Source of the DNA: Candidatus Saccharimonadota bacterium
GTDB lineage: Bacteria; Patescibacteriota; Saccharimonadia; Saccharimonadales; Saccharimonadaceae
Assembly: GCA_025349965.1 (NCBI GenBank)
Contig: CP075337.1
Location: 630,001-662,000, forward strand
Length of the DNA: 32,000 nucleotides
Reading direction: 5' to 3'
Positions 1-32,000 of this stretch are shown here, piece by piece (the first letter of the stretch is position 1; every line of letters starts with the position of its first letter). Both the position numbers and the translations under genes were made by a program. Below the pieces are notes generated by a model, which searched no databases, had not been told where the DNA came from, and worked only from the letters and a program-made list of their open reading frames with translations.

Positions 1-102
1 GCACTGGACTGGCGAGACCGACTGGCACGCCTCGATGCGCACGACCTGCTCGATGAGAGCAACTTGAGCCGCCTGGCTGAACTGGGTATCGCGTTCGCCT
101 AA
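1..102 (+). CDS. 3' end of a CDS truncated by the window edge, unknown product (...ALDWRDRLARLDAHDLLDESNLSRLAELGIAFA*)
   Basis: Frame 1 is open from the window edge to TAA at 100-102. GC-rich with mostly G/C third positions, unlike the rest of the window. Followed by a hairpin (135-151) and a terminator. Confidence 0.5.
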   Translation, partial: ALDWRDRLARLDAHDLLDESNLSRLAELGIAFA

Positions 103-167
103 CGGCGTCCATCTCTGAAAGCCTCCCCTTCTCACCTTGCAAACTGCAAGGAGTGAATTGCCGGGAG

Positions 168-202
168 CCCCCTGCACCGCAAGGTGTGGGGGTTTTCATT
201 TT
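168..202 (+). terminator. Rho-independent terminator
   Basis: CCCCUGCACC-GCAA-GGUGUGGGG stem (about 10 bp, two G.U pairs, GNRA loop) followed by TTTTCATTTT. Confidence 0.6.
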
Positions 203-215
203 CCGATGCTTTTCG

Positions 216-224
216 TGCTACACT
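216..224 (+). promoter_or_regulatory. Extended -10 promoter element TGcTACACT, 6 nt upstream of ATG 231
   Basis: TG at 216-217, TACACT at 219-224, then aagcgc and ATG. No SD between them. Confidence 0.5.
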
Positions 225-230
225 AAGCGC

Positions 231-899
231 ATGAAACAGACGATTTTACGCAATGTTACAGGAATTATTATTTTAGCAGTTGGTGCCGGGGCTTTGCTTG
301 ATGCGCTAAACGTCACAGCCTTCTGGGGGCTCTTTGGTACCTGGTGGCCCGTGCTTGTTATCTTGGCTGGTATCTTTACCGCCGCGGGCGACTTCCGACG
401 CAATTACATCTGGGCACTTGTCCTCGGTGTTGTTGGTACACTCCTCCTTCTCCGCAACTTGGACGTTGTATCATTTAACGTCTTTGGGCTTATCTTCCCT
501 ATTATTCTTATTGCCGTGGGGCTTTCGGTGCTCGTTTCAACAACGCGCCGACATAAAACTCCGACGACAACGCATGCTACCGACGATGTTTCCGTTATTT
601 TTAGCGGCAGCGAGACGGTAAACGCGGCGAAGGATTATCAAGGTGGACGCGTAACTGCTATTTTTGGCGGCGCAGTACTTGACCTCCGCGATGCGACAAT
701 CAAAAAGGAAGCAACACTTGATATAACTGCACTCTTTGGTGGCGTTGAAATCCGCGTACCGCGAGAGTGGCGTGTGGTTTCAAAGATCACCCCTATTGCA
801 GGTGGCGTTGAAAATAAAGCACAGGGCAAAGATGAACATGATGGGCCGGTGCTTGTTTTAACCGGGATGGTGGCGCTTGGGGGTGTGGAGGTTAAGTAG
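231..899 (+). CDS. LiaF/YvqF-like membrane protein (DUF2154-type cell-wall stress response family)
   Basis: ATG 231 is preferred because the ORF-track start at 153 lies inside the upstream terminator/promoter. About 4 N-terminal TM helices (ILAVGAGALL, WWPVLVILAGIF, IWALVLGVVGTLLLL, LIFPIILIAVGLSVLV). C-terminal beta-rich repeats (VTAIFGGAVLDLRDA, LDITALFGGVEIRVP, LTGMVALGGVEV). Confidence 0.7.
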   Translation: MKQTILRNVTGIIILAVGAGALLDALNVTAFWGLFGTWWPVLVILAGIFTAAGDFRRNYIWALVLGVVGTLLLLRNLDVVSFNVFGLIFPIILIAVGLSVLVSTTRRHKTPTTTHATDDVSVIFSGSETVNAAKDYQGGRVTAIFGGAVLDLRDATIKKEATLDITALFGGVEIRVPREWRVVSKITPIAGGVENKAQGKDEHDGPVLVLTGMVALGGVEVK

Positions 900-917
900 G
901 CCCTTCATACTTGCATG

Positions 918-948
918 AAAAGAACCCTGTATAATGCAGGGTTCTTTT
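918..948. terminator. Bidirectional rho-independent terminator
   Basis: AAAA-GAACCCTG-tataatg-CAGGGTTC-TTTT between convergent genes. It overlaps the TAA of the minus-strand gene. Confidence 0.7.
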
Positions 949-1327
949 ATTTGTTCTGAAGCCTATCCATATCCTCATGCTCCAACCCATAATAGTGAGC
1001 GATTTCGTGCCAGAGCGTACGTTTAATTTGCTCATAGAATGCTTCGGGAGTTGGCGAGACAGCCAAGATGGCATGTTTGAACAGAGTAATTTTATCCGGT
1101 AACGAGAACGCGCCGGAGCCACGTTTTGTTAGCGGGACACCTTCATACAGACCCAGGAGAAACCCTCCCCCTTCATCAAGGTGAGCGTTTTTGCGTTGAT
1201 GCTCGTCGGGTTCATCGGCATAGGTAATGACGACATTCTCAAGTCCCTTGATGTATTCCTGCGGAAGCTCATCCATCGCCCTCGAGATGAGGGCGTTGAA
1301 TGCTTCGTCAGTGACATCTATATGCAT
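947..1327 (-). CDS. Small zincin-like putative metallopeptidase (HExxH)
   Basis: HEIAH motif near the C-terminus (LWHEIAHYYGLEHEDM). Resembles the DUF1025/Zincin_1-type small proteins (family assignment from memory). Only a 3-nt gap to the ileS stop, so probably the same operon. Confidence 0.7.
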   Translation of the reverse strand: MHIDVTDEAFNALISRAMDELPQEYIKGLENVVITYADEPDEHQRKNAHLDEGGGFLLGLYEGVPLTKRGSGAFSLPDKITLFKHAILAVSPTPEAFYEQIKRTLWHEIAHYYGLEHEDMDRLQNK

Positions 1328-1330
1328 AGG

Positions 1331-4249
1331 TTACGCCTTTTGAAGGGTGACGGTGAGTTCCATGCCTTCAATGGTCGCGTCGATACTGTATTCGTATTCG
1401 TTATCCGCGAGACCACCCTCTACAAGTGTCTCTGCAGCAATCACGTCAGCATGCTCGGCAATTGCCTGCTTGAGCGTATCATCTTCCGTCTTGAGACTCA
1501 GTACAATGCGGTCGTCCACGTTAAGTCCAGCGTTCTTACGCGCAGATTGGACGTGACGAATCACTTCGCGGCTCAAGCCTTCACGGTGAAGTTCTGGGGT
1601 GATGTTTTTATCGAGAGTCACCGCTTCAATTTCACCGGCTTCATGTGTTACTGTCTTTACATTCACTTCTTCGGCAATAATAGTTTCATAGAACGCATCA
1701 AGTTTTTCACCACTATACGTCAGGGTTGAAAGTGGCTGGCGAATCTTGATCTGTCCCTGTTCGTCATCACGCTTCATACGGAGACCAAGCCCCTGCTCAA
1801 TCACTTCACGAGTGTGCGCCATGCGGTCAATCACAAGGTCGTTGACGTGCCCAACTTCTGGCCAATCAGTCAGGTGAACACTTTCGTTGTTCGTCATCTT
1901 GCGGTACAGTTCTTCGGCCATAAATGGCGCGAATGGCGCAAGCGCTTGACTGACACGAACCAGTACATAATGAAGAGTGCGGTAGGCAGCCTGCTTGTCA
2001 CCATCATCGTCTGACTTCCAGAAACGGCGACGCGAACGACGAACATACCAGTTTGAAGCATCGTCGAGGAATGGCAAGATTGGCTTCACAGCGCTTGGAA
2101 TGTCATATTCGTCCATACGTGCCTCAACCTCTTCAAGAAGTTGATGTACGCGGCTAATAATCCATTGATCAAGCGGGTTCTGAACAAGCCCCTCCACAGT
2201 GAGTGGATCAATTGGAAGTCCAGCAGCATCACGCATCTCATCGGTGAATTCCCAGCCATCAACTTCGGCATACATTGTAAAGAAGTCGTACATATTCCAG
2301 ACCATACTGAGCTTACGGGCAACATCACCAACGTCTTTGTCCTGAAGACTAAAGTCTTCACCGGCAAGGACTGGGGAGCTCAGCATGAGCATGCGAAGCG
2401 AGTCAGCACTAAATTTATCCATGAGCTCATTTGGATCAGTAAAGTTACCGAGGCTCTTGCTCATTTTACGGCCATCATTACCGGCTAATGTTCCGGTAAC
2501 AATTACATGTTTAAATGGCGCCTTACCAAAGAGGCCAACATTAATTGCTTGAAGGTAATAGAACCACGCCCTCACCTGCCCTACATACTCGGCAATGAAG
2601 TCGCCAGGGAAATTGGCTTCAAACTTTTCTTTGTTTTCAAATGGATAGTGGAACTGCGCAAATGGCATACTGCCAGATTCAAACCAACCATCAATCACCT
2701 TATCAATACGGCTATACGTGATGCCGTCCTTTTCAAAGGTAATGTCATCAACCCATGGGCGGTGGTAATCTTCCAGTTCAACGCCAGAAAGTTCTTTGAG
2801 TTCAGCGTAGCTACCAACAACAATTTGGTGCTTTTTGCCATCAGCATCATGACCTTCCCATATCGGCATGGCTGTTGCCCAGAAACGGTCACGGCTCAAG
2901 TTCCAGTCTGGTGCAGCTTCAATATTCTTTTCAAAACGGCCGTGCTTGATGTGGCTCGGGAACCATTCAATACCTTCGGTGTTTTGCGCCAACATATCTT
3001 CTTTTTGGCCAGCAATATCCATAAACCAGCTTGGGTGCGCACGGTACATAAGGCGCGTGCCACAGCGGTGACAGTGTGGGTACGGGTGACGAATGTAATC
3101 AATCTTCCATACTACGCCACGTTCATGGAGTGTCTTGGCAATTGTCTTGTTAATCTCCCAAACATTCTCGCCCTTCCATTCAGATTCAGAATAAAGGCCG
3201 TTTTCGTCAATGACGTGCACAACCGGGATGCCCTTTTCTATAGCAAGAATAAAGTCTTCTTCACCATAGGCAGGCGCGAGGTGAACAATACCTGTGCCAT
3301 CTTCAGCACTCACGTAGTCAGCCGCCCACACCTTGTGCGCGCCTTCGCCGCGGTCTTCAAAGAGCGGTTCATAGCTGAGGCCAACAAGTTCCTCACCCTT
3401 GAGTGTACGCACTACTTCATGTTCAAGTGGTTGATGCTTTTCGTCAGTCAGCACCTTCTGAACAAGATCTTTGGCCAAGATAAATTGTTCATCACCTACC
3501 TTTACTTCAACGTAGTCTAACTCTTTATTCACGGCTGTAGCGGTATTCGCAGGAAGCGTCCACGGGGTGGTGGTCCAAGCAAGCAGTGTTGAGCCGTTTT
3601 CAAGATGGAATTTTACATAGACGCTTGGGTCAGTGACGTCCTGATAAGCACCGGCGTCCATAGTAACTTCTGCCTTAGAAAGTGGCGTTGCATCACGAGT
3701 ACAGTACATAAGGACGCGCTCGCCTTCATAAATCTTACCCTTGTTGTAGAGCTCCTTAAATGCCCACCAAATAGACTCCATGTACTCTTTGTCCATAGTC
3801 TTGTAGGCGCCCTTGAAGTCAACCCAGCGGCCAATGCGGTCAATAGTATCTTCCCAGAGTGAACCGGTCTGTACCATGTTGTCGCGCGCGGTAGTAATGT
3901 ATTCCTCAAGACTAATCTTTGTGCCAATGTCACGACGGTCTTTTACACCGAGCTTCTTTTCAGTGAAGACTTCAGCTGGAAGCCCGTGACAATCCCAACC
4001 CCAGACACGTTCAACACGCTTGCCTTTCATGGTTTGATAGCGCGGTACGGCATCTTTTACGATTGAGCTAAGAAGTGTTCCGTGGTGTGGCACGCCGGTA
4101 ATGAACGGAGGGCCGTCATAGAAGACATAGGCATTGTCAGCTGGGCGAAATTCGACCGACTTTTCAAAGGTCTTGTTTTCTTTCCAGTACTTTACGATGT
4201 CTTTTTCATACTCAAGCGCGCGGCGGCGAGTGTTGGATTGAAATTTCAT
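1331..4249 (-). CDS. ileS: Isoleucyl-tRNA synthetase, probably type 2
   Basis: Class I aaRS signatures: GVPHHGTL (HIGH-type) and KMSKS (RKMSKSLGN), plus WDCHGLP and HYPFENKEKFE. Start placed at ATG 4249 with AGGAG 8 nt upstream and an ATGA overlap with the upstream gene. Confidence 0.95.
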   Translation of the reverse strand: MKFQSNTRRRALEYEKDIVKYWKENKTFEKSVEFRPADNAYVFYDGPPFITGVPHHGTLLSSIVKDAVPRYQTMKGKRVERVWGWDCHGLPAEVFTEKKLGVKDRRDIGTKISLEEYITTARDNMVQTGSLWEDTIDRIGRWVDFKGAYKTMDKEYMESIWWAFKELYNKGKIYEGERVLMYCTRDATPLSKAEVTMDAGAYQDVTDPSVYVKFHLENGSTLLAWTTTPWTLPANTATAVNKELDYVEVKVGDEQFILAKDLVQKVLTDEKHQPLEHEVVRTLKGEELVGLSYEPLFEDRGEGAHKVWAADYVSAEDGTGIVHLAPAYGEEDFILAIEKGIPVVHVIDENGLYSESEWKGENVWEINKTIAKTLHERGVVWKIDYIRHPYPHCHRCGTRLMYRAHPSWFMDIAGQKEDMLAQNTEGIEWFPSHIKHGRFEKNIEAAPDWNLSRDRFWATAMPIWEGHDADGKKHQIVVGSYAELKELSGVELEDYHRPWVDDITFEKDGITYSRIDKVIDGWFESGSMPFAQFHYPFENKEKFEANFPGDFIAEYVGQVRAWFYYLQAINVGLFGKAPFKHVIVTGTLAGNDGRKMSKSLGNFTDPNELMDKFSADSLRMLMLSSPVLAGEDFSLQDKDVGDVARKLSMVWNMYDFFTMYAEVDGWEFTDEMRDAAGLPIDPLTVEGLVQNPLDQWIISRVHQLLEEVEARMDEYDIPSAVKPILPFLDDASNWYVRRSRRRFWKSDDDGDKQAAYRTLHYVLVRVSQALAPFAPFMAEELYRKMTNNESVHLTDWPEVGHVNDLVIDRMAHTREVIEQGLGLRMKRDDEQGQIKIRQPLSTLTYSGEKLDAFYETIIAEEVNVKTVTHEAGEIEAVTLDKNITPELHREGLSREVIRHVQSARKNAGLNVDDRIVLSLKTEDDTLKQAIAEHADVIAAETLVEGGLADNEYEYSIDATIEGMELTVTLQKA

Positions 4250-4626
4250 ACTGATGGCTCCTGTGCTTTCGTTAATAATACTGCTTCCCATTCAGGTTGG
4301 CGGAATCCTATGAGGACGGTTTCTTTGGTTTCAATAATTGGACGTTTGATAAGTTTCGGGTTTTCAGACAGAATTTTTATTTGCTCATCTTCACTAAGAG
4401 TTGGGAGGCGATTTTTCATGTCGAACTCTCTGTAGAGGATGCCGCTAGTGTTGAAGAGCCTTGAGAGTGGTAGATTGGACTTTTGCCACAAGGTGGTGAT
4501 TTCCGTAGCGCCGAGTGGCTGGTCTGTGTAATCACGTGGTGTAAAACCTATATCATTATCACGCAAAAACTTCTCCGCCTTCTTGCAGGTTGAACACTTT
4601 TTGTAGCAGATAAAGTTTATTGCCAT
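4246..4626 (-). CDS. ArsC/Spx-family protein (N-terminal CxxC)
   Basis: MAINFICYKKCSTCKKAEKFL... and ...LIKRPII match the ArsC/Spx/YffB fold pattern. ATG 4626 is preceded by AAAGAGGT. The longer ORF-track start (4722) would run through the leader structure. Confidence 0.8.
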   Translation of the reverse strand: MAINFICYKKCSTCKKAEKFLRDNDIGFTPRDYTDQPLGATEITTLWQKSNLPLSRLFNTSGILYREFDMKNRLPTLSEDEQIKILSENPKLIKRPIIETKETVLIGFRQPEWEAVLLTKAQEPSV

Positions 4627-4838
4627 GAATACCTCTTTAAAATAATAAAAACCTTTCGTCCACCGGAGCCCATTTTCATGGGTGGTACCATCCGGTTTCC
4701 AAAAGGTTTTAACTTTCAGCACTTCATTATCGCTCTGACGTGGCGTTCACGTTGGGTTCTAGTCTCCGAAGATTTCTTCCCAAAACTCGCGGGTGATGGC
4801 CGCTTTCACACCAAGCATGGCGCTACGCTTCTATACAT
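4627..4838 (-). promoter_or_regulatory. T-box-like riboswitch leader (candidate Ile specifier) upstream of the ArsC-like/ileS operon
   Basis: Antiterminator-like fold: ACCGGA(4691-4696)/UCCGGU(4662-4667), a 7-nt bulge UGGUACC (4684-4690), and CCCAU-GAAA-AUGGG. The helix is extended by CCUUUUG/CGAAAGG and followed by a U-run. Upstream, a short hairpin (4802-4816) sits on a loop reading C-AUC-A-CC (AUC at 4795-4797). Confidence 0.6.
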
Positions 4839-4847
4839 AGTATACCA
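4839..4847 (-). promoter_or_regulatory. Extended -10 promoter TGgTATACT for the T-box-like leader
   Basis: The minus strand reads atatGGTATACTatg just downstream of the pilin stop codon. Confidence 0.5.
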
Positions 4848-4858
4848 TATGACACAGA

Positions 4859-5545
4859 CTACTCATAGGACTCGAGCATGATAACGCACCTGGACCACCC
4901 TTGGCTCGCCTGTCCGTCGTATTGTGCATTCGGAATGCCACCGCACGAGGGGTCCGTCCCGGCGAGCGCGAATGTAATAAAGTAGCGGGTTCCTGGTTTA
5001 CCAAGAGCATCCTTAGGTGCATTAGGAGGATAGACCCAGCCCATCCTGTTCGTGTAACTTGGGACGCGATTATCTGGCACAGTTGAGTACACGGGATTGG
5101 CAATGGAAAGTCCGCTAAATTGCAAGAACGAAGCAGAAGACGGACCAGGAAGCGTGCCGTACTTGCCAAGCGTATCGCTCAGCCAGCTTGCTTCAAACCG
5201 GACAGAACCATTATTATTCGTACACGCCCTCCTTGGCTGACGCAGTGTTGGGGATGCATTTGTAGAAGCTCCCGAATCTTGATATAGCGGAAAATCTTTT
5301 CCAAGACAGTAGTCATAAAAATCCGCCTGACCCTCACGTGGCCACGAGCCATTTTCAGACCTATACATAGTAAATAACTTCAAAGCATTGCTTGTTGTCG
5401 TGGTGACGGCAGAGTTTTTAGCACGGATAGTAATACCGTTATAGCTAGCGACCGTAATGGCGGCCAGTATGGCAATCGCAACGACAACTACGAGAAGCTC
5501 TACGATAGTAAAGCCAGCAGTGCGGATGATTCTTGTGCGCTTCAT
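4859..5545 (-). CDS. Type IV pilin-like protein (prepilin N-terminal motif)
   Basis: MKRTRIIRTAG|FTIVELLVVVVAIAILAAITVASYNG shows G-F cleavage/methylation motif, Glu5 and a hydrophobic helix. Confidence 0.85.
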   Translation of the reverse strand: MKRTRIIRTAGFTIVELLVVVVAIAILAAITVASYNGITIRAKNSAVTTTTSNALKLFTMYRSENGSWPREGQADFYDYCLGKDFPLYQDSGASTNASPTLRQPRRACTNNNGSVRFEASWLSDTLGKYGTLPGPSSASFLQFSGLSIANPVYSTVPDNRVPSYTNRMGWVYPPNAPKDALGKPGTRYFITFALAGTDPSCGGIPNAQYDGQASQGWSRCVIMLESYE

Positions 5546-5556
5546 TATTGCTACTT

Positions 5557-5565
5557 AGTATAGCA
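5557..5565 (-). promoter_or_regulatory. Extended -10 promoter TGcTATACT, 11 nt upstream of the pilin ATG
   Basis: The minus strand reads ttaTGcTATACTaagtagcaataATG. No SD. Confidence 0.5.
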
Positions 5566-5581
5566 TAAGCATTTTCTCGTA

Positions 5582-6442
5582 TTAGGCAAGGAATTGTTTA
5601 ATAATTGCGGCGTGGAGATGCACGTCATTCGCAAAAGCATGCTCCAACCCCTCGAGACGGACTCTTTCAATGCGCCCATGTGCACTGAGCGCGTCAAGCT
5701 TCTTTTGCATATACGCGTCATCCCCTATCTCACTTGCCGTGCCCCACGCTACCATTGTTTTCATCTGTGGTTGCCGTGTCATCACTCGCTTGAGACGTTT
5801 CAAGACAGCAATGCGTGACAGCGCCACTGCAATGGTTACATTTATAGGCCGCAAGAGCGCTTTATTATGATTGCGGTTCAAGGCTGCATCGCCTCGTGCT
5901 TTATGATACGTTTCGAGATTTGTGGAATTCACGTATTTCCCAAGGGGGCCATAGGTTTTTGAAAAGTCGCGCATTAGTTTTATAAGGTTTCGTGGGCGCG
6001 CAACTGGGTCGACAAGCAGTAGACCCTTCAAGCTCCCCCGTTCCATATACTCACTTTCAGTCGTTGCCTTCAGTGCGCCATAGGAATAGCCGATTTGGTA
6101 CCATTCAGAGATACCGTTTTGCTTTAAATAGTCGAGCTCTGGGGCAATAATTGGACGCATATCTTTAAAGAGCGCTACTCGCAATCGCTTTAAAAACGAG
6201 AGTTCCTGCGCCTTGAAATAATACCTATCCCCACTTGGGTTACCAAAGCCAATCACGCGATACTCAGGGTTCGTTCCGGCAATCGTTGCCAGTTGATAGA
6301 GCTGATTCGGGTCGAGTGGTGTCTCCATTGAAGTATGAACAACTATAACCCCCTTTTCTGGAGTGTGTTTTGCCGCAATATCCATAACGGGGACACCATC
6401 ACCGTTTTCAAGTGTATGAAGCTTCACTTCTCCAATGCCCAT
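5582..6442 (-). CDS. Alpha/beta-hydrolase-fold protein
   Basis: Nucleophile elbow GYSYG; C-terminal ...LEHAFANDVH is a possible His of a catalytic triad; length is typical. No SD or -10 box near ATG 6442 (see findings). Confidence 0.65.
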   Translation of the reverse strand: MGIGEVKLHTLENGDGVPVMDIAAKHTPEKGVIVVHTSMETPLDPNQLYQLATIAGTNPEYRVIGFGNPSGDRYYFKAQELSFLKRLRVALFKDMRPIIAPELDYLKQNGISEWYQIGYSYGALKATTESEYMERGSLKGLLLVDPVARPRNLIKLMRDFSKTYGPLGKYVNSTNLETYHKARGDAALNRNHNKALLRPINVTIAVALSRIAVLKRLKRVMTRQPQMKTMVAWGTASEIGDDAYMQKKLDALSAHGRIERVRLEGLEHAFANDVHLHAAIIKQFLA

Positions 6443-6593
6443 AGCTGCAAAATACTCTTGGTACGTGGCGTACTTCGCCTGCGTCTTGGCAAAGCGTGCA
6501 ACTGATTCGATGACTTCATCAGTGAAGACTTTATACTCTTTAAGGCGCCGTCGCGTTGATGAATAGAGAGATGTTTTGATAGTACACCCCTAT

Positions 6594-7235
6594 TTAAGCG
6601 AAGAGGTCAGCGCCGAACTGTACAAATACAAGCGCAATCATGAGTACAATCCAAGTTGCCACGATAAGTTGGTGGTATCCGCTCTTGAGGAAGTTTTGGA
6701 CTTTTTCATTTGTCTTTTTACCGAAGCCGAGGAGATTCTGACGTAGCGTAATATGGGTCACCGCCGCAAGCATCAGCGTACAGCTAAAGGTTACCACGAG
6801 ACACCATGGGCAAAGCACCTGAATGACGTACACACTGTTAAAGAAGAGCCAATAGGCAAAGATTGTACCGAGGAGTACACCGATGTTAAGCGCAAGAAGG
6901 AACCAACGCCTGTAGATCGCACCACCCCAAATTGCCGCTACCGCAACGGCTACGAGCACAGGAAACGCCATCAGGCCAATAAACATATTTGGAATACCAA
7001 AGAAGACACTCGCCTGCCATGTCTGCATAACCGTCGCACAGTTTAAGACAAGATTAAAGCTACATGAAAGCACCGCATCCGGATTCTTAAGAAGGTGAAT
7101 TTCCTCTAAACTCAGCACAAAAGCTGCGATGAGTGCCAACACCGCGCCAATAAAGAGTACGATAAACGACGTACGAATACTTCGCTCTTCGGTTTTACTG
7201 TCTTTCTTCTTAAATAATGCGCCGAATGCCGTCAT
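6594..7235 (-). CDS. Vitamin K epoxide reductase (VKOR)-family membrane oxidoreductase
   Basis: Polytopic membrane protein with a loop cysteine pair (CSFNLVLNC) and a CPWC active-site motif in a TM helix. SD AGAAGGA lies upstream of the ATG. Confidence 0.8.
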   Translation of the reverse strand: MTAFGALFKKKDSKTEERSIRTSFIVLFIGAVLALIAAFVLSLEEIHLLKNPDAVLSCSFNLVLNCATVMQTWQASVFFGIPNMFIGLMAFPVLVAVAVAAIWGGAIYRRWFLLALNIGVLLGTIFAYWLFFNSVYVIQVLCPWCLVVTFSCTLMLAAVTHITLRQNLLGFGKKTNEKVQNFLKSGYHQLIVATWIVLMIALVFVQFGADLFA

Positions 7236-7254
7236 GGTGTTTCCTTCTCTTTAA

Positions 7255-7512
7255 TTACGCGTAAAAACTAACTTCGTCAACAGTAGGAAGCGGAAGCCCC
7301 TCCCATTTATTCTGAACCTGACCATCGTCGGACAACGCAATAACTGTCGGATATTGCATAATGTCATACGTGGTGCAAAACCCAATGCCTTCACGAGTCT
7401 CGGGCTCAAGCGTTTCAAGTTCACGGCCTGTCACACTGGTGAAAAAGCGAAGAAATTCTTCTACAGCACGAGCCTGCTCGCTGAACTCTTTATACACCAC
7501 CACAACGCGCAT
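7255..7512 (-). CDS. Small thioredoxin/glutaredoxin (NrdH)-like fold protein lacking CxxC
   Basis: Has a beta-alpha-beta layout. VVVYKEFSEQARAVEEFL occupies the position where Grx/NrdH carries ..Y....CxxC. A cis-Pro-like motif is present (QYPTVIAL). The protein has a single Cys. Only a 3-nt gap separates it from the nrdR stop. Confidence 0.45.
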   Translation of the reverse strand: MRVVVVYKEFSEQARAVEEFLRFFTSVTGRELETLEPETREGIGFCTTYDIMQYPTVIALSDDGQVQNKWEGLPLPTVDEVSFYA

Positions 7513-7515
7513 GAG

Positions 7516-7989
7516 CTACGCCGTCTCCGTGTCAGCCGTCTGTTCTAAATTCTTGCGACGTTCTTCGAGAATCTGTACAAAATCATCAAGGGTTTTAAAC
7601 TCCTGATACACACTCGCAAATCGTACGTACGCAACTTCATTGCGCTTGGCAAGCTCGTCAAGCACTTTGTCACCTACCTGCTTTGAGGTAATTTCACTCT
7701 CTCCAAGATCATAGAGTGCGTCTTCAATAGCGTCAATCATCGCCTCAACCTCTACTTCAGAGGTAAAAAACTTACCAACAGACTGTTTAATAGCATTGGC
7801 AAGCTTTTCGCGATCATACAGTTCACGCGTACCGGTCTTTTTAATAATGGCGAGGTTTGGCTTTTCGATACGTTCGTATGTTGTGAAACGAGTACCGTCC
7901 GGCGCTTCGCGACGGCGACGAATTGTCACACCATCGCTTACTTCGCGAGATTCAATAACTCGACTATCACCGATGATGACCTTGCTCAT
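7516..7989 (-). CDS. nrdR: NrdR-like transcriptional repressor (ATP-cone) with a degenerate zinc ribbon
   Basis: RRRRE...RFTTYERIE and the ATP-cone region (LYDREKLANAIKQS..., VAYVRFASVYQEF) match NrdR. No cysteine occurs in the N-terminal 45 aa. Confidence 0.8.
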   Translation of the reverse strand: MSKVIIGDSRVIESREVSDGVTIRRRREAPDGTRFTTYERIEKPNLAIIKKTGTRELYDREKLANAIKQSVGKFFTSEVEVEAMIDAIEDALYDLGESEITSKQVGDKVLDELAKRNEVAYVRFASVYQEFKTLDDFVQILEERRKNLEQTADTETA

Positions 7990-7997
7990 ATAGCTGC

Positions 7998-9233
7998 CTA
8001 CTTCTCCTCAGCGTTCTTCTTATTCTTGTTCTTCTTGCGTCGGCGGAGGAAAGCCGGAGTATCAGACTCGTCGTCTTCTTCTGGCGGCTGATTCCAGATA
8101 TCATTTGAGGACTCTTCTGCGAAAATAGCAGCGGACTCACTGTGGTCAAGATCCATATCAATAGCATTAACAGCTTCTTCGTCGATTGCAGCGTTCATCT
8201 TATTTGTAATGTCAGACGGGGTGTTACTTGTAGTGGTATCACCCTGCTCAATTGCAGGTGCTTCTTCTTCAAAGTAAGCAGAATCGAAGCCGGTTGCGAT
8301 AACAGTAATAACAAGCTCATCTTCAATTTCAGGCTTGAGCGTTGCACCGAAGATAATGTTTGCATCTGGCGAAACAGCACTGGTAATAATTTCAGCAGCT
8401 TCCTGGATTTCAGACATGCTCATGTCGTAACCACCAGTAACATTGAAGAGTACACCGCGAGCACCATCAATTGATACCTCAATAAGTGGTGATTCAATTG
8501 CCTGTTGCGCAGCTAGCGCGGCACGGTTGTCACCTGAAGCGCGACCGATACCCATAAGAGCTGAACCAGCGTTACTCATAATTGCCTTTACGTCAGCGAA
8601 GTCAAGGTTAATGAGCCCGTGCTCAGTAATGAGCTCTGAAATACCCTGCACACCCTGGCGAAGTACATCGTCAGCGATCTTGAAGGTTTCAAGCAGTGGC
8701 GTACGGCGGTCAATTGTCTGGAGAAGACGATCATTTGGAATGGTAATGAGTGTATCAACACTGCGACGAAGCTGAGAAATTGCCCACTCGGCATTTTGAC
8801 GACGCTTTTCGCCCTCAAAACTGAATGGACGAGTTGCAACACCAACTACAAGAATGCCAAGTTCACGCGCAACTTCGGCAACAACATGTCCAGCACCCGA
8901 GCCAGTACCACCACCAGCGCCAATTGTCACAAAGACCATATCAGCACCTTCAATTGCCTTCTTAATCTCGTCACGAGACTCATTTGCAGCCGCTTCACCC
9001 TTGGTTGGGTCTGCACCAGCGCCAAGCCCTGATGTTGTTTCGTGGCCAAGGTGAATCTTTACATCCGCCTTGCTGTTGTGAAGCGCCTGGGCGTCCGTGT
9101 TCATAGCGATAAACTGAACACCATTGAGGCCCGCCTCTTTCATACGGTTTACTGCAGAGCCGCCTGCTCCACCAACGCCAACAACCTTGATGCTTGCGAA
9201 CGTCTGAATATCACTTGGTTTTACTTCAGGCAT
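7998..9233 (-). CDS. ftsZ: Cell division GTPase FtsZ
   Basis: GGGTGSG tubulin signature, NTDAQAL, and a C-terminal DTPAFLRRR peptide. Start placed at ATG 9233 (AGGGGAG 7 nt upstream) rather than the ORF-track start at 9269. Confidence 0.95.
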
Positions 9234-9315
9234 GCCTGTCTCTCCCCTAGTCTTACTATCTCTTTGCACTTAATTATAACACTTAGCCCCGTATGTGAAT
9301 ACTGCCGAGCCGTAA

Positions 9316-10560
9316 CTATGGCTTGAACCATCCGAAAAGCTTTGAAGCTTTGCCCTTAAGGTCTTTCGCATTTGGAGTCTTGAGTTTAAGACCTCCACTC
9401 GACTTTCGCTCAGGTGCCGGCCCCTGTTCCGCATCAATCAGCATGAGGCCAATTGCCGTTGCGAACTCAAGTTTATCAATGTCGTCAGCCACGCCACCAA
9501 AGCCAGATGGTTGCCCAAGGCGAGCTGAAAGCCCAAGCGCCTCTTTAGCATATTCTGTCATATGCTTCATTTTTGACGCGCCACCCACAAGCACCACACC
9601 ACCAGGAAGACGGCCGGCGCGGCCAGCTTTCTTGAGGTGCGCCTGGACTCCTTCAAAGATTTCTTCAAGACGCGCTTCAACAATTTCATTCAAATCTTCA
9701 GCAGAGAACGTGTACGTTTCCTTCTCGTGCTTGATTTCTACAGACTCTTTTTCGGCGTGGCTCAGCGCGCACGCATGCTTTACTTTTACAAGCTCGGCAA
9801 TTTCTGGATCTGTCTTAAGACCAATCGCGAGATCATTAGTAATGTTATTGCCACCAATTGCGACAACGCCGGCATACTGGAGGTCACCCTCTTCGTATAC
9901 GGCAATACTTGTCGTTGCACCACCCATATCAATAACTGCAACACCGTTTTCGAGCTGCGATTCACTTAGTACAGCACGAGCCGCAGCCATAGCTGTTGGT
10001 ACAATCGCGTGAGGCGTCACCTGAGCAGACTCGGCCGTCTTTTCAACGTTCACAAGATACGGCGTGAGCGCAGATACAACATGCGCGTCAATCTCAAGGC
10101 GCGTGCCCGTCATCCCGAGCGGATCTTTAATGCCGTCCTGCCCATCAAGGCGGTACGAGTGTGGAATAACATCAAGAATTTCACGATTTGCTGGGATTTT
10201 ACCAAGCGTCGCTACTTCTTTAATGCGCTCCAAATCCTCCGGATTAATTTCGTGATCACCAGCGCCAACCGCAACCATGCCATCTGCATGAGTTGTAAGA
10301 ATATGCGTACCATTGACGCTCAACGACGCGCCATGCACTTGGTAGCCACTCATGCGCTCCGCTTCGCCAAGCGCTGTATCAATTGCCTGACCTGGACCCT
10401 GAAGATTTACTACCACTCCTTTGCGCATACCAGAGTTGGCAGCCTGACCAACTCCAACAATTGTAGGTACACCCGTGGCACTGTCAACGTGCGCAACAAT
10501 CGCGCGCACCTTTGTCGTCCCAATATCGAGGCCGATGGCGTATTGAGAATTTTCCTGCAT
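9316..10560 (-). CDS. ftsA: Cell division protein FtsA (actin-like ATPase)
   Basis: AIGLDIGTTKVR phosphate-1 motif and VIDMGGATT. Lies upstream of ftsZ. Start placed at ATG 10560, 7 nt downstream of a TATACT -10 box. Confidence 0.9.
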   Translation of the reverse strand: MQENSQYAIGLDIGTTKVRAIVAHVDSATGVPTIVGVGQAANSGMRKGVVVNLQGPGQAIDTALGEAERMSGYQVHGASLSVNGTHILTTHADGMVAVGAGDHEINPEDLERIKEVATLGKIPANREILDVIPHSYRLDGQDGIKDPLGMTGTRLEIDAHVVSALTPYLVNVEKTAESAQVTPHAIVPTAMAAARAVLSESQLENGVAVIDMGGATTSIAVYEEGDLQYAGVVAIGGNNITNDLAIGLKTDPEIAELVKVKHACALSHAEKESVEIKHEKETYTFSAEDLNEIVEARLEEIFEGVQAHLKKAGRAGRLPGGVVLVGGASKMKHMTEYAKEALGLSARLGQPSGFGGVADDIDKLEFATAIGLMLIDAEQGPAPERKSSGGLKLKTPNAKDLKGKASKLFGWFKP

Positions 10561-10567
10561 ATGCTTT

Positions 10568-10596
10568 AGTATACTGCTTGTGGTGGGGGTTGTAAA
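10568..10596 (-). promoter_or_regulatory. Sigma70-type promoter TTTACA-17-TATACT for ftsA (leaderless geometry)
   Basis: -35 at 10591-10596, 17-nt spacer, -10 at 10568-10573, then 7 nt to ATG 10560. Confidence 0.6.
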
Positions 10597-10616
10597 CCGC
10601 ACAGCAGTAACAAGGA

Positions 10617-11039
10617 CTACTCTTCTAGTCCAGCCTCTAGCCGCTCCAGCAACTGAAGCTCACGAATGCTCTCGGCGGCCCATTCAGTAATGGGATGTTT
10701 TGCGAAATGAACGACTGAGTAATTAAAATCGTCCCGAATAAGCATGACAGAAGCAAGCACTTGATGTCCGCGCCGACGAAAAAGCGTGATGTAGTCGTCG
10801 GTCATAATACCCGTTTCGCCACGCCGAAGCGCCTCTTCTTTTGCAGAGGGAAGAAGGAGTTTTGTTTCATACTCGAAAAAATATGCTAGTGTACGAGGGC
10901 TTAAATCGAGAGAGTTCTGAATATTACTCAGGTATGCCTCTTGCAGCGCACTCGCTTCAATTGCATCTTGAAGCACTACAGTGGGCGGAACCTCAACCGC
11001 CTCAAAAGCTCTCATAAAATCAGGGCGTTCTGGATTCAT
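10617..11039 (-). CDS. Hypothetical cytoplasmic protein
   Basis: Start at ATG 11039 with GGAGGA 6 nt upstream; the ORF-track start at 11045 is a GTG inside the spacer. No recognisable motif. Confidence 0.6.
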   Translation of the reverse strand: MNPERPDFMRAFEAVEVPPTVVLQDAIEASALQEAYLSNIQNSLDLSPRTLAYFFEYETKLLLPSAKEEALRRGETGIMTDDYITLFRRRGHQVLASVMLIRDDFNYSVVHFAKHPITEWAAESIRELQLLERLEAGLEE

Positions 11040-11072
11040 TCTCACTCCTCCACCCGTTTACTTTATACTTCA

Positions 11073-11081
11073 AGTATAGCA
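11073..11081 (-). promoter_or_regulatory. Extended -10 promoter TGcTATACT upstream of the 140-aa gene
   Basis: The minus strand reads acacTGcTATACTtgaag. It is embedded in the palindrome at 11064-11078. Confidence 0.45.
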
Positions 11082-11089
11082 GTGTAGCG

Positions 11090-11842
11090 CTACACTTGCG
11101 TCAAGATTTCTACGCCGTCTTCGGTAACAAGTACCGTGTGTTCAAACTGTGCACCAAGGCTGCCGTCGCGCATGCTAATCGTCCAGCCGTCATCTTCAAC
11201 CACAACGCGTTCACCACCAAGACTTGCCATCGGCTCAATTGCAATCGTATCGCCAGGAGCAAGGAGTGGACCACTTCCCTTTTTACCGTAATTCGGCACC
11301 TCTGGAGCTTCATGCATCGTATGCCCAACACCATGACCAACAAGTTCGCGGACAATGCCCACTTTAGCGTCTTTTAAGACTTTCTCTACCGCCGCGCTAA
11401 TATCACCTACGCGGACTGGGCCTTTAATAGCATCGATGCCAGCGTACAGTGCACGTTCAGTTGCCTGAAGAAGATGCTTCTGCGCACCGGTTGCCTTGTT
11501 GCCAACTACCATAGTAAAAGCACTGTCGGTTTTCATCTTCTTATATTCAATCACGAGGTCAAAGCCAACCACGTCACCCTCTTGAAGTACATAATCCGTT
11601 GGGATACCATGCACGAGTTGCTCATTCGTTGAAATACATATCACCGCTGGGAAGTTCACTTCGGCTGTTTTATAGGTTGCAATTGCACCACGGCGCTTAA
11701 TTTCCGCTTCCACCCATGCATCAAGTTCTTTTTCAGAAACTCCAGGCTTCACCTGTTTGCGAAGTCCAGCAAAAATCTCCGCCAAGATCTTTCCACCTTC
11801 GCGCATTGCCTGAATTTCTTCTGGAGTTTTCACTTTCTGCAC
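11090..11842 (-). CDS. map: Methionine aminopeptidase type I
   Basis: Typical MetAP-I layout (HGIP, metal ligands D..D..H..E..E: FDLVIEY, GHGVGHTMHE, IEPM, FEHTVLVT). Confidence 0.95.
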   Translation of the reverse strand: MQKVKTPEEIQAMREGGKILAEIFAGLRKQVKPGVSEKELDAWVEAEIKRRGAIATYKTAEVNFPAVICISTNEQLVHGIPTDYVLQEGDVVGFDLVIEYKKMKTDSAFTMVVGNKATGAQKHLLQATERALYAGIDAIKGPVRVGDISAAVEKVLKDAKVGIVRELVGHGVGHTMHEAPEVPNYGKKGSGPLLAPGDTIAIEPMASLGGERVVVEDDGWTISMRDGSLGAQFEHTVLVTEDGVEILTQV

Positions 11843-12387
11843 TACACAAGCTCCCTATTTTGTAGCTCAAGGAAGATACGATCGTGAATTTGCCCAACGT
11901 TACCAGTACCATCAATATGCACCACTGGAATGCGATTACTTGTAAAGAGGCCGAGGATTGGATACATTTCTTCACGGTAAATAGCCAGGCGCTCATCGAT
12001 AGCCTCTGGGGTGTCATCGACGCGTCCACGAATACGAAGACGATTAAGCAGTTCAGCACGCGGCACCTCAAGCACTACTACAAGACCAATGTCACGGCCA
12101 TGATCAGACCGGCTATTCAGCAGCCATTCTGCTTGTTCAAACTGGCGAGGAAATCCATCAAGAATAATTTGGTCAATATCACCTGCTTTTGAAATTGCCT
12201 CACTCATAATACGAGTAATTACTTCGTGCGGAATAAGCTTCCCCTCACTCATAGTCTGAAGTAATTCAGGATCGTGCGCGTCGCGAAGAATCTGCCCTGC
12301 ACTCAACCAGCGCCACCCCATGCGCGCTGCTAAAATTTGTCCCTGCATACTTTTACCAGCTCCCGCTGGTCCGAAAAAGATGATCAT
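11842..12387 (-). CDS. adk: Adenylate kinase, short (no Zn lid) form
   Basis: P-loop GPAGAGKS, ILDGFPR, and LRIRGRVDDTPEAIDERL. Overlaps the map start by 1 nt. Confidence 0.85.
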   Translation of the reverse strand: MIIFFGPAGAGKSMQGQILAARMGWRWLSAGQILRDAHDPELLQTMSEGKLIPHEVITRIMSEAISKAGDIDQIILDGFPRQFEQAEWLLNSRSDHGRDIGLVVVLEVPRAELLNRLRIRGRVDDTPEAIDERLAIYREEMYPILGLFTSNRIPVVHIDGTGNVGQIHDRIFLELQNRELV

Positions 12388-12411
12388 CCCCTAAGATTTC
12401 CTAATTAATTT

Positions 12412-12861
12412 TTAAAGTTTTTCTTTTACAAGACGCGCAATCACCGCACCGTCTGCGCTTGAGCCAAGCTTGCCTTTTACAGCACCGATAACTTGCCCCA
12501 TAGCTTGTGGGCCACTGACACCAAGATCTGCAATCATCGCGTCAATTACTGTGGCGATTTCATCTTCCGAAAGTTGCTCTGGAAGATATTCAGACAGAAT
12601 AGCCGCTTCTGCGTTTTCATTCTCTACGAGCTCCGGCCGACCGGCAGCTTCAAACTGCGCCGCGCTATCTGCACGCTTTTTTACTTCTTTTGCAATCAGT
12701 TGTTCAATAGCCGCGTCTTCAAGACCTTCGTCACGCTTACCTTGCGCAACTTCCTCGTTCAAAACCGCAGCTTTAAGATTTCGTAATACTTCCCCACGAA
12801 AACGATCGCCGCCCAAAAGAGCGGCTTTTATATCGTTATCGAGTTGTGCTTTAAGCGACAC
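12412..12861 (-). CDS. GatB/YqeY-domain protein
   Basis: The ...IKAALLGGD..R..VLRNLKAAV.NEE... pattern with an acidic middle region. Shows the classic rpsU-yqeY adjacency. GTG start. Confidence 0.8.
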   Translation of the reverse strand: MSLKAQLDNDIKAALLGGDRFRGEVLRNLKAAVLNEEVAQGKRDEGLEDAAIEQLIAKEVKKRADSAAQFEAAGRPELVENENAEAAILSEYLPEQLSEDEIATVIDAMIADLGVSGPQAMGQVIGAVKGKLGSSADGAVIARLVKEKL

Positions 12862-12875
12862 TCTGATGCAATCCT

Positions 12876-13091
12876 TTAGCGGAGACCGAGACGAGCTTTA
12901 GTAAGCTTCTCTGCCTTACGCTCCTTACGGATGATCGCCTTCTTGCGGCGCTCAGTCTTGCTGATGTCCTTTGAAAAGCGCATAGATGCCTTCGCTTCTG
13001 CGAGAACACCACTCTGTAGCACCTTTCGGTTGAAACGACGGATAATGTTCTCGTTCGCTTCGCGTTCGTCTTTACGTGTTACTTGTACCAT
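12876..13091 (-). CDS. rpsU: 30S ribosomal protein S21
   Basis: Has a basic C-terminus (KTERRKKAIIRKERKAEKL) and the RRFNRKV motif. ATG 13091 is preferred because the ORF-track GTG at 13103 overlaps the -10 box. Confidence 0.85.
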   Translation of the reverse strand: MVQVTRKDEREANENIIRRFNRKVLQSGVLAEAKASMRFSKDISKTERRKKAIIRKERKAEKLTKARLGLR

Positions 13092-13101
13092 ATCGTAGTC
13101 C

Positions 13102-13110
13102 ACTATAACA
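13102..13110 (-). promoter_or_regulatory. Extended -10 promoter TGtTATAGT, 10 nt upstream of the rpsU ATG
   Basis: The minus strand reads cTGtTATAGTggactacgatATG. Confidence 0.5.
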
Positions 13111-13143
13111 GATTAGAAAGAGTTCTGCAACACTGCCCTCACC

Positions 13144-13152
13144 TGTTATACT
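13144..13152 (+). promoter_or_regulatory. Extended -10 promoter TGtTATACT, 6 nt upstream of the ABC ATPase ATG
   Basis: Reads cTGtTATACTaagtgcATG. No SD. Confidence 0.5.
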
Positions 13153-13158
13153 AAGTGC

Positions 13159-13944
13159 ATGACAAAACCAATCGTTCACGTAGAAGATTTCAGCCTTACA
13201 ATTGGCGAGAAAAAGATTGTTAAAAACTTAAATTTTGATGTACTCCCGGGTGAAGTGTTTGCTTTTCTTGGAGCAAATGGCTCCGGCAAGACAAGTACCA
13301 TCCGCTCACTACTTGGAATTTATCAGCAAACTACTGGAGAGCTCCTTGTAAACGGCACACCCCTCACTCCGGAAAGCGCCGCAGTAGTCGGCTATCTTCC
13401 AGAAGAGCGCGGCCTCTACACCCGCTCAAAGGTGCTTGATACAATGATTTACTTTGGTGAGCTAAAAGGCATGACCCGCGATGACGCTCGTGACTTTTCG
13501 GTTGCATTTCTTGAACGCGTCGAACTTGCAGATAAGGCAAACATTAAAATCAAGAAGCTTTCCGGCGGACAACAGCAGAAGATTCAGCTTGGCGTTGCTA
13601 TCATGGGTGATCCACAGCTACTTATCTTGGACGAGCCGACCAAGGGACTTGACCCAGTCAACCGCAAGCTCCTCCTTGATATTGTTGATGAACTCCAAGA
13701 AAAAGGTACGGCAGTTATTTATATTACCCACCTCATGGAAGAGGTTGAGCGCCTTGCCGACCGCCTTCTCATTCTAAAAGACGGCGTCGCACGCGCCTAT
13801 GGGACCGTTGCGGAAGTAAAGGAAGAATTTACCTCAACATCAATTGAAGACATCTTTGTACAAATTTACAAGGAAAAGAGCAACGTCGTGGGCGCTGAAG
13901 CGGCTCCATCAAAAAAGAAAACCACGAAAAAGGAGGGTAAATAA
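13159..13944 (+). CDS. ABC transporter ATP-binding protein (ABC-2/NatA-like)
   Basis: Walker A GANGSGKT, signature LSGGQQQK, Walker B LLILDEPT. Confidence 0.9.
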   Translation: MTKPIVHVEDFSLTIGEKKIVKNLNFDVLPGEVFAFLGANGSGKTSTIRSLLGIYQQTTGELLVNGTPLTPESAAVVGYLPEERGLYTRSKVLDTMIYFGELKGMTRDDARDFSVAFLERVELADKANIKIKKLSGGQQQKIQLGVAIMGDPQLLILDEPTKGLDPVNRKLLLDIVDELQEKGTAVIYITHLMEEVERLADRLLILKDGVARAYGTVAEVKEEFTSTSIEDIFVQIYKEKSNVVGAEAAPSKKKTTKKEGK

Positions 13945-15177
13945 ATGTCTAAGCTCCGTTCAGTTATTCGCCACGAATATTTAACAATTGTGAAACAGCC
14001 GAGCTTCTGGATTGTTATGATTGCTATTCCAGCCATTATTGCGCTTATTGGCGTGCTCACTATTCTTGGGAATAAAAATAGCGCTGACCGTATCCAGGAA
14101 ATTTCAAAAGATATTAAAAATGTCGCCATTGTTGACCAAAGCGGTTTAATCAACAAAGACGTAGCCGCAGCCGCAGAACTAAAAATCAGCCCTGCAGAAA
14201 AAATCAATACACTACGCGACAAGGTAAAGAGTGGCGAAAAAGAAGCGCTCATCGTCTACCCTTCATCTTTAAAGAAAGATCGCTCATATCAACTCTATTT
14301 AAGTTCTGATGATCTTACAAAAATGGGAGCGATATCTACACTGGCAGATAACCTCCTAAAAACAAGTGTTTTCTTACCACTTGGTTCACCGGAAGTCATC
14401 GCCATCGCACAAGGTGGCGCAACTGCAGATATGACCTTTTATAAAGATGGTCGCGAAACAGCCGGCTTTAATGAATACGTCGTCCCAGGGCTCTTCGTCG
14501 TGCTCTTCTATATCATCTTTGCCTTCTCTATTGGCTACATGCTTACAAGCGTGAGTGAAGAAAAAGAAAACCGCTCTATGGAAATGGTACTCACGTATGT
14601 GCAGCCGCGAACGCTCATTCTTGGCAAGCTTCTGGCCGTCATGCTTGTGACGCTCACCCAAGTCGCATTCTTCGGGCTCCTTGCTATACTTGCGCTTGTT
14701 GTGGCGCCACACGTAGGTGTGACTGTTGCCCTGCCGTTTGGCATTGACCTCGCCAAGCTCGTCTTCGACCCAATTGCCATCACCCTCGGCTTCGCCTTCC
14801 TCTTTACCGGCTTCCTCATGTATGCCGGCTTTATGACCGCAACTGCCGCAATTGCCCCTTCCGCAAAAGAAGCAAACAGCTTCTCTGGCGTCTTCTTCAT
14901 TGGTGCATTCATTCCGTTCTACTTCATCTATATGATCGCGACGGACCCAGAGAATAAAATCGTCAGCTTCCTCACTTACTTCCCGCTTACCTCGCCGGTT
15001 GTTTCGCTTATCCGAAACACGGTTGGCAACTTTAACGGCCTCGAGGGATGGATTGCCCTTGCGGTAATGTTCGCATTCATGCTCGTAAGTATCTGGGTTG
15101 CTGTGCGCGCATTCAAGCTCGGAGCACTCGAATTTTCACAAACAATTAAGCTTTCGAGTTTGTTTAAAAAGTCGTAG
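13945..15177 (+). CDS. ABC-2 type permease (NatB-like)
   Basis: N-terminal TM helix, a large extracytoplasmic loop, then about 5 C-terminal TM helices. GGAGGG SD upstream. The start abuts the ATPase stop. Confidence 0.8.
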   Translation: MSKLRSVIRHEYLTIVKQPSFWIVMIAIPAIIALIGVLTILGNKNSADRIQEISKDIKNVAIVDQSGLINKDVAAAAELKISPAEKINTLRDKVKSGEKEALIVYPSSLKKDRSYQLYLSSDDLTKMGAISTLADNLLKTSVFLPLGSPEVIAIAQGGATADMTFYKDGRETAGFNEYVVPGLFVVLFYIIFAFSIGYMLTSVSEEKENRSMEMVLTYVQPRTLILGKLLAVMLVTLTQVAFFGLLAILALVVAPHVGVTVALPFGIDLAKLVFDPIAITLGFAFLFTGFLMYAGFMTATAAIAPSAKEANSFSGVFFIGAFIPFYFIYMIATDPENKIVSFLTYFPLTSPVVSLIRNTVGNFNGLEGWIALAVMFAFMLVSIWVAVRAFKLGALEFSQTIKLSSLFKKS

Positions 15178-15192
15178 ATGTAGCCCTAAAAG

Positions 15193-15224
15193 AAAAGCAC
15201 CCTTAGTCGGGTGCTTTTCTTTTT
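15193..15224. terminator. Bidirectional rho-independent terminator
   Basis: AAAA-GCACCC-ttagtc-GGGTGC-TTTTCTTTTT between the convergent ABC permease and recJ genes. Confidence 0.75.
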
Positions 15225-16908
15225 ACTCAATACTCTCCAGATGTAGAAGACGTCCCTCAACCGATCGTCGCCCATTCCACTCATTAATATCAAGCTGGTA
15301 CCACACTTTCACGACAGCACCTGGCTCCTGGAAAAAATGTTCCGGTGCATTAAATGCAAGCATATCAATCTTCTTGCCGTCTTGTTCAAGTGTCAACTTT
15401 ACGTGCTGCCCCTCCTGCCCCATAACACGTCGGTTCATAACGCGAACGTTAGTGGTTTGCAAAATAGGCTGCGGGTTGCCACTTCCAAAAGGCTCAAGTT
15501 GTGCAATTTGATTCACTAATTCTTCGGTAAGCTCATGAAGCAGTGCATCCGTATCGGCGCTCGGAAGTAGTAGCTTTTCCTGATCTTTAATTTTAGAATC
15601 TTTATAGAATTGATTGACGCGCTTCCTAAATGCAGCGATATTCTCTACTGGCAGTGTTACGCCTGCGGCAAGCTTGTGACCGCCACCCTTCGTAATAATG
15701 TCGTCGCTGGCACGAATTGCATCCGCAGCGCTAAAATCACCAAAACTGCGGGCTGATCCCTTCGCTTCGCCATCATGCTCCGCCAGCACATACACTGGCT
15801 TCTGGTACCGCTCAAGTAACTTCGCCGCTACAATTCCCACAATACCGTGATTCCATCCTGGCGCGCTTACGACAAGCACTGAATCGTTTAATAACTCCTC
15901 CGCCTGCACAATAGCTTCTTTGAAAATACCATCCTGATCACGGCGGCGCGTTTGATTCATATCATCAAGTTGGCGCGCAAGGCGCAATGCTTCCATAGGA
16001 TCTGTTGCCCTAAGCATATCAAGCGCATACTGTGCAGTCTCCAGCCGTCCCGAGGCATTCATGCGGGGACCAAGCCCAAACCCAAGACTACGAGCATTTA
16101 CCGTCGCTGGTGTTACACCAGAGACTGCCATCAACGCCTTTAAGCCAAGCCGACGCGTTTGCGCCAGCACCTTCAGTCCCCAATAGACAATTGCTCTATT
16201 TTCATCAACCAACGTAACAATATCGCAGACCGTCCCAAGCGCCACTAAATCGAGCAGCCACTTCTCCTGACCCTCCGGCATACCATCAAGCCGTGTTTGC
16301 AACGCCTGTACAAGTTTAAATGCCACCCCTACGCCAGCAAGGTCAAGAAATGGATAAATCTTACCCTGATACTGTGAATCTTTTTTAAGAATATATTTCT
16401 CATAGTCATCTGGATAGTCTTGCAGGAGGCGCTTTGGATTCACTACACCAATTGCCGGTGGCTGCTCTGGCGCCACATTGTGGTGATCGGTCACAATCAC
16501 ATCTACACCAAGCTCCTTGGCACGTGCAATCTCAACATGGCTCAAACTTCCGCAGTCCACGGTAATCACAAGTTCAGCACCGTCCGCAGCAATACGCTCA
16601 ATTGCATCAACGGTCAGTCCATATCCTTCAGTAAAACGGTTTGGGATGAAGGCCTTCACGTGCTCAAAACCAAACTGCGCCAAAGCATCAAGTAGCACTG
16701 ATGTCGCCGTTAATCCGTCAATGTCATAATCACCATAAATAGTAATACGTTGCTGCTTTTCATACGCCTCAACCAACCGCTCAACCACTTTGTCCATGTC
16801 AGGAAGTAAAAACGGATCATGCTTGGCATCATAATTTGGCGTCAAAAAAGGCGCAACCATTGCACCTTCAAGCCCGCGGGCTTTCAAAATTCGAGAAAAG
16901 ACGTCCAC
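15223..16908 (-). CDS. recJ: Single-stranded-DNA-specific exonuclease RecJ
   Basis: DHH-family motifs (YGDYDIDG, ITVDCG, VTDHH) and DHHA1 (GGGHKLAAG). Confidence 0.9.
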   Translation of the reverse strand: MDVFSRILKARGLEGAMVAPFLTPNYDAKHDPFLLPDMDKVVERLVEAYEKQQRITIYGDYDIDGLTATSVLLDALAQFGFEHVKAFIPNRFTEGYGLTVDAIERIAADGAELVITVDCGSLSHVEIARAKELGVDVIVTDHHNVAPEQPPAIGVVNPKRLLQDYPDDYEKYILKKDSQYQGKIYPFLDLAGVGVAFKLVQALQTRLDGMPEGQEKWLLDLVALGTVCDIVTLVDENRAIVYWGLKVLAQTRRLGLKALMAVSGVTPATVNARSLGFGLGPRMNASGRLETAQYALDMLRATDPMEALRLARQLDDMNQTRRRDQDGIFKEAIVQAEELLNDSVLVVSAPGWNHGIVGIVAAKLLERYQKPVYVLAEHDGEAKGSARSFGDFSAADAIRASDDIITKGGGHKLAAGVTLPVENIAAFRKRVNQFYKDSKIKDQEKLLLPSADTDALLHELTEELVNQIAQLEPFGSGNPQPILQTTNVRVMNRRVMGQEGQHVKLTLEQDGKKIDMLAFNAPEHFFQEPGAVVKVWYQLDINEWNGRRSVEGRLLHLESIE

Positions 16909-16909
16909 T

Positions 16910-17212
16910 CTACTTTACGTCGGCAGAGGTGCGCTTTGGACGCGCAGCGTGCTGCTGAGATTTAATCACAATACTCTGAAGTTCCTTGAAAATTGGGAAC
17001 TGCTTGTTTGTAGCGTAAATCTTAGTATTGCCTTGCTTTTCACTCAGAAGGAAGCCAATTTTCTCAAGACGGCGGAGTTCGCGCTGAATATTACCTGGGT
17101 CTTCTTTAATAAGCTTCGCAAGCCCACGAACATGAGTACGGAAATCAGGATACTTCGCATATACAACAACGATTTTTCGTCGCACCCTGGATGTAATAAA
17201 GACGTCTAACAT
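16910..17212 (-). CDS. Winged-helix (ArsR/PadR-like) DNA-binding protein
   Basis: Helix-turn-helix-like segment (VRGLAKLIKEDPGNIQRELRRLEKIGFL) followed by a wing (NTKIYATN). Only a 1-nt gap to recJ. Confidence 0.55.
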   Translation of the reverse strand: MLDVFITSRVRRKIVVVYAKYPDFRTHVRGLAKLIKEDPGNIQRELRRLEKIGFLLSEKQGNTKIYATNKQFPIFKELQSIVIKSQQHAARPKRTSADVK

Positions 17213-17372
17213 AAGTCCCCTTTTACTTTTTCTATCTCCGTTTGGCTCTCCAGCCTGTTCCTTCTATCATATACGCTTTGTGGTGATTTCGTCAACGGGT
17301 TGTTGTGAAATTAGTAACTTTAACGACACCCCCTGCTACCCGGAAAGCGTAAGCGACAAGTTAATAATTTAA

Positions 17373-17381
17373 TGCTACTAT
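17373..17381 (+). promoter_or_regulatory. Extended -10 promoter TGcTACTAT, 9 nt upstream of ATG 17391
   Basis: Reads aaTGcTACTATagaactactATG. Confidence 0.5.
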
Positions 17382-17390
17382 AGAACTACT

Positions 17391-18047
17391 ATGTATTTTG
17401 AGAGTCGAGCGCACGCTGGTCAAAAACTCGCAGCGGAGCTATTAGAGAAGTACCGCTTCGAGAACTGTGCTGTTGTTGCACTGAGCGATGGTGGCGTTAT
17501 TGTTGGCGAGCAAATTGCAGCCGCACTCCACAGTGTACTCACAATGATTATCGCGGAAGATATTGATATTCCCGGCGAAGGTCTGAGCTTTGGAGGCGTT
17601 TCTCACACCGGTTCTTTTGTACAAAATAGCGAATTCACTAATGATCAAATGCAGGGGTACGTATCCGAATATCATGGATATCTTGAGGAGCAAAAGCGTG
17701 AAGCTTTCCAACGCATTAACCGCCTTCTTGGTGACGGTGGAATTATCGATGCAGAGCTTTTGCGTGACCGTACGGTCATCCTTGTCAGTGATGGCTTTTC
17801 AAACGCAACAATCGTAGATGTCGCCCTCAACTTCCTCAAGCCAATCCGCGTAAATAAGCTCATCGTAGCAGCACCAGTTGCCTCCGAAGAAGTGATTAAC
17901 AAACTTCACATGTCAGCAGATGAACTTCATATTCTTGATGTAAAAACAAACTTTTTTGATACAAACCACTACTATGACGATAATGAAATTCCTTCACGGG
18001 AAGATACCATTAAAAAGATTAATAACATTATTCTTAACTGGAAATAG
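17391..18047 (+). CDS. Phosphoribosyltransferase-fold protein (COG1926-like) with a divergent PRPP loop
   Basis: F.SR..AG..LA..L start, ALSDGGVIVGEQIA, and the PRT-loop position reads VILVSDGFSNATIV. Confidence 0.65.
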   Translation: MYFESRAHAGQKLAAELLEKYRFENCAVVALSDGGVIVGEQIAAALHSVLTMIIAEDIDIPGEGLSFGGVSHTGSFVQNSEFTNDQMQGYVSEYHGYLEEQKREAFQRINRLLGDGGIIDAELLRDRTVILVSDGFSNATIVDVALNFLKPIRVNKLIVAAPVASEEVINKLHMSADELHILDVKTNFFDTNHYYDDNEIPSREDTIKKINNIILNWK

Positions 18048-18079
18048 CAGCACACTTCTGTCAAACTTCTCCACTAACG

Positions 18080-18085
18080 TATAAT
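18080..18085 (+). promoter_or_regulatory. -10 box TATAAT, 7 nt upstream of priA ATG 18093
   Basis: Reads cgTATAATgagtagtATG. The ORF-track ATG at 18084 lies inside the -10 box. Confidence 0.45.
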
Positions 18086-18092
18086 GAGTAGT

Positions 18093-20039
18093 ATGAAGTT
18101 TTTTGAGGTTGCCCCGTTAAAGATTGTTCGTATGGCGAGCGATGTTTTTACGTATCACTCAGAAATACCCGATATGACGGCTGGGCAGATTGTTACTATT
18201 CCCGTTGGCAAGAAGGAGCTTCAAGGATTGATTGTTCGCGAAGTTAAAAAGCCAAGTTATGAAACAAAACCCATTAGTGGAATAATTGAATCCACACCGC
18301 TGCCACAGTCCTTAATAGAGACTGCAGCCTGGCTTGGTGACTACTACACCACCCATCTTGCAACTGTCCTTCAGACCGTGTTGCCGCGAGGATTAGACAA
18401 AAAACGACGCGCTACTACACCCTCGTCCGCCCCTGGTACAATTCGCTCCCGAACAAAAAAAGTACTCAACGAAGACCAATCCAAAGCGGTGACAAAGATC
18501 CTTGAACAAAAAGAAGGCACTACGCTCCTCCAGGGCATCACCGGCTCTGGCAAAACAGAAGTTTACAAAGCACTTGCCAAAGAAGCACTTTCGGAAGGCC
18601 GCTCCGCACTCGTTCTCGTTCCAGAGATTAGCCTCACCAGTCAGCTCGTCGATGAGTTCTCGCACAGCTTTCCAAACACAATTATTACTCACTCGCAAAT
18701 GACCGAAGCGCAGCGACATACCGCTTGGAAACAAGCACTGACATCAACCGAACCACTGATTGTCATCGGGCCACGCTCCGCCCTCTTTATGCCTGTCCCA
18801 AATCTCGGCCTCATCGTGATTGATGAAGCCCACGAGCCAAGCTACAAACAAGAAAGCGCCCCGCGCTACTCCGCGCTTCGCGTTGCCACCGTCCTTGCCC
18901 GCCATGCGCACGCCCGCGCAATTTTTGGAAGCGCCACACCACTCATTGCCGACAGATACGTAGCAGAGATGCGTAAAACTCCCATTGTCACGCTTTCAAA
19001 AAAAGCCCGGACCAACACCAAGCCAACAACTGTCACCGTCGTCAACATGACCAAGCGTGAGCAATTCAAGCAGCACCCCTTCCTGTCGGATACACTCCTC
19101 AAAGAAATCACGCACAACATCAAACACGGCGAGCAAAGCCTCATCTTTCACAATCGCCGCGGCAGTGCCAGCACCACACTTTGCGAAAACTGCGGCTGGA
19201 CTGCAGAATGCGCTCGCTGTTTTGTTCCCTACGTCCTCCATACTGATACGCACACCCTCCAATGTCATATCTGTGGCACCAAAGAACGCATTCCCACCGC
19301 CTGCCCTGTCTGTAATGACGCGAGCATCATTCATAAAGGCATCGGCACAAAGCGCATCGAATCAGAATTACAACGCCTCTTCCCGAATGCAAAAATTGCT
19401 CGTTTTGATTCCGACAACACCAAAGACCAAACCGTCGCCTCGCTCTATGCAGACCTCTATCGTGGTGACATCGACATCATCATCGGTACACAGGTAGTTG
19501 CAAAAGGCCTCGATCTTCCAAAACTTCGTACTGTCGGGGTGATCCAGGCAGATAGCGGCCTCAGCCTCCCCGACTTTGCCGCCAGCGAGCGCGCCTTCCA
19601 GCTCCTCGCCCAAGTTGTGGGGCGCGTGGGTCGTGACGAACGCGCCACCAATGTCATTGTTCAGTCGTATCAACCAGATAGCCCCATTATTAAATTTGGT
19701 GCAGCTCAAGATTATGAAAACTTTTACCAACATGCCTTGGCCGAGCGTAAACGCAGCAATTTCCCACCCTTCCGCTATCTCCTCCAACTTACCAATGTCT
19801 ACAAAACCGAAGCCGCCGCTGTCCGTAACGCTCAAATCCTCGCCCATGAACTTCGCCAAAAACTCCCAAAGACCATTGAAATTCTGGGGCCGACGCCTGC
19901 CTTCTACGAACGTCAACACGACACCTACCGCTGGCAGCTCATCCTCAAAAGCGCCCAGCGCAGTGAACTCACCGAAGCACTCAAACACGTCCCGTCCACT
20001 CACTGGCAAACCGAGCTCGACCCGCAGAGTTTACTTTAG
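18093..20039 (+). CDS. priA: Primosomal protein N' (replication restart helicase PriA)
   Basis: Walker A GITGSGKT, DEAH-type VIDEAHE, and Cys-rich Zn motifs (CENCGW..CARC...CHICG...CPVC). Confidence 0.9.
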   Translation: MKFFEVAPLKIVRMASDVFTYHSEIPDMTAGQIVTIPVGKKELQGLIVREVKKPSYETKPISGIIESTPLPQSLIETAAWLGDYYTTHLATVLQTVLPRGLDKKRRATTPSSAPGTIRSRTKKVLNEDQSKAVTKILEQKEGTTLLQGITGSGKTEVYKALAKEALSEGRSALVLVPEISLTSQLVDEFSHSFPNTIITHSQMTEAQRHTAWKQALTSTEPLIVIGPRSALFMPVPNLGLIVIDEAHEPSYKQESAPRYSALRVATVLARHAHARAIFGSATPLIADRYVAEMRKTPIVTLSKKARTNTKPTTVTVVNMTKREQFKQHPFLSDTLLKEITHNIKHGEQSLIFHNRRGSASTTLCENCGWTAECARCFVPYVLHTDTHTLQCHICGTKERIPTACPVCNDASIIHKGIGTKRIESELQRLFPNAKIARFDSDNTKDQTVASLYADLYRGDIDIIIGTQVVAKGLDLPKLRTVGVIQADSGLSLPDFAASERAFQLLAQVVGRVGRDERATNVIVQSYQPDSPIIKFGAAQDYENFYQHALAERKRSNFPPFRYLLQLTNVYKTEAAAVRNAQILAHELRQKLPKTIEILGPTPAFYERQHDTYRWQLILKSAQRSELTEALKHVPSTHWQTELDPQSLL

Positions 20040-20062
20040 CCCTAGCCACCCCTTACCACCTC

Positions 20063-20071
20063 TGGTATAAT
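20063..20071 (+). promoter_or_regulatory. Extended -10 promoter TGgTATAAT, 8 nt upstream of the def ATG
   Basis: Reads cTGgTATAATggcttgtaATG. Confidence 0.5.
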
Positions 20072-20079
20072 GGCTTGTA

Positions 20080-20661
20080 ATGACAGTGACAAAAGACGAC
20101 ATCATCACCCTGCCAAACGAGCACCTTCGCGAGAAGTCTGCTAAAGTATACGAAATCAACGACGAGGTACTCACGCTCGTAAAAGATATGACCGATGCCG
20201 CCGTGGACTGGGAGGCATCTCGCCCCCACGAAATCAGCGCCGCGCTTGCAGCCGTGCAAATTGACCGCCTTGACCGCGTTGTCATTGTGCGCAGTGACTT
20301 TGATGATAAAAGCAACAATGACTTTACCGCGCTTATCAACCCAGAAATTGTAAAGTACGAAGGCACCATCGTTGAAGATTATGAAGGTTGCCTTAGCGTC
20401 AAAGACGTCTACGGAAAAGTGCCCCGCCACTCTAAAATTCGCGTAAAAGCCATCAACCTCGAAGGCCAAGAAGTGCGTTTTAAGGCAAACGGCTTCCTCG
20501 CCCGTGTCATCCAGCATGAAATCGATCACACGCACGGCATTCTCTTCGTTGACCACATCAAAGAAAACACAGAAGCATTCTATAAACTTGATAAGGACGG
20601 CGAGCTCAAGCCACTTAATTATGAACAAGACATTAAAGACAGTTCTATTCTTTGGGACTGA
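20080..20661 (+). CDS. def: Peptide deformylase
   Basis: EGCLS and QHEIDHTHG metal motifs. Motif 1 is divergent (SAALAAVQ). Confidence 0.9.
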   Translation: MTVTKDDIITLPNEHLREKSAKVYEINDEVLTLVKDMTDAAVDWEASRPHEISAALAAVQIDRLDRVVIVRSDFDDKSNNDFTALINPEIVKYEGTIVEDYEGCLSVKDVYGKVPRHSKIRVKAINLEGQEVRFKANGFLARVIQHEIDHTHGILFVDHIKENTEAFYKLDKDGELKPLNYEQDIKDSSILWD

Positions 20662-21550
20662 TGATTTCAGCGCCATCAGCCTTCGGACGCTCATAGCACA
20701 AGCACCATCGCTTGGAGTTATTATTGGCGGCGTCATCACCAAACCAGATGCCCGCAAAGGGCGTGGCCGAACACTTGAAGCGCCAATTGTAAAAACCATC
20801 GCCGAAGCAGCAGATATTCCCGTCTTCCAACCTAGCAGTAGTGACGAACTCATGGAAGCAATTCTTAAATCTTCCGAAGAACTACCCGAGAAACCACTCG
20901 GTGTCCTTGTTAGCTACGGCCGCATCATCCCCCAGCGCGTCATCGACCTATTTGAACCAGGTATTATTAACGTCCACCCGTCACTCCTGCCACTTTATCG
21001 TGGACCTTCACCCGTTGAAACGGCTATCTGGAATGGTGACGCGCAAACGGGCGTCTCTATCATGCAACTTTCTGCCGCTATGGACGCCGGCCCAGTGTAT
21101 GCGCAAGAAACGATTCAGCTCACTGGTAAAGAAACCGGTCCAGCCCTCCTTCAAGACCTTGGCGAACGCGGCGCAGCATTACTCTGTGACACCCTCCCCG
21201 GTATTCTAGAGGGCACGCTTACCCCCACCCCTCAAGATGATACCGCAGCCACCTACTGCCACCTCCTCGCAAAAGAACAAGCAACCCTCGACCCAACACA
21301 AAACACCGCCGAAGAGATAGACAGACATGTCCGCGCTTTTCTTGATTTTCCCAAAACAAAACTCATCATTAGTGGGCAGCCAATCGTACTCCGTAAGGTA
21401 CACCCTACCGCCACCGAAGACCACAACGCGCTCATACTTACCTGCAAAGACAACACCCTCCTTTGCGTCAAAGAGCTCATTGGCCCCAGTGGCAAGCAAA
21501 TGTCCGGTGAAGCTTTCAAAAACGGCTACATCAAAAAAGAGACCCACTAG
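20621..21550 (+). CDS. fmt: Methionyl-tRNA formyltransferase
   Basis: N-terminus VLFFGTDDFS and the HPSLLPLYRGPSP motif. Start placed at ATG 20621, giving a 41-nt overlap with def. Conserved priA-def-fmt order. Confidence 0.9.
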   Translation: MNKTLKTVLFFGTDDFSAISLRTLIAQAPSLGVIIGGVITKPDARKGRGRTLEAPIVKTIAEAADIPVFQPSSSDELMEAILKSSEELPEKPLGVLVSYGRIIPQRVIDLFEPGIINVHPSLLPLYRGPSPVETAIWNGDAQTGVSIMQLSAAMDAGPVYAQETIQLTGKETGPALLQDLGERGAALLCDTLPGILEGTLTPTPQDDTAATYCHLLAKEQATLDPTQNTAEEIDRHVRAFLDFPKTKLIISGQPIVLRKVHPTATEDHNALILTCKDNTLLCVKELIGPSGKQMSGEAFKNGYIKKETH

Positions 21551-21563
21551 CAGGTCTCTTTTT
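21533..21563. terminator. Bidirectional rho-independent terminator
   Basis: AAAAAA-GAGACC-cactagca-GGTCTC-TTTTT. The fmt stop codon lies in the loop. Confidence 0.7.
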
Positions 21564-21574
21564 CTTATTCCAGC

Positions 21575-22006
21575 CTACGCAGCCGGCGGAGTTCCAAGGA
21601 TCGCATCCCTGTTTGAGATGACTTCTTGCTTTAACGCTTCAAGCGTCTGCGCCACTACGTTGCGGTAATCTGGGCGATTCACCTCAAGCCACTTTGTTGC
21701 GGCATACTCTGCCTTCAAATCGAAATTATCAGCCACAAGCCCAGTTGACTCCTGCATCTTCGCAAAGAGCGGGTCTGCCTCAAGTTGTGGCACTTTTGCC
21801 TGTAGCCATGCATTTACCACCTCTGGCTTACGATCAATAATACCCTCGAACTCTTCGAGCTGCTCATCGCTCATGCCTTCGCTCAAACGCATCCCCACCT
21901 GATACTCAAGTTGCTCATAAATGTGCTGAAGAAATGGCTTTTTCTGCTCGTCAGGAAGATCGGCGAGGCCAATATCTTGTAGAAATTTGTCATCAAGTTG
22001 AAACAT
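21575..22006 (-). CDS. Small acidic helical protein of unknown function (possibly DUF5663-like)
   Basis: 143 aa beginning MFQLDDKFLQDIGLADLPDEQKKPFLQHIYEQLE.... AAGGA SD upstream. The family assignment is from memory and uncertain. Confidence 0.55.
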   Translation of the reverse strand: MFQLDDKFLQDIGLADLPDEQKKPFLQHIYEQLEYQVGMRLSEGMSDEQLEEFEGIIDRKPEVVNAWLQAKVPQLEADPLFAKMQESTGLVADNFDLKAEYAATKWLEVNRPDYRNVVAQTLEALKQEVISNRDAILGTPPAA

Positions 22007-22033
22007 TACGTTTTCCTTTCCGTCTATGCTTTT

Positions 22034-22042
22034 AGTATAGCA
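22034..22042 (-). promoter_or_regulatory. Extended -10 promoter TGcTATACT upstream of the 143-aa gene
   Basis: The minus strand reads cgTGcTATACTaaaagc, followed by a ~27-nt leader with an AAGGA SD. Confidence 0.45.
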
Positions 22043-22051
22043 CGATGGCTA

Positions 22052-23848
22052 TTACAGTCCGAAGCGAGTCTTAATATACTGCTGGGCTTCAAGTGAAAGC
22101 TGGCCAGAGTGAGCGATACGAGTGTCGCCGTATTCGCTATAAAAGTCTTGCGGGAAGTTATTAAGTAGATCCTGGTGAACTGAATACCAGTCCGCCTCAC
22201 TCAAACCAAGACTCTGGAAGAAGGCAATACCACCCTCGCCCGGTTCAATTGCAAAGGAAGGATCAGCCATAATCTCGGGAGCCTCAGGCTCTGGGCGCAT
22301 CTCGCCATCCTGCTGGTCAACAATTTCCTTCACATCATCACCTGTAAAAGGAGTTTCTTGCGGTTCAGTTGACACTTCAGGCTTGGGCGACGCCGCATGG
22401 ACATCACCACTGACTGTGCGGTTCATCCAGCCATCAGTAAGGCCAGAGTCAATCAGTGCGTGCGCAGCAAACCCCACACCGGCACCAAGCGCGATACCAC
22501 CGAGCCCAGCCGCTGCAGAACGGCGACGCTTACGCTGCTCATTGCTTGTATCTTTTTCAAGCTGACTATTAAAATAGGTTTGAGCAGATTCAAAGTCGGC
22601 CGCATCTTTAGCATCTCCTGTCGACTCAACCTCTTCAAGGCCAAGTAGTGCGGTATGCTCACGCTCTGCGCGCGCATCAGCACCAATGTAATCAAGGGCC
22701 TTTTCCTTATGAGACTCGTCAAGTTCCTGAAGACCACGACCTTTTTTGGCATCACTGCGAGCAAAGCCACGGCCAAATCGCGCAGCGCCAGTAATAAGCG
22801 CGGCACTACCAGCGCCAATCGCAGCCACACCGGCAACACCGGCCGCAGCACCGATAGCTGTACCTACCGCAGCGGCAGACACACCTATAAGTGCACCCTT
22901 CGCAATACGCGTTGCGACATTACCACGGTTCATCCATTCAATAACTTTACTTACCTTTGAGTCTTTAATTTGCTCGAGTGATTCCTCGCGAAGGCGCGCC
23001 TGCTCATCAAACAGAAAGGCGATGACCGTCGCATTCTTCTCTGTGGCGCTCAAAGATTCATCTTCAAGGGTCTCGGCAAGCTTTACCTTACCAAGCTTCT
23101 GGATATGTTCATTGTACTCATTTTGGAGGGCTTCGTATTCCCTGCTAAGCTTTCCGCCACTAAGAGTAAAGAGGCGTTGTTGGCGTTTGGCACTCAGAGT
23201 AGCCATCTTTGTACGAAGAGTATCAAGATGAGCTTCGGAGGATTCAATAAAAGGATCTATCGCTTCCAGAGGCACACTGTCATTACCGGCATTCAAATCT
23301 GCAGCCAACTCTTCTTCAACACCATCTTCACTAGTGGTTGTGTCGATGTTAGCCTCTGCGATGCGTCGTTCAAGATGGGTTCCAACAGAAAGGCGCGATT
23401 GAAAGCTTACGGCACGCTCACCCTCCTCATTCGCATCACCGCGGTACCAGTCATGATCAGGAATAACAGAAAACTTTTGCACATCAGCGTAAATACGTTT
23501 GTAGTCATGCGCGTCTTTCGACAGACCACTCCCACCTAGATAGCGCTCTATCACCTCTTCGCGTGCTTTCTTTTCCGCAAAACGAGCCTTTAGCCCGCTA
23601 CCAGCAGCCTGACGAGCGGAATCACCCGCTTCGTTGAGCGCAAGGCGTAACGCCGAAAGGCCATCGACGTCGTACACTTGCTTGAGTGTCGTAAATGGCT
23701 CTTGATTGTAGTACTCCACCCTATTATCAGGTGACTGGTGTATGTCTTCCTGTGAATACTCGTCCTGCTCATTTTGAAGCAGTGCACTCTCAGGAGGGGT
23801 GATATTTTCTGACTGTGTATGTTCTTGGGTGGAAGTGGTGGTTTCCAT
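22052..23848 (-). CDS. Large hypothetical membrane protein with two Gly/Ala-zipper hydrophobic segments
   Basis: 598 aa from ATG 23848 (METTTSTQEH...). Hydrophobic G/A-rich segments at about 22778-22897 (GALIGVSAAAVGTAIGAAAGVAGVAAIGAGSAALITGAA) and about 22451-22516 (AAAGLGGIALGAGVGFAAHALI). No recognised domain. Confidence 0.7.
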   Translation of the reverse strand: METTTSTQEHTQSENITPPESALLQNEQDEYSQEDIHQSPDNRVEYYNQEPFTTLKQVYDVDGLSALRLALNEAGDSARQAAGSGLKARFAEKKAREEVIERYLGGSGLSKDAHDYKRIYADVQKFSVIPDHDWYRGDANEEGERAVSFQSRLSVGTHLERRIAEANIDTTTSEDGVEEELAADLNAGNDSVPLEAIDPFIESSEAHLDTLRTKMATLSAKRQQRLFTLSGGKLSREYEALQNEYNEHIQKLGKVKLAETLEDESLSATEKNATVIAFLFDEQARLREESLEQIKDSKVSKVIEWMNRGNVATRIAKGALIGVSAAAVGTAIGAAAGVAGVAAIGAGSAALITGAARFGRGFARSDAKKGRGLQELDESHKEKALDYIGADARAEREHTALLGLEEVESTGDAKDAADFESAQTYFNSQLEKDTSNEQRKRRRSAAAGLGGIALGAGVGFAAHALIDSGLTDGWMNRTVSGDVHAASPKPEVSTEPQETPFTGDDVKEIVDQQDGEMRPEPEAPEIMADPSFAIEPGEGGIAFFQSLGLSEADWYSVHQDLLNNFPQDFYSEYGDTRIAHSGQLSLEAQQYIKTRFGL

Positions 23849-23857
23849 AATATATAC

Positions 23858-23886
23858 ATAGTAGCACTTATGCTTGTTTTTGTCAA
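23858..23886 (-). promoter_or_regulatory. Near-consensus promoter TTGACA-17-TACTAT (with TGc), 9 nt upstream of ATG 23848
   Basis: -35 at 23881-23886, -10 at 23858-23863, 17-nt spacer, no SD. Confidence 0.65.
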
Positions 23887-23903
23887 GATATACCACAAGC
23901 ATA

Positions 23904-23932
23904 TTGACATAATTGCATATTTATGATAGTAT
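23904..23932 (+). promoter_or_regulatory. Promoter TTGACA-17-TAGTAT (TGa extended -10) reading into the high-GC island
   Basis: -35 at 23904-23909, -10 at 23927-23932. Back-to-back with the minus-strand promoter. Confidence 0.6.
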
Positions 23933-23942
23933 AAGTTCAGTA

Positions 23943-24129
23943 TTCGGACTGCGGTCCGGAAGCCCCTTAAAATACGTGGAATCGCTGCGACATCCGTGAA
24001 TGGGTATCTACCCCCTTTGCAGATGTCGTAGAGATTCTACGACACGCCCTGTTACATAGACAGAGTGCCGGACAATTTAATATAGCAATTTGTTCGGCAC
24101 GAACGCCGACCCTACCGTAAGGAAACACC
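23943..24129 (+). promoter_or_regulatory. Structured ~190-nt 5' leader of the island gene
   Basis: Hairpins: UUCGGAC-UGCG-GUCCGGA (23943-23960), GUCGUAGA-gau-UCUACGAC (24025-24043), and a 14-bp imperfect inverted repeat (24065-24100). SD AAGGAAACACC precedes ATG 24130. Confidence 0.5.
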
Positions 24130-24963
24130 ATGAAGATCAATTTCGATACCGCCGTCGCCGACTTCAACAAGAAGCAGGAAGAGGAGATCAATGAGCTCGG
24201 TGGACAGCTGTTCGCCGCCATCAACGATCTCATCGAGAACGGTGTCCCCGGGCGAAAGCTCGCCCACAGCGAGCAGGTCATGTTCCTCACGAACATGACC
24301 GCGTTCACGAACGATGCCCGCTGTGGCACCAGCAACGGTGCCCTGCCCACCTTCAATGTACCCGCTGCCGCGCCCGCAACGCCAGCTGCCGTCGCCCTCC
24401 CCGCCGGAGGTGCGAACAGCAGCCACGACGCGAGCGAGTCGGCTTCGACCAAGAAGGATCTGGACAGCGCGATGGAGCTGATCTCGGCGCTGGTCGACGG
24501 TGACGACAACGTCATCTACGACCCCAGCACCGACAAGGTGAACATCGAGCAGACCCTCGCCAACGTTCGCGACGCTCGCACGGCCCAGGCCAAGGAGCTG
24601 AACGACCTCAGGCAGAAGCTGCGGGAGGCCGAGGTCGCCAAGGAAGAAGCCTTCCGCGATAAGACCACCGCCGAAACCGCCAAGGCCAGCGCCGAGCGAG
24701 AGCTCGCAGAGGCCAAGTCGGCCGACACGGCGACGAAGGTTCTGCCGGCCAACATGGTCGACAAGGCCGAGGTCGCCAAGATCGGCAAGGAGCTGGCGTC
24801 GAACATGCGTTCGGCGAAGCTCGGCACCGACAAGGTGGTCATCACCCGCGACGACGTCGCAAAGTGGGCCGCCAAGACGGATGAGCTGATCGGCGGAGAG
24901 GTTCTCCAGAAGCTGGTCGGTGCACCGACGGTGCCGTCGCCGGCGATTCACTCGCACTCGTAA
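24130..24963 (+). CDS. Orphan coiled-coil protein, compositionally foreign (high GC, high GC3)
   Basis: 277 aa with nearly all third codon positions G/C. Has a Pro/Ala linker (PAAAPATPAAVALPAGG) and a charged heptad-like region (AKELNDLRQKLREAEVAKEEAFRDKTTAETAKASAERELAEAKSA). SD is present. Antisense ORFs are typical high-GC artefacts. Confidence 0.75.
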   Translation: MKINFDTAVADFNKKQEEEINELGGQLFAAINDLIENGVPGRKLAHSEQVMFLTNMTAFTNDARCGTSNGALPTFNVPAAAPATPAAVALPAGGANSSHDASESASTKKDLDSAMELISALVDGDDNVIYDPSTDKVNIEQTLANVRDARTAQAKELNDLRQKLREAEVAKEEAFRDKTTAETAKASAERELAEAKSADTATKVLPANMVDKAEVAKIGKELASNMRSAKLGTDKVVITRDDVAKWAAKTDELIGGEVLQKLVGAPTVPSPAIHSHS

Positions 24964-25016
24964 CAGGGCACTCCACTGGGTGCACCGCTAGTACACGCTG
25001 AAAAGCTGTGGAACGC

Positions 25017-25041
25017 GGTGCCCCGGTGGCACACCTTTTTT
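25017..25041 (+). terminator. Rho-independent terminator 1 after the island gene
   Basis: GGUGCC-ccggu-GGCACACC followed by TTTTTT. Confidence 0.65.
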
Positions 25042-25053
25042 AGAAATCATCAT

Positions 25054-25077
25054 CCGCACCATTACGTGCGGTTTTTT
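25054..25077 (+). terminator. Rho-independent terminator 2
   Basis: CCGCAC-cattac-GTGCGG followed by TTTTTT. Confidence 0.7.
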
Positions 25078-25083
25078 ATTGCC

Positions 25084-25115
25084 AAAATAAAAGCACCCGT
25101 CACTGGGTGCTTTTT
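25084..25115. terminator. Bidirectional terminator (infB side)
   Basis: AAAATAAAA-GCACCC-gtcact-GGGTGC-TTTTT, immediately after the infB stop codon. Confidence 0.75.
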
Positions 25116-25117
25116 GT

Positions 25118-26887
25118 TTAAGCCAGGTGGCGTTCTACGACTTCGCGCGTAAAGAATTCAAGATGGTCACCGATTTCAAGCAATGTCTTTTTGTCCGTCT
25201 TAAGCGTAAGTCCACACATATCACCTTCAAAGACTTCTTTGGCGGCGATTTTCTCGCGTTGGAGGCTGGTAATTTCAGCTTCACCAAGGCCCTCATCGCC
25301 ACGCTTCATGCGTACGAGAAGGCCTGGAGTAATTTTGCCAGTAACTACCTGTCCGCCGGCAATAACTTCGTCCTTCAATGTACGGAAGACACCCTTCACT
25401 TCAAGGATACCAACTTCAGTCTCAACTACCTCTGGCGCTAGAAGTTTTTCCATTGAATTCTTTGCATCATCAAGGAGTTCGTAAATAATCTTGTAGAGAC
25501 GTACTTCAGCGCGCTCACGAGTAGCAAGTTGCTTCACAGCAGGTGGAAGTTCAACATTGAAGCCGTAGATAATTGTCTTACCGTCGCTGGCAAGGCGAAT
25601 GTCATTCTCGGTAATGTTACCGATGCCACTACTCACAACATGGAGGGATACTTCCCCACCGGTTTCGATGAGTTTAAGGCTGTCAATAACAGAGGTCAAT
25701 GAACCCTGCACGTCTGCCTTTACAATAATGTTAAAGTCAGCCGCTTCGTGCTTCTGGGTCATCATCTTAAGGATGTCTGCGCCGGTGACGTTTGCGCTGG
25801 CAGCGCTGTCTTCACGCTCCTTGCGTGTTTCGGCCGCACGAGCACGAGCTTCTTTTTCATTCTTCACAACCTGGAAAATATCACCAAACTGTGGCAATTC
25901 TTTGAATCCGGTTACCGTTACCGGTGTTGAAGGGCCGGCCTCTTTAATTGCCTTGCCAGTAAAGTCTTCGAGGGTACGAACCTTGCCGTACGCAGTACCT
26001 GCAACCATGAACATACCCGGTTTGAGTACACCCTGTTCAACCAGGAAACCTACCACCGCACCACGGCCAATTTCCATGTGCGCTTCAATCACAAGTCCTT
26101 CGGCAGAAGTTTCAACTTCAGCCTTGAGCTCTTCCATATCGGCAACGAGGAGGACCATATCAAGGAGTTGGTCAACGCCTTGTCCTGTTTTCGCGCTTAC
26201 CTCAACCATCACCGTGTCACCACCCCATGCTTCTGGGTTGAGACCATGTTCGCTGGCGAGTTGTGCCATTACCATTTGAGGGTTAGCGGCTTCTTTATCA
26301 ATCTTGTTGATTGCAACCACGATCTTGGCATTTGCGGTGCGCGCGAAGCGGATTGCTTCAATGGTCTGCGGTTTTACACCATCATCAGCGGCAACAACAA
26401 TAATCACTACGTCGGTAAGGGTTGCACCGTGCTGGCGGAGCGCAGCAAAAGCTTCATGCCCTGGCGTATCAAGCAGTGTAATAGTGCGCTCTTTTCGCAC
26501 TGTTTGGTAGGCGCTAATGTGCTGGGTGATGCCACCGGCCTCACCTTCAACTACCTTTTGGCCTAAAATTGAATCCAGAAGACTGGTTTTACCGTGGTCA
26601 ACGTGTCCCATCACCGCAACAATTGGCGGACGCGCCACTGCCTTGTCAGACAATTCACGCGTTGGGCGTTCTGCTGCCGCGGCAACCTCTTTCTTCTGAA
26701 GCTCAACGTCGAGGCCAAGCTCTTCTACAATAATGGTTGCTGTTTCAAAATCGATACGCTGGTTAATGGTTGCAGCGATACCGTTCTTGAAGAGCTCTCC
26801 AATAAGAGTTGTAACAGGCAAATTCAGAACATCAGCAAGTTCACCTACTGTAATTGAATTTGCAATAGATAACACTTTTTCTGCCAT
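25118..26887 (-). CDS. infB: Translation initiation factor IF-2 (short N-terminus)
   Basis: GTPase motifs [17 protein letters not shown] and NKID. C-terminal IF-2 domains present. Confidence 0.95.
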
Positions 26888-26981
26888 GCTGATGTCCTTT
26901 CGTTTGGTACGATGGTGGACGACCCTTCTTTAGCCGACCACCATAGAATTTGCTTTTTTTGAGGGAATCCCCTCTAGTAGA

Positions 26982-28064
26982 TTACTTGTTCTTTGGCTTT
27001 GAGCCTGGAAGGCCAAGTGAAATCTTGCGGTTGTCCTTTTCGATATCAAGAACAACAAATGGCTTGCGCTCGTTCAATGTGAACACCTTTTCTGGGTCAA
27101 CTGAATCGCCACTACCAAGTTCTGAAACATGTACAAGTGCTTCAACAGCCGGGCTGATCTGCACGAATGCACCAAATGGCGTGATACGAGTTACCGTACC
27201 CTCAACTTCTTCGCCAACCTTGAACTGGTCAACTTCGCCAAGCCATGGGTCTTCAGAAAGCTGCTTCATGCTGAGTGAGAGGCGATCCTTGTCGATAGCA
27301 ATAATCTTTGCTTCGATTGGCTGACCAACCTTCACGTAGTCTGCAGGGTTGTTTACACGCTCCCAGCTAATCTCTGAGATGTGTACAAGACCTTCAATAC
27401 CTTCAACGTTTACGAAGATACCGTAGTCTACAACACCGGTTGCAACACCATTTACGGTGTCACCAACTGCAAGCTTTTCAAATCGCTCCGCAAGACCTTC
27501 CTTAACCGCTTCCTTCTCAGAGAAGATAAGCTTGTTTGCCTTACGGTCTGCATCAAGGATAGTTACCTTAAGTACCTTTTCCTTAAGACCGTTAAGACGC
27601 TGAAGGATTTCATCCTTGTCATTGCTGCCAACACGTGGGTAGTGTTCTGCAGAAAGCTGTGAAACTGGGAGGAACCCGCGAACACCTTCGTATTCTACGA
27701 GAAGACCACCACGGTTTGCGTCGTAAGGAGTAACCTCGATAATATCGCCAGCTTCCATCTTAGCGACAACTTCATCCCAACCCTTATCCTTCGCAGCCTT
27801 GCGAAGTGAAAGAAGTACCTGTCCGTTTTCAAGCTCAGTGTCTACGACGCTTGCGGCAACAGTGTCCCCTTCGTTAAGTGAACGTGAAAACCCAACTTCA
27901 CGACGTGGAACCAAACCGATTCCTTGTGGGCCAAGATCAATAAGGATTTCGTGCTTTCGTACTGAAAGAACAGTCCCCTCGATTACCTCGCCCTGGGTTG
28001 CTTGTTTTACTGATGCATCTTCTAGGGCTAGAAGATCATCCATTGTGAGTGCGGCGTTTGCCAT
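26982..28064 (-). CDS. rpsA: 30S ribosomal protein S1 (four S1 domains)
   Basis: Repeated S1/OB motifs (G.V..V...G..V.L....G..H.SE). No terminator before infB. Confidence 0.9.
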
Positions 28065-28237
28065 AAGTCTTTTTAAGACTCCTTCCTTAAATATATTTCC
28101 TGAAGAGTCCCCGACATCCGTTTCGCTTTAAGCCCATGCATTCTTAGCGCCGTAGCGCCTGAAGCACACGTAATAAAGAGCTCTTCATAGATTAGTCTTA
28201 TTTTACCTTAATTTAAGAGATAAGTCCAGAAAGGAGA

Positions 28238-28654
28238 TTAGACTGTGAGCCGTCGTGATTGAATATAGGCAATAACTACAAACGTCACAAGTCCAAGTGG
28301 AATTGCCGCAAGATAGTCAGCCGCACCAGTCTCTGGAAGTTCCGTAGCACTTACGCTTGCGCTCGCACCCTTTTCAGCTTCAGCCGCCTCACGCGCTTTT
28401 TTATCCTCAGCAGCCTTCGCCTCTGATTCTTTGCGCGCAGTTTCCTCTTGAGTACTTTTTGTGTTCTCTGAAGTATTCGTCTTGCTGTCAGATTCAAGCT
28501 GTTTAAGCCGCTCGTCCGCAACCTTAATAGTCTCTTCGTGACGCGCCGCCTCACCGCGCTGCTTCACAATTGAAACAACTGCTACTGTACCGACAGCTAA
28601 TAGTATAATTCCCACCGCAAGTGCCACCCGTCGCCCTGCTAATTGCATTGCCAT
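28238..28654 (-). CDS. Small LPXTG-motif surface protein
   Basis: N-terminal hydrophobic anchor/signal (RRVALAVGIILLAVGTVAVVSIV), a K/E/A-rich spacer, then LPETG plus a hydrophobic stretch (AADYLAAIPLGLVTFVVIAYI) and a basic tail (QSRRLTV). Confidence 0.75.
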   Translation of the reverse strand: MAMQLAGRRVALAVGIILLAVGTVAVVSIVKQRGEAARHEETIKVADERLKQLESDSKTNTSENTKSTQEETARKESEAKAAEDKKAREAAEAEKGASASVSATELPETGAADYLAAIPLGLVTFVVIAYIQSRRLTV

Positions 28655-28679
28655 GGTTCTTCTCCCGTTTATAGGGGTT

Positions 28680-28708
28680 ATTATATGCCTTTTAGGGCGC
28701 GGTTACAA
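28680..28708 (-). promoter_or_regulatory. Promoter TTGTAA-17-TATAAT for the LPXTG gene
   Basis: -35 at 28703-28708, -10 at 28680-28685. A GGGAGAA SD precedes the ATG. Confidence 0.55.
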
Positions 28709-28743
28709 GGAGAGTAGCAATACACACAGGACTGCAACCTACA

Positions 28744-29940
28744 TCAATCCATAAGGCAGCGGACAGCATACCCGAGAATACGCGTACCACCATTGCCTGG
28801 ATGGACGTCATCAACCTTAATGTACGTACTGCGTACTTTAGTGACATCAGTAGGGTAAACAGATCGAGACCAAAAGTGGCCAATACTGGACTGACCCTGG
28901 AACACGCCAGCGTTCCAAGAGCCAGAAAATACGCCCTTAAATGCACCTCCATGCTGCCAGTTTTGATAGAAGCCACTACCACCGGAGATAGAGCCAGTAG
29001 TTGCATCAGAATTACTCATCTTGGCGTTAAGCATAGGAAACTCAACCGTGCCACTTGTACCACCGGTTGGAAGACGCCAGTTAGCCGGGCAGATGGAATA
29101 TGGGGCATTGCCCTTTGTTTGATCATGAGAAATACGAGTCTCACCGGCTGTGGCGGCCGACCAATTATAGAGGTAGCCATAGTTCGTTGCTCCAGAGCCA
29201 GTATCCCCTGGAATGGGTCCATAGATATACGGGGTATCATAATCATTACCGGGATTAGTAGATACATCTTGTGCACGCGTACCATCATTAAGTTGCGGCA
29301 ACGAAAAGGTATTTGCGATATTAGTGTCGCTTGGCGTTAGTGTGATAGAACCCGCAGTTGAGCCTAGCTTGAGATTAGTCAGCATCCAGCATTTATTGTC
29401 GGCGAGCTTGGCAATTTCATAGGTGCGACTGGTGCCACCGCGAATGTCGATGACAGTACGGATCGCGTTGGTATTATTTCCTGTAAAAGTTGGTAGCGCC
29501 GCACACTGAGCGGAGGTGACACCCTGAATGAGACTATTAGCTACAATCTCCGTTCCGCTTCCACTACCAGCGACGGAGTGGCCGGTACAGGCGCCTGACT
29601 GAATGACACCGATGTGGGTGATACTAAAGGCCTTGCCATCCTTTGAGGCAGTAGCACAGAAGCCCTGCCCGCCACTTGTTTGCGTGTACTGAATAGTCGA
29701 GGGTGCGTAACTTGGCTTGGAGGGTGGATAAGAGCCCGTGTCGACTTTTTCAAGATGAAGTTTTTTAGAGGTGATACTTAAATCACTCTTTAGTGCGGAA
29801 TCTTTTGCTTGAGTGGTGATACCGTTGTACGCAATGACGGTTATGGTGGCGAGGATTGCAATAACAACCACAACAATGAGAAGCTCGACAATCGTAAATG
29901 CTGCGTGAAACTTTTTATGCGATTTCATTCCACCCAGCAT
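28744..29940 (-). CDS. Type IV pilin-like protein fused to a Fibrobacter succinogenes major paralogous (FISUMP) domain
   Basis: N-terminus ..KKFHAA|FTIVELLIVVVVIAILATITVIAYNG. C-terminal FISUMP signatures: CWMLTNLKLG, YGYLYNWSAA, CPANWRLPT, HFWSRS and GYAVRCLMD. An alternative start exists at 29928. Confidence 0.85.
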   Translation of the reverse strand: MLGGMKSHKKFHAAFTIVELLIVVVVIAILATITVIAYNGITTQAKDSALKSDLSITSKKLHLEKVDTGSYPPSKPSYAPSTIQYTQTSGGQGFCATASKDGKAFSITHIGVIQSGACTGHSVAGSGSGTEIVANSLIQGVTSAQCAALPTFTGNNTNAIRTVIDIRGGTSRTYEIAKLADNKCWMLTNLKLGSTAGSITLTPSDTNIANTFSLPQLNDGTRAQDVSTNPGNDYDTPYIYGPIPGDTGSGATNYGYLYNWSAATAGETRISHDQTKGNAPYSICPANWRLPTGGTSGTVEFPMLNAKMSNSDATTGSISGGSGFYQNWQHGGAFKGVFSGSWNAGVFQGQSSIGHFWSRSVYPTDVTKVRSTYIKVDDVHPGNGGTRILGYAVRCLMD

Positions 29941-29982
29941 AACATAAACTTCATGTCAGCACTCGCTCCGCCCGATCGTTCA

Positions 29983-29991
29983 TGCTACACT
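29983..29991 (+). promoter_or_regulatory. Extended -10 promoter TGcTACACT, 6 nt upstream of ATG 29998
   Basis: Reads caTGcTACACTagacccATG. The core is the same as at 216-224. Confidence 0.5.
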
Positions 29992-29997
29992 AGACCC

Positions 29998-30819
29998 ATG
30001 ATCGTAGCGATAGACACTGGGGGGACGAAGACGCTGATTGCTGGGTACAATGAGCGTGGTGCCATCACCACACAGTATAAGTTTGAAACACCAAAGAAAC
30101 CTTCAGAATATATAGACACTTTACTCACCCACCTCACTGCTCTTTTTGGGGACAAAAAGATAACCGCGCTATCTCTTGCCGTCCCGGGCATCGTACGGAA
30201 CGGAGTTGCGGTTCACTGCCCAAACCTTGGGTGGAACAACTTTCCAATCGTACGTGAGCTAAAAAGCGCGCTAGGGCCTAAGCTCCCTATCTTCCTCGAG
30301 AACGATGCAAACCTTGCGGGCCTCGCCGAGGCACGTTCTTTTAGAACAATCCCCGATTCATGCCTCTACGTAACCATCAGTACCGGGATTGGAAGCGGTA
30401 TTATTATTGACGGCAAGATTGACCGCGGCCTTGCTAACAGCGAAGCTGGACATGCACTTATTGAATACGATGGCGTCGTGCGTGAATGGGAATCATTCGC
30501 TTCTGGCCAGGCGGTTTACAAAACCTATAAGAAAATGGCAAAAGATATCAAAAGCAAACGCACCTGGATGCAAATCGCCGACCGCATAAGTCGAGGTTTC
30601 CTTGCAGTTATCCCAATCCTTCAACCTAATGTGATTGTGATTGGCGGAAGTATGGGTAGCCATTTTGAGAAATATGAACTATTCCTTAACGAAAAACTTA
30701 AAAAGCACCTCCCAGACATGATTGCAGTTCCGAAAATCGTCCAAGCAAAACATCCAGAAGAGGCCGTTGTCTATGGCTGCTACTACCATGCCCTTGACCA
30801 ACTTGCTGCAAAAGCTTAA
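29998..30819 (+). CDS. ROK-family sugar kinase-like protein (no Cys-rich zinc motif)
   Basis: MIVAIDTGGTKT phosphate-1 motif, LENDANLAGLAEA and ISTGIGSGII. ATG 29998 is chosen because the ORF-track start at 29809 overlaps the pilin gene. Confidence 0.8.
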   Translation: MIVAIDTGGTKTLIAGYNERGAITTQYKFETPKKPSEYIDTLLTHLTALFGDKKITALSLAVPGIVRNGVAVHCPNLGWNNFPIVRELKSALGPKLPIFLENDANLAGLAEARSFRTIPDSCLYVTISTGIGSGIIIDGKIDRGLANSEAGHALIEYDGVVREWESFASGQAVYKTYKKMAKDIKSKRTWMQIADRISRGFLAVIPILQPNVIVIGGSMGSHFEKYELFLNEKLKKHLPDMIAVPKIVQAKHPEEAVVYGCYYHALDQLAAKA

Positions 30820-31234
30820 GTTAGATTTCCCACACCTCACCTTTGAAGAAGGGGCTGATTTCTTGTGGTCTCCAGAGAAATCAACAGTAACCTATAAAAA
30901 AGAAGGCGACCCCGCCCTACTTCTTCACGAAATTGGACACGCACAGCTTCAGCACTCTGAATACACCCGCGATGTAGAGCTTATATCTATGGAACGATCT
31001 GCATGGGAAAAGGCAAAGGAGTTGGGCGCAGTATATAGGATTGTTATCTCTGACGATACAGTTGAGGACCACCTTGACACTTACCGCGACTGGCTTCATG
31101 CACGGAGCACGTGCCCATCATGCACTGCTGTTGGATATCAAACTGGACAATTCACCTACGCTTGCCCGGCCTGCAGCCAAGAGTGGCGCGTCAACGAGGC
31201 CCGCGTTTGTGGCTTACGAAGAACAAAACTATAA
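30773..31234 (+). CDS. Putative zinc metalloprotease-like protein (HExxH) with a C-terminal zinc ribbon
   Basis: LLHEIGHAQLQH motif and CPSC...CPAC. The start is uncertain: 30773 has AGAAGAGG 9 nt upstream, with alternatives at 30722 and 30788. It overlaps the 3' end of the ROK gene. Confidence 0.6.
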   Translation: MAATTMPLTNLLQKLKLDFPHLTFEEGADFLWSPEKSTVTYKKEGDPALLLHEIGHAQLQHSEYTRDVELISMERSAWEKAKELGAVYRIVISDDTVEDHLDTYRDWLHARSTCPSCTAVGYQTGQFTYACPACSQEWRVNEARVCGLRRTKL

Positions 31235-31269
31235 AAAATAACCCCTCAAACACGAGGGGTTATTTTTTA
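31233..31269. terminator. Bidirectional rho-independent terminator
   Basis: AAAAA-ATAACCCCTC-aaacac-GAGGGGTTAT-TTTTT between convergent genes. Confidence 0.8.
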
Positions 31270-31285
31270 TTGAGATGAACTGGGA

Positions 31286-31483
31286 CTATTTATCCTCAGT
31301 CTTGCGGCGACGCGAAATACGTCCACCCTTTGCACCTGCAATACGTGCAAGTTCAGGGTTTGCTGCGAATCCACCAGTACGTCCAAGCTTTCCGCCCTTA
31401 CGTCCGATTTCAGCGTAAAAATTAGGGTTCTTTGCTAGGTTCTTTGCTGCTGCCTTCTGTCCGCCTGCTTTTGTTCCTGCCAT
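31286..31483 (-). CDS. KGG-repeat general stress protein (YciG/GsiB-like)
   Basis: GRKGGKLGRTGGFAANPELARIAGAKGG repeats. Start at ATG 31483 with AGGAG 9 nt upstream. Confidence 0.7.
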   Translation of the reverse strand: MAGTKAGGQKAAAKNLAKNPNFYAEIGRKGGKLGRTGGFAANPELARIAGAKGGRISRRRKTEDK

Positions 31484-31605
31484 GGGGTTATACTCCTGTG
31501 GGTTCACTTTCCCACACAATTAAAAAGATTTCCACACACCAAATGGCGTGGAAACCCTCATTTATACCTCACATATGCGATATCACTCGCAATGCTTATG
31601 ATTCC

Positions 31606-31634
31606 ATAATATCATAGCTTATGCTTTTTGTCAA
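31606..31634 (-). promoter_or_regulatory. Promoter TTGACA-17-TATTAT (TGa extended -10) for the KGG gene, with a ~115-nt leader
   Basis: -35 at 31629-31634, -10 at 31606-31611. The leader contains hairpins at 31529-31554 and 31498-31515, the latter abutting the SD. Confidence 0.55.
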
Positions 31635-31703
31635 GTTTTACATGAGCATTATTTTATGGTTTTATATTATTTGCTATTTCACACTATTATGTTTATGCTA
31701 GTG

Positions 31704-31732
31704 TTGCATATATGCGAATCATGGGATATTAT
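31704..31732 (+). promoter_or_regulatory. Promoter TTGCAT-17-TATTAT with no downstream ORF
   Basis: -35 at 31704-31709 overlaps the palindrome GCATATATGC (31706-31715). -10 at 31727-31732. Confidence 0.45.
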
Positions 31733-31738
31733 AGATAT

Positions 31739-31898
31739 AAGCCTTTGCGGTTCATATATCATATATGAAGTCAGTAAAGACGGCACCTGTTTGAATCTTT
31801 CTCAAAAATAAAGAAGATTCGTCAAAAAGCTTCTGGTTCGCAGCAACCACCACAAGAAGCACAAATGAAAACACCCGATCTGCGAGACGGGTGTTTTT
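31739..31898 (+). ncRNA. Candidate ~160-nt small RNA (promoter-to-terminator unit without a credible ORF)
   Basis: Bounded by the promoter at 31704-31732 and the terminator at 31867-31898. Contains a 19-bp palindrome (31751-31769) and a hairpin (31793-31820). The longest internal ORF that does not run into the terminator is 9 codons. Confidence 0.3.
31867..31898. terminator. Rho-independent terminator (possibly bidirectional)
   Basis: AAAACACCCG-atctgcgaga-CGGGTGTTTTT. On the minus strand it is followed by TTTTCATTT. Confidence 0.65.
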
Positions 31899-31903
31899 GC
31901 TTT

Positions 31904-31912
31904 TGTTATACT
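31904..31912 (+). promoter_or_regulatory. Extended -10 promoter TGtTATACT, 13 nt upstream of ATG 31926
   Basis: Reads ttTGtTATACTatatgtaaggcttATG. Confidence 0.45.
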
Positions 31913-31925
31913 ATATGTAAGGCTT

Positions 31926-32000
31926 ATGGTTAAGAAAAACGCCCGCAATAGACCAAAAATAAATACCACAAAGAAATATACGTGGCCTTTATTAATAGGT
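31926..32000 (+). CDS. 5' end of a CDS running off the window (MVKKNARNRPKINTTKKYTWPLLIG...)
   Basis: Open for 25 codons to the window end. The promoter geometry matches other genes here, and a basic N-terminus followed by a hydrophobic onset suggests a membrane protein. Confidence 0.35.
   Translation, partial: MVKKNARNRPKINTTKKYTWPLLIG

What the first reader, a model, noticed from the sequence alone, without database searches (positions are those of the whole stretch)
4627..4847. T-box-like riboswitch (Ile specifier candidate) controlling an ArsC/Spx-family gene plus ileS
About 230 nt of non-coding sequence on the minus strand lie between the pilin stop and the ArsC-like ATG. The region starts with an extended -10 (TGgTATACT). 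It ends in a fold with the architecture of a T-box antiterminator: helix ACCGGA/UCCGGU (4691-4696 / 4662-4667), a 7-nt bulge UGGUACC (4684-4690), and helix CCCAU-GAAA-AUGGG. UGGNACC is the invariant core of the T-box motif. UGGU is complementary to an ACCA 3' end, as expected for tRNA-Ile with discriminator A. Near the 5' end, a short hairpin (GCUU-GGUGUGA-AAGC, 4802-4816) sits on an internal loop whose 3' side reads C-AUC-A-CC. That is an Ile codon followed by the conserved purine, and it matches the downstream ileS. Further hairpins (UUGGG...CCCAA at 4752-4783; CGUG-AACGC-CACG at 4738-4752) could be Stem II and the IIA/B or Stem III equivalents. Stem I looks truncated, with no obvious distal platform, reminiscent of the ultrashort-Stem-I ileS T-boxes described in Actinobacteria. 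The mechanism is unclear. The antiterminator is extended by CCUUUUG/CGAAAGG and followed by UUUUUAUUAUUUU, which looks like a terminator. The same ACCUUUU can also pair with the SD AAAGAGGU, which looks like a sequestrator. It is unusual that the first regulated cistron is a redox-type ArsC/Spx protein that is translationally coupled (ATGA) to ileS.
Basis: partly seen in the sequence, partly recalled or inferred. Interest (0 to 1): 0.7.

Follow-up and report, generated by a model that had tools for sequence, protein, structure and literature searches.

The report
Isoleucine T-box with nested terminator
The 230-nt leader in front of the ArsC/Spx-like gene and ileS is a genuine tRNA-Ile-sensing T-box riboswitch from a large, apparently undescribed Saccharibacteria family. 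It combines the ultrashort tRNA-decoding arm known from Actinobacteria with an unusual transcription terminator that encloses, rather than replaces, the "antiterminator".

Summary
Rfam's T-box model scores only 29.6 bits (gathering score 93), but comparative evidence is decisive. I recovered 105 distinct orthologous leaders. ileS lies downstream in 81 of them; of the other 24, 23 have too little downstream sequence to tell.

All share these elements:
- a 4-bp hairpin presenting AUC in a 7-nt apical loop
- Stem II with S-turn loops and Stem IIA/B
- the purine string AAGYG, then Stem III and an AA linker
- helices A1 and A2 flanking the UGGUA(C/A)C bulge

The decoding half aligns colinearly with the structurally solved Nocardia farcinica ileS T-box.

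The expression platform is new. The 3' strand and loop of Stem III pair with sequence just after A1', forming a 10-14-bp helix (P0). P0 covaries strongly and is followed by a U-run in 86 of 86 non-redundant leaders. The terminator is therefore the intact A1/A2 element extended at its base, and the switch is inferred to be Stem III versus P0. No conserved Shine-Dalgarno sequestrator or canonical terminator exists.

The ArsC/Spx-like gene is one of several variable passenger genes. I rate it a new variant of a known kind. All mechanistic steps are inferred, not tested.

The parts
4839..4847 (-). Extended -10 promoter element TGgTATACT. The predicted transcription start is about 6-8 nt downstream.
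   Evidence: Sequence. A -10 hexamer matching at least 5 of 6 positions lies within 90 nt upstream of Stem I in 85 of 86 family leaders, against 17 hits in the same scan of 87-nt coding-sequence stretches from those loci. The start site itself is inferred.
4825..4833 (-). Conserved 5' leader segment UAGAAGCGU (family consensus ..RCGUU). It probably forms the 5' side of the K-turn region at the base of Stem I.
   Evidence: Conserved in the family listings. It aligns with GACGAU of N. farcinica T99. The K-turn role is inferred from PMC10651847.
4809..4822 (-). Lineage-specific insertion hairpin CGCCA-UGCU-UGGUG, located 5' of Stem I.
   Evidence: Absent from L081 and L082. Other members carry unrelated small hairpins at the same place.
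4789..4803 (-). Ultrashort Stem I: GCGG-CCAUCAC-CCGC. The specifier AUC (4797-4795) occupies loop positions 3-5, with A4794 following. The flanking UGAAA and GAG are K-turn-like G.A flanks.
   Evidence: The four stem pairs covary (pair 2: UA 46, CG 38 of 86). Loops follow YYAUCAN. Flanks are UGA and GAA/GAG. The loop is identical to that of N. farcinica T99.
4752..4783 (-). Stem II. The proximal helix is UUGGG/CCCAA, the internal loops are AAGAAA and CUAGAA (S-turn type), and the distal helix is UCU-UCGG-AGA.
   Evidence: RNAalifold on 54 leaders found compensatory changes in all 8 Stem II pairs, and the GGAAGAA and UAGA loops are conserved. It aligns with the T99 Stem II.
4731..4751 (-). Stem IIA (CGUG-AACGC-CACG). 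A candidate IIB pseudoknot pairs loop CGC (4745-4743) with GCG (4733-4731).
   Evidence: Aligns with CGGG-UGAGC-CCCG...GCUC of T99. Pairing of the IIA loop with the linker gives -2.5 kcal/mol for cognate against -1.1 for non-cognate combinations, which is weak support.
4720..4724 (-). Purine string AAGUG, matching the RRRxG motif that precedes Stem III.
   Evidence: AAG(Y/A)G is nearly invariant in 74 leaders. The motif is defined in PMC7583486.
4699..4719 (-). Stem III: CUGAAAG-UUAAAAC-CUUUUGG, the ON-state helix. It is followed by the AA linker at 4698-4697.
   Evidence: In anchored register, 83-100% of cells pair against 54-70% when slid. Covariation occurs at pair 2 (UG 50, CG 17, GC 15), pair 7 (GC 44, AU 22) and pair 8 (AU 39, GC 27). 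In this window the hairpin alone is weak, at -2.0 kcal/mol.
4662..4696 (-). Discriminator core. Helix A1 is ACCGGA/UCCGGU, the T-box bulge is UGGUACC (4690-4684), and helix A2 is ACCCAU-GAAA-AUGGGC.
   Evidence: A1 and A2 covary (for example 40/75 CG 39, UA 35; 52/70 CG 41, UA 33). The closing pair of A2 is G.U in 48 of 74 leaders and A.C in this window.
4700..4710 (-). P0 5' strand AAAACCUUUUG. It consists of the 3' part of the Stem III loop plus the Stem III 3' strand.
   Evidence: It shares nucleotides 4700-4705 with Stem III, so the two helices are mutually exclusive (sequence).
4648..4658 (-). P0 3' strand CGAAAGGUUUU. It pairs with 4710-4700 to extend the A1/A2 hairpin into a terminator stem.
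   Evidence: Of 13 P0 pairs, 9 show compensatory changes. Cognate duplexes average -14.9 kcal/mol against -8.7 for non-cognate ones. P0 is present in the MFE fold of 83 of 86 full leaders.
4639..4651 (-). U-tract UUUUUAUUAUUUU, immediately following and partly within the base of P0.
   Evidence: A run of 4-7 U follows P0 in 86 of 86 leaders, and all but one have 7-8 U in the first 9 nt.
4624..4638 (-). Shine-Dalgarno AAAGAGGU (4638-4631) and the ATG (4626-4624) of the ArsC/Spx-like gene. It is not sequestered by any conserved pairing.
   Evidence: Cognate and non-cognate pairing of the SD region give the same energies: with the P0 5' strand -7.0 against -6.5, with the A1' strand -5.2 against -5.0, and with the whole leader -10.1 against -9.6 kcal/mol.
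4246..4626 (-). First cistron: a 126-aa ArsC/Spx-MgsR-family protein with a CSTC motif. It is a variable 'passenger' gene.
   Evidence: PF03960 at 66 bits and TIGR01617 at 86.7 bits. It is the first gene in only 5 of 105 leaders.
1331..4249 (-). ileS, a type 2 isoleucyl-tRNA synthetase and the conserved regulated gene. Its ATG overlaps the ArsC stop (ATGA, 4249-4246).
   Evidence: TIGR00392 at 786 bits. Closest solved structures are type 2 IleRS 8c8u and 1ile. ileS lies downstream on the same strand in 81 of 105 leaders; of the other 24, 23 have too little downstream sequence to tell.

Best explanation
This is a tRNA-Ile-responsive T-box riboswitch that controls transcription of the ArsC/Spx-like-ileS operon by attenuation.

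**Decoding (shown by sequence and comparison).** The decoding half is of the actinobacterial 'ultrashort Stem I' type. A K-turn-like base carries a 4-bp hairpin whose 7-nt apical loop presents AUC to the GAU anticodon. It is backed by Stem II (S-turn) and the Stem IIA/B pseudoknot.

**Discriminator (shown by sequence and comparison).** The discriminator half is standard:
- purine string AAGUG
- Stem III, then an AA linker
- helix A1
- bulge UGGUACC, whose UGGU would pair with an ACCA 3' end
- helix A2

**Expression platform (helices shown; switching inferred).** The platform is not standard. The 3' strand of Stem III, plus part of its loop, can instead pair with the 11 nt that follow A1' to form helix P0. 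P0 stacks under the intact A1/A2 element and abuts a U-tract, making a long intrinsic terminator.

**Inferred mechanism.**
- *ON state.* Uncharged tRNA-Ile binds the specifier and the bulge. This locks Stem III, A1 and A2 into the discriminator fold. The P0 3' strand stays single-stranded, the nearest hairpin ends 13-16 nt before the U-tract in most leaders (14 nt here), and RNA polymerase reads through.
- *OFF state.* With charged tRNA or no tRNA, weak Stem III (-2 kcal/mol here) is displaced by P0. The full terminator hairpin is about -26 kcal/mol here and transcription stops at about 4639-4648.

Both alternative helices, the U-tract, the specifier, the gene association and the homology to a solved T-box are shown. 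tRNA binding, termination and the switching itself are inferred.
For: **Family and gene association**
- I recovered 105 distinct orthologous leaders, 86 after a 90% redundancy filter. They came through ArsC-like proteins and a DNA-pattern scan of metagenomes.
- ileS lies downstream on the same strand in 81 of them. Of the other 24, 23 have too little downstream sequence to tell.
- AUC is the specifier in every genuine leader.

**T-box features**
- RF00230 matches end to end at 29.6 bits, E = 5.9e-5 in a local search.
- The RRRxG-Stem III-AA motif, the UGGUA(C/A)C bulge, and covarying A1 and A2 are all present. A2 closes with G.U in 48 of 74 leaders. These features are defined in PMC7583486.
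- Stem I and Stem II: 12 of 12 predicted pairs show compensatory changes.
- The decoding domain aligns colinearly with N. farcinica T99, sharing the CCAUCAC loop, GGAAGAA, AGUAGA and the IIA/B region.

**Terminator**
- P0 has 13 pairs, 9 of them with compensatory changes.
- The whole structure pairs in 93.7% of cells against 77.0% in shuffles (0 of 500). The covariation score is 0.56 against 0.26 (0 of 500).
- Cognate P0 duplexes average -14.9 kcal/mol against -8.7 for non-cognate ones.
- A U-run of 4-7 follows in 86 of 86 leaders.
- P0 appears in the MFE fold of 83 of 86 full leaders.

**Switch**
- Stem III covaries at three positions and shares nucleotides 4700-4705 with P0.
- There is no cognate-specific pairing of the A2'/A1' strand with downstream sequence, or of the SD region with anything upstream.

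**Independent transcription unit**
- A -10 box lies upstream in 85 of 86 leaders.
Against: - **No experiment.** There is no experimental evidence of any kind.
- **No tRNA data.** No tRNA gene occurs in the window or in 825 kb of related loci. The GAU anticodon and A73 of this lineage's tRNA-Ile are therefore assumed.
- **Rfam score.** The Rfam T-box model is far below its gathering score. It found nothing in six orthologous loci when they were searched together.
- **Construction bias.** The metagenome leaders were retrieved with a pattern that fixes UUUU(G/C)GAAAYYRGAUGGUA(C/A)C. Invariance of the bulge, of part of A1 and of most of the Stem III 3' strand is partly by construction. Only 7 distinct leaders were found independently of that pattern.
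- **Weak Stem III support.** Stem III is mostly A-U and U.G pairs. It is weak in this window (-2.0 kcal/mol), and its slid controls already pair at 54-70%.
- **Conflict with a general rule.** Current reviews hold that transcriptional T-boxes need a long Stem I with the tRNA-elbow platform for fast tRNA capture (PMC7583486). This leader lacks it.
- **A2 closing pair.** It is A.C in this window, not the G.U steric sensor.
- **Literature gaps.** The key paper on actinobacterial T-boxes (Sherwood 2015) and the structure papers could not be read, so an earlier description of a similar platform cannot be excluded.
Confidence: 0.72

Rival explanations
1. It is a translational T-box like the actinobacterial ileS leaders. 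tRNA binding would free the Shine-Dalgarno sequence from a sequestrator helix, for example ACCUUUU pairing with AAAGAGGU, and the U-rich stretch would be incidental.
For: The decoding domain is of the actinobacterial type, all described members of which act on translation (PMC7583486; alignment with T99). In this window ACCUUUU (4707-4701) can form 7 pairs with AAGAGGU (sequence).
Against: - Across the family, the SD region pairs no better with its own leader than with another leader's. With the P0 5' strand the energies are -7.0 against -6.5 kcal/mol, with the A1' strand -5.2 against -5.0, and with the whole leader -10.1 against -9.6.
- In L084 the equivalent pairing is only 5 bp.
- The anti-SD-like strand is occupied in both proposed states, by Stem III or by P0.
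- A U-run directly after a covarying helix in 86 of 86 leaders is the signature of an intrinsic terminator.
Confidence: 0.08
2. It is a T-box whose P0 helix is a permanent structural stem that replaces Stem III under A1. tRNA-Ile would control termination, or RNA decay, without any Stem III/P0 exchange. For example, the bound tRNA might sterically hinder completion of the hairpin, or the element might be a leaky constitutive attenuator.
For: - P0 is much more stable than Stem III (-14.9 against -5.5 kcal/mol on average) and dominates the MFE folds.
- A1/A2 persists inside the terminator, so the tRNA 3' end could in principle still dock.
- Covariation in Stem III is limited to three positions.
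Against: - The RRRxG...AA purine string that needs Stem III for its placement is conserved (PMC7583486).
- Stem III pair 2 switches between U.G or C-G and G-C exactly with its partner.
- Helices of this kind that are mutually exclusive and both covary are typical of switches.
Confidence: 0.12
3. It is a canonical T-box. A terminator or sequestrator would form from the 3' strands of A2 and A1 with downstream sequence, destroying the antiterminator.
For: This is the arrangement in all T-boxes described in the reviews read.
Against: - The A2'/A1' strand has no cognate-specific complementarity to the next 60 nt (-7.0 against -6.5 kcal/mol). It clearly has such complementarity to its own T-box 5' half (-13.7 against -9.0).
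- The P0 3' strand begins 3-4 nt after A1' and the U-run follows it, leaving no room for a second hairpin.
Confidence: 0.03
4. It is not a T-box at all. It would be a chance resemblance, or an unrelated structured leader or terminator of the upstream pilin gene.
For: The Rfam score is below the gathering threshold.
Against: All the comparative evidence above argues against this. So do the strict association with ileS and an AUC loop, the homology to a crystallised T-box, and the promoter found between the upstream gene and the leader in 85 of 86 cases.
Confidence: 0.01

Closest known systems
Actinobacterial translational ('class II', short or ultrashort Stem I) ileS T-boxes. Examples are Nocardia farcinica T99 and Mycobacterium tuberculosis ileS (Seliverstov 2005, PMC1262725; Sherwood 2015, not readable here; PMC10651847; PMC11297988; PMC12647780).
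   Same: - They regulate the same gene (ileS, here the type 2 enzyme) and use the same specifier, AUC.
- Stem I is a K-turn plus a short hairpin with the specifier in the apical loop. The loop CCAUCAC is identical in T99 and in this window.
- There is no tRNA-elbow platform.
- Stem II with an S-turn (GGAAGAA / AGUAGA) and the Stem IIA/B pseudoknot are in the same order and spacing.
- The alignment is colinear.
   Different: - **Host.** The host phylum is Saccharibacteria (Patescibacteria/CPR), not Actinobacteria.
- **Bulge.** The bulge reads UGGU. The M. tuberculosis tRNA-Ile used in PMC12647780 ends in GCCA.
- **Output.** The output here is a U-tract terminator, not a Shine-Dalgarno sequestrator.
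- **OFF-state fold.** In M. tuberculosis the sequestrator forms by a large rearrangement that breaks the antisequestrator (PMC12647780). Here A1/A2 stays intact and Stem III is the helix that is exchanged.
Canonical transcriptional T-boxes of Firmicutes (B. subtilis tyrS, glyQS; Rfam RF00230).
   Same: - tRNA is read at a specifier codon and at a UGGN-ACC bulge between A1 and A2.
[quoted passage not shown]
- A G.U pair closes A2 in most family members.
- The output is intrinsic termination with a U-tract.
- The default fold is the terminator.
   Different: - There is no long Stem I, AG bulge or distal-loop platform.
- The terminator does not use the 3' strands of A1 and A2, and it coexists with the 'antiterminator'.
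- The competing ON-state element is Stem III.
- The Rfam model scores 29.6 bits against a gathering score of 93.
Intrinsic (Rho-independent) terminators.
   Same: A stable hairpin whose stem ends directly at a run of U. An A-rich 5' flank pairs with the first U residues.
   Different: The 'loop' of the hairpin is a whole structured tRNA-acceptor-binding element of about 35-70 nt with a 7-nt bulge.

Membership tests
T-box riboswitch (general; RF00230) | A specifier codon that matches the amino acid of the regulated gene. | tested here: met
   AUC (Ile) at 4797-4795. AUC is present in every genuine family leader. ileS lies downstream in 81 of 105 leaders; of the other 24, 23 have too little downstream sequence to tell.
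T-box riboswitch (general; RF00230) | A 7-nt T-box bulge UGGN-ACC between helices A1 and A2. | tested here: met
   UGGUACC at 4690-4684. A1 and A2 covary. In the metagenome set the bulge is fixed by the search pattern. It is also present in the 7 leaders found independently through proteins.
T-box riboswitch (general; RF00230) | Stem III flanked by the purine string 5'-RRRxG ... AA-3'. | tested here: met
   AAGUG-Stem III-AA at 4724-4697. AAG(N)G is nearly invariant. Stem III pairs and covaries. The motif is defined in PMC7583486.
T-box riboswitch (general; RF00230) | A G.U wobble closing helix A2, which acts as the steric sensor of the aminoacyl group. | tested here: inconclusive
   The pair is G.U in 48 of 74 family members, A-U or U-A in 21, and A.C in 3, including this window (A4683.C4668).
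T-box riboswitch (general; RF00230) | Stem II with an S-turn, and the Stem IIA/B pseudoknot. | tested here: met
   All Stem II pairs show compensatory changes, and the GGAAGAA and UAGA loops are conserved. It aligns with the T99 Stem II and IIA/B. Pseudoknot pairing itself is only weakly supported.
T-box riboswitch (general; RF00230) | A long Stem I with an AG bulge and distal-loop platform that docks the tRNA elbow. | tested here: not met
   Stem I is a 4-bp hairpin with a 7-nt loop. The Rfam alignment deletes 39 of the 65 hidden Stem I positions.
T-box riboswitch (general; RF00230) | A terminator or sequestrator formed by the 3' strands of A2 and A1 with downstream sequence, mutually exclusive with the antiterminator. 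| tested here: not met
   There is no cognate-specific complementarity (-7.0 against -6.5 kcal/mol). The terminator is P0 plus the intact A1/A2 element.
T-box riboswitch (general; RF00230) | A score at or above Rfam's gathering threshold. | tested here: not met
   No hits at the gathering score in the window. The local search gives 29.6 bits against 93. Nothing was found in six orthologous loci.
T-box riboswitch (general; RF00230) | Binds the cognate uncharged tRNA, with anticodon GAU and an ACCA 3' end. | not testable with these tools
   No tRNA gene was found in the window or in 825 kb of related loci.
Actinobacterial class II (ultrashort Stem I) ileS T-box | Stem I reduced to a K-turn plus a short hairpin with the specifier in the apical loop. 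[quoted passage not shown] | tested here: met
   Colinear alignment with N. farcinica T99, with an identical CCAUCAC loop. The UGA/GAA flanks fit tandem G.A pairs. The description is from PMC10651847.
Actinobacterial class II (ultrashort Stem I) ileS T-box | Regulation of translation through a Shine-Dalgarno sequestrator helix. | tested here: not met
   There is no conserved SD pairing. Instead a U-tract terminator is present in 86 of 86 leaders.
Intrinsic terminator | A stable, conserved hairpin stem immediately followed by a U-tract. | tested here: met
   P0 has 10-14 bp and covaries. A run of 4-7 U follows it in 86 of 86 leaders. The hairpin is -26.2 kcal/mol in the window and -31.2 on average in the family. 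Actual termination was not tested.

The most novel reading that the evidence does not exclude
Saccharibacteria (CPR/Patescibacteria) carry a distinct third architectural class of T-box riboswitch. It would be a minimal, elbow-contact-free decoding module coupled to a transcription terminator that encloses the intact tRNA-acceptor-binding element. The regulated exchange would then be Stem III against the terminator base, rather than antiterminator against terminator.

Its near-identity in design to the ileS T-boxes of Actinobacteria, the usual hosts of these epibionts, and the shared type 2 IleRS would point to a common origin or to transfer of a T-box-ileS cassette.
Probability: 0.5. Interest if true: 0.8.

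Novelty: new variant of a known kind. Interest (0 to 1): 0.72.

Why it matters
1. **Phylogenetic reach.** It would extend the T-box mechanism to the Candidate Phyla Radiation, whose RNA-based regulation is almost unknown. Full-text searches found no paper that mentions T-boxes together with Saccharibacteria, Patescibacteria or the CPR. Rfam's threshold, and TBDB's class II search restricted to Actinobacteria (PMC7778990), would both miss these elements.

2. **A challenge to a current rule.** Reviews state that transcriptional T-boxes need the long Stem I tRNA-elbow platform for fast tRNA capture, and that ultrashort Stem I goes with translational control (PMC7583486). Here more than 100 natural examples pair an ultrashort Stem I with a textbook terminator.

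3. **A different switching logic.** The expression platform keeps the tRNA 3'-end binding site pre-formed in both states and toggles Stem III. This fits recent single-molecule work reporting that Stem III docking is the step sensitive to tRNA charging (PMC12647780). It offers a compact natural system of about 190 nt to test that idea.

4. **Practical use.** The covariance model built here can annotate ileS regulation in Saccharibacteria genomes.

Tried and rejected
- **Rfam, whole window.** At gathering thresholds it found nothing. Only a relaxed local search gave the sub-threshold T-box hit. The same relaxed search over six orthologous loci (32 kb) found no T-box.
- **ArsC-like relatives P0026, P0029 and P0039** (44-48% identical). 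They sit in unrelated contexts without ileS. One locus of each (L097, L088, L093) contains no match to model R1.
Rejected, because that sequence is a window-specific insertion absent from L081 and L082.
- **SD sequestrator and canonical terminator.** Both were tested by comparing cognate with non-cognate duplex energies, and both were rejected.
- **The consensus terminator scan.** It misses this terminator because it allows loops of only 3-8 nt.
- **Search for tRNA-Ile.** ARAGORN found no tRNA gene in the window or in any of 142 related loci (825 kb). The program was sanity-checked on an E. coli tRNA-Ile, and the loci contain no masked stretches.
- **Literature.** Sherwood 2015 (PMC4313828) and Battaglia 2019 (PMC6953718) are not held. 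No supplementary sequences are held for the M. tuberculosis full-length T-box. The actinobacterial expression platform could therefore be compared only through text descriptions.
- **Second T-box.** Searching 527 kb of family loci for another T-box of this type gave exactly one per locus. The weaker hits are reverse-strand echoes of the same hairpin.
Full report
**1. The observation**

On the minus strand, 232 nt separate the stop codon of a pilin-like ORF (4861-4859) from the ATG (4626-4624) of a 126-aa ArsC/Spx-family gene. That gene's stop overlaps the ileS start (ATGA, 4249-4246).
- TGgTATACT at 4847-4839
- ACCGGA (4696-4691) pairing with UCCGGU (4667-4662)
- the bulge UGGUACC at 4690-4684
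- CCCAU-GAAA-AUGGG
- AUC at 4797-4795
- UUGGG/CCCAA at 4783-4779 and 4756-4752
- CGUG-AACGC-CACG at 4751-4739
- CCUUUUG/CGAAAGG followed by UUUUUAUUAUUUU

The source is a Candidatus Saccharibacteria genome: the ArsC-like protein is identical to an NCBI protein on a 780-kb contig.

**2. Rfam**

At gathering thresholds nothing in the 32-kb window matches any Rfam family. A relaxed search of 4550-4920 gives an end-to-end match to RF00230 (T-box) at 4847-4661. It scores 29.6 bits with E = 5.9e-5, against a gathering score of 93. The alignment keeps the T-box sequence, Stem III, Stem II and the F-box region, but deletes most of Stem I. The same kind of search over six orthologous loci finds no T-box. 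This family is therefore effectively invisible to Rfam-based annotation.

**3. Orthologues**

Relatives of the ArsC-like protein led to contigs in which the same leader precedes different operons:
- ArsC-ileS (L081, L082)
- DUF1706-ArsC-ileS (L083-85, L099-102)
- Tag-lipase-ArsC-DUF218-x-ileS (L095)
- ArsC-Tag-... with no ileS within 2.9 kb (L086/87)

From them I derived the pattern TTTTSGAAAYYRGATGGTAMC. After parsing, 105 distinct leaders remain, 86 at 90% non-redundancy.

The N-terminal 300 residues of IleS downstream of these leaders are 59-92% identical to the window's IleS. All are therefore fairly close relatives.

One caveat matters. The pattern fixes the bulge, part of A1 and most of the Stem III 3' strand. 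Invariance there is partly by construction. The 7 leaders found through proteins are independent of the pattern and show the same features.

**4. Anatomy shared by the family (window coordinates)**

- **Promoter.** A -10 box lies upstream in 85 of 86 leaders, against 17 hits in the same scan of 87-nt coding-sequence stretches from those loci.
- **5' segment.** A conserved RCGUU segment follows (4833-4825), then an optional, variable small hairpin (here CGCCA-UGCU-UGGUG, 4822-4809).
- **Stem I.** It is a 4-bp hairpin with a 7-nt loop, GCGG-CCAUCAC-CCGC (4803-4789). AUC sits at loop positions 3-5. The flanks are UGA and GAA/GAG, as expected for the tandem G.A pairs of a K-turn. Loops follow YYAUCAN, and the stem covaries (pair 2: UA 46, CG 38).
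- **Stem II.** Both helices covary, and the GGAAGAA and UAGA internal loops are conserved (4783-4752).
- **Stem IIA and pseudoknot.** Stem IIA and a candidate IIB pseudoknot occupy 4751-4731. Support for the pseudoknot is weak, at -2.5 against -1.1 kcal/mol.
- **Purine string.** AAGUG at 4724-4720.
- **Stem III.** CUGAAAG/CUUUUGG at 4719-4699, followed by the AA linker.
- **A1.** 6 bp, including A4696-U4662.
- **Bulge.** UGGUACC.
- **A2.** Its closing pair is G.U in 48 of 74 leaders and A.C here.

These are the elements listed as defining the T-box discriminator and decoding modules in the 2020 review (PMC7583486).

**5. Comparison with a solved T-box**

The supplementary table of PMC10651847 gives the sequence of T99, the Nocardia farcinica ileS T-box decoding domain. 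T99 aligns colinearly with the window and with five other family members. Shared features are:
- the same 4-bp hairpin and an identical CCAUCAC loop
- GGAAGAA
- AGUAGAAC
- CGnn...nnCG-UCA(C/G)AGC

That paper describes Stem I of these RNAs as a K-turn with the specifier in the apical loop, docked on the Stem II S-turn, with IIA/B as a hub. The decoding half of this leader therefore belongs to the actinobacterial short-Stem-I type. That hairpin is built from an insertion absent in L081 and L082.

**6. The expression platform**

RNAalifold on a plain MAFFT alignment of 74 discriminator regions predicts one long hairpin:
- P0, with 13 pairs
- a small internal loop
- A1, with 6 pairs
- the 7-nt bulge
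- A2, with 6 pairs

Of the 25 pairs, 18 carry compensatory changes. Examples in P0 are AU 32/UA 28, CG 33/AU 26 and UA 30/CG 29.

Pair statistics support the structure:

| Measure | Observed | Control |
|---|---|---|
| Cells forming a standard pair | 93.7% | 77.0% in shuffles (0 of 500 reach the observed value); at most 56% when slid |
| Covariation score | 0.56 | 0.26 in shuffles (0 of 500) |

The 5' strand of P0 is the 3' part of the Stem III loop plus the Stem III 3' strand (window 4710-4700). The 3' strand begins 3-4 nt after A1' (4658-4648).

Further support comes from energies and from the U-tract:
- Cognate P0 duplexes average -14.9 kcal/mol against -8.7 for non-cognate combinations.
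- P0 is followed by a run of 4-7 U in 86 of 86 leaders, and all but one have 7-8 U in the first 9 nt.
- The terminator hairpin averages -31.2 kcal/mol (window -26.2).
- Stem III alone averages -5.5 kcal/mol (window -2.0).
- P0 appears in the MFE fold of 83 of 86 full leaders.

**7. Stem III is real too**

In anchored register, its eight pairs are 83-100% paired, against 54-70% when slid. Pair 2 changes between U.G (50), C-G (17) and G-C (15) together with its partner. Pairs 7 and 8 alternate between G-C and A-U. Stem III and P0 share nucleotides 4700-4705 and cannot coexist. Two mutually exclusive helices, each maintained by compensatory change, are the hallmark of a switch.

**8. What the platform is not**

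- The 3' strands of A2 and A1 show no cognate-specific complementarity to the following 60 nt (-7.0 against -6.5 kcal/mol). There is thus no canonical terminator or sequestrator.
- The Shine-Dalgarno and start region pairs no better with its own leader than with another leader's. The energies are -7.0 against -6.5 for the P0 5' strand, -5.2 against -5.0 for the A1' strand, and -10.1 against -9.6 for the whole leader.

In M. tuberculosis the sequestrator forms by a large rearrangement that breaks the antisequestrator (PMC12647780). Here A1/A2 is part of the terminator.

**9. Proposed mechanism (inferred)**

During transcription, the decoding module captures tRNA-Ile through GAU-AUC pairing. If the tRNA is uncharged, its ACCA end pairs with UGGU, and the discriminator (purine string, Stem III, A1, A2) closes around it. 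The Stem III 3' strand is then unavailable, so the P0 3' strand stays single-stranded. The A1/A2 hairpin ends 13-16 nt before the U-tract in most leaders (14 nt here). From established knowledge of intrinsic terminators, that is too far upstream for termination, so the polymerase reads through into the ArsC-like gene and ileS.

With charged tRNA or no tRNA, the weak Stem III is invaded from its A1-proximal end by the newly made P0 3' strand. The long hairpin forms next to the U-tract, and transcription stops.

This agrees with single-molecule data on the M. tuberculosis element. There, a charged-tRNA mimic still binds, but Stem III and the linker undock (PMC12647780).

**10. Regulated genes**

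| Position of ileS relative to the leader | Leaders (of 105) |
|---|---|
| Within 100 nt | 45 |
| 100-1000 nt downstream, i.e. after one small gene | 32 |
| More than 1 kb downstream | 4 |
| Too little downstream sequence to tell | 23 |
| 2.9 kb of downstream sequence without ileS (L086/87) | 1 |

The intervening genes are diverse: GNAT acetyltransferases (the most frequent), DUF1706, NYN, DUF5680, cupin, RidA, Tag and ArsC/Spx-like. The ArsC/Spx-like cistron of this window (TIGR01617) is thus a lineage-specific passenger, not the family's target. The window's IleS is a type 2 enzyme.

**11. Specificity controls**

The covariance model R1 covers the discriminator and terminator (83 positions).
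- It hits the window once, at 4724-4643, with 79.3 bits.
- It has no hit with E below 0.4 in 460 kb of unrelated loci.
- It has exactly one forward hit (55-95 bits) in each of the 86 sources searched, the window included.

**12. Novelty**

Full-text searches found no paper that combines T-box with Saccharibacteria, Patescibacteria or the Candidate Phyla Radiation. TBDB applied its class II model to Actinobacteria and to class I hits with truncated Stem I (PMC7778990). These leaders would not be class I hits. The review literature ties ultrashort Stem I to translational control and the long Stem I to transcriptional control.

I therefore rate this as a new variant of a known kind: a T-box in a new phylum with a new arrangement of the expression platform.

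The limits are these:
- There is no experiment.
- The tRNA-Ile of this lineage was not seen.
- The primary papers on the actinobacterial class could not be read.

Noticed in passing
Family loci, e.g. L109, L111, L123 (GNAT); L107 (DUF1706); L104 (NYN); L177 (DUF5680); L156 (cupin); L158 (RidA); L095 (Tag); window 4246-4626 (ArsC/Spx-like): In about a third of the leaders, one small and highly variable gene sits between the T-box and ileS, most often a GNAT acetyltransferase. NCBIfam also holds an 'ileS with N-acetyltransferase domain' fusion family (NF040702). The slot may be an insertion hot spot, or these genes may be useful under isoleucine starvation.
   Followed up: partly
L086 and L087, 2240-2520 and downstream: The same AUC T-box precedes ArsC-like, Tag, GNAT, inositol-phosphatase and PemK genes, with no ileS in the 2.9 kb available. 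It is the only leader with enough sequence that lacks ileS downstream.
   Followed up: partly
L108 8328-8389 and L200 8282-8343: Two family members lack Stem II altogether, with a decoding module of 62 nt instead of about 90. They keep Stem I, Stem IIA/B and the whole discriminator and terminator.
   Followed up: no
window 1331-4249 (-): The IleS is a type 2 (eukaryote-like, MupA/MupB-like) enzyme. It scores 686 bits to IleRS2 8c8u and 630 to T. thermophilus 1ile, against 285 to type 1 S. aureus 1ffy. From my own knowledge, M. tuberculosis IleRS is also type 2, and Saccharibacteria are epibionts of Actinobacteria. Transfer of a T-box-ileS cassette between the two groups is conceivable but was not tested.
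   Followed up: partly
window 4859-5545 (-) and 5582-6442 (-); L082 733-2270: The ORFs upstream of the leader have type IV pilin-like N-termini (here RTAGFTIVELLVVV). They have no Pfam match at E <= 0.001. Homologous positions in L082 carry a weak N_methyl hit.
   Followed up: no
window 4683 / 4668: The pair that closes helix A2 next to the bulge is G.U in 65% of the family but A.C here and in L081 and L082. From my own knowledge, a protonated A+.C wobble would be isosteric with G.U.
   Followed up: no
all 142 related loci (825 kb) and the window: ARAGORN finds not a single tRNA gene. This is plausible, because the loci all sample the same ileS neighbourhood. It also means the cognate tRNA-Ile could not be examined.
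   Followed up: yes
L081, L083-85, L095, L099-102, upstream of the leader: The synteny ftsZ - nrdR - small ORF - T-box leader is conserved in several lineages. In the window the leader is instead preceded by pilin-like genes.
   Followed up: no

What the first reader, a model, noticed from the sequence alone, without database searches (positions are those of the whole stretch)
23904..25115. High-GC island encoding an orphan coiled-coil protein with native-style expression signals and triple terminators
The CDS at 24130-24963 differs sharply from its surroundings. By eye it is roughly 60-65% GC against 45-50% in the flanks. Almost every third codon position is G/C, and long stop-free antisense frames appear, as in high-GC actinobacterial-type DNA. 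Its expression signals nevertheless look native:
- a TTGACA-17-TAGTAT promoter back-to-back with the promoter of the 598-aa membrane protein gene;
- a ~190-nt leader with a 5'-terminal hairpin (23943-23960), a perfect 8-bp hairpin (24025-24043) and a 14-bp imperfect inverted repeat (24065-24100);
- a translation initiation region, AAGGAAACACCATG (24119-24132), identical to that of the VKOR gene (7233-7246, minus strand).
Three hairpin-plus-T-run terminators are stacked within 100 bp downstream (25017-25115). The protein has an N-terminal globular part, a Pro/Ala linker and a charged coiled coil, and matches no family I recognise. If the host genome is a Saccharibacteria-type epibiont of Actinobacteria, this could be a host- or actinophage-derived gene domesticated for high, insulated expression. 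An assembly chimera must be excluded.
Basis: partly seen in the sequence, partly recalled or inferred. Interest (0 to 1): 0.75.

Follow-up and report, generated by a model that had tools for sequence, protein, structure and literature searches.

The report
Resident high-GC hypervariable gene cassette
A gene in a tiny parasitic bacterium looks foreign because it is far richer in G and C than its neighbours, but it is a long-standing resident found at the same spot in many related genomes, where its protein changes very fast while its odd composition and elaborately folded messenger RNA are kept, a combination I found described nowhere.

Summary
CDS 24130-24963 has GC3 0.85 against about 0.45 for 28 neighbouring ORFs. 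The promoter, hairpins, shared translation start region and three terminators are all present.

The "orphan / recent host-derived gene" reading does not hold. The window is Candidatus Saccharibacteria TM7i. At least 13 other Saccharibacteria assemblies carry a homologous cassette at the same site, between infB and a divergent membrane-protein gene. Each has:
- a consensus promoter;
- a 190-280 nt leader with covarying hairpins;
- a strong ribosome-binding site;
- a 211-277 aa helical protein with GC3 0.85-0.97;
- a leader segment that pairs with the stop-codon region (13 of 13 full-length folds);
- a covarying 3' hairpin.

The flanks are conserved while the protein diverges about tenfold faster than IF-2 (29% identity where IF-2 is 92%). 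No donor turned up in 1.84 billion protein representatives, phages, plasmids or viral contigs. Nothing matched in Pfam, Rfam, PDB or BFVD.

Synonymous codons are arranged to strengthen mRNA folding (11 of 11 cassettes; controls near zero).

Best reading: an old resident accessory cassette whose GC3 is maintained in place, probably by selection on mRNA structure or stability. The protein's function is unknown.

The parts
23858..23886 (-). Divergent twin promoter (TTGACA-17-TACTAT, TG-extended) of the 598-aa membrane-protein gene. It belongs to the shared control region. The ATG at 23848 lies 9 nt after the -10 hexamer, so this mRNA is nearly leaderless.
   Evidence: sequence read; the same back-to-back layout is seen in sister loci
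23904..23932 (+). Cassette promoter: -35 TTGACA, 17-nt spacer, TG-extended -10 TAGTAT. The predicted transcript start is about 23939 (inferred, not measured).
   Evidence: the same TTGAC[AT]-17-T[AG]nnnT promoter, preceded by TG in all but one, is found in all 13 cassettes
23939..24129 (+). Structured 5' leader of 191 nt. Elements: 5'-terminal hairpin P1 (23940-23963); conserved single-stranded CCTTAAAA (23965-23972); long hairpin P2 (23975-24041), whose middle segment GTCGTAG (24025-24031) can pair either with 23985-23991 or with 24037-24043; the 5' arm of the leader/stop-codon pairing (24046-24055); hairpin P3 (24065-24099); Shine-Dalgarno AAGGA (24119-24123).
   Evidence: MFE z = -6.0 and -7.2. 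P2 covariation in 5 sequences: 96% of cells paired, 11 pairs changed on both sides against 5.2±1.5 in shuffles (0/500), 1-2 in slid controls. No Rfam match.
24130..24963 (+). CDS of 277 aa (KI440_03460). Layout: N-terminal helices, a disordered Pro/Ala linker (about residues 63-102), a long helix (132-202), and C-terminal helices carrying the family motif LPANMVDKAEV. GC3 is 0.85. The coding RNA itself is unusually structured.
   Evidence: homologues P0002 and P0003; profile-profile match to the 50-member group-2 family, probability 93%, E = 3e-7; folding z = -4.9 against dinucleotide shuffles and -4.4 against synonymous-codon permutations
24960..24969 (+). 3' arm GTAACAGGGC of the long-range pairing. 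It overlaps the stop codon TAA (24961-24963) and pairs with GCCCTGTTAC (24046-24055). Weaker extra pairs reach back to about 24947.
   Evidence: (P = 0.007 against shuffles). The equivalent pairing appears in the unconstrained full-transcript fold of 13 of 13 cassettes, with different arm sequences in different clades and U·G wobbles in L081, L047 and L204.
24973..25029 (+). Conserved 3' UTR hairpin: CCACTGGGTGCACCGC (24973-24988) pairs with GCGGTGCCCCGGTGG (25015-25029). It has an inner hairpin and an invariant internal loop TAGTAC (24989-24994) / GGAAC (25010-25014). Its 3' arm can instead form the stem of terminator 1.
   Evidence: Group-1 alignment: 22 pairs, 97% paired, 9 changed on both sides against 3.3±1.3 in shuffles (0/500), 0-1 in slid controls. 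3' UTR z = -4.6.
25018..25041 (+). Terminator 1: stem GTGCC-CCGGT-GGCAC followed by a T6 run. Conserved in L081, weaker in L005, L010 and L018.
25054..25078 (+). Terminator 2: CCGCAC-CATTAC-GTGCGG followed by a T7 run. Present only in TM7i and L081.
25084..25119 (.). Bidirectional terminator (AAAAGCACCC-GTCACT-GGGTGCTTTTT) shared with the convergent infB gene, which ends at 25118.
   Evidence: repeat I4; sequence; an equivalent hairpin is present in sister loci

Best explanation
This is a resident accessory gene cassette specific to one Saccharibacteria lineage. It is not a recent import and not an artefact.

Shown:
- It occupies one fixed site, between the 3' end of infB and a divergently transcribed large membrane-protein gene.
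- Cassette types follow the infB clades, with many absences. I read that as vertical inheritance with repeated loss, which is an inference.
- The unit runs: consensus TG-extended promoter; 190-280 nt multi-hairpin leader; strong Shine-Dalgarno with an accessible start; a 211-277 aa helical/coiled-coil protein; a leader segment that base-pairs with the stop-codon region and so brackets the whole CDS; a conserved 3' hairpin; terminators.
- The RNA architecture is conserved by covariation, while the protein diverges about tenfold faster than IF-2.
- GC3 stays at 0.85-0.97 in every lineage, although the neighbouring infB is saturated at synonymous sites.

Inferred:
- Some force acting in place on this gene keeps GC3 high.
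- That force is most likely selection on the mRNA. The transcript appears built to be very stable and well translated. The evidence is the 5'-terminal hairpin, the 5'-3' pairing, the 3' hairpins, a GC-rich CDS whose synonymous codons are arranged to increase folding, and a start region left open.
- The product is probably an abundant structural or interaction protein, evolving either in conflict with the host or phage or under loose sequence constraint. It may work with the adjacent, equally fast-evolving membrane protein.

The protein's biochemical function is unknown.
For: Identity. P0001 is a TM7i hypothetical protein on a 780,698-bp contig.

Synteny and recurrence.
- High-GC3 ORFs lie on the strand opposite infB, directly after it, in L005, L010, L018, L046, L047, L057, L067, L071 and L076.
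- L081, L203 and L204 show the same gene order: DUF5663, membrane protein, cassette, infB.
- Cassette groups follow infB clades.

Homology.
- P0002 has E = 1e-10 and P0003 has E = 8.5e-7 to the window protein.
- hhalign between the TM7i type and group 2 gives 93% probability and E = 3e-7 over 181 columns.
- Group 2 has 51 clusters; all those carrying a name are Saccharibacteria-type hypothetical proteins.

Conserved signals. Promoters are present in 13 of 13 cassettes. Flanks were read.

Rates, TM7i against L081.
- IF-2 is 92% identical (pN 0.05), DUF5663 75%, the membrane protein 52%, the cassette protein 29% (pN 0.49).
- The promoter is 90% identical at nucleotide level.
- Over ten pairs, cassette pN is 0.32-0.57 against 0.08-0.14 for infB. 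infB pS is 0.71-0.86, which is saturated.

RNA structure.
- Leader z = -3.6 to -7.2 and 3' UTR z = -3.9 to -6.7 in 11 of 11.
- Covariation is supported.
- The leader/stop-codon pairing appears in 13 of 13 unconstrained full-length folds.

CDS folding. Against synonymous-codon permutations, z = -1.2 to -6.7 (mean -3.4) in 11 of 11. Thirteen control genes average -0.6. Mann-Whitney p = 0.0006.

Start-region accessibility is 0.65 in the window and 0.44 on average, the same as native genes.

No donor was found.
Against: - There are no expression, half-life or structure-probing data. 'Stable and highly translated' is inferred from sequence alone.
- The folding tests use MFE predictions and only 18-25 permutations per gene. 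One unrelated high-GC control reached z = -3.9.
- Selection for folding need not be the cause of high GC3; it could be a consequence.
- Any force that maximises GC3 gives codon use like that of high-GC organisms (r = 0.95). An ancient actinobacterial origin therefore remains possible.
- The closest relative by infB (L001, 91%) lacks the cassette, and presence is patchy. That needs many losses, or some mobility.
- The leader/stop-codon pairing is individually weak in some members (P = 0.11-0.30 in L010, L067, L071 and L081; the duplex-energy test was weak). Within a clade the arms do not vary.
- NG86 estimates at 25-35% identity depend on uncertain alignments.
- Only 32 kb of TM7i was available, and the host genome was not.
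Confidence: 0.55

Rival explanations
1. Recent horizontal transfer of a host (Leucobacter or other Actinomycetota) or actinophage gene into TM7i, later placed under native signals.
For: - Codon use is indistinguishable from generic high-GC organisms (r = 0.95).
- The cultured host is a high-GC actinobacterium (host GC of about 67-70% is from my own knowledge).
- The nearest relative by infB (L001) lacks the gene.
Against: - Homologous, equally GC-rich genes with the same promoter, leader, stop-codon pairing and 3' hairpin sit at the same site in at least 13 other assemblies across a deep clade.
- The exhaustive search of 1.84 billion representatives found only two relatives, one shown to lie at the same Saccharibacteria locus and one on a short contig with the same gene order.
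- There are no hits in phages, plasmids or viral contigs.
- No integrase, tRNA or direct repeats lie at the borders.
Confidence: 0.04
2. Allele or cassette replacement. The CDS is repeatedly swapped by homologous recombination through the conserved UTR flanks, drawing on a high-GC allele pool held in other Saccharibacteria or in an unsampled donor. The protein would then look hyper-divergent while the flanks stay similar, and GC3 would reflect the pool rather than selection in place.
For: - Non-coding flanks are more conserved than the CDS.
- Nearly all of the 51 group-2 clusters have only 1-3 member sequences.
- Saccharibacteria are naturally transformable (my own knowledge of published work, not tested here).
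- Other high-GC genes with similar start regions occupy the same gap in the other orientation (L045, L051).
Against: - Cassette types follow infB clades rather than being scrambled.
- A pool confined to Saccharibacteria would still need a force to keep GC3 high.
- No external pool was found.
- The UTRs show ordinary covarying divergence rather than mosaic breakpoints.
Confidence: 0.15
3. A local, non-adaptive bias drives third positions to G/C. Candidates are GC-biased gene conversion at a recombination hot spot, or transcription-associated mutation or repair in a very highly transcribed unit. The RNA features would be unrelated.
For: - The infB-DUF5663 gap is a structural hot spot, from 20 bp to 5 kb.
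- The promoter is near-consensus.
- In group 2 the anomaly covers two consecutive genes of one apparent transcription unit and then stops.
Against: - The anomaly is limited to the CDS and to codon position. Leader GC is 0.39-0.54 and 3' UTR GC is 0.54-0.65, against GC3 of 0.85-0.97.
- The divergent membrane gene, driven by a twin promoter, has normal GC3 of 0.44.
- The arrangement of synonymous codons, not only their composition, favours folding.
- I know of no bacterial precedent for a shift this large (own knowledge).
Confidence: 0.12
4. Assembly chimera: host reads joined into the TM7i contig.
For: TM7i was sequenced from a co-culture with a high-GC host.
Against: - Both junctions, the promoter and leader on one side and the stop-codon pairing arm, 3' hairpin and terminators on the other, are conserved in independent metagenome assemblies (L081/L082, L005/L094 and others).
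- The flanking genes are intact.
- The GC change falls exactly at the start and stop codons.
Confidence: 0.01

Closest known systems
Bacterial mRNAs stabilised or controlled by 5' UTR-3' end base pairing (Bacillus subtilis hbs; Staphylococcus aureus icaR). Recalled from the literature, not tested here.
   Same: A segment of the 5' leader is predicted to pair with the 3' end of the same mRNA. The transcript also has a 5'-terminal hairpin and 3' hairpins of the kind known to slow RNase attack.
   Different: - The 3' arm overlaps the stop codon, so the pairing brackets exactly the CDS.
- It is conserved across a deep clade, with different arm sequences in different clades.
- It is combined with a GC3-rich, over-structured CDS.
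- There is no sequence or Rfam relationship.
- The effect on decay is untested.
Processing stalks formed by sequences flanking rRNA genes, and RNase III sites flanking phage T7 early mRNAs (own knowledge)
   Same: Complementary sequences upstream and downstream enclose a functional unit in one long-range helix.
   Different: The helix here is short, 7-18 bp, below typical RNase III substrates. It encloses a protein-coding sequence in a cellular gene. No processing has been shown.
Horizontally acquired genomic islands with atypical composition, which drift towards the host genome's composition over time (amelioration)
   Same: A sharp GC and codon-use discontinuity, and codon use like that of high-GC organisms.
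   Different: - It is a single CDS bounded exactly by its start and stop codons.
- There are no mobility genes or border repeats.
- It is syntenic across a lineage whose housekeeping synonymous sites are saturated, yet its composition has not drifted.
- No donor was found.
Hypervariable coiled-coil surface or interaction proteins under diversifying selection, such as streptococcal M proteins (analogy only)
   Same: An elongated helical/coiled-coil protein. It has very high nonsynonymous divergence (pN 0.3-0.57, crude dN/dS about 0.7-1.5), with short conserved motifs set in a variable scaffold.
   Different: It has no signal peptide, anchor or transmembrane segment (sequence). There is no sequence or fold similarity to anything in Pfam, PDB or BFVD. 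Its cellular location is unknown.
Loop E / sarcin-ricin (bulged-G, S-turn) RNA motif (own knowledge)
   Same: The invariant internal loop UAGUAC / GGAAC in the group-1 3' hairpin (24989-24994 / 25010-25014) matches the AGUA / GAA strand signature of that motif.
   Different: This rests on sequence resemblance only. Group 2 has CGUAC / GUCAC instead. No structural or binding evidence exists.

Membership tests
Recently transferred genomic island (host- or phage-derived) | Composition and codon use unlike the resident genome | tested here: met
   GC3 is 0.85 against 0.35-0.56. Pooled codon use correlates r = 0.95 with high-GC ORFs and 0.27 with native genes.
Recently transferred genomic island (host- or phage-derived) | Restricted to this genome or very close relatives, with no conserved position across the lineage | tested here: not met
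   The same site is occupied in at least 13 other assemblies spanning infB identities of 65-88%.
Recently transferred genomic island (host- or phage-derived) | Identifiable relatives in a donor lineage | tested here: not met
   The search of 1.84 billion representatives returned only two real relatives (plus a weak hit to a 1,719-aa protein, E 6e-4): P0002 at the same Saccharibacteria locus, P0003 on a 2.3-kb contig with the same gene order but no DNA retrieved. The named members among 51 group-2 clusters are all Saccharibacteria-type. Phages, plasmids and viral contigs gave nothing. The host strain's genome itself was not available.
Recently transferred genomic island (host- or phage-derived) | Mobility signatures at the borders (integrase, tRNA, direct repeats) | tested here: not met
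   The neighbours are infB, rpsA, DUF5663, fmt and priA. No direct repeats involve the island.
Assembly chimera | Junctions unsupported outside this one assembly | tested here: not met
   Both junction regions are conserved in independent assemblies. Read-level support could not be examined.
Diversity-generating retroelement target gene | A template/variable repeat pair and a nearby reverse transcriptase | tested here: not met
   No repeat of the CDS occurs in the 32-kb window. No RT domain was found among the ten flanking proteins scanned. Both A- and T-ending codons are depleted, which is not an adenine-specific pattern.
Known RNA families (riboswitches, leaders, ribozymes, introns, retron ncRNA) | A covariance-model match in Rfam 15 | tested here: not met
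   No match reached gathering score in the window. Only sub-threshold chance hits appeared at 23800-25200. Nothing matched in five sister loci apart from rRNA.
mRNAs with 5' UTR-3' end pairing (hbs / icaR type) | Complementarity between the leader and the 3' end of the same transcript, conserved in relatives | tested here: met
   The window has a 10-bp perfect helix. The pairing is chosen in 13 of 13 unconstrained full-length folds, with clade-specific arm sequences and U·G wobbles.
mRNAs with 5' UTR-3' end pairing (hbs / icaR type) | The pairing changes mRNA decay or translation | not testable with these tools
   This needs half-life and reporter measurements with arm mutants and compensatory mutants.
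Known protein families or folds | A significant profile or structure match | tested here: not met
   Pfam, PHROGs, PADLOC and NCBIfam gave only sub-threshold coiled-coil noise. PDB sequence search gave E >= 0.2. Foldseek of a pLDDT-85 model of the group-2 homologue gave E >= 0.9 in PDB and BFVD.
Translationally silent (sequestered start region) stored mRNA | Shine-Dalgarno/AUG region less accessible than in ordinary genes | tested here: not met
   Mean unpaired probability is 0.44 in cassettes against 0.44 in controls, p = 0.38. The window value is 0.65.

The most novel reading that the evidence does not exclude
The cassette may be tuned to the host rather than to the epibiont. In this reading, its actinobacterial codon use, a promoter and Shine-Dalgarno that would also work in Actinomycetota, and a nuclease-resistant, closed and heavily structured transcript exist because the mRNA (or the gene) is delivered into the attached actinobacterial host and translated there. 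It would be a nucleic-acid effector that evolves fast in conflict with the host. Nothing here tests transfer. The evidence only fails to exclude it.
Probability: 0.04. Interest if true: 0.95.

Novelty: categorically new. Interest (0 to 1): 0.75.

Why it matters
Atypical composition is routinely taken as a mark of recent horizontal transfer. Here, a single gene has kept GC3 of 0.85-0.97 inside genomes with GC3 of about 0.45, over a time long enough to saturate synonymous sites in its neighbour. Its protein sequence has meanwhile changed almost beyond recognition, and its untranslated RNA architecture has been conserved.

If selection on the mRNA itself maintains this, it is an unusually clear natural case of synonymous sites shaped by RNA-level function. 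It also offers a ready-made stable-expression module for Saccharibacteria, which have recently become genetically tractable.

The cassette and the equally fast-evolving membrane protein next to it are also candidates for the epibiont-host or epibiont-phage interface, where few molecular players are known.

Finally, it is a warning for island-detection methods when they are applied to Patescibacteria.

Tried and rejected
- **Single-sequence family and structure searches.** Pfam, PHROGs, PADLOC, NCBIfam, PDB sequence, phage and plasmid tblastn, and viral contigs returned nothing usable.
- **phmmer of the window protein against all ORFs of the 80 sister loci.** No hit even at E = 10. Homology only emerged through P0002/P0003 and profile-profile comparison.
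- **Profile search with a 12-member mixed alignment (A1).** Only 3 hits, limited by the word prefilter.
- **AlphaFold of the window protein with 3 sequences.** pLDDT 46, unusable. The group-2 homologue modelled well (pLDDT 85) but matched no known fold.
- **Metagenome scan with a degenerate 20-mer from the 3' hairpin.** About 119 of 120 hits were chance matches in high-GC genomes. Only L094, a duplicate of L005, was real.
- **Duplex-energy test of the leader/stop-codon pairing.** Weak (z = +0.5 to -4.8), because a GC-rich 37-mer finds partners anywhere in a 200-nt leader. I replaced it with the longest-helix test and full-transcript folds.
- **Stored, translationally repressed mRNA.** Rejected: start-region accessibility equals that of the controls.
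- **DGR mutagenesis.** Rejected (codon pattern).
- **Translational selection for preferred codons.** Rejected: rpsA and infB, likely highly expressed genes, have GC3 of 0.42-0.45.
- **A leader peptide.** A 19-codon upstream ORF at 24000-24059 is not conserved in L081 (sequence).
- **The antisense ORF at 24112-24957.** Rejected as a by-product of GC3 periodicity, given the frame pattern GC3 > GC1 > GC2 on the + strand.
- **Literature searches.** No description of this gene or phenomenon was found.
Full report
**1. The observation.**
- The CDS at 24130-24963 has GC 0.637 and GC1/2/3 of 0.63/0.43/0.85. Twenty-eight other ORFs in the window have GC3 of 0.35-0.56.
- The sliding profile rises to 0.65 only over 24200-25000.
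- Codon choice is extreme: AAG 22/22, CTG+CTC 21/21, TCG+AGC 17/17, ACC+ACG 20/20.
- The promoter TTGACA-17-TAGTAT with an upstream TG (23904-23932) and its back-to-back twin (23886-23858) are both found.
- AAGGAAACACCATG occurs exactly twice, with 0.02 expected by chance. The other copy precedes a genuine VKOR gene.
- Two terminators are called at 25018 and 25054. The third hairpin (25084-25119) is bidirectional and also closes the convergent infB gene.

**2. Whose genome it is, and whether the gene is an orphan.**
- The protein is identical to KI440_03460 of Candidatus Saccharibacteria bacterium TM7i, on a 780,698-bp contig. TM7i is an epibiont cultured on Leucobacter aridicollis J1 (PMC9894109).
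- Single-sequence searches found no family.
- An exhaustive HMMER pass over 1.84 billion representatives found only two real relatives: P0002 (E = 1e-10, 29% identity) and P0003 (E = 8.5e-7). A third hit, P0004 (1,719 aa, E = 6e-4), looked spurious.
- P0002 lies in the same gene order as in TM7i: DUF5663, membrane protein, cassette gene, infB. It has GC3 of 0.86 in a locus of 0.52 GC.

**3. Sister genomes.**
- I fetched 80 species-level Saccharibacteria loci around infB. The gap between infB and DUF5663 ranges from 20 bp to 5 kb.
- In L005, L010, L018, L046, L047, L057, L067, L071 and L076 it holds an ORF of 211-269 aa with GC3 of 0.85-0.97. The ORF is on the strand opposite infB and directly after it, as in TM7i.
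- These proteins are not detectable with phmmer from the window protein. They do share its layout and short motifs.
- A profile of four of them retrieves 51 database clusters. Nearly all have only 1-3 member sequences, and the few that carry a name are Saccharibacteria-type 'hypothetical protein'.
- A profile-profile comparison links the TM7i type to this family: probability 93%, E = 3e-7, 181 collinear columns.
- Two further members (P0016, P0040) sit in the same synteny with GC3 of 0.88 and 0.91. Each is followed by a small membrane protein that is also GC3-rich (0.83, 0.88), and then by genes of normal composition.
- On an infB tree the cassette types follow clades, with many absences. The closest relative, L001, lacks the cassette.
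- An assembly chimera is excluded, because both junctions recur in independent assemblies.

**4. The whole expression unit is conserved, not only the ORF.**
- All 13 cassettes have TTGAC[AT]-17-T[AG]nnnT, preceded by TG in all but one.
- The leaders (190-280 nt) fold far better than dinucleotide shuffles (z = -3.6 to -7.2). So do the 3' UTRs (z = -3.9 to -6.7).
- Group-2 leaders: 55 pairs, 90% of cells paired, 20 pairs changed on both sides against 8.4±2.0 in shuffles (0/500) and 1-6 in slid controls.
- Group-1 leaders, including the window's long hairpin 23975-24041: 28 pairs, 96% paired, 11 double changes against 5.2±1.5 (0/500).
- Group-1 3' hairpin (window 24973-25029): 22 pairs, 97% paired, 9 double changes against 3.3±1.3 (0/500). 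It has an invariant internal loop UAGUAC/GGAAC.
- Several elements offer mutually exclusive pairings. In the window these are 23985-23991, 24025-24031 and 24037-24043. In group 2 there is a four-segment set. In the 3' UTR the hairpin competes with terminator 1. I could not determine what, if anything, switches them.
- Rfam has nothing comparable.

**5. A leader/stop-codon pairing brackets the CDS.**
- In the window, GCCCTGTTAC (24046-24055) is the perfect complement of GTAACAGGGC (24960-24969), which contains the stop codon. P = 0.007 against shuffles.
- The homologous leader position, just 3' of the long hairpin, pairs with the stop-codon zone in every cassette, using clade-specific sequences: CCCTGTYAC/GTRACAGGG in group 1, CCCATCAGC/GCTGATGGG in group 2, CTCTACACCACATCA/TGATGTGGCGTAGAG in L071 and CCTACACC/GGTGTGGG in L067.
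- U·G wobbles occur in L081, L047 and L204. That argues for pairing in RNA rather than a DNA inverted repeat.
- Unconstrained folds of the full 940-1115 nt transcripts contain this pairing in 13 of 13 cases.
- Support is weaker at the level of single members (P up to 0.3).

**6. Tempo and mode.**
- Between TM7i and L081: IF-2 is 92% identical (pN 0.05), DUF5663 75%, the neighbouring membrane protein 52% and the cassette protein 29% (pN 0.49).
- The promoter region is 90% identical and the UTRs 58-75% identical at nucleotide level.
- Across ten genome pairs, cassette pN is 0.32-0.57 against 0.08-0.14 for infB.
- infB pS is 0.71-0.86, which is saturated. Cassette pS is 0.39-0.51, about what saturation gives when third positions are confined to G or C.
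- The lineages have therefore been apart long enough for an imported composition to decay, yet GC3 is 0.85-0.97 everywhere. A persistent, gene-specific force is needed.

**7. What that force might be.**
- Ordinary translational selection is unlikely: rpsA and infB have GC3 of 0.42-0.45.
- The anomaly is specific to the CDS and to codon position. Leader GC is 0.39-0.54, and the divergent gene with the twin promoter is normal. That argues against a regional mutation or conversion bias.
- There is no DGR signature.
- The coding RNA is more stable than versions with the same protein and the same codon counts but permuted synonymous codons: z = -1.2 to -6.7, mean -3.4, in 11 of 11.
- Six native genes average -0.17 and seven unrelated high-GC ORFs average -1.0. 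Mann-Whitney p = 0.0006.
- The start region stays as accessible as in ordinary genes, 0.65 in the window. That removes the idea of a silent stored mRNA.
- Together with the 5'-terminal hairpin, the pairing and the 3' hairpins, the most economical reading is selection for a very stable, well-translated transcript. This step is inference. Cause and effect between GC3 and folding are not separated.

**8. The protein.**
- The window protein modelled poorly: pLDDT 46, all-helical, with a disordered 63-102 linker.
- The group-2 homologue modelled well with a 50-sequence alignment (pLDDT 85). It matched nothing in PDB or BFVD (E >= 0.9).
- It has no signal peptide or transmembrane segment.
- Its recurrent neighbours are membrane proteins: the divergent 528-598 aa protein, and in group 2 a 119-130 aa multi-pass protein. 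A membrane-associated role is a guess.

**9. Comparison with known things.**
- It works most like mRNAs protected by 5'-3' UTR pairing (hbs, icaR; own knowledge). It superficially resembles a transferred island.
- It fails the tested membership criteria for a recent island (lineage restriction, donor, mobility signatures), for a DGR target, for any Rfam or Pfam family, and for a sequestered-start mRNA.
- I found no description of it in the searchable literature.

**10. Limits.**
- There are no expression or probing data.
- Only 32 kb of TM7i was available, and the host genome was not.
- Most relatives are MAGs.
- The folding statistics rest on MFE predictions and few permutations.
- Substitution estimates at 25-35% identity are rough.
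- The one metagenome scan was mostly spent on chance hits.

**Verdict.**
- The 'recent foreign orphan' interpretation is replaced by a resident, hypervariable, high-GC cassette with a conserved closed mRNA architecture.
- The mechanism that maintains GC3 is probably selection at the RNA level, with confidence of about 0.5. The protein's function is unknown.

Noticed in passing
window 23846-23886 (-): The 598-aa membrane-protein gene most likely starts at ATG 23848, only 9 nt after the -10 hexamer of its promoter. Its mRNA would then be nearly leaderless. The longer 616-aa ORF start at 23902 lies upstream of that promoter.
   Followed up: partly
window 23869-23877 / 23895-23903: A perfect 9-bp inverted repeat (TATGCTTGT / ACAAGCATA) brackets the -35 of the membrane-gene promoter and abuts the -35 of the cassette promoter. 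It is largely kept in L081 but absent in L005. It could be an operator shared by both promoters.
   Followed up: no
window 22052-23848 (-) against L081 2138-3820: The divergently transcribed membrane protein is itself fast-evolving: 52% identity where IF-2 is 92%. Its N-terminal half is almost unalignable at nucleotide level (15-42% in 60-nt windows). It has an acidic N-terminus and two Ala/Gly-rich hydrophobic segments. Its only Pfam hit is weak, to DUF6240.
   Followed up: partly
L001-L080, between infB and DUF5663: The gap after infB is a structural hot spot. It is 20-100 bp in about 25 genomes, holds a membrane protein plus a ~125-aa ORF in others, and reaches 5 kb with a 1,350-aa ORF in L019 and L020.
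   Followed up: partly
L067 2942-3544 (-): A second single-gene GC3 outlier (200 aa, GC3 0.89) lies at a different site, upstream of rpsA. It has its own TTGACA promoter, a short leader and a terminator. It has no Pfam or phage match. Single-gene high-GC units may therefore be a wider habit of these genomes.
   Followed up: partly
L045 7791-9700 (+); L051 8389-10210 (+): The same gap holds a different two-gene high-GC block (GC 0.65-0.74) in the same orientation as infB. It has its own consensus promoter, a 200-280 nt leader and a similar start region (GAAGGAGAACACCATG). The first protein is a coiled coil with C-terminal transmembrane helices.
   Followed up: partly
L077 5407-10461: A larger multi-gene high-GC block (GC3 0.85-0.97) follows infB in a genome with a 0.59-GC locus. 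It includes a PP2C phosphatase. It may be a true transferred island, unlike the cassette.
   Followed up: partly
L203 5884-6276; L204 5920-6306; L046 8233-8610; L057 9378-9758; L076 9479-9838: Group-2 cassettes carry a second GC3-rich gene (0.83-0.92) for a 119-130 aa multi-pass membrane protein, about 200 nt downstream of the coiled-coil gene. The next genes have normal composition.
   Followed up: partly
window 23985-23991 / 24025-24031 / 24037-24043; 24973-24988 / 25015-25029 / 25025-25032: There are recurrent three-segment arrangements in which a middle segment can pair with either of two similar flanking segments. They occur in the leader and in the 3' UTR (hairpin versus terminator stem), and both alternatives are kept in relatives. 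Group 2 has a four-segment set around CATTGTGG / CCCACAATG / CATTGTGTGGG / CCACACAA. This suggests RNA switching with an unknown trigger.
   Followed up: partly
window 24989-24994 and 25010-25014: An invariant internal loop UAGUAC / GGAAC in the 3' hairpin of all five group-1 cassettes resembles the loop E / sarcin-ricin strand signature. The resemblance is from memory and untested.
   Followed up: no
window 24000-24059 (+): A 19-codon upstream ORF (MGIYPLCRCRRDSTTRPVT) lies inside the long leader hairpin and ends within the 5' arm of the leader/stop-codon pairing. It is not conserved in L081, so it is probably fortuitous.
   Followed up: partly
window 31400-32000: GC falls to 0.33-0.37 at the right end of the window, the lowest value in the 32 kb. 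Not examined.
   Followed up: no
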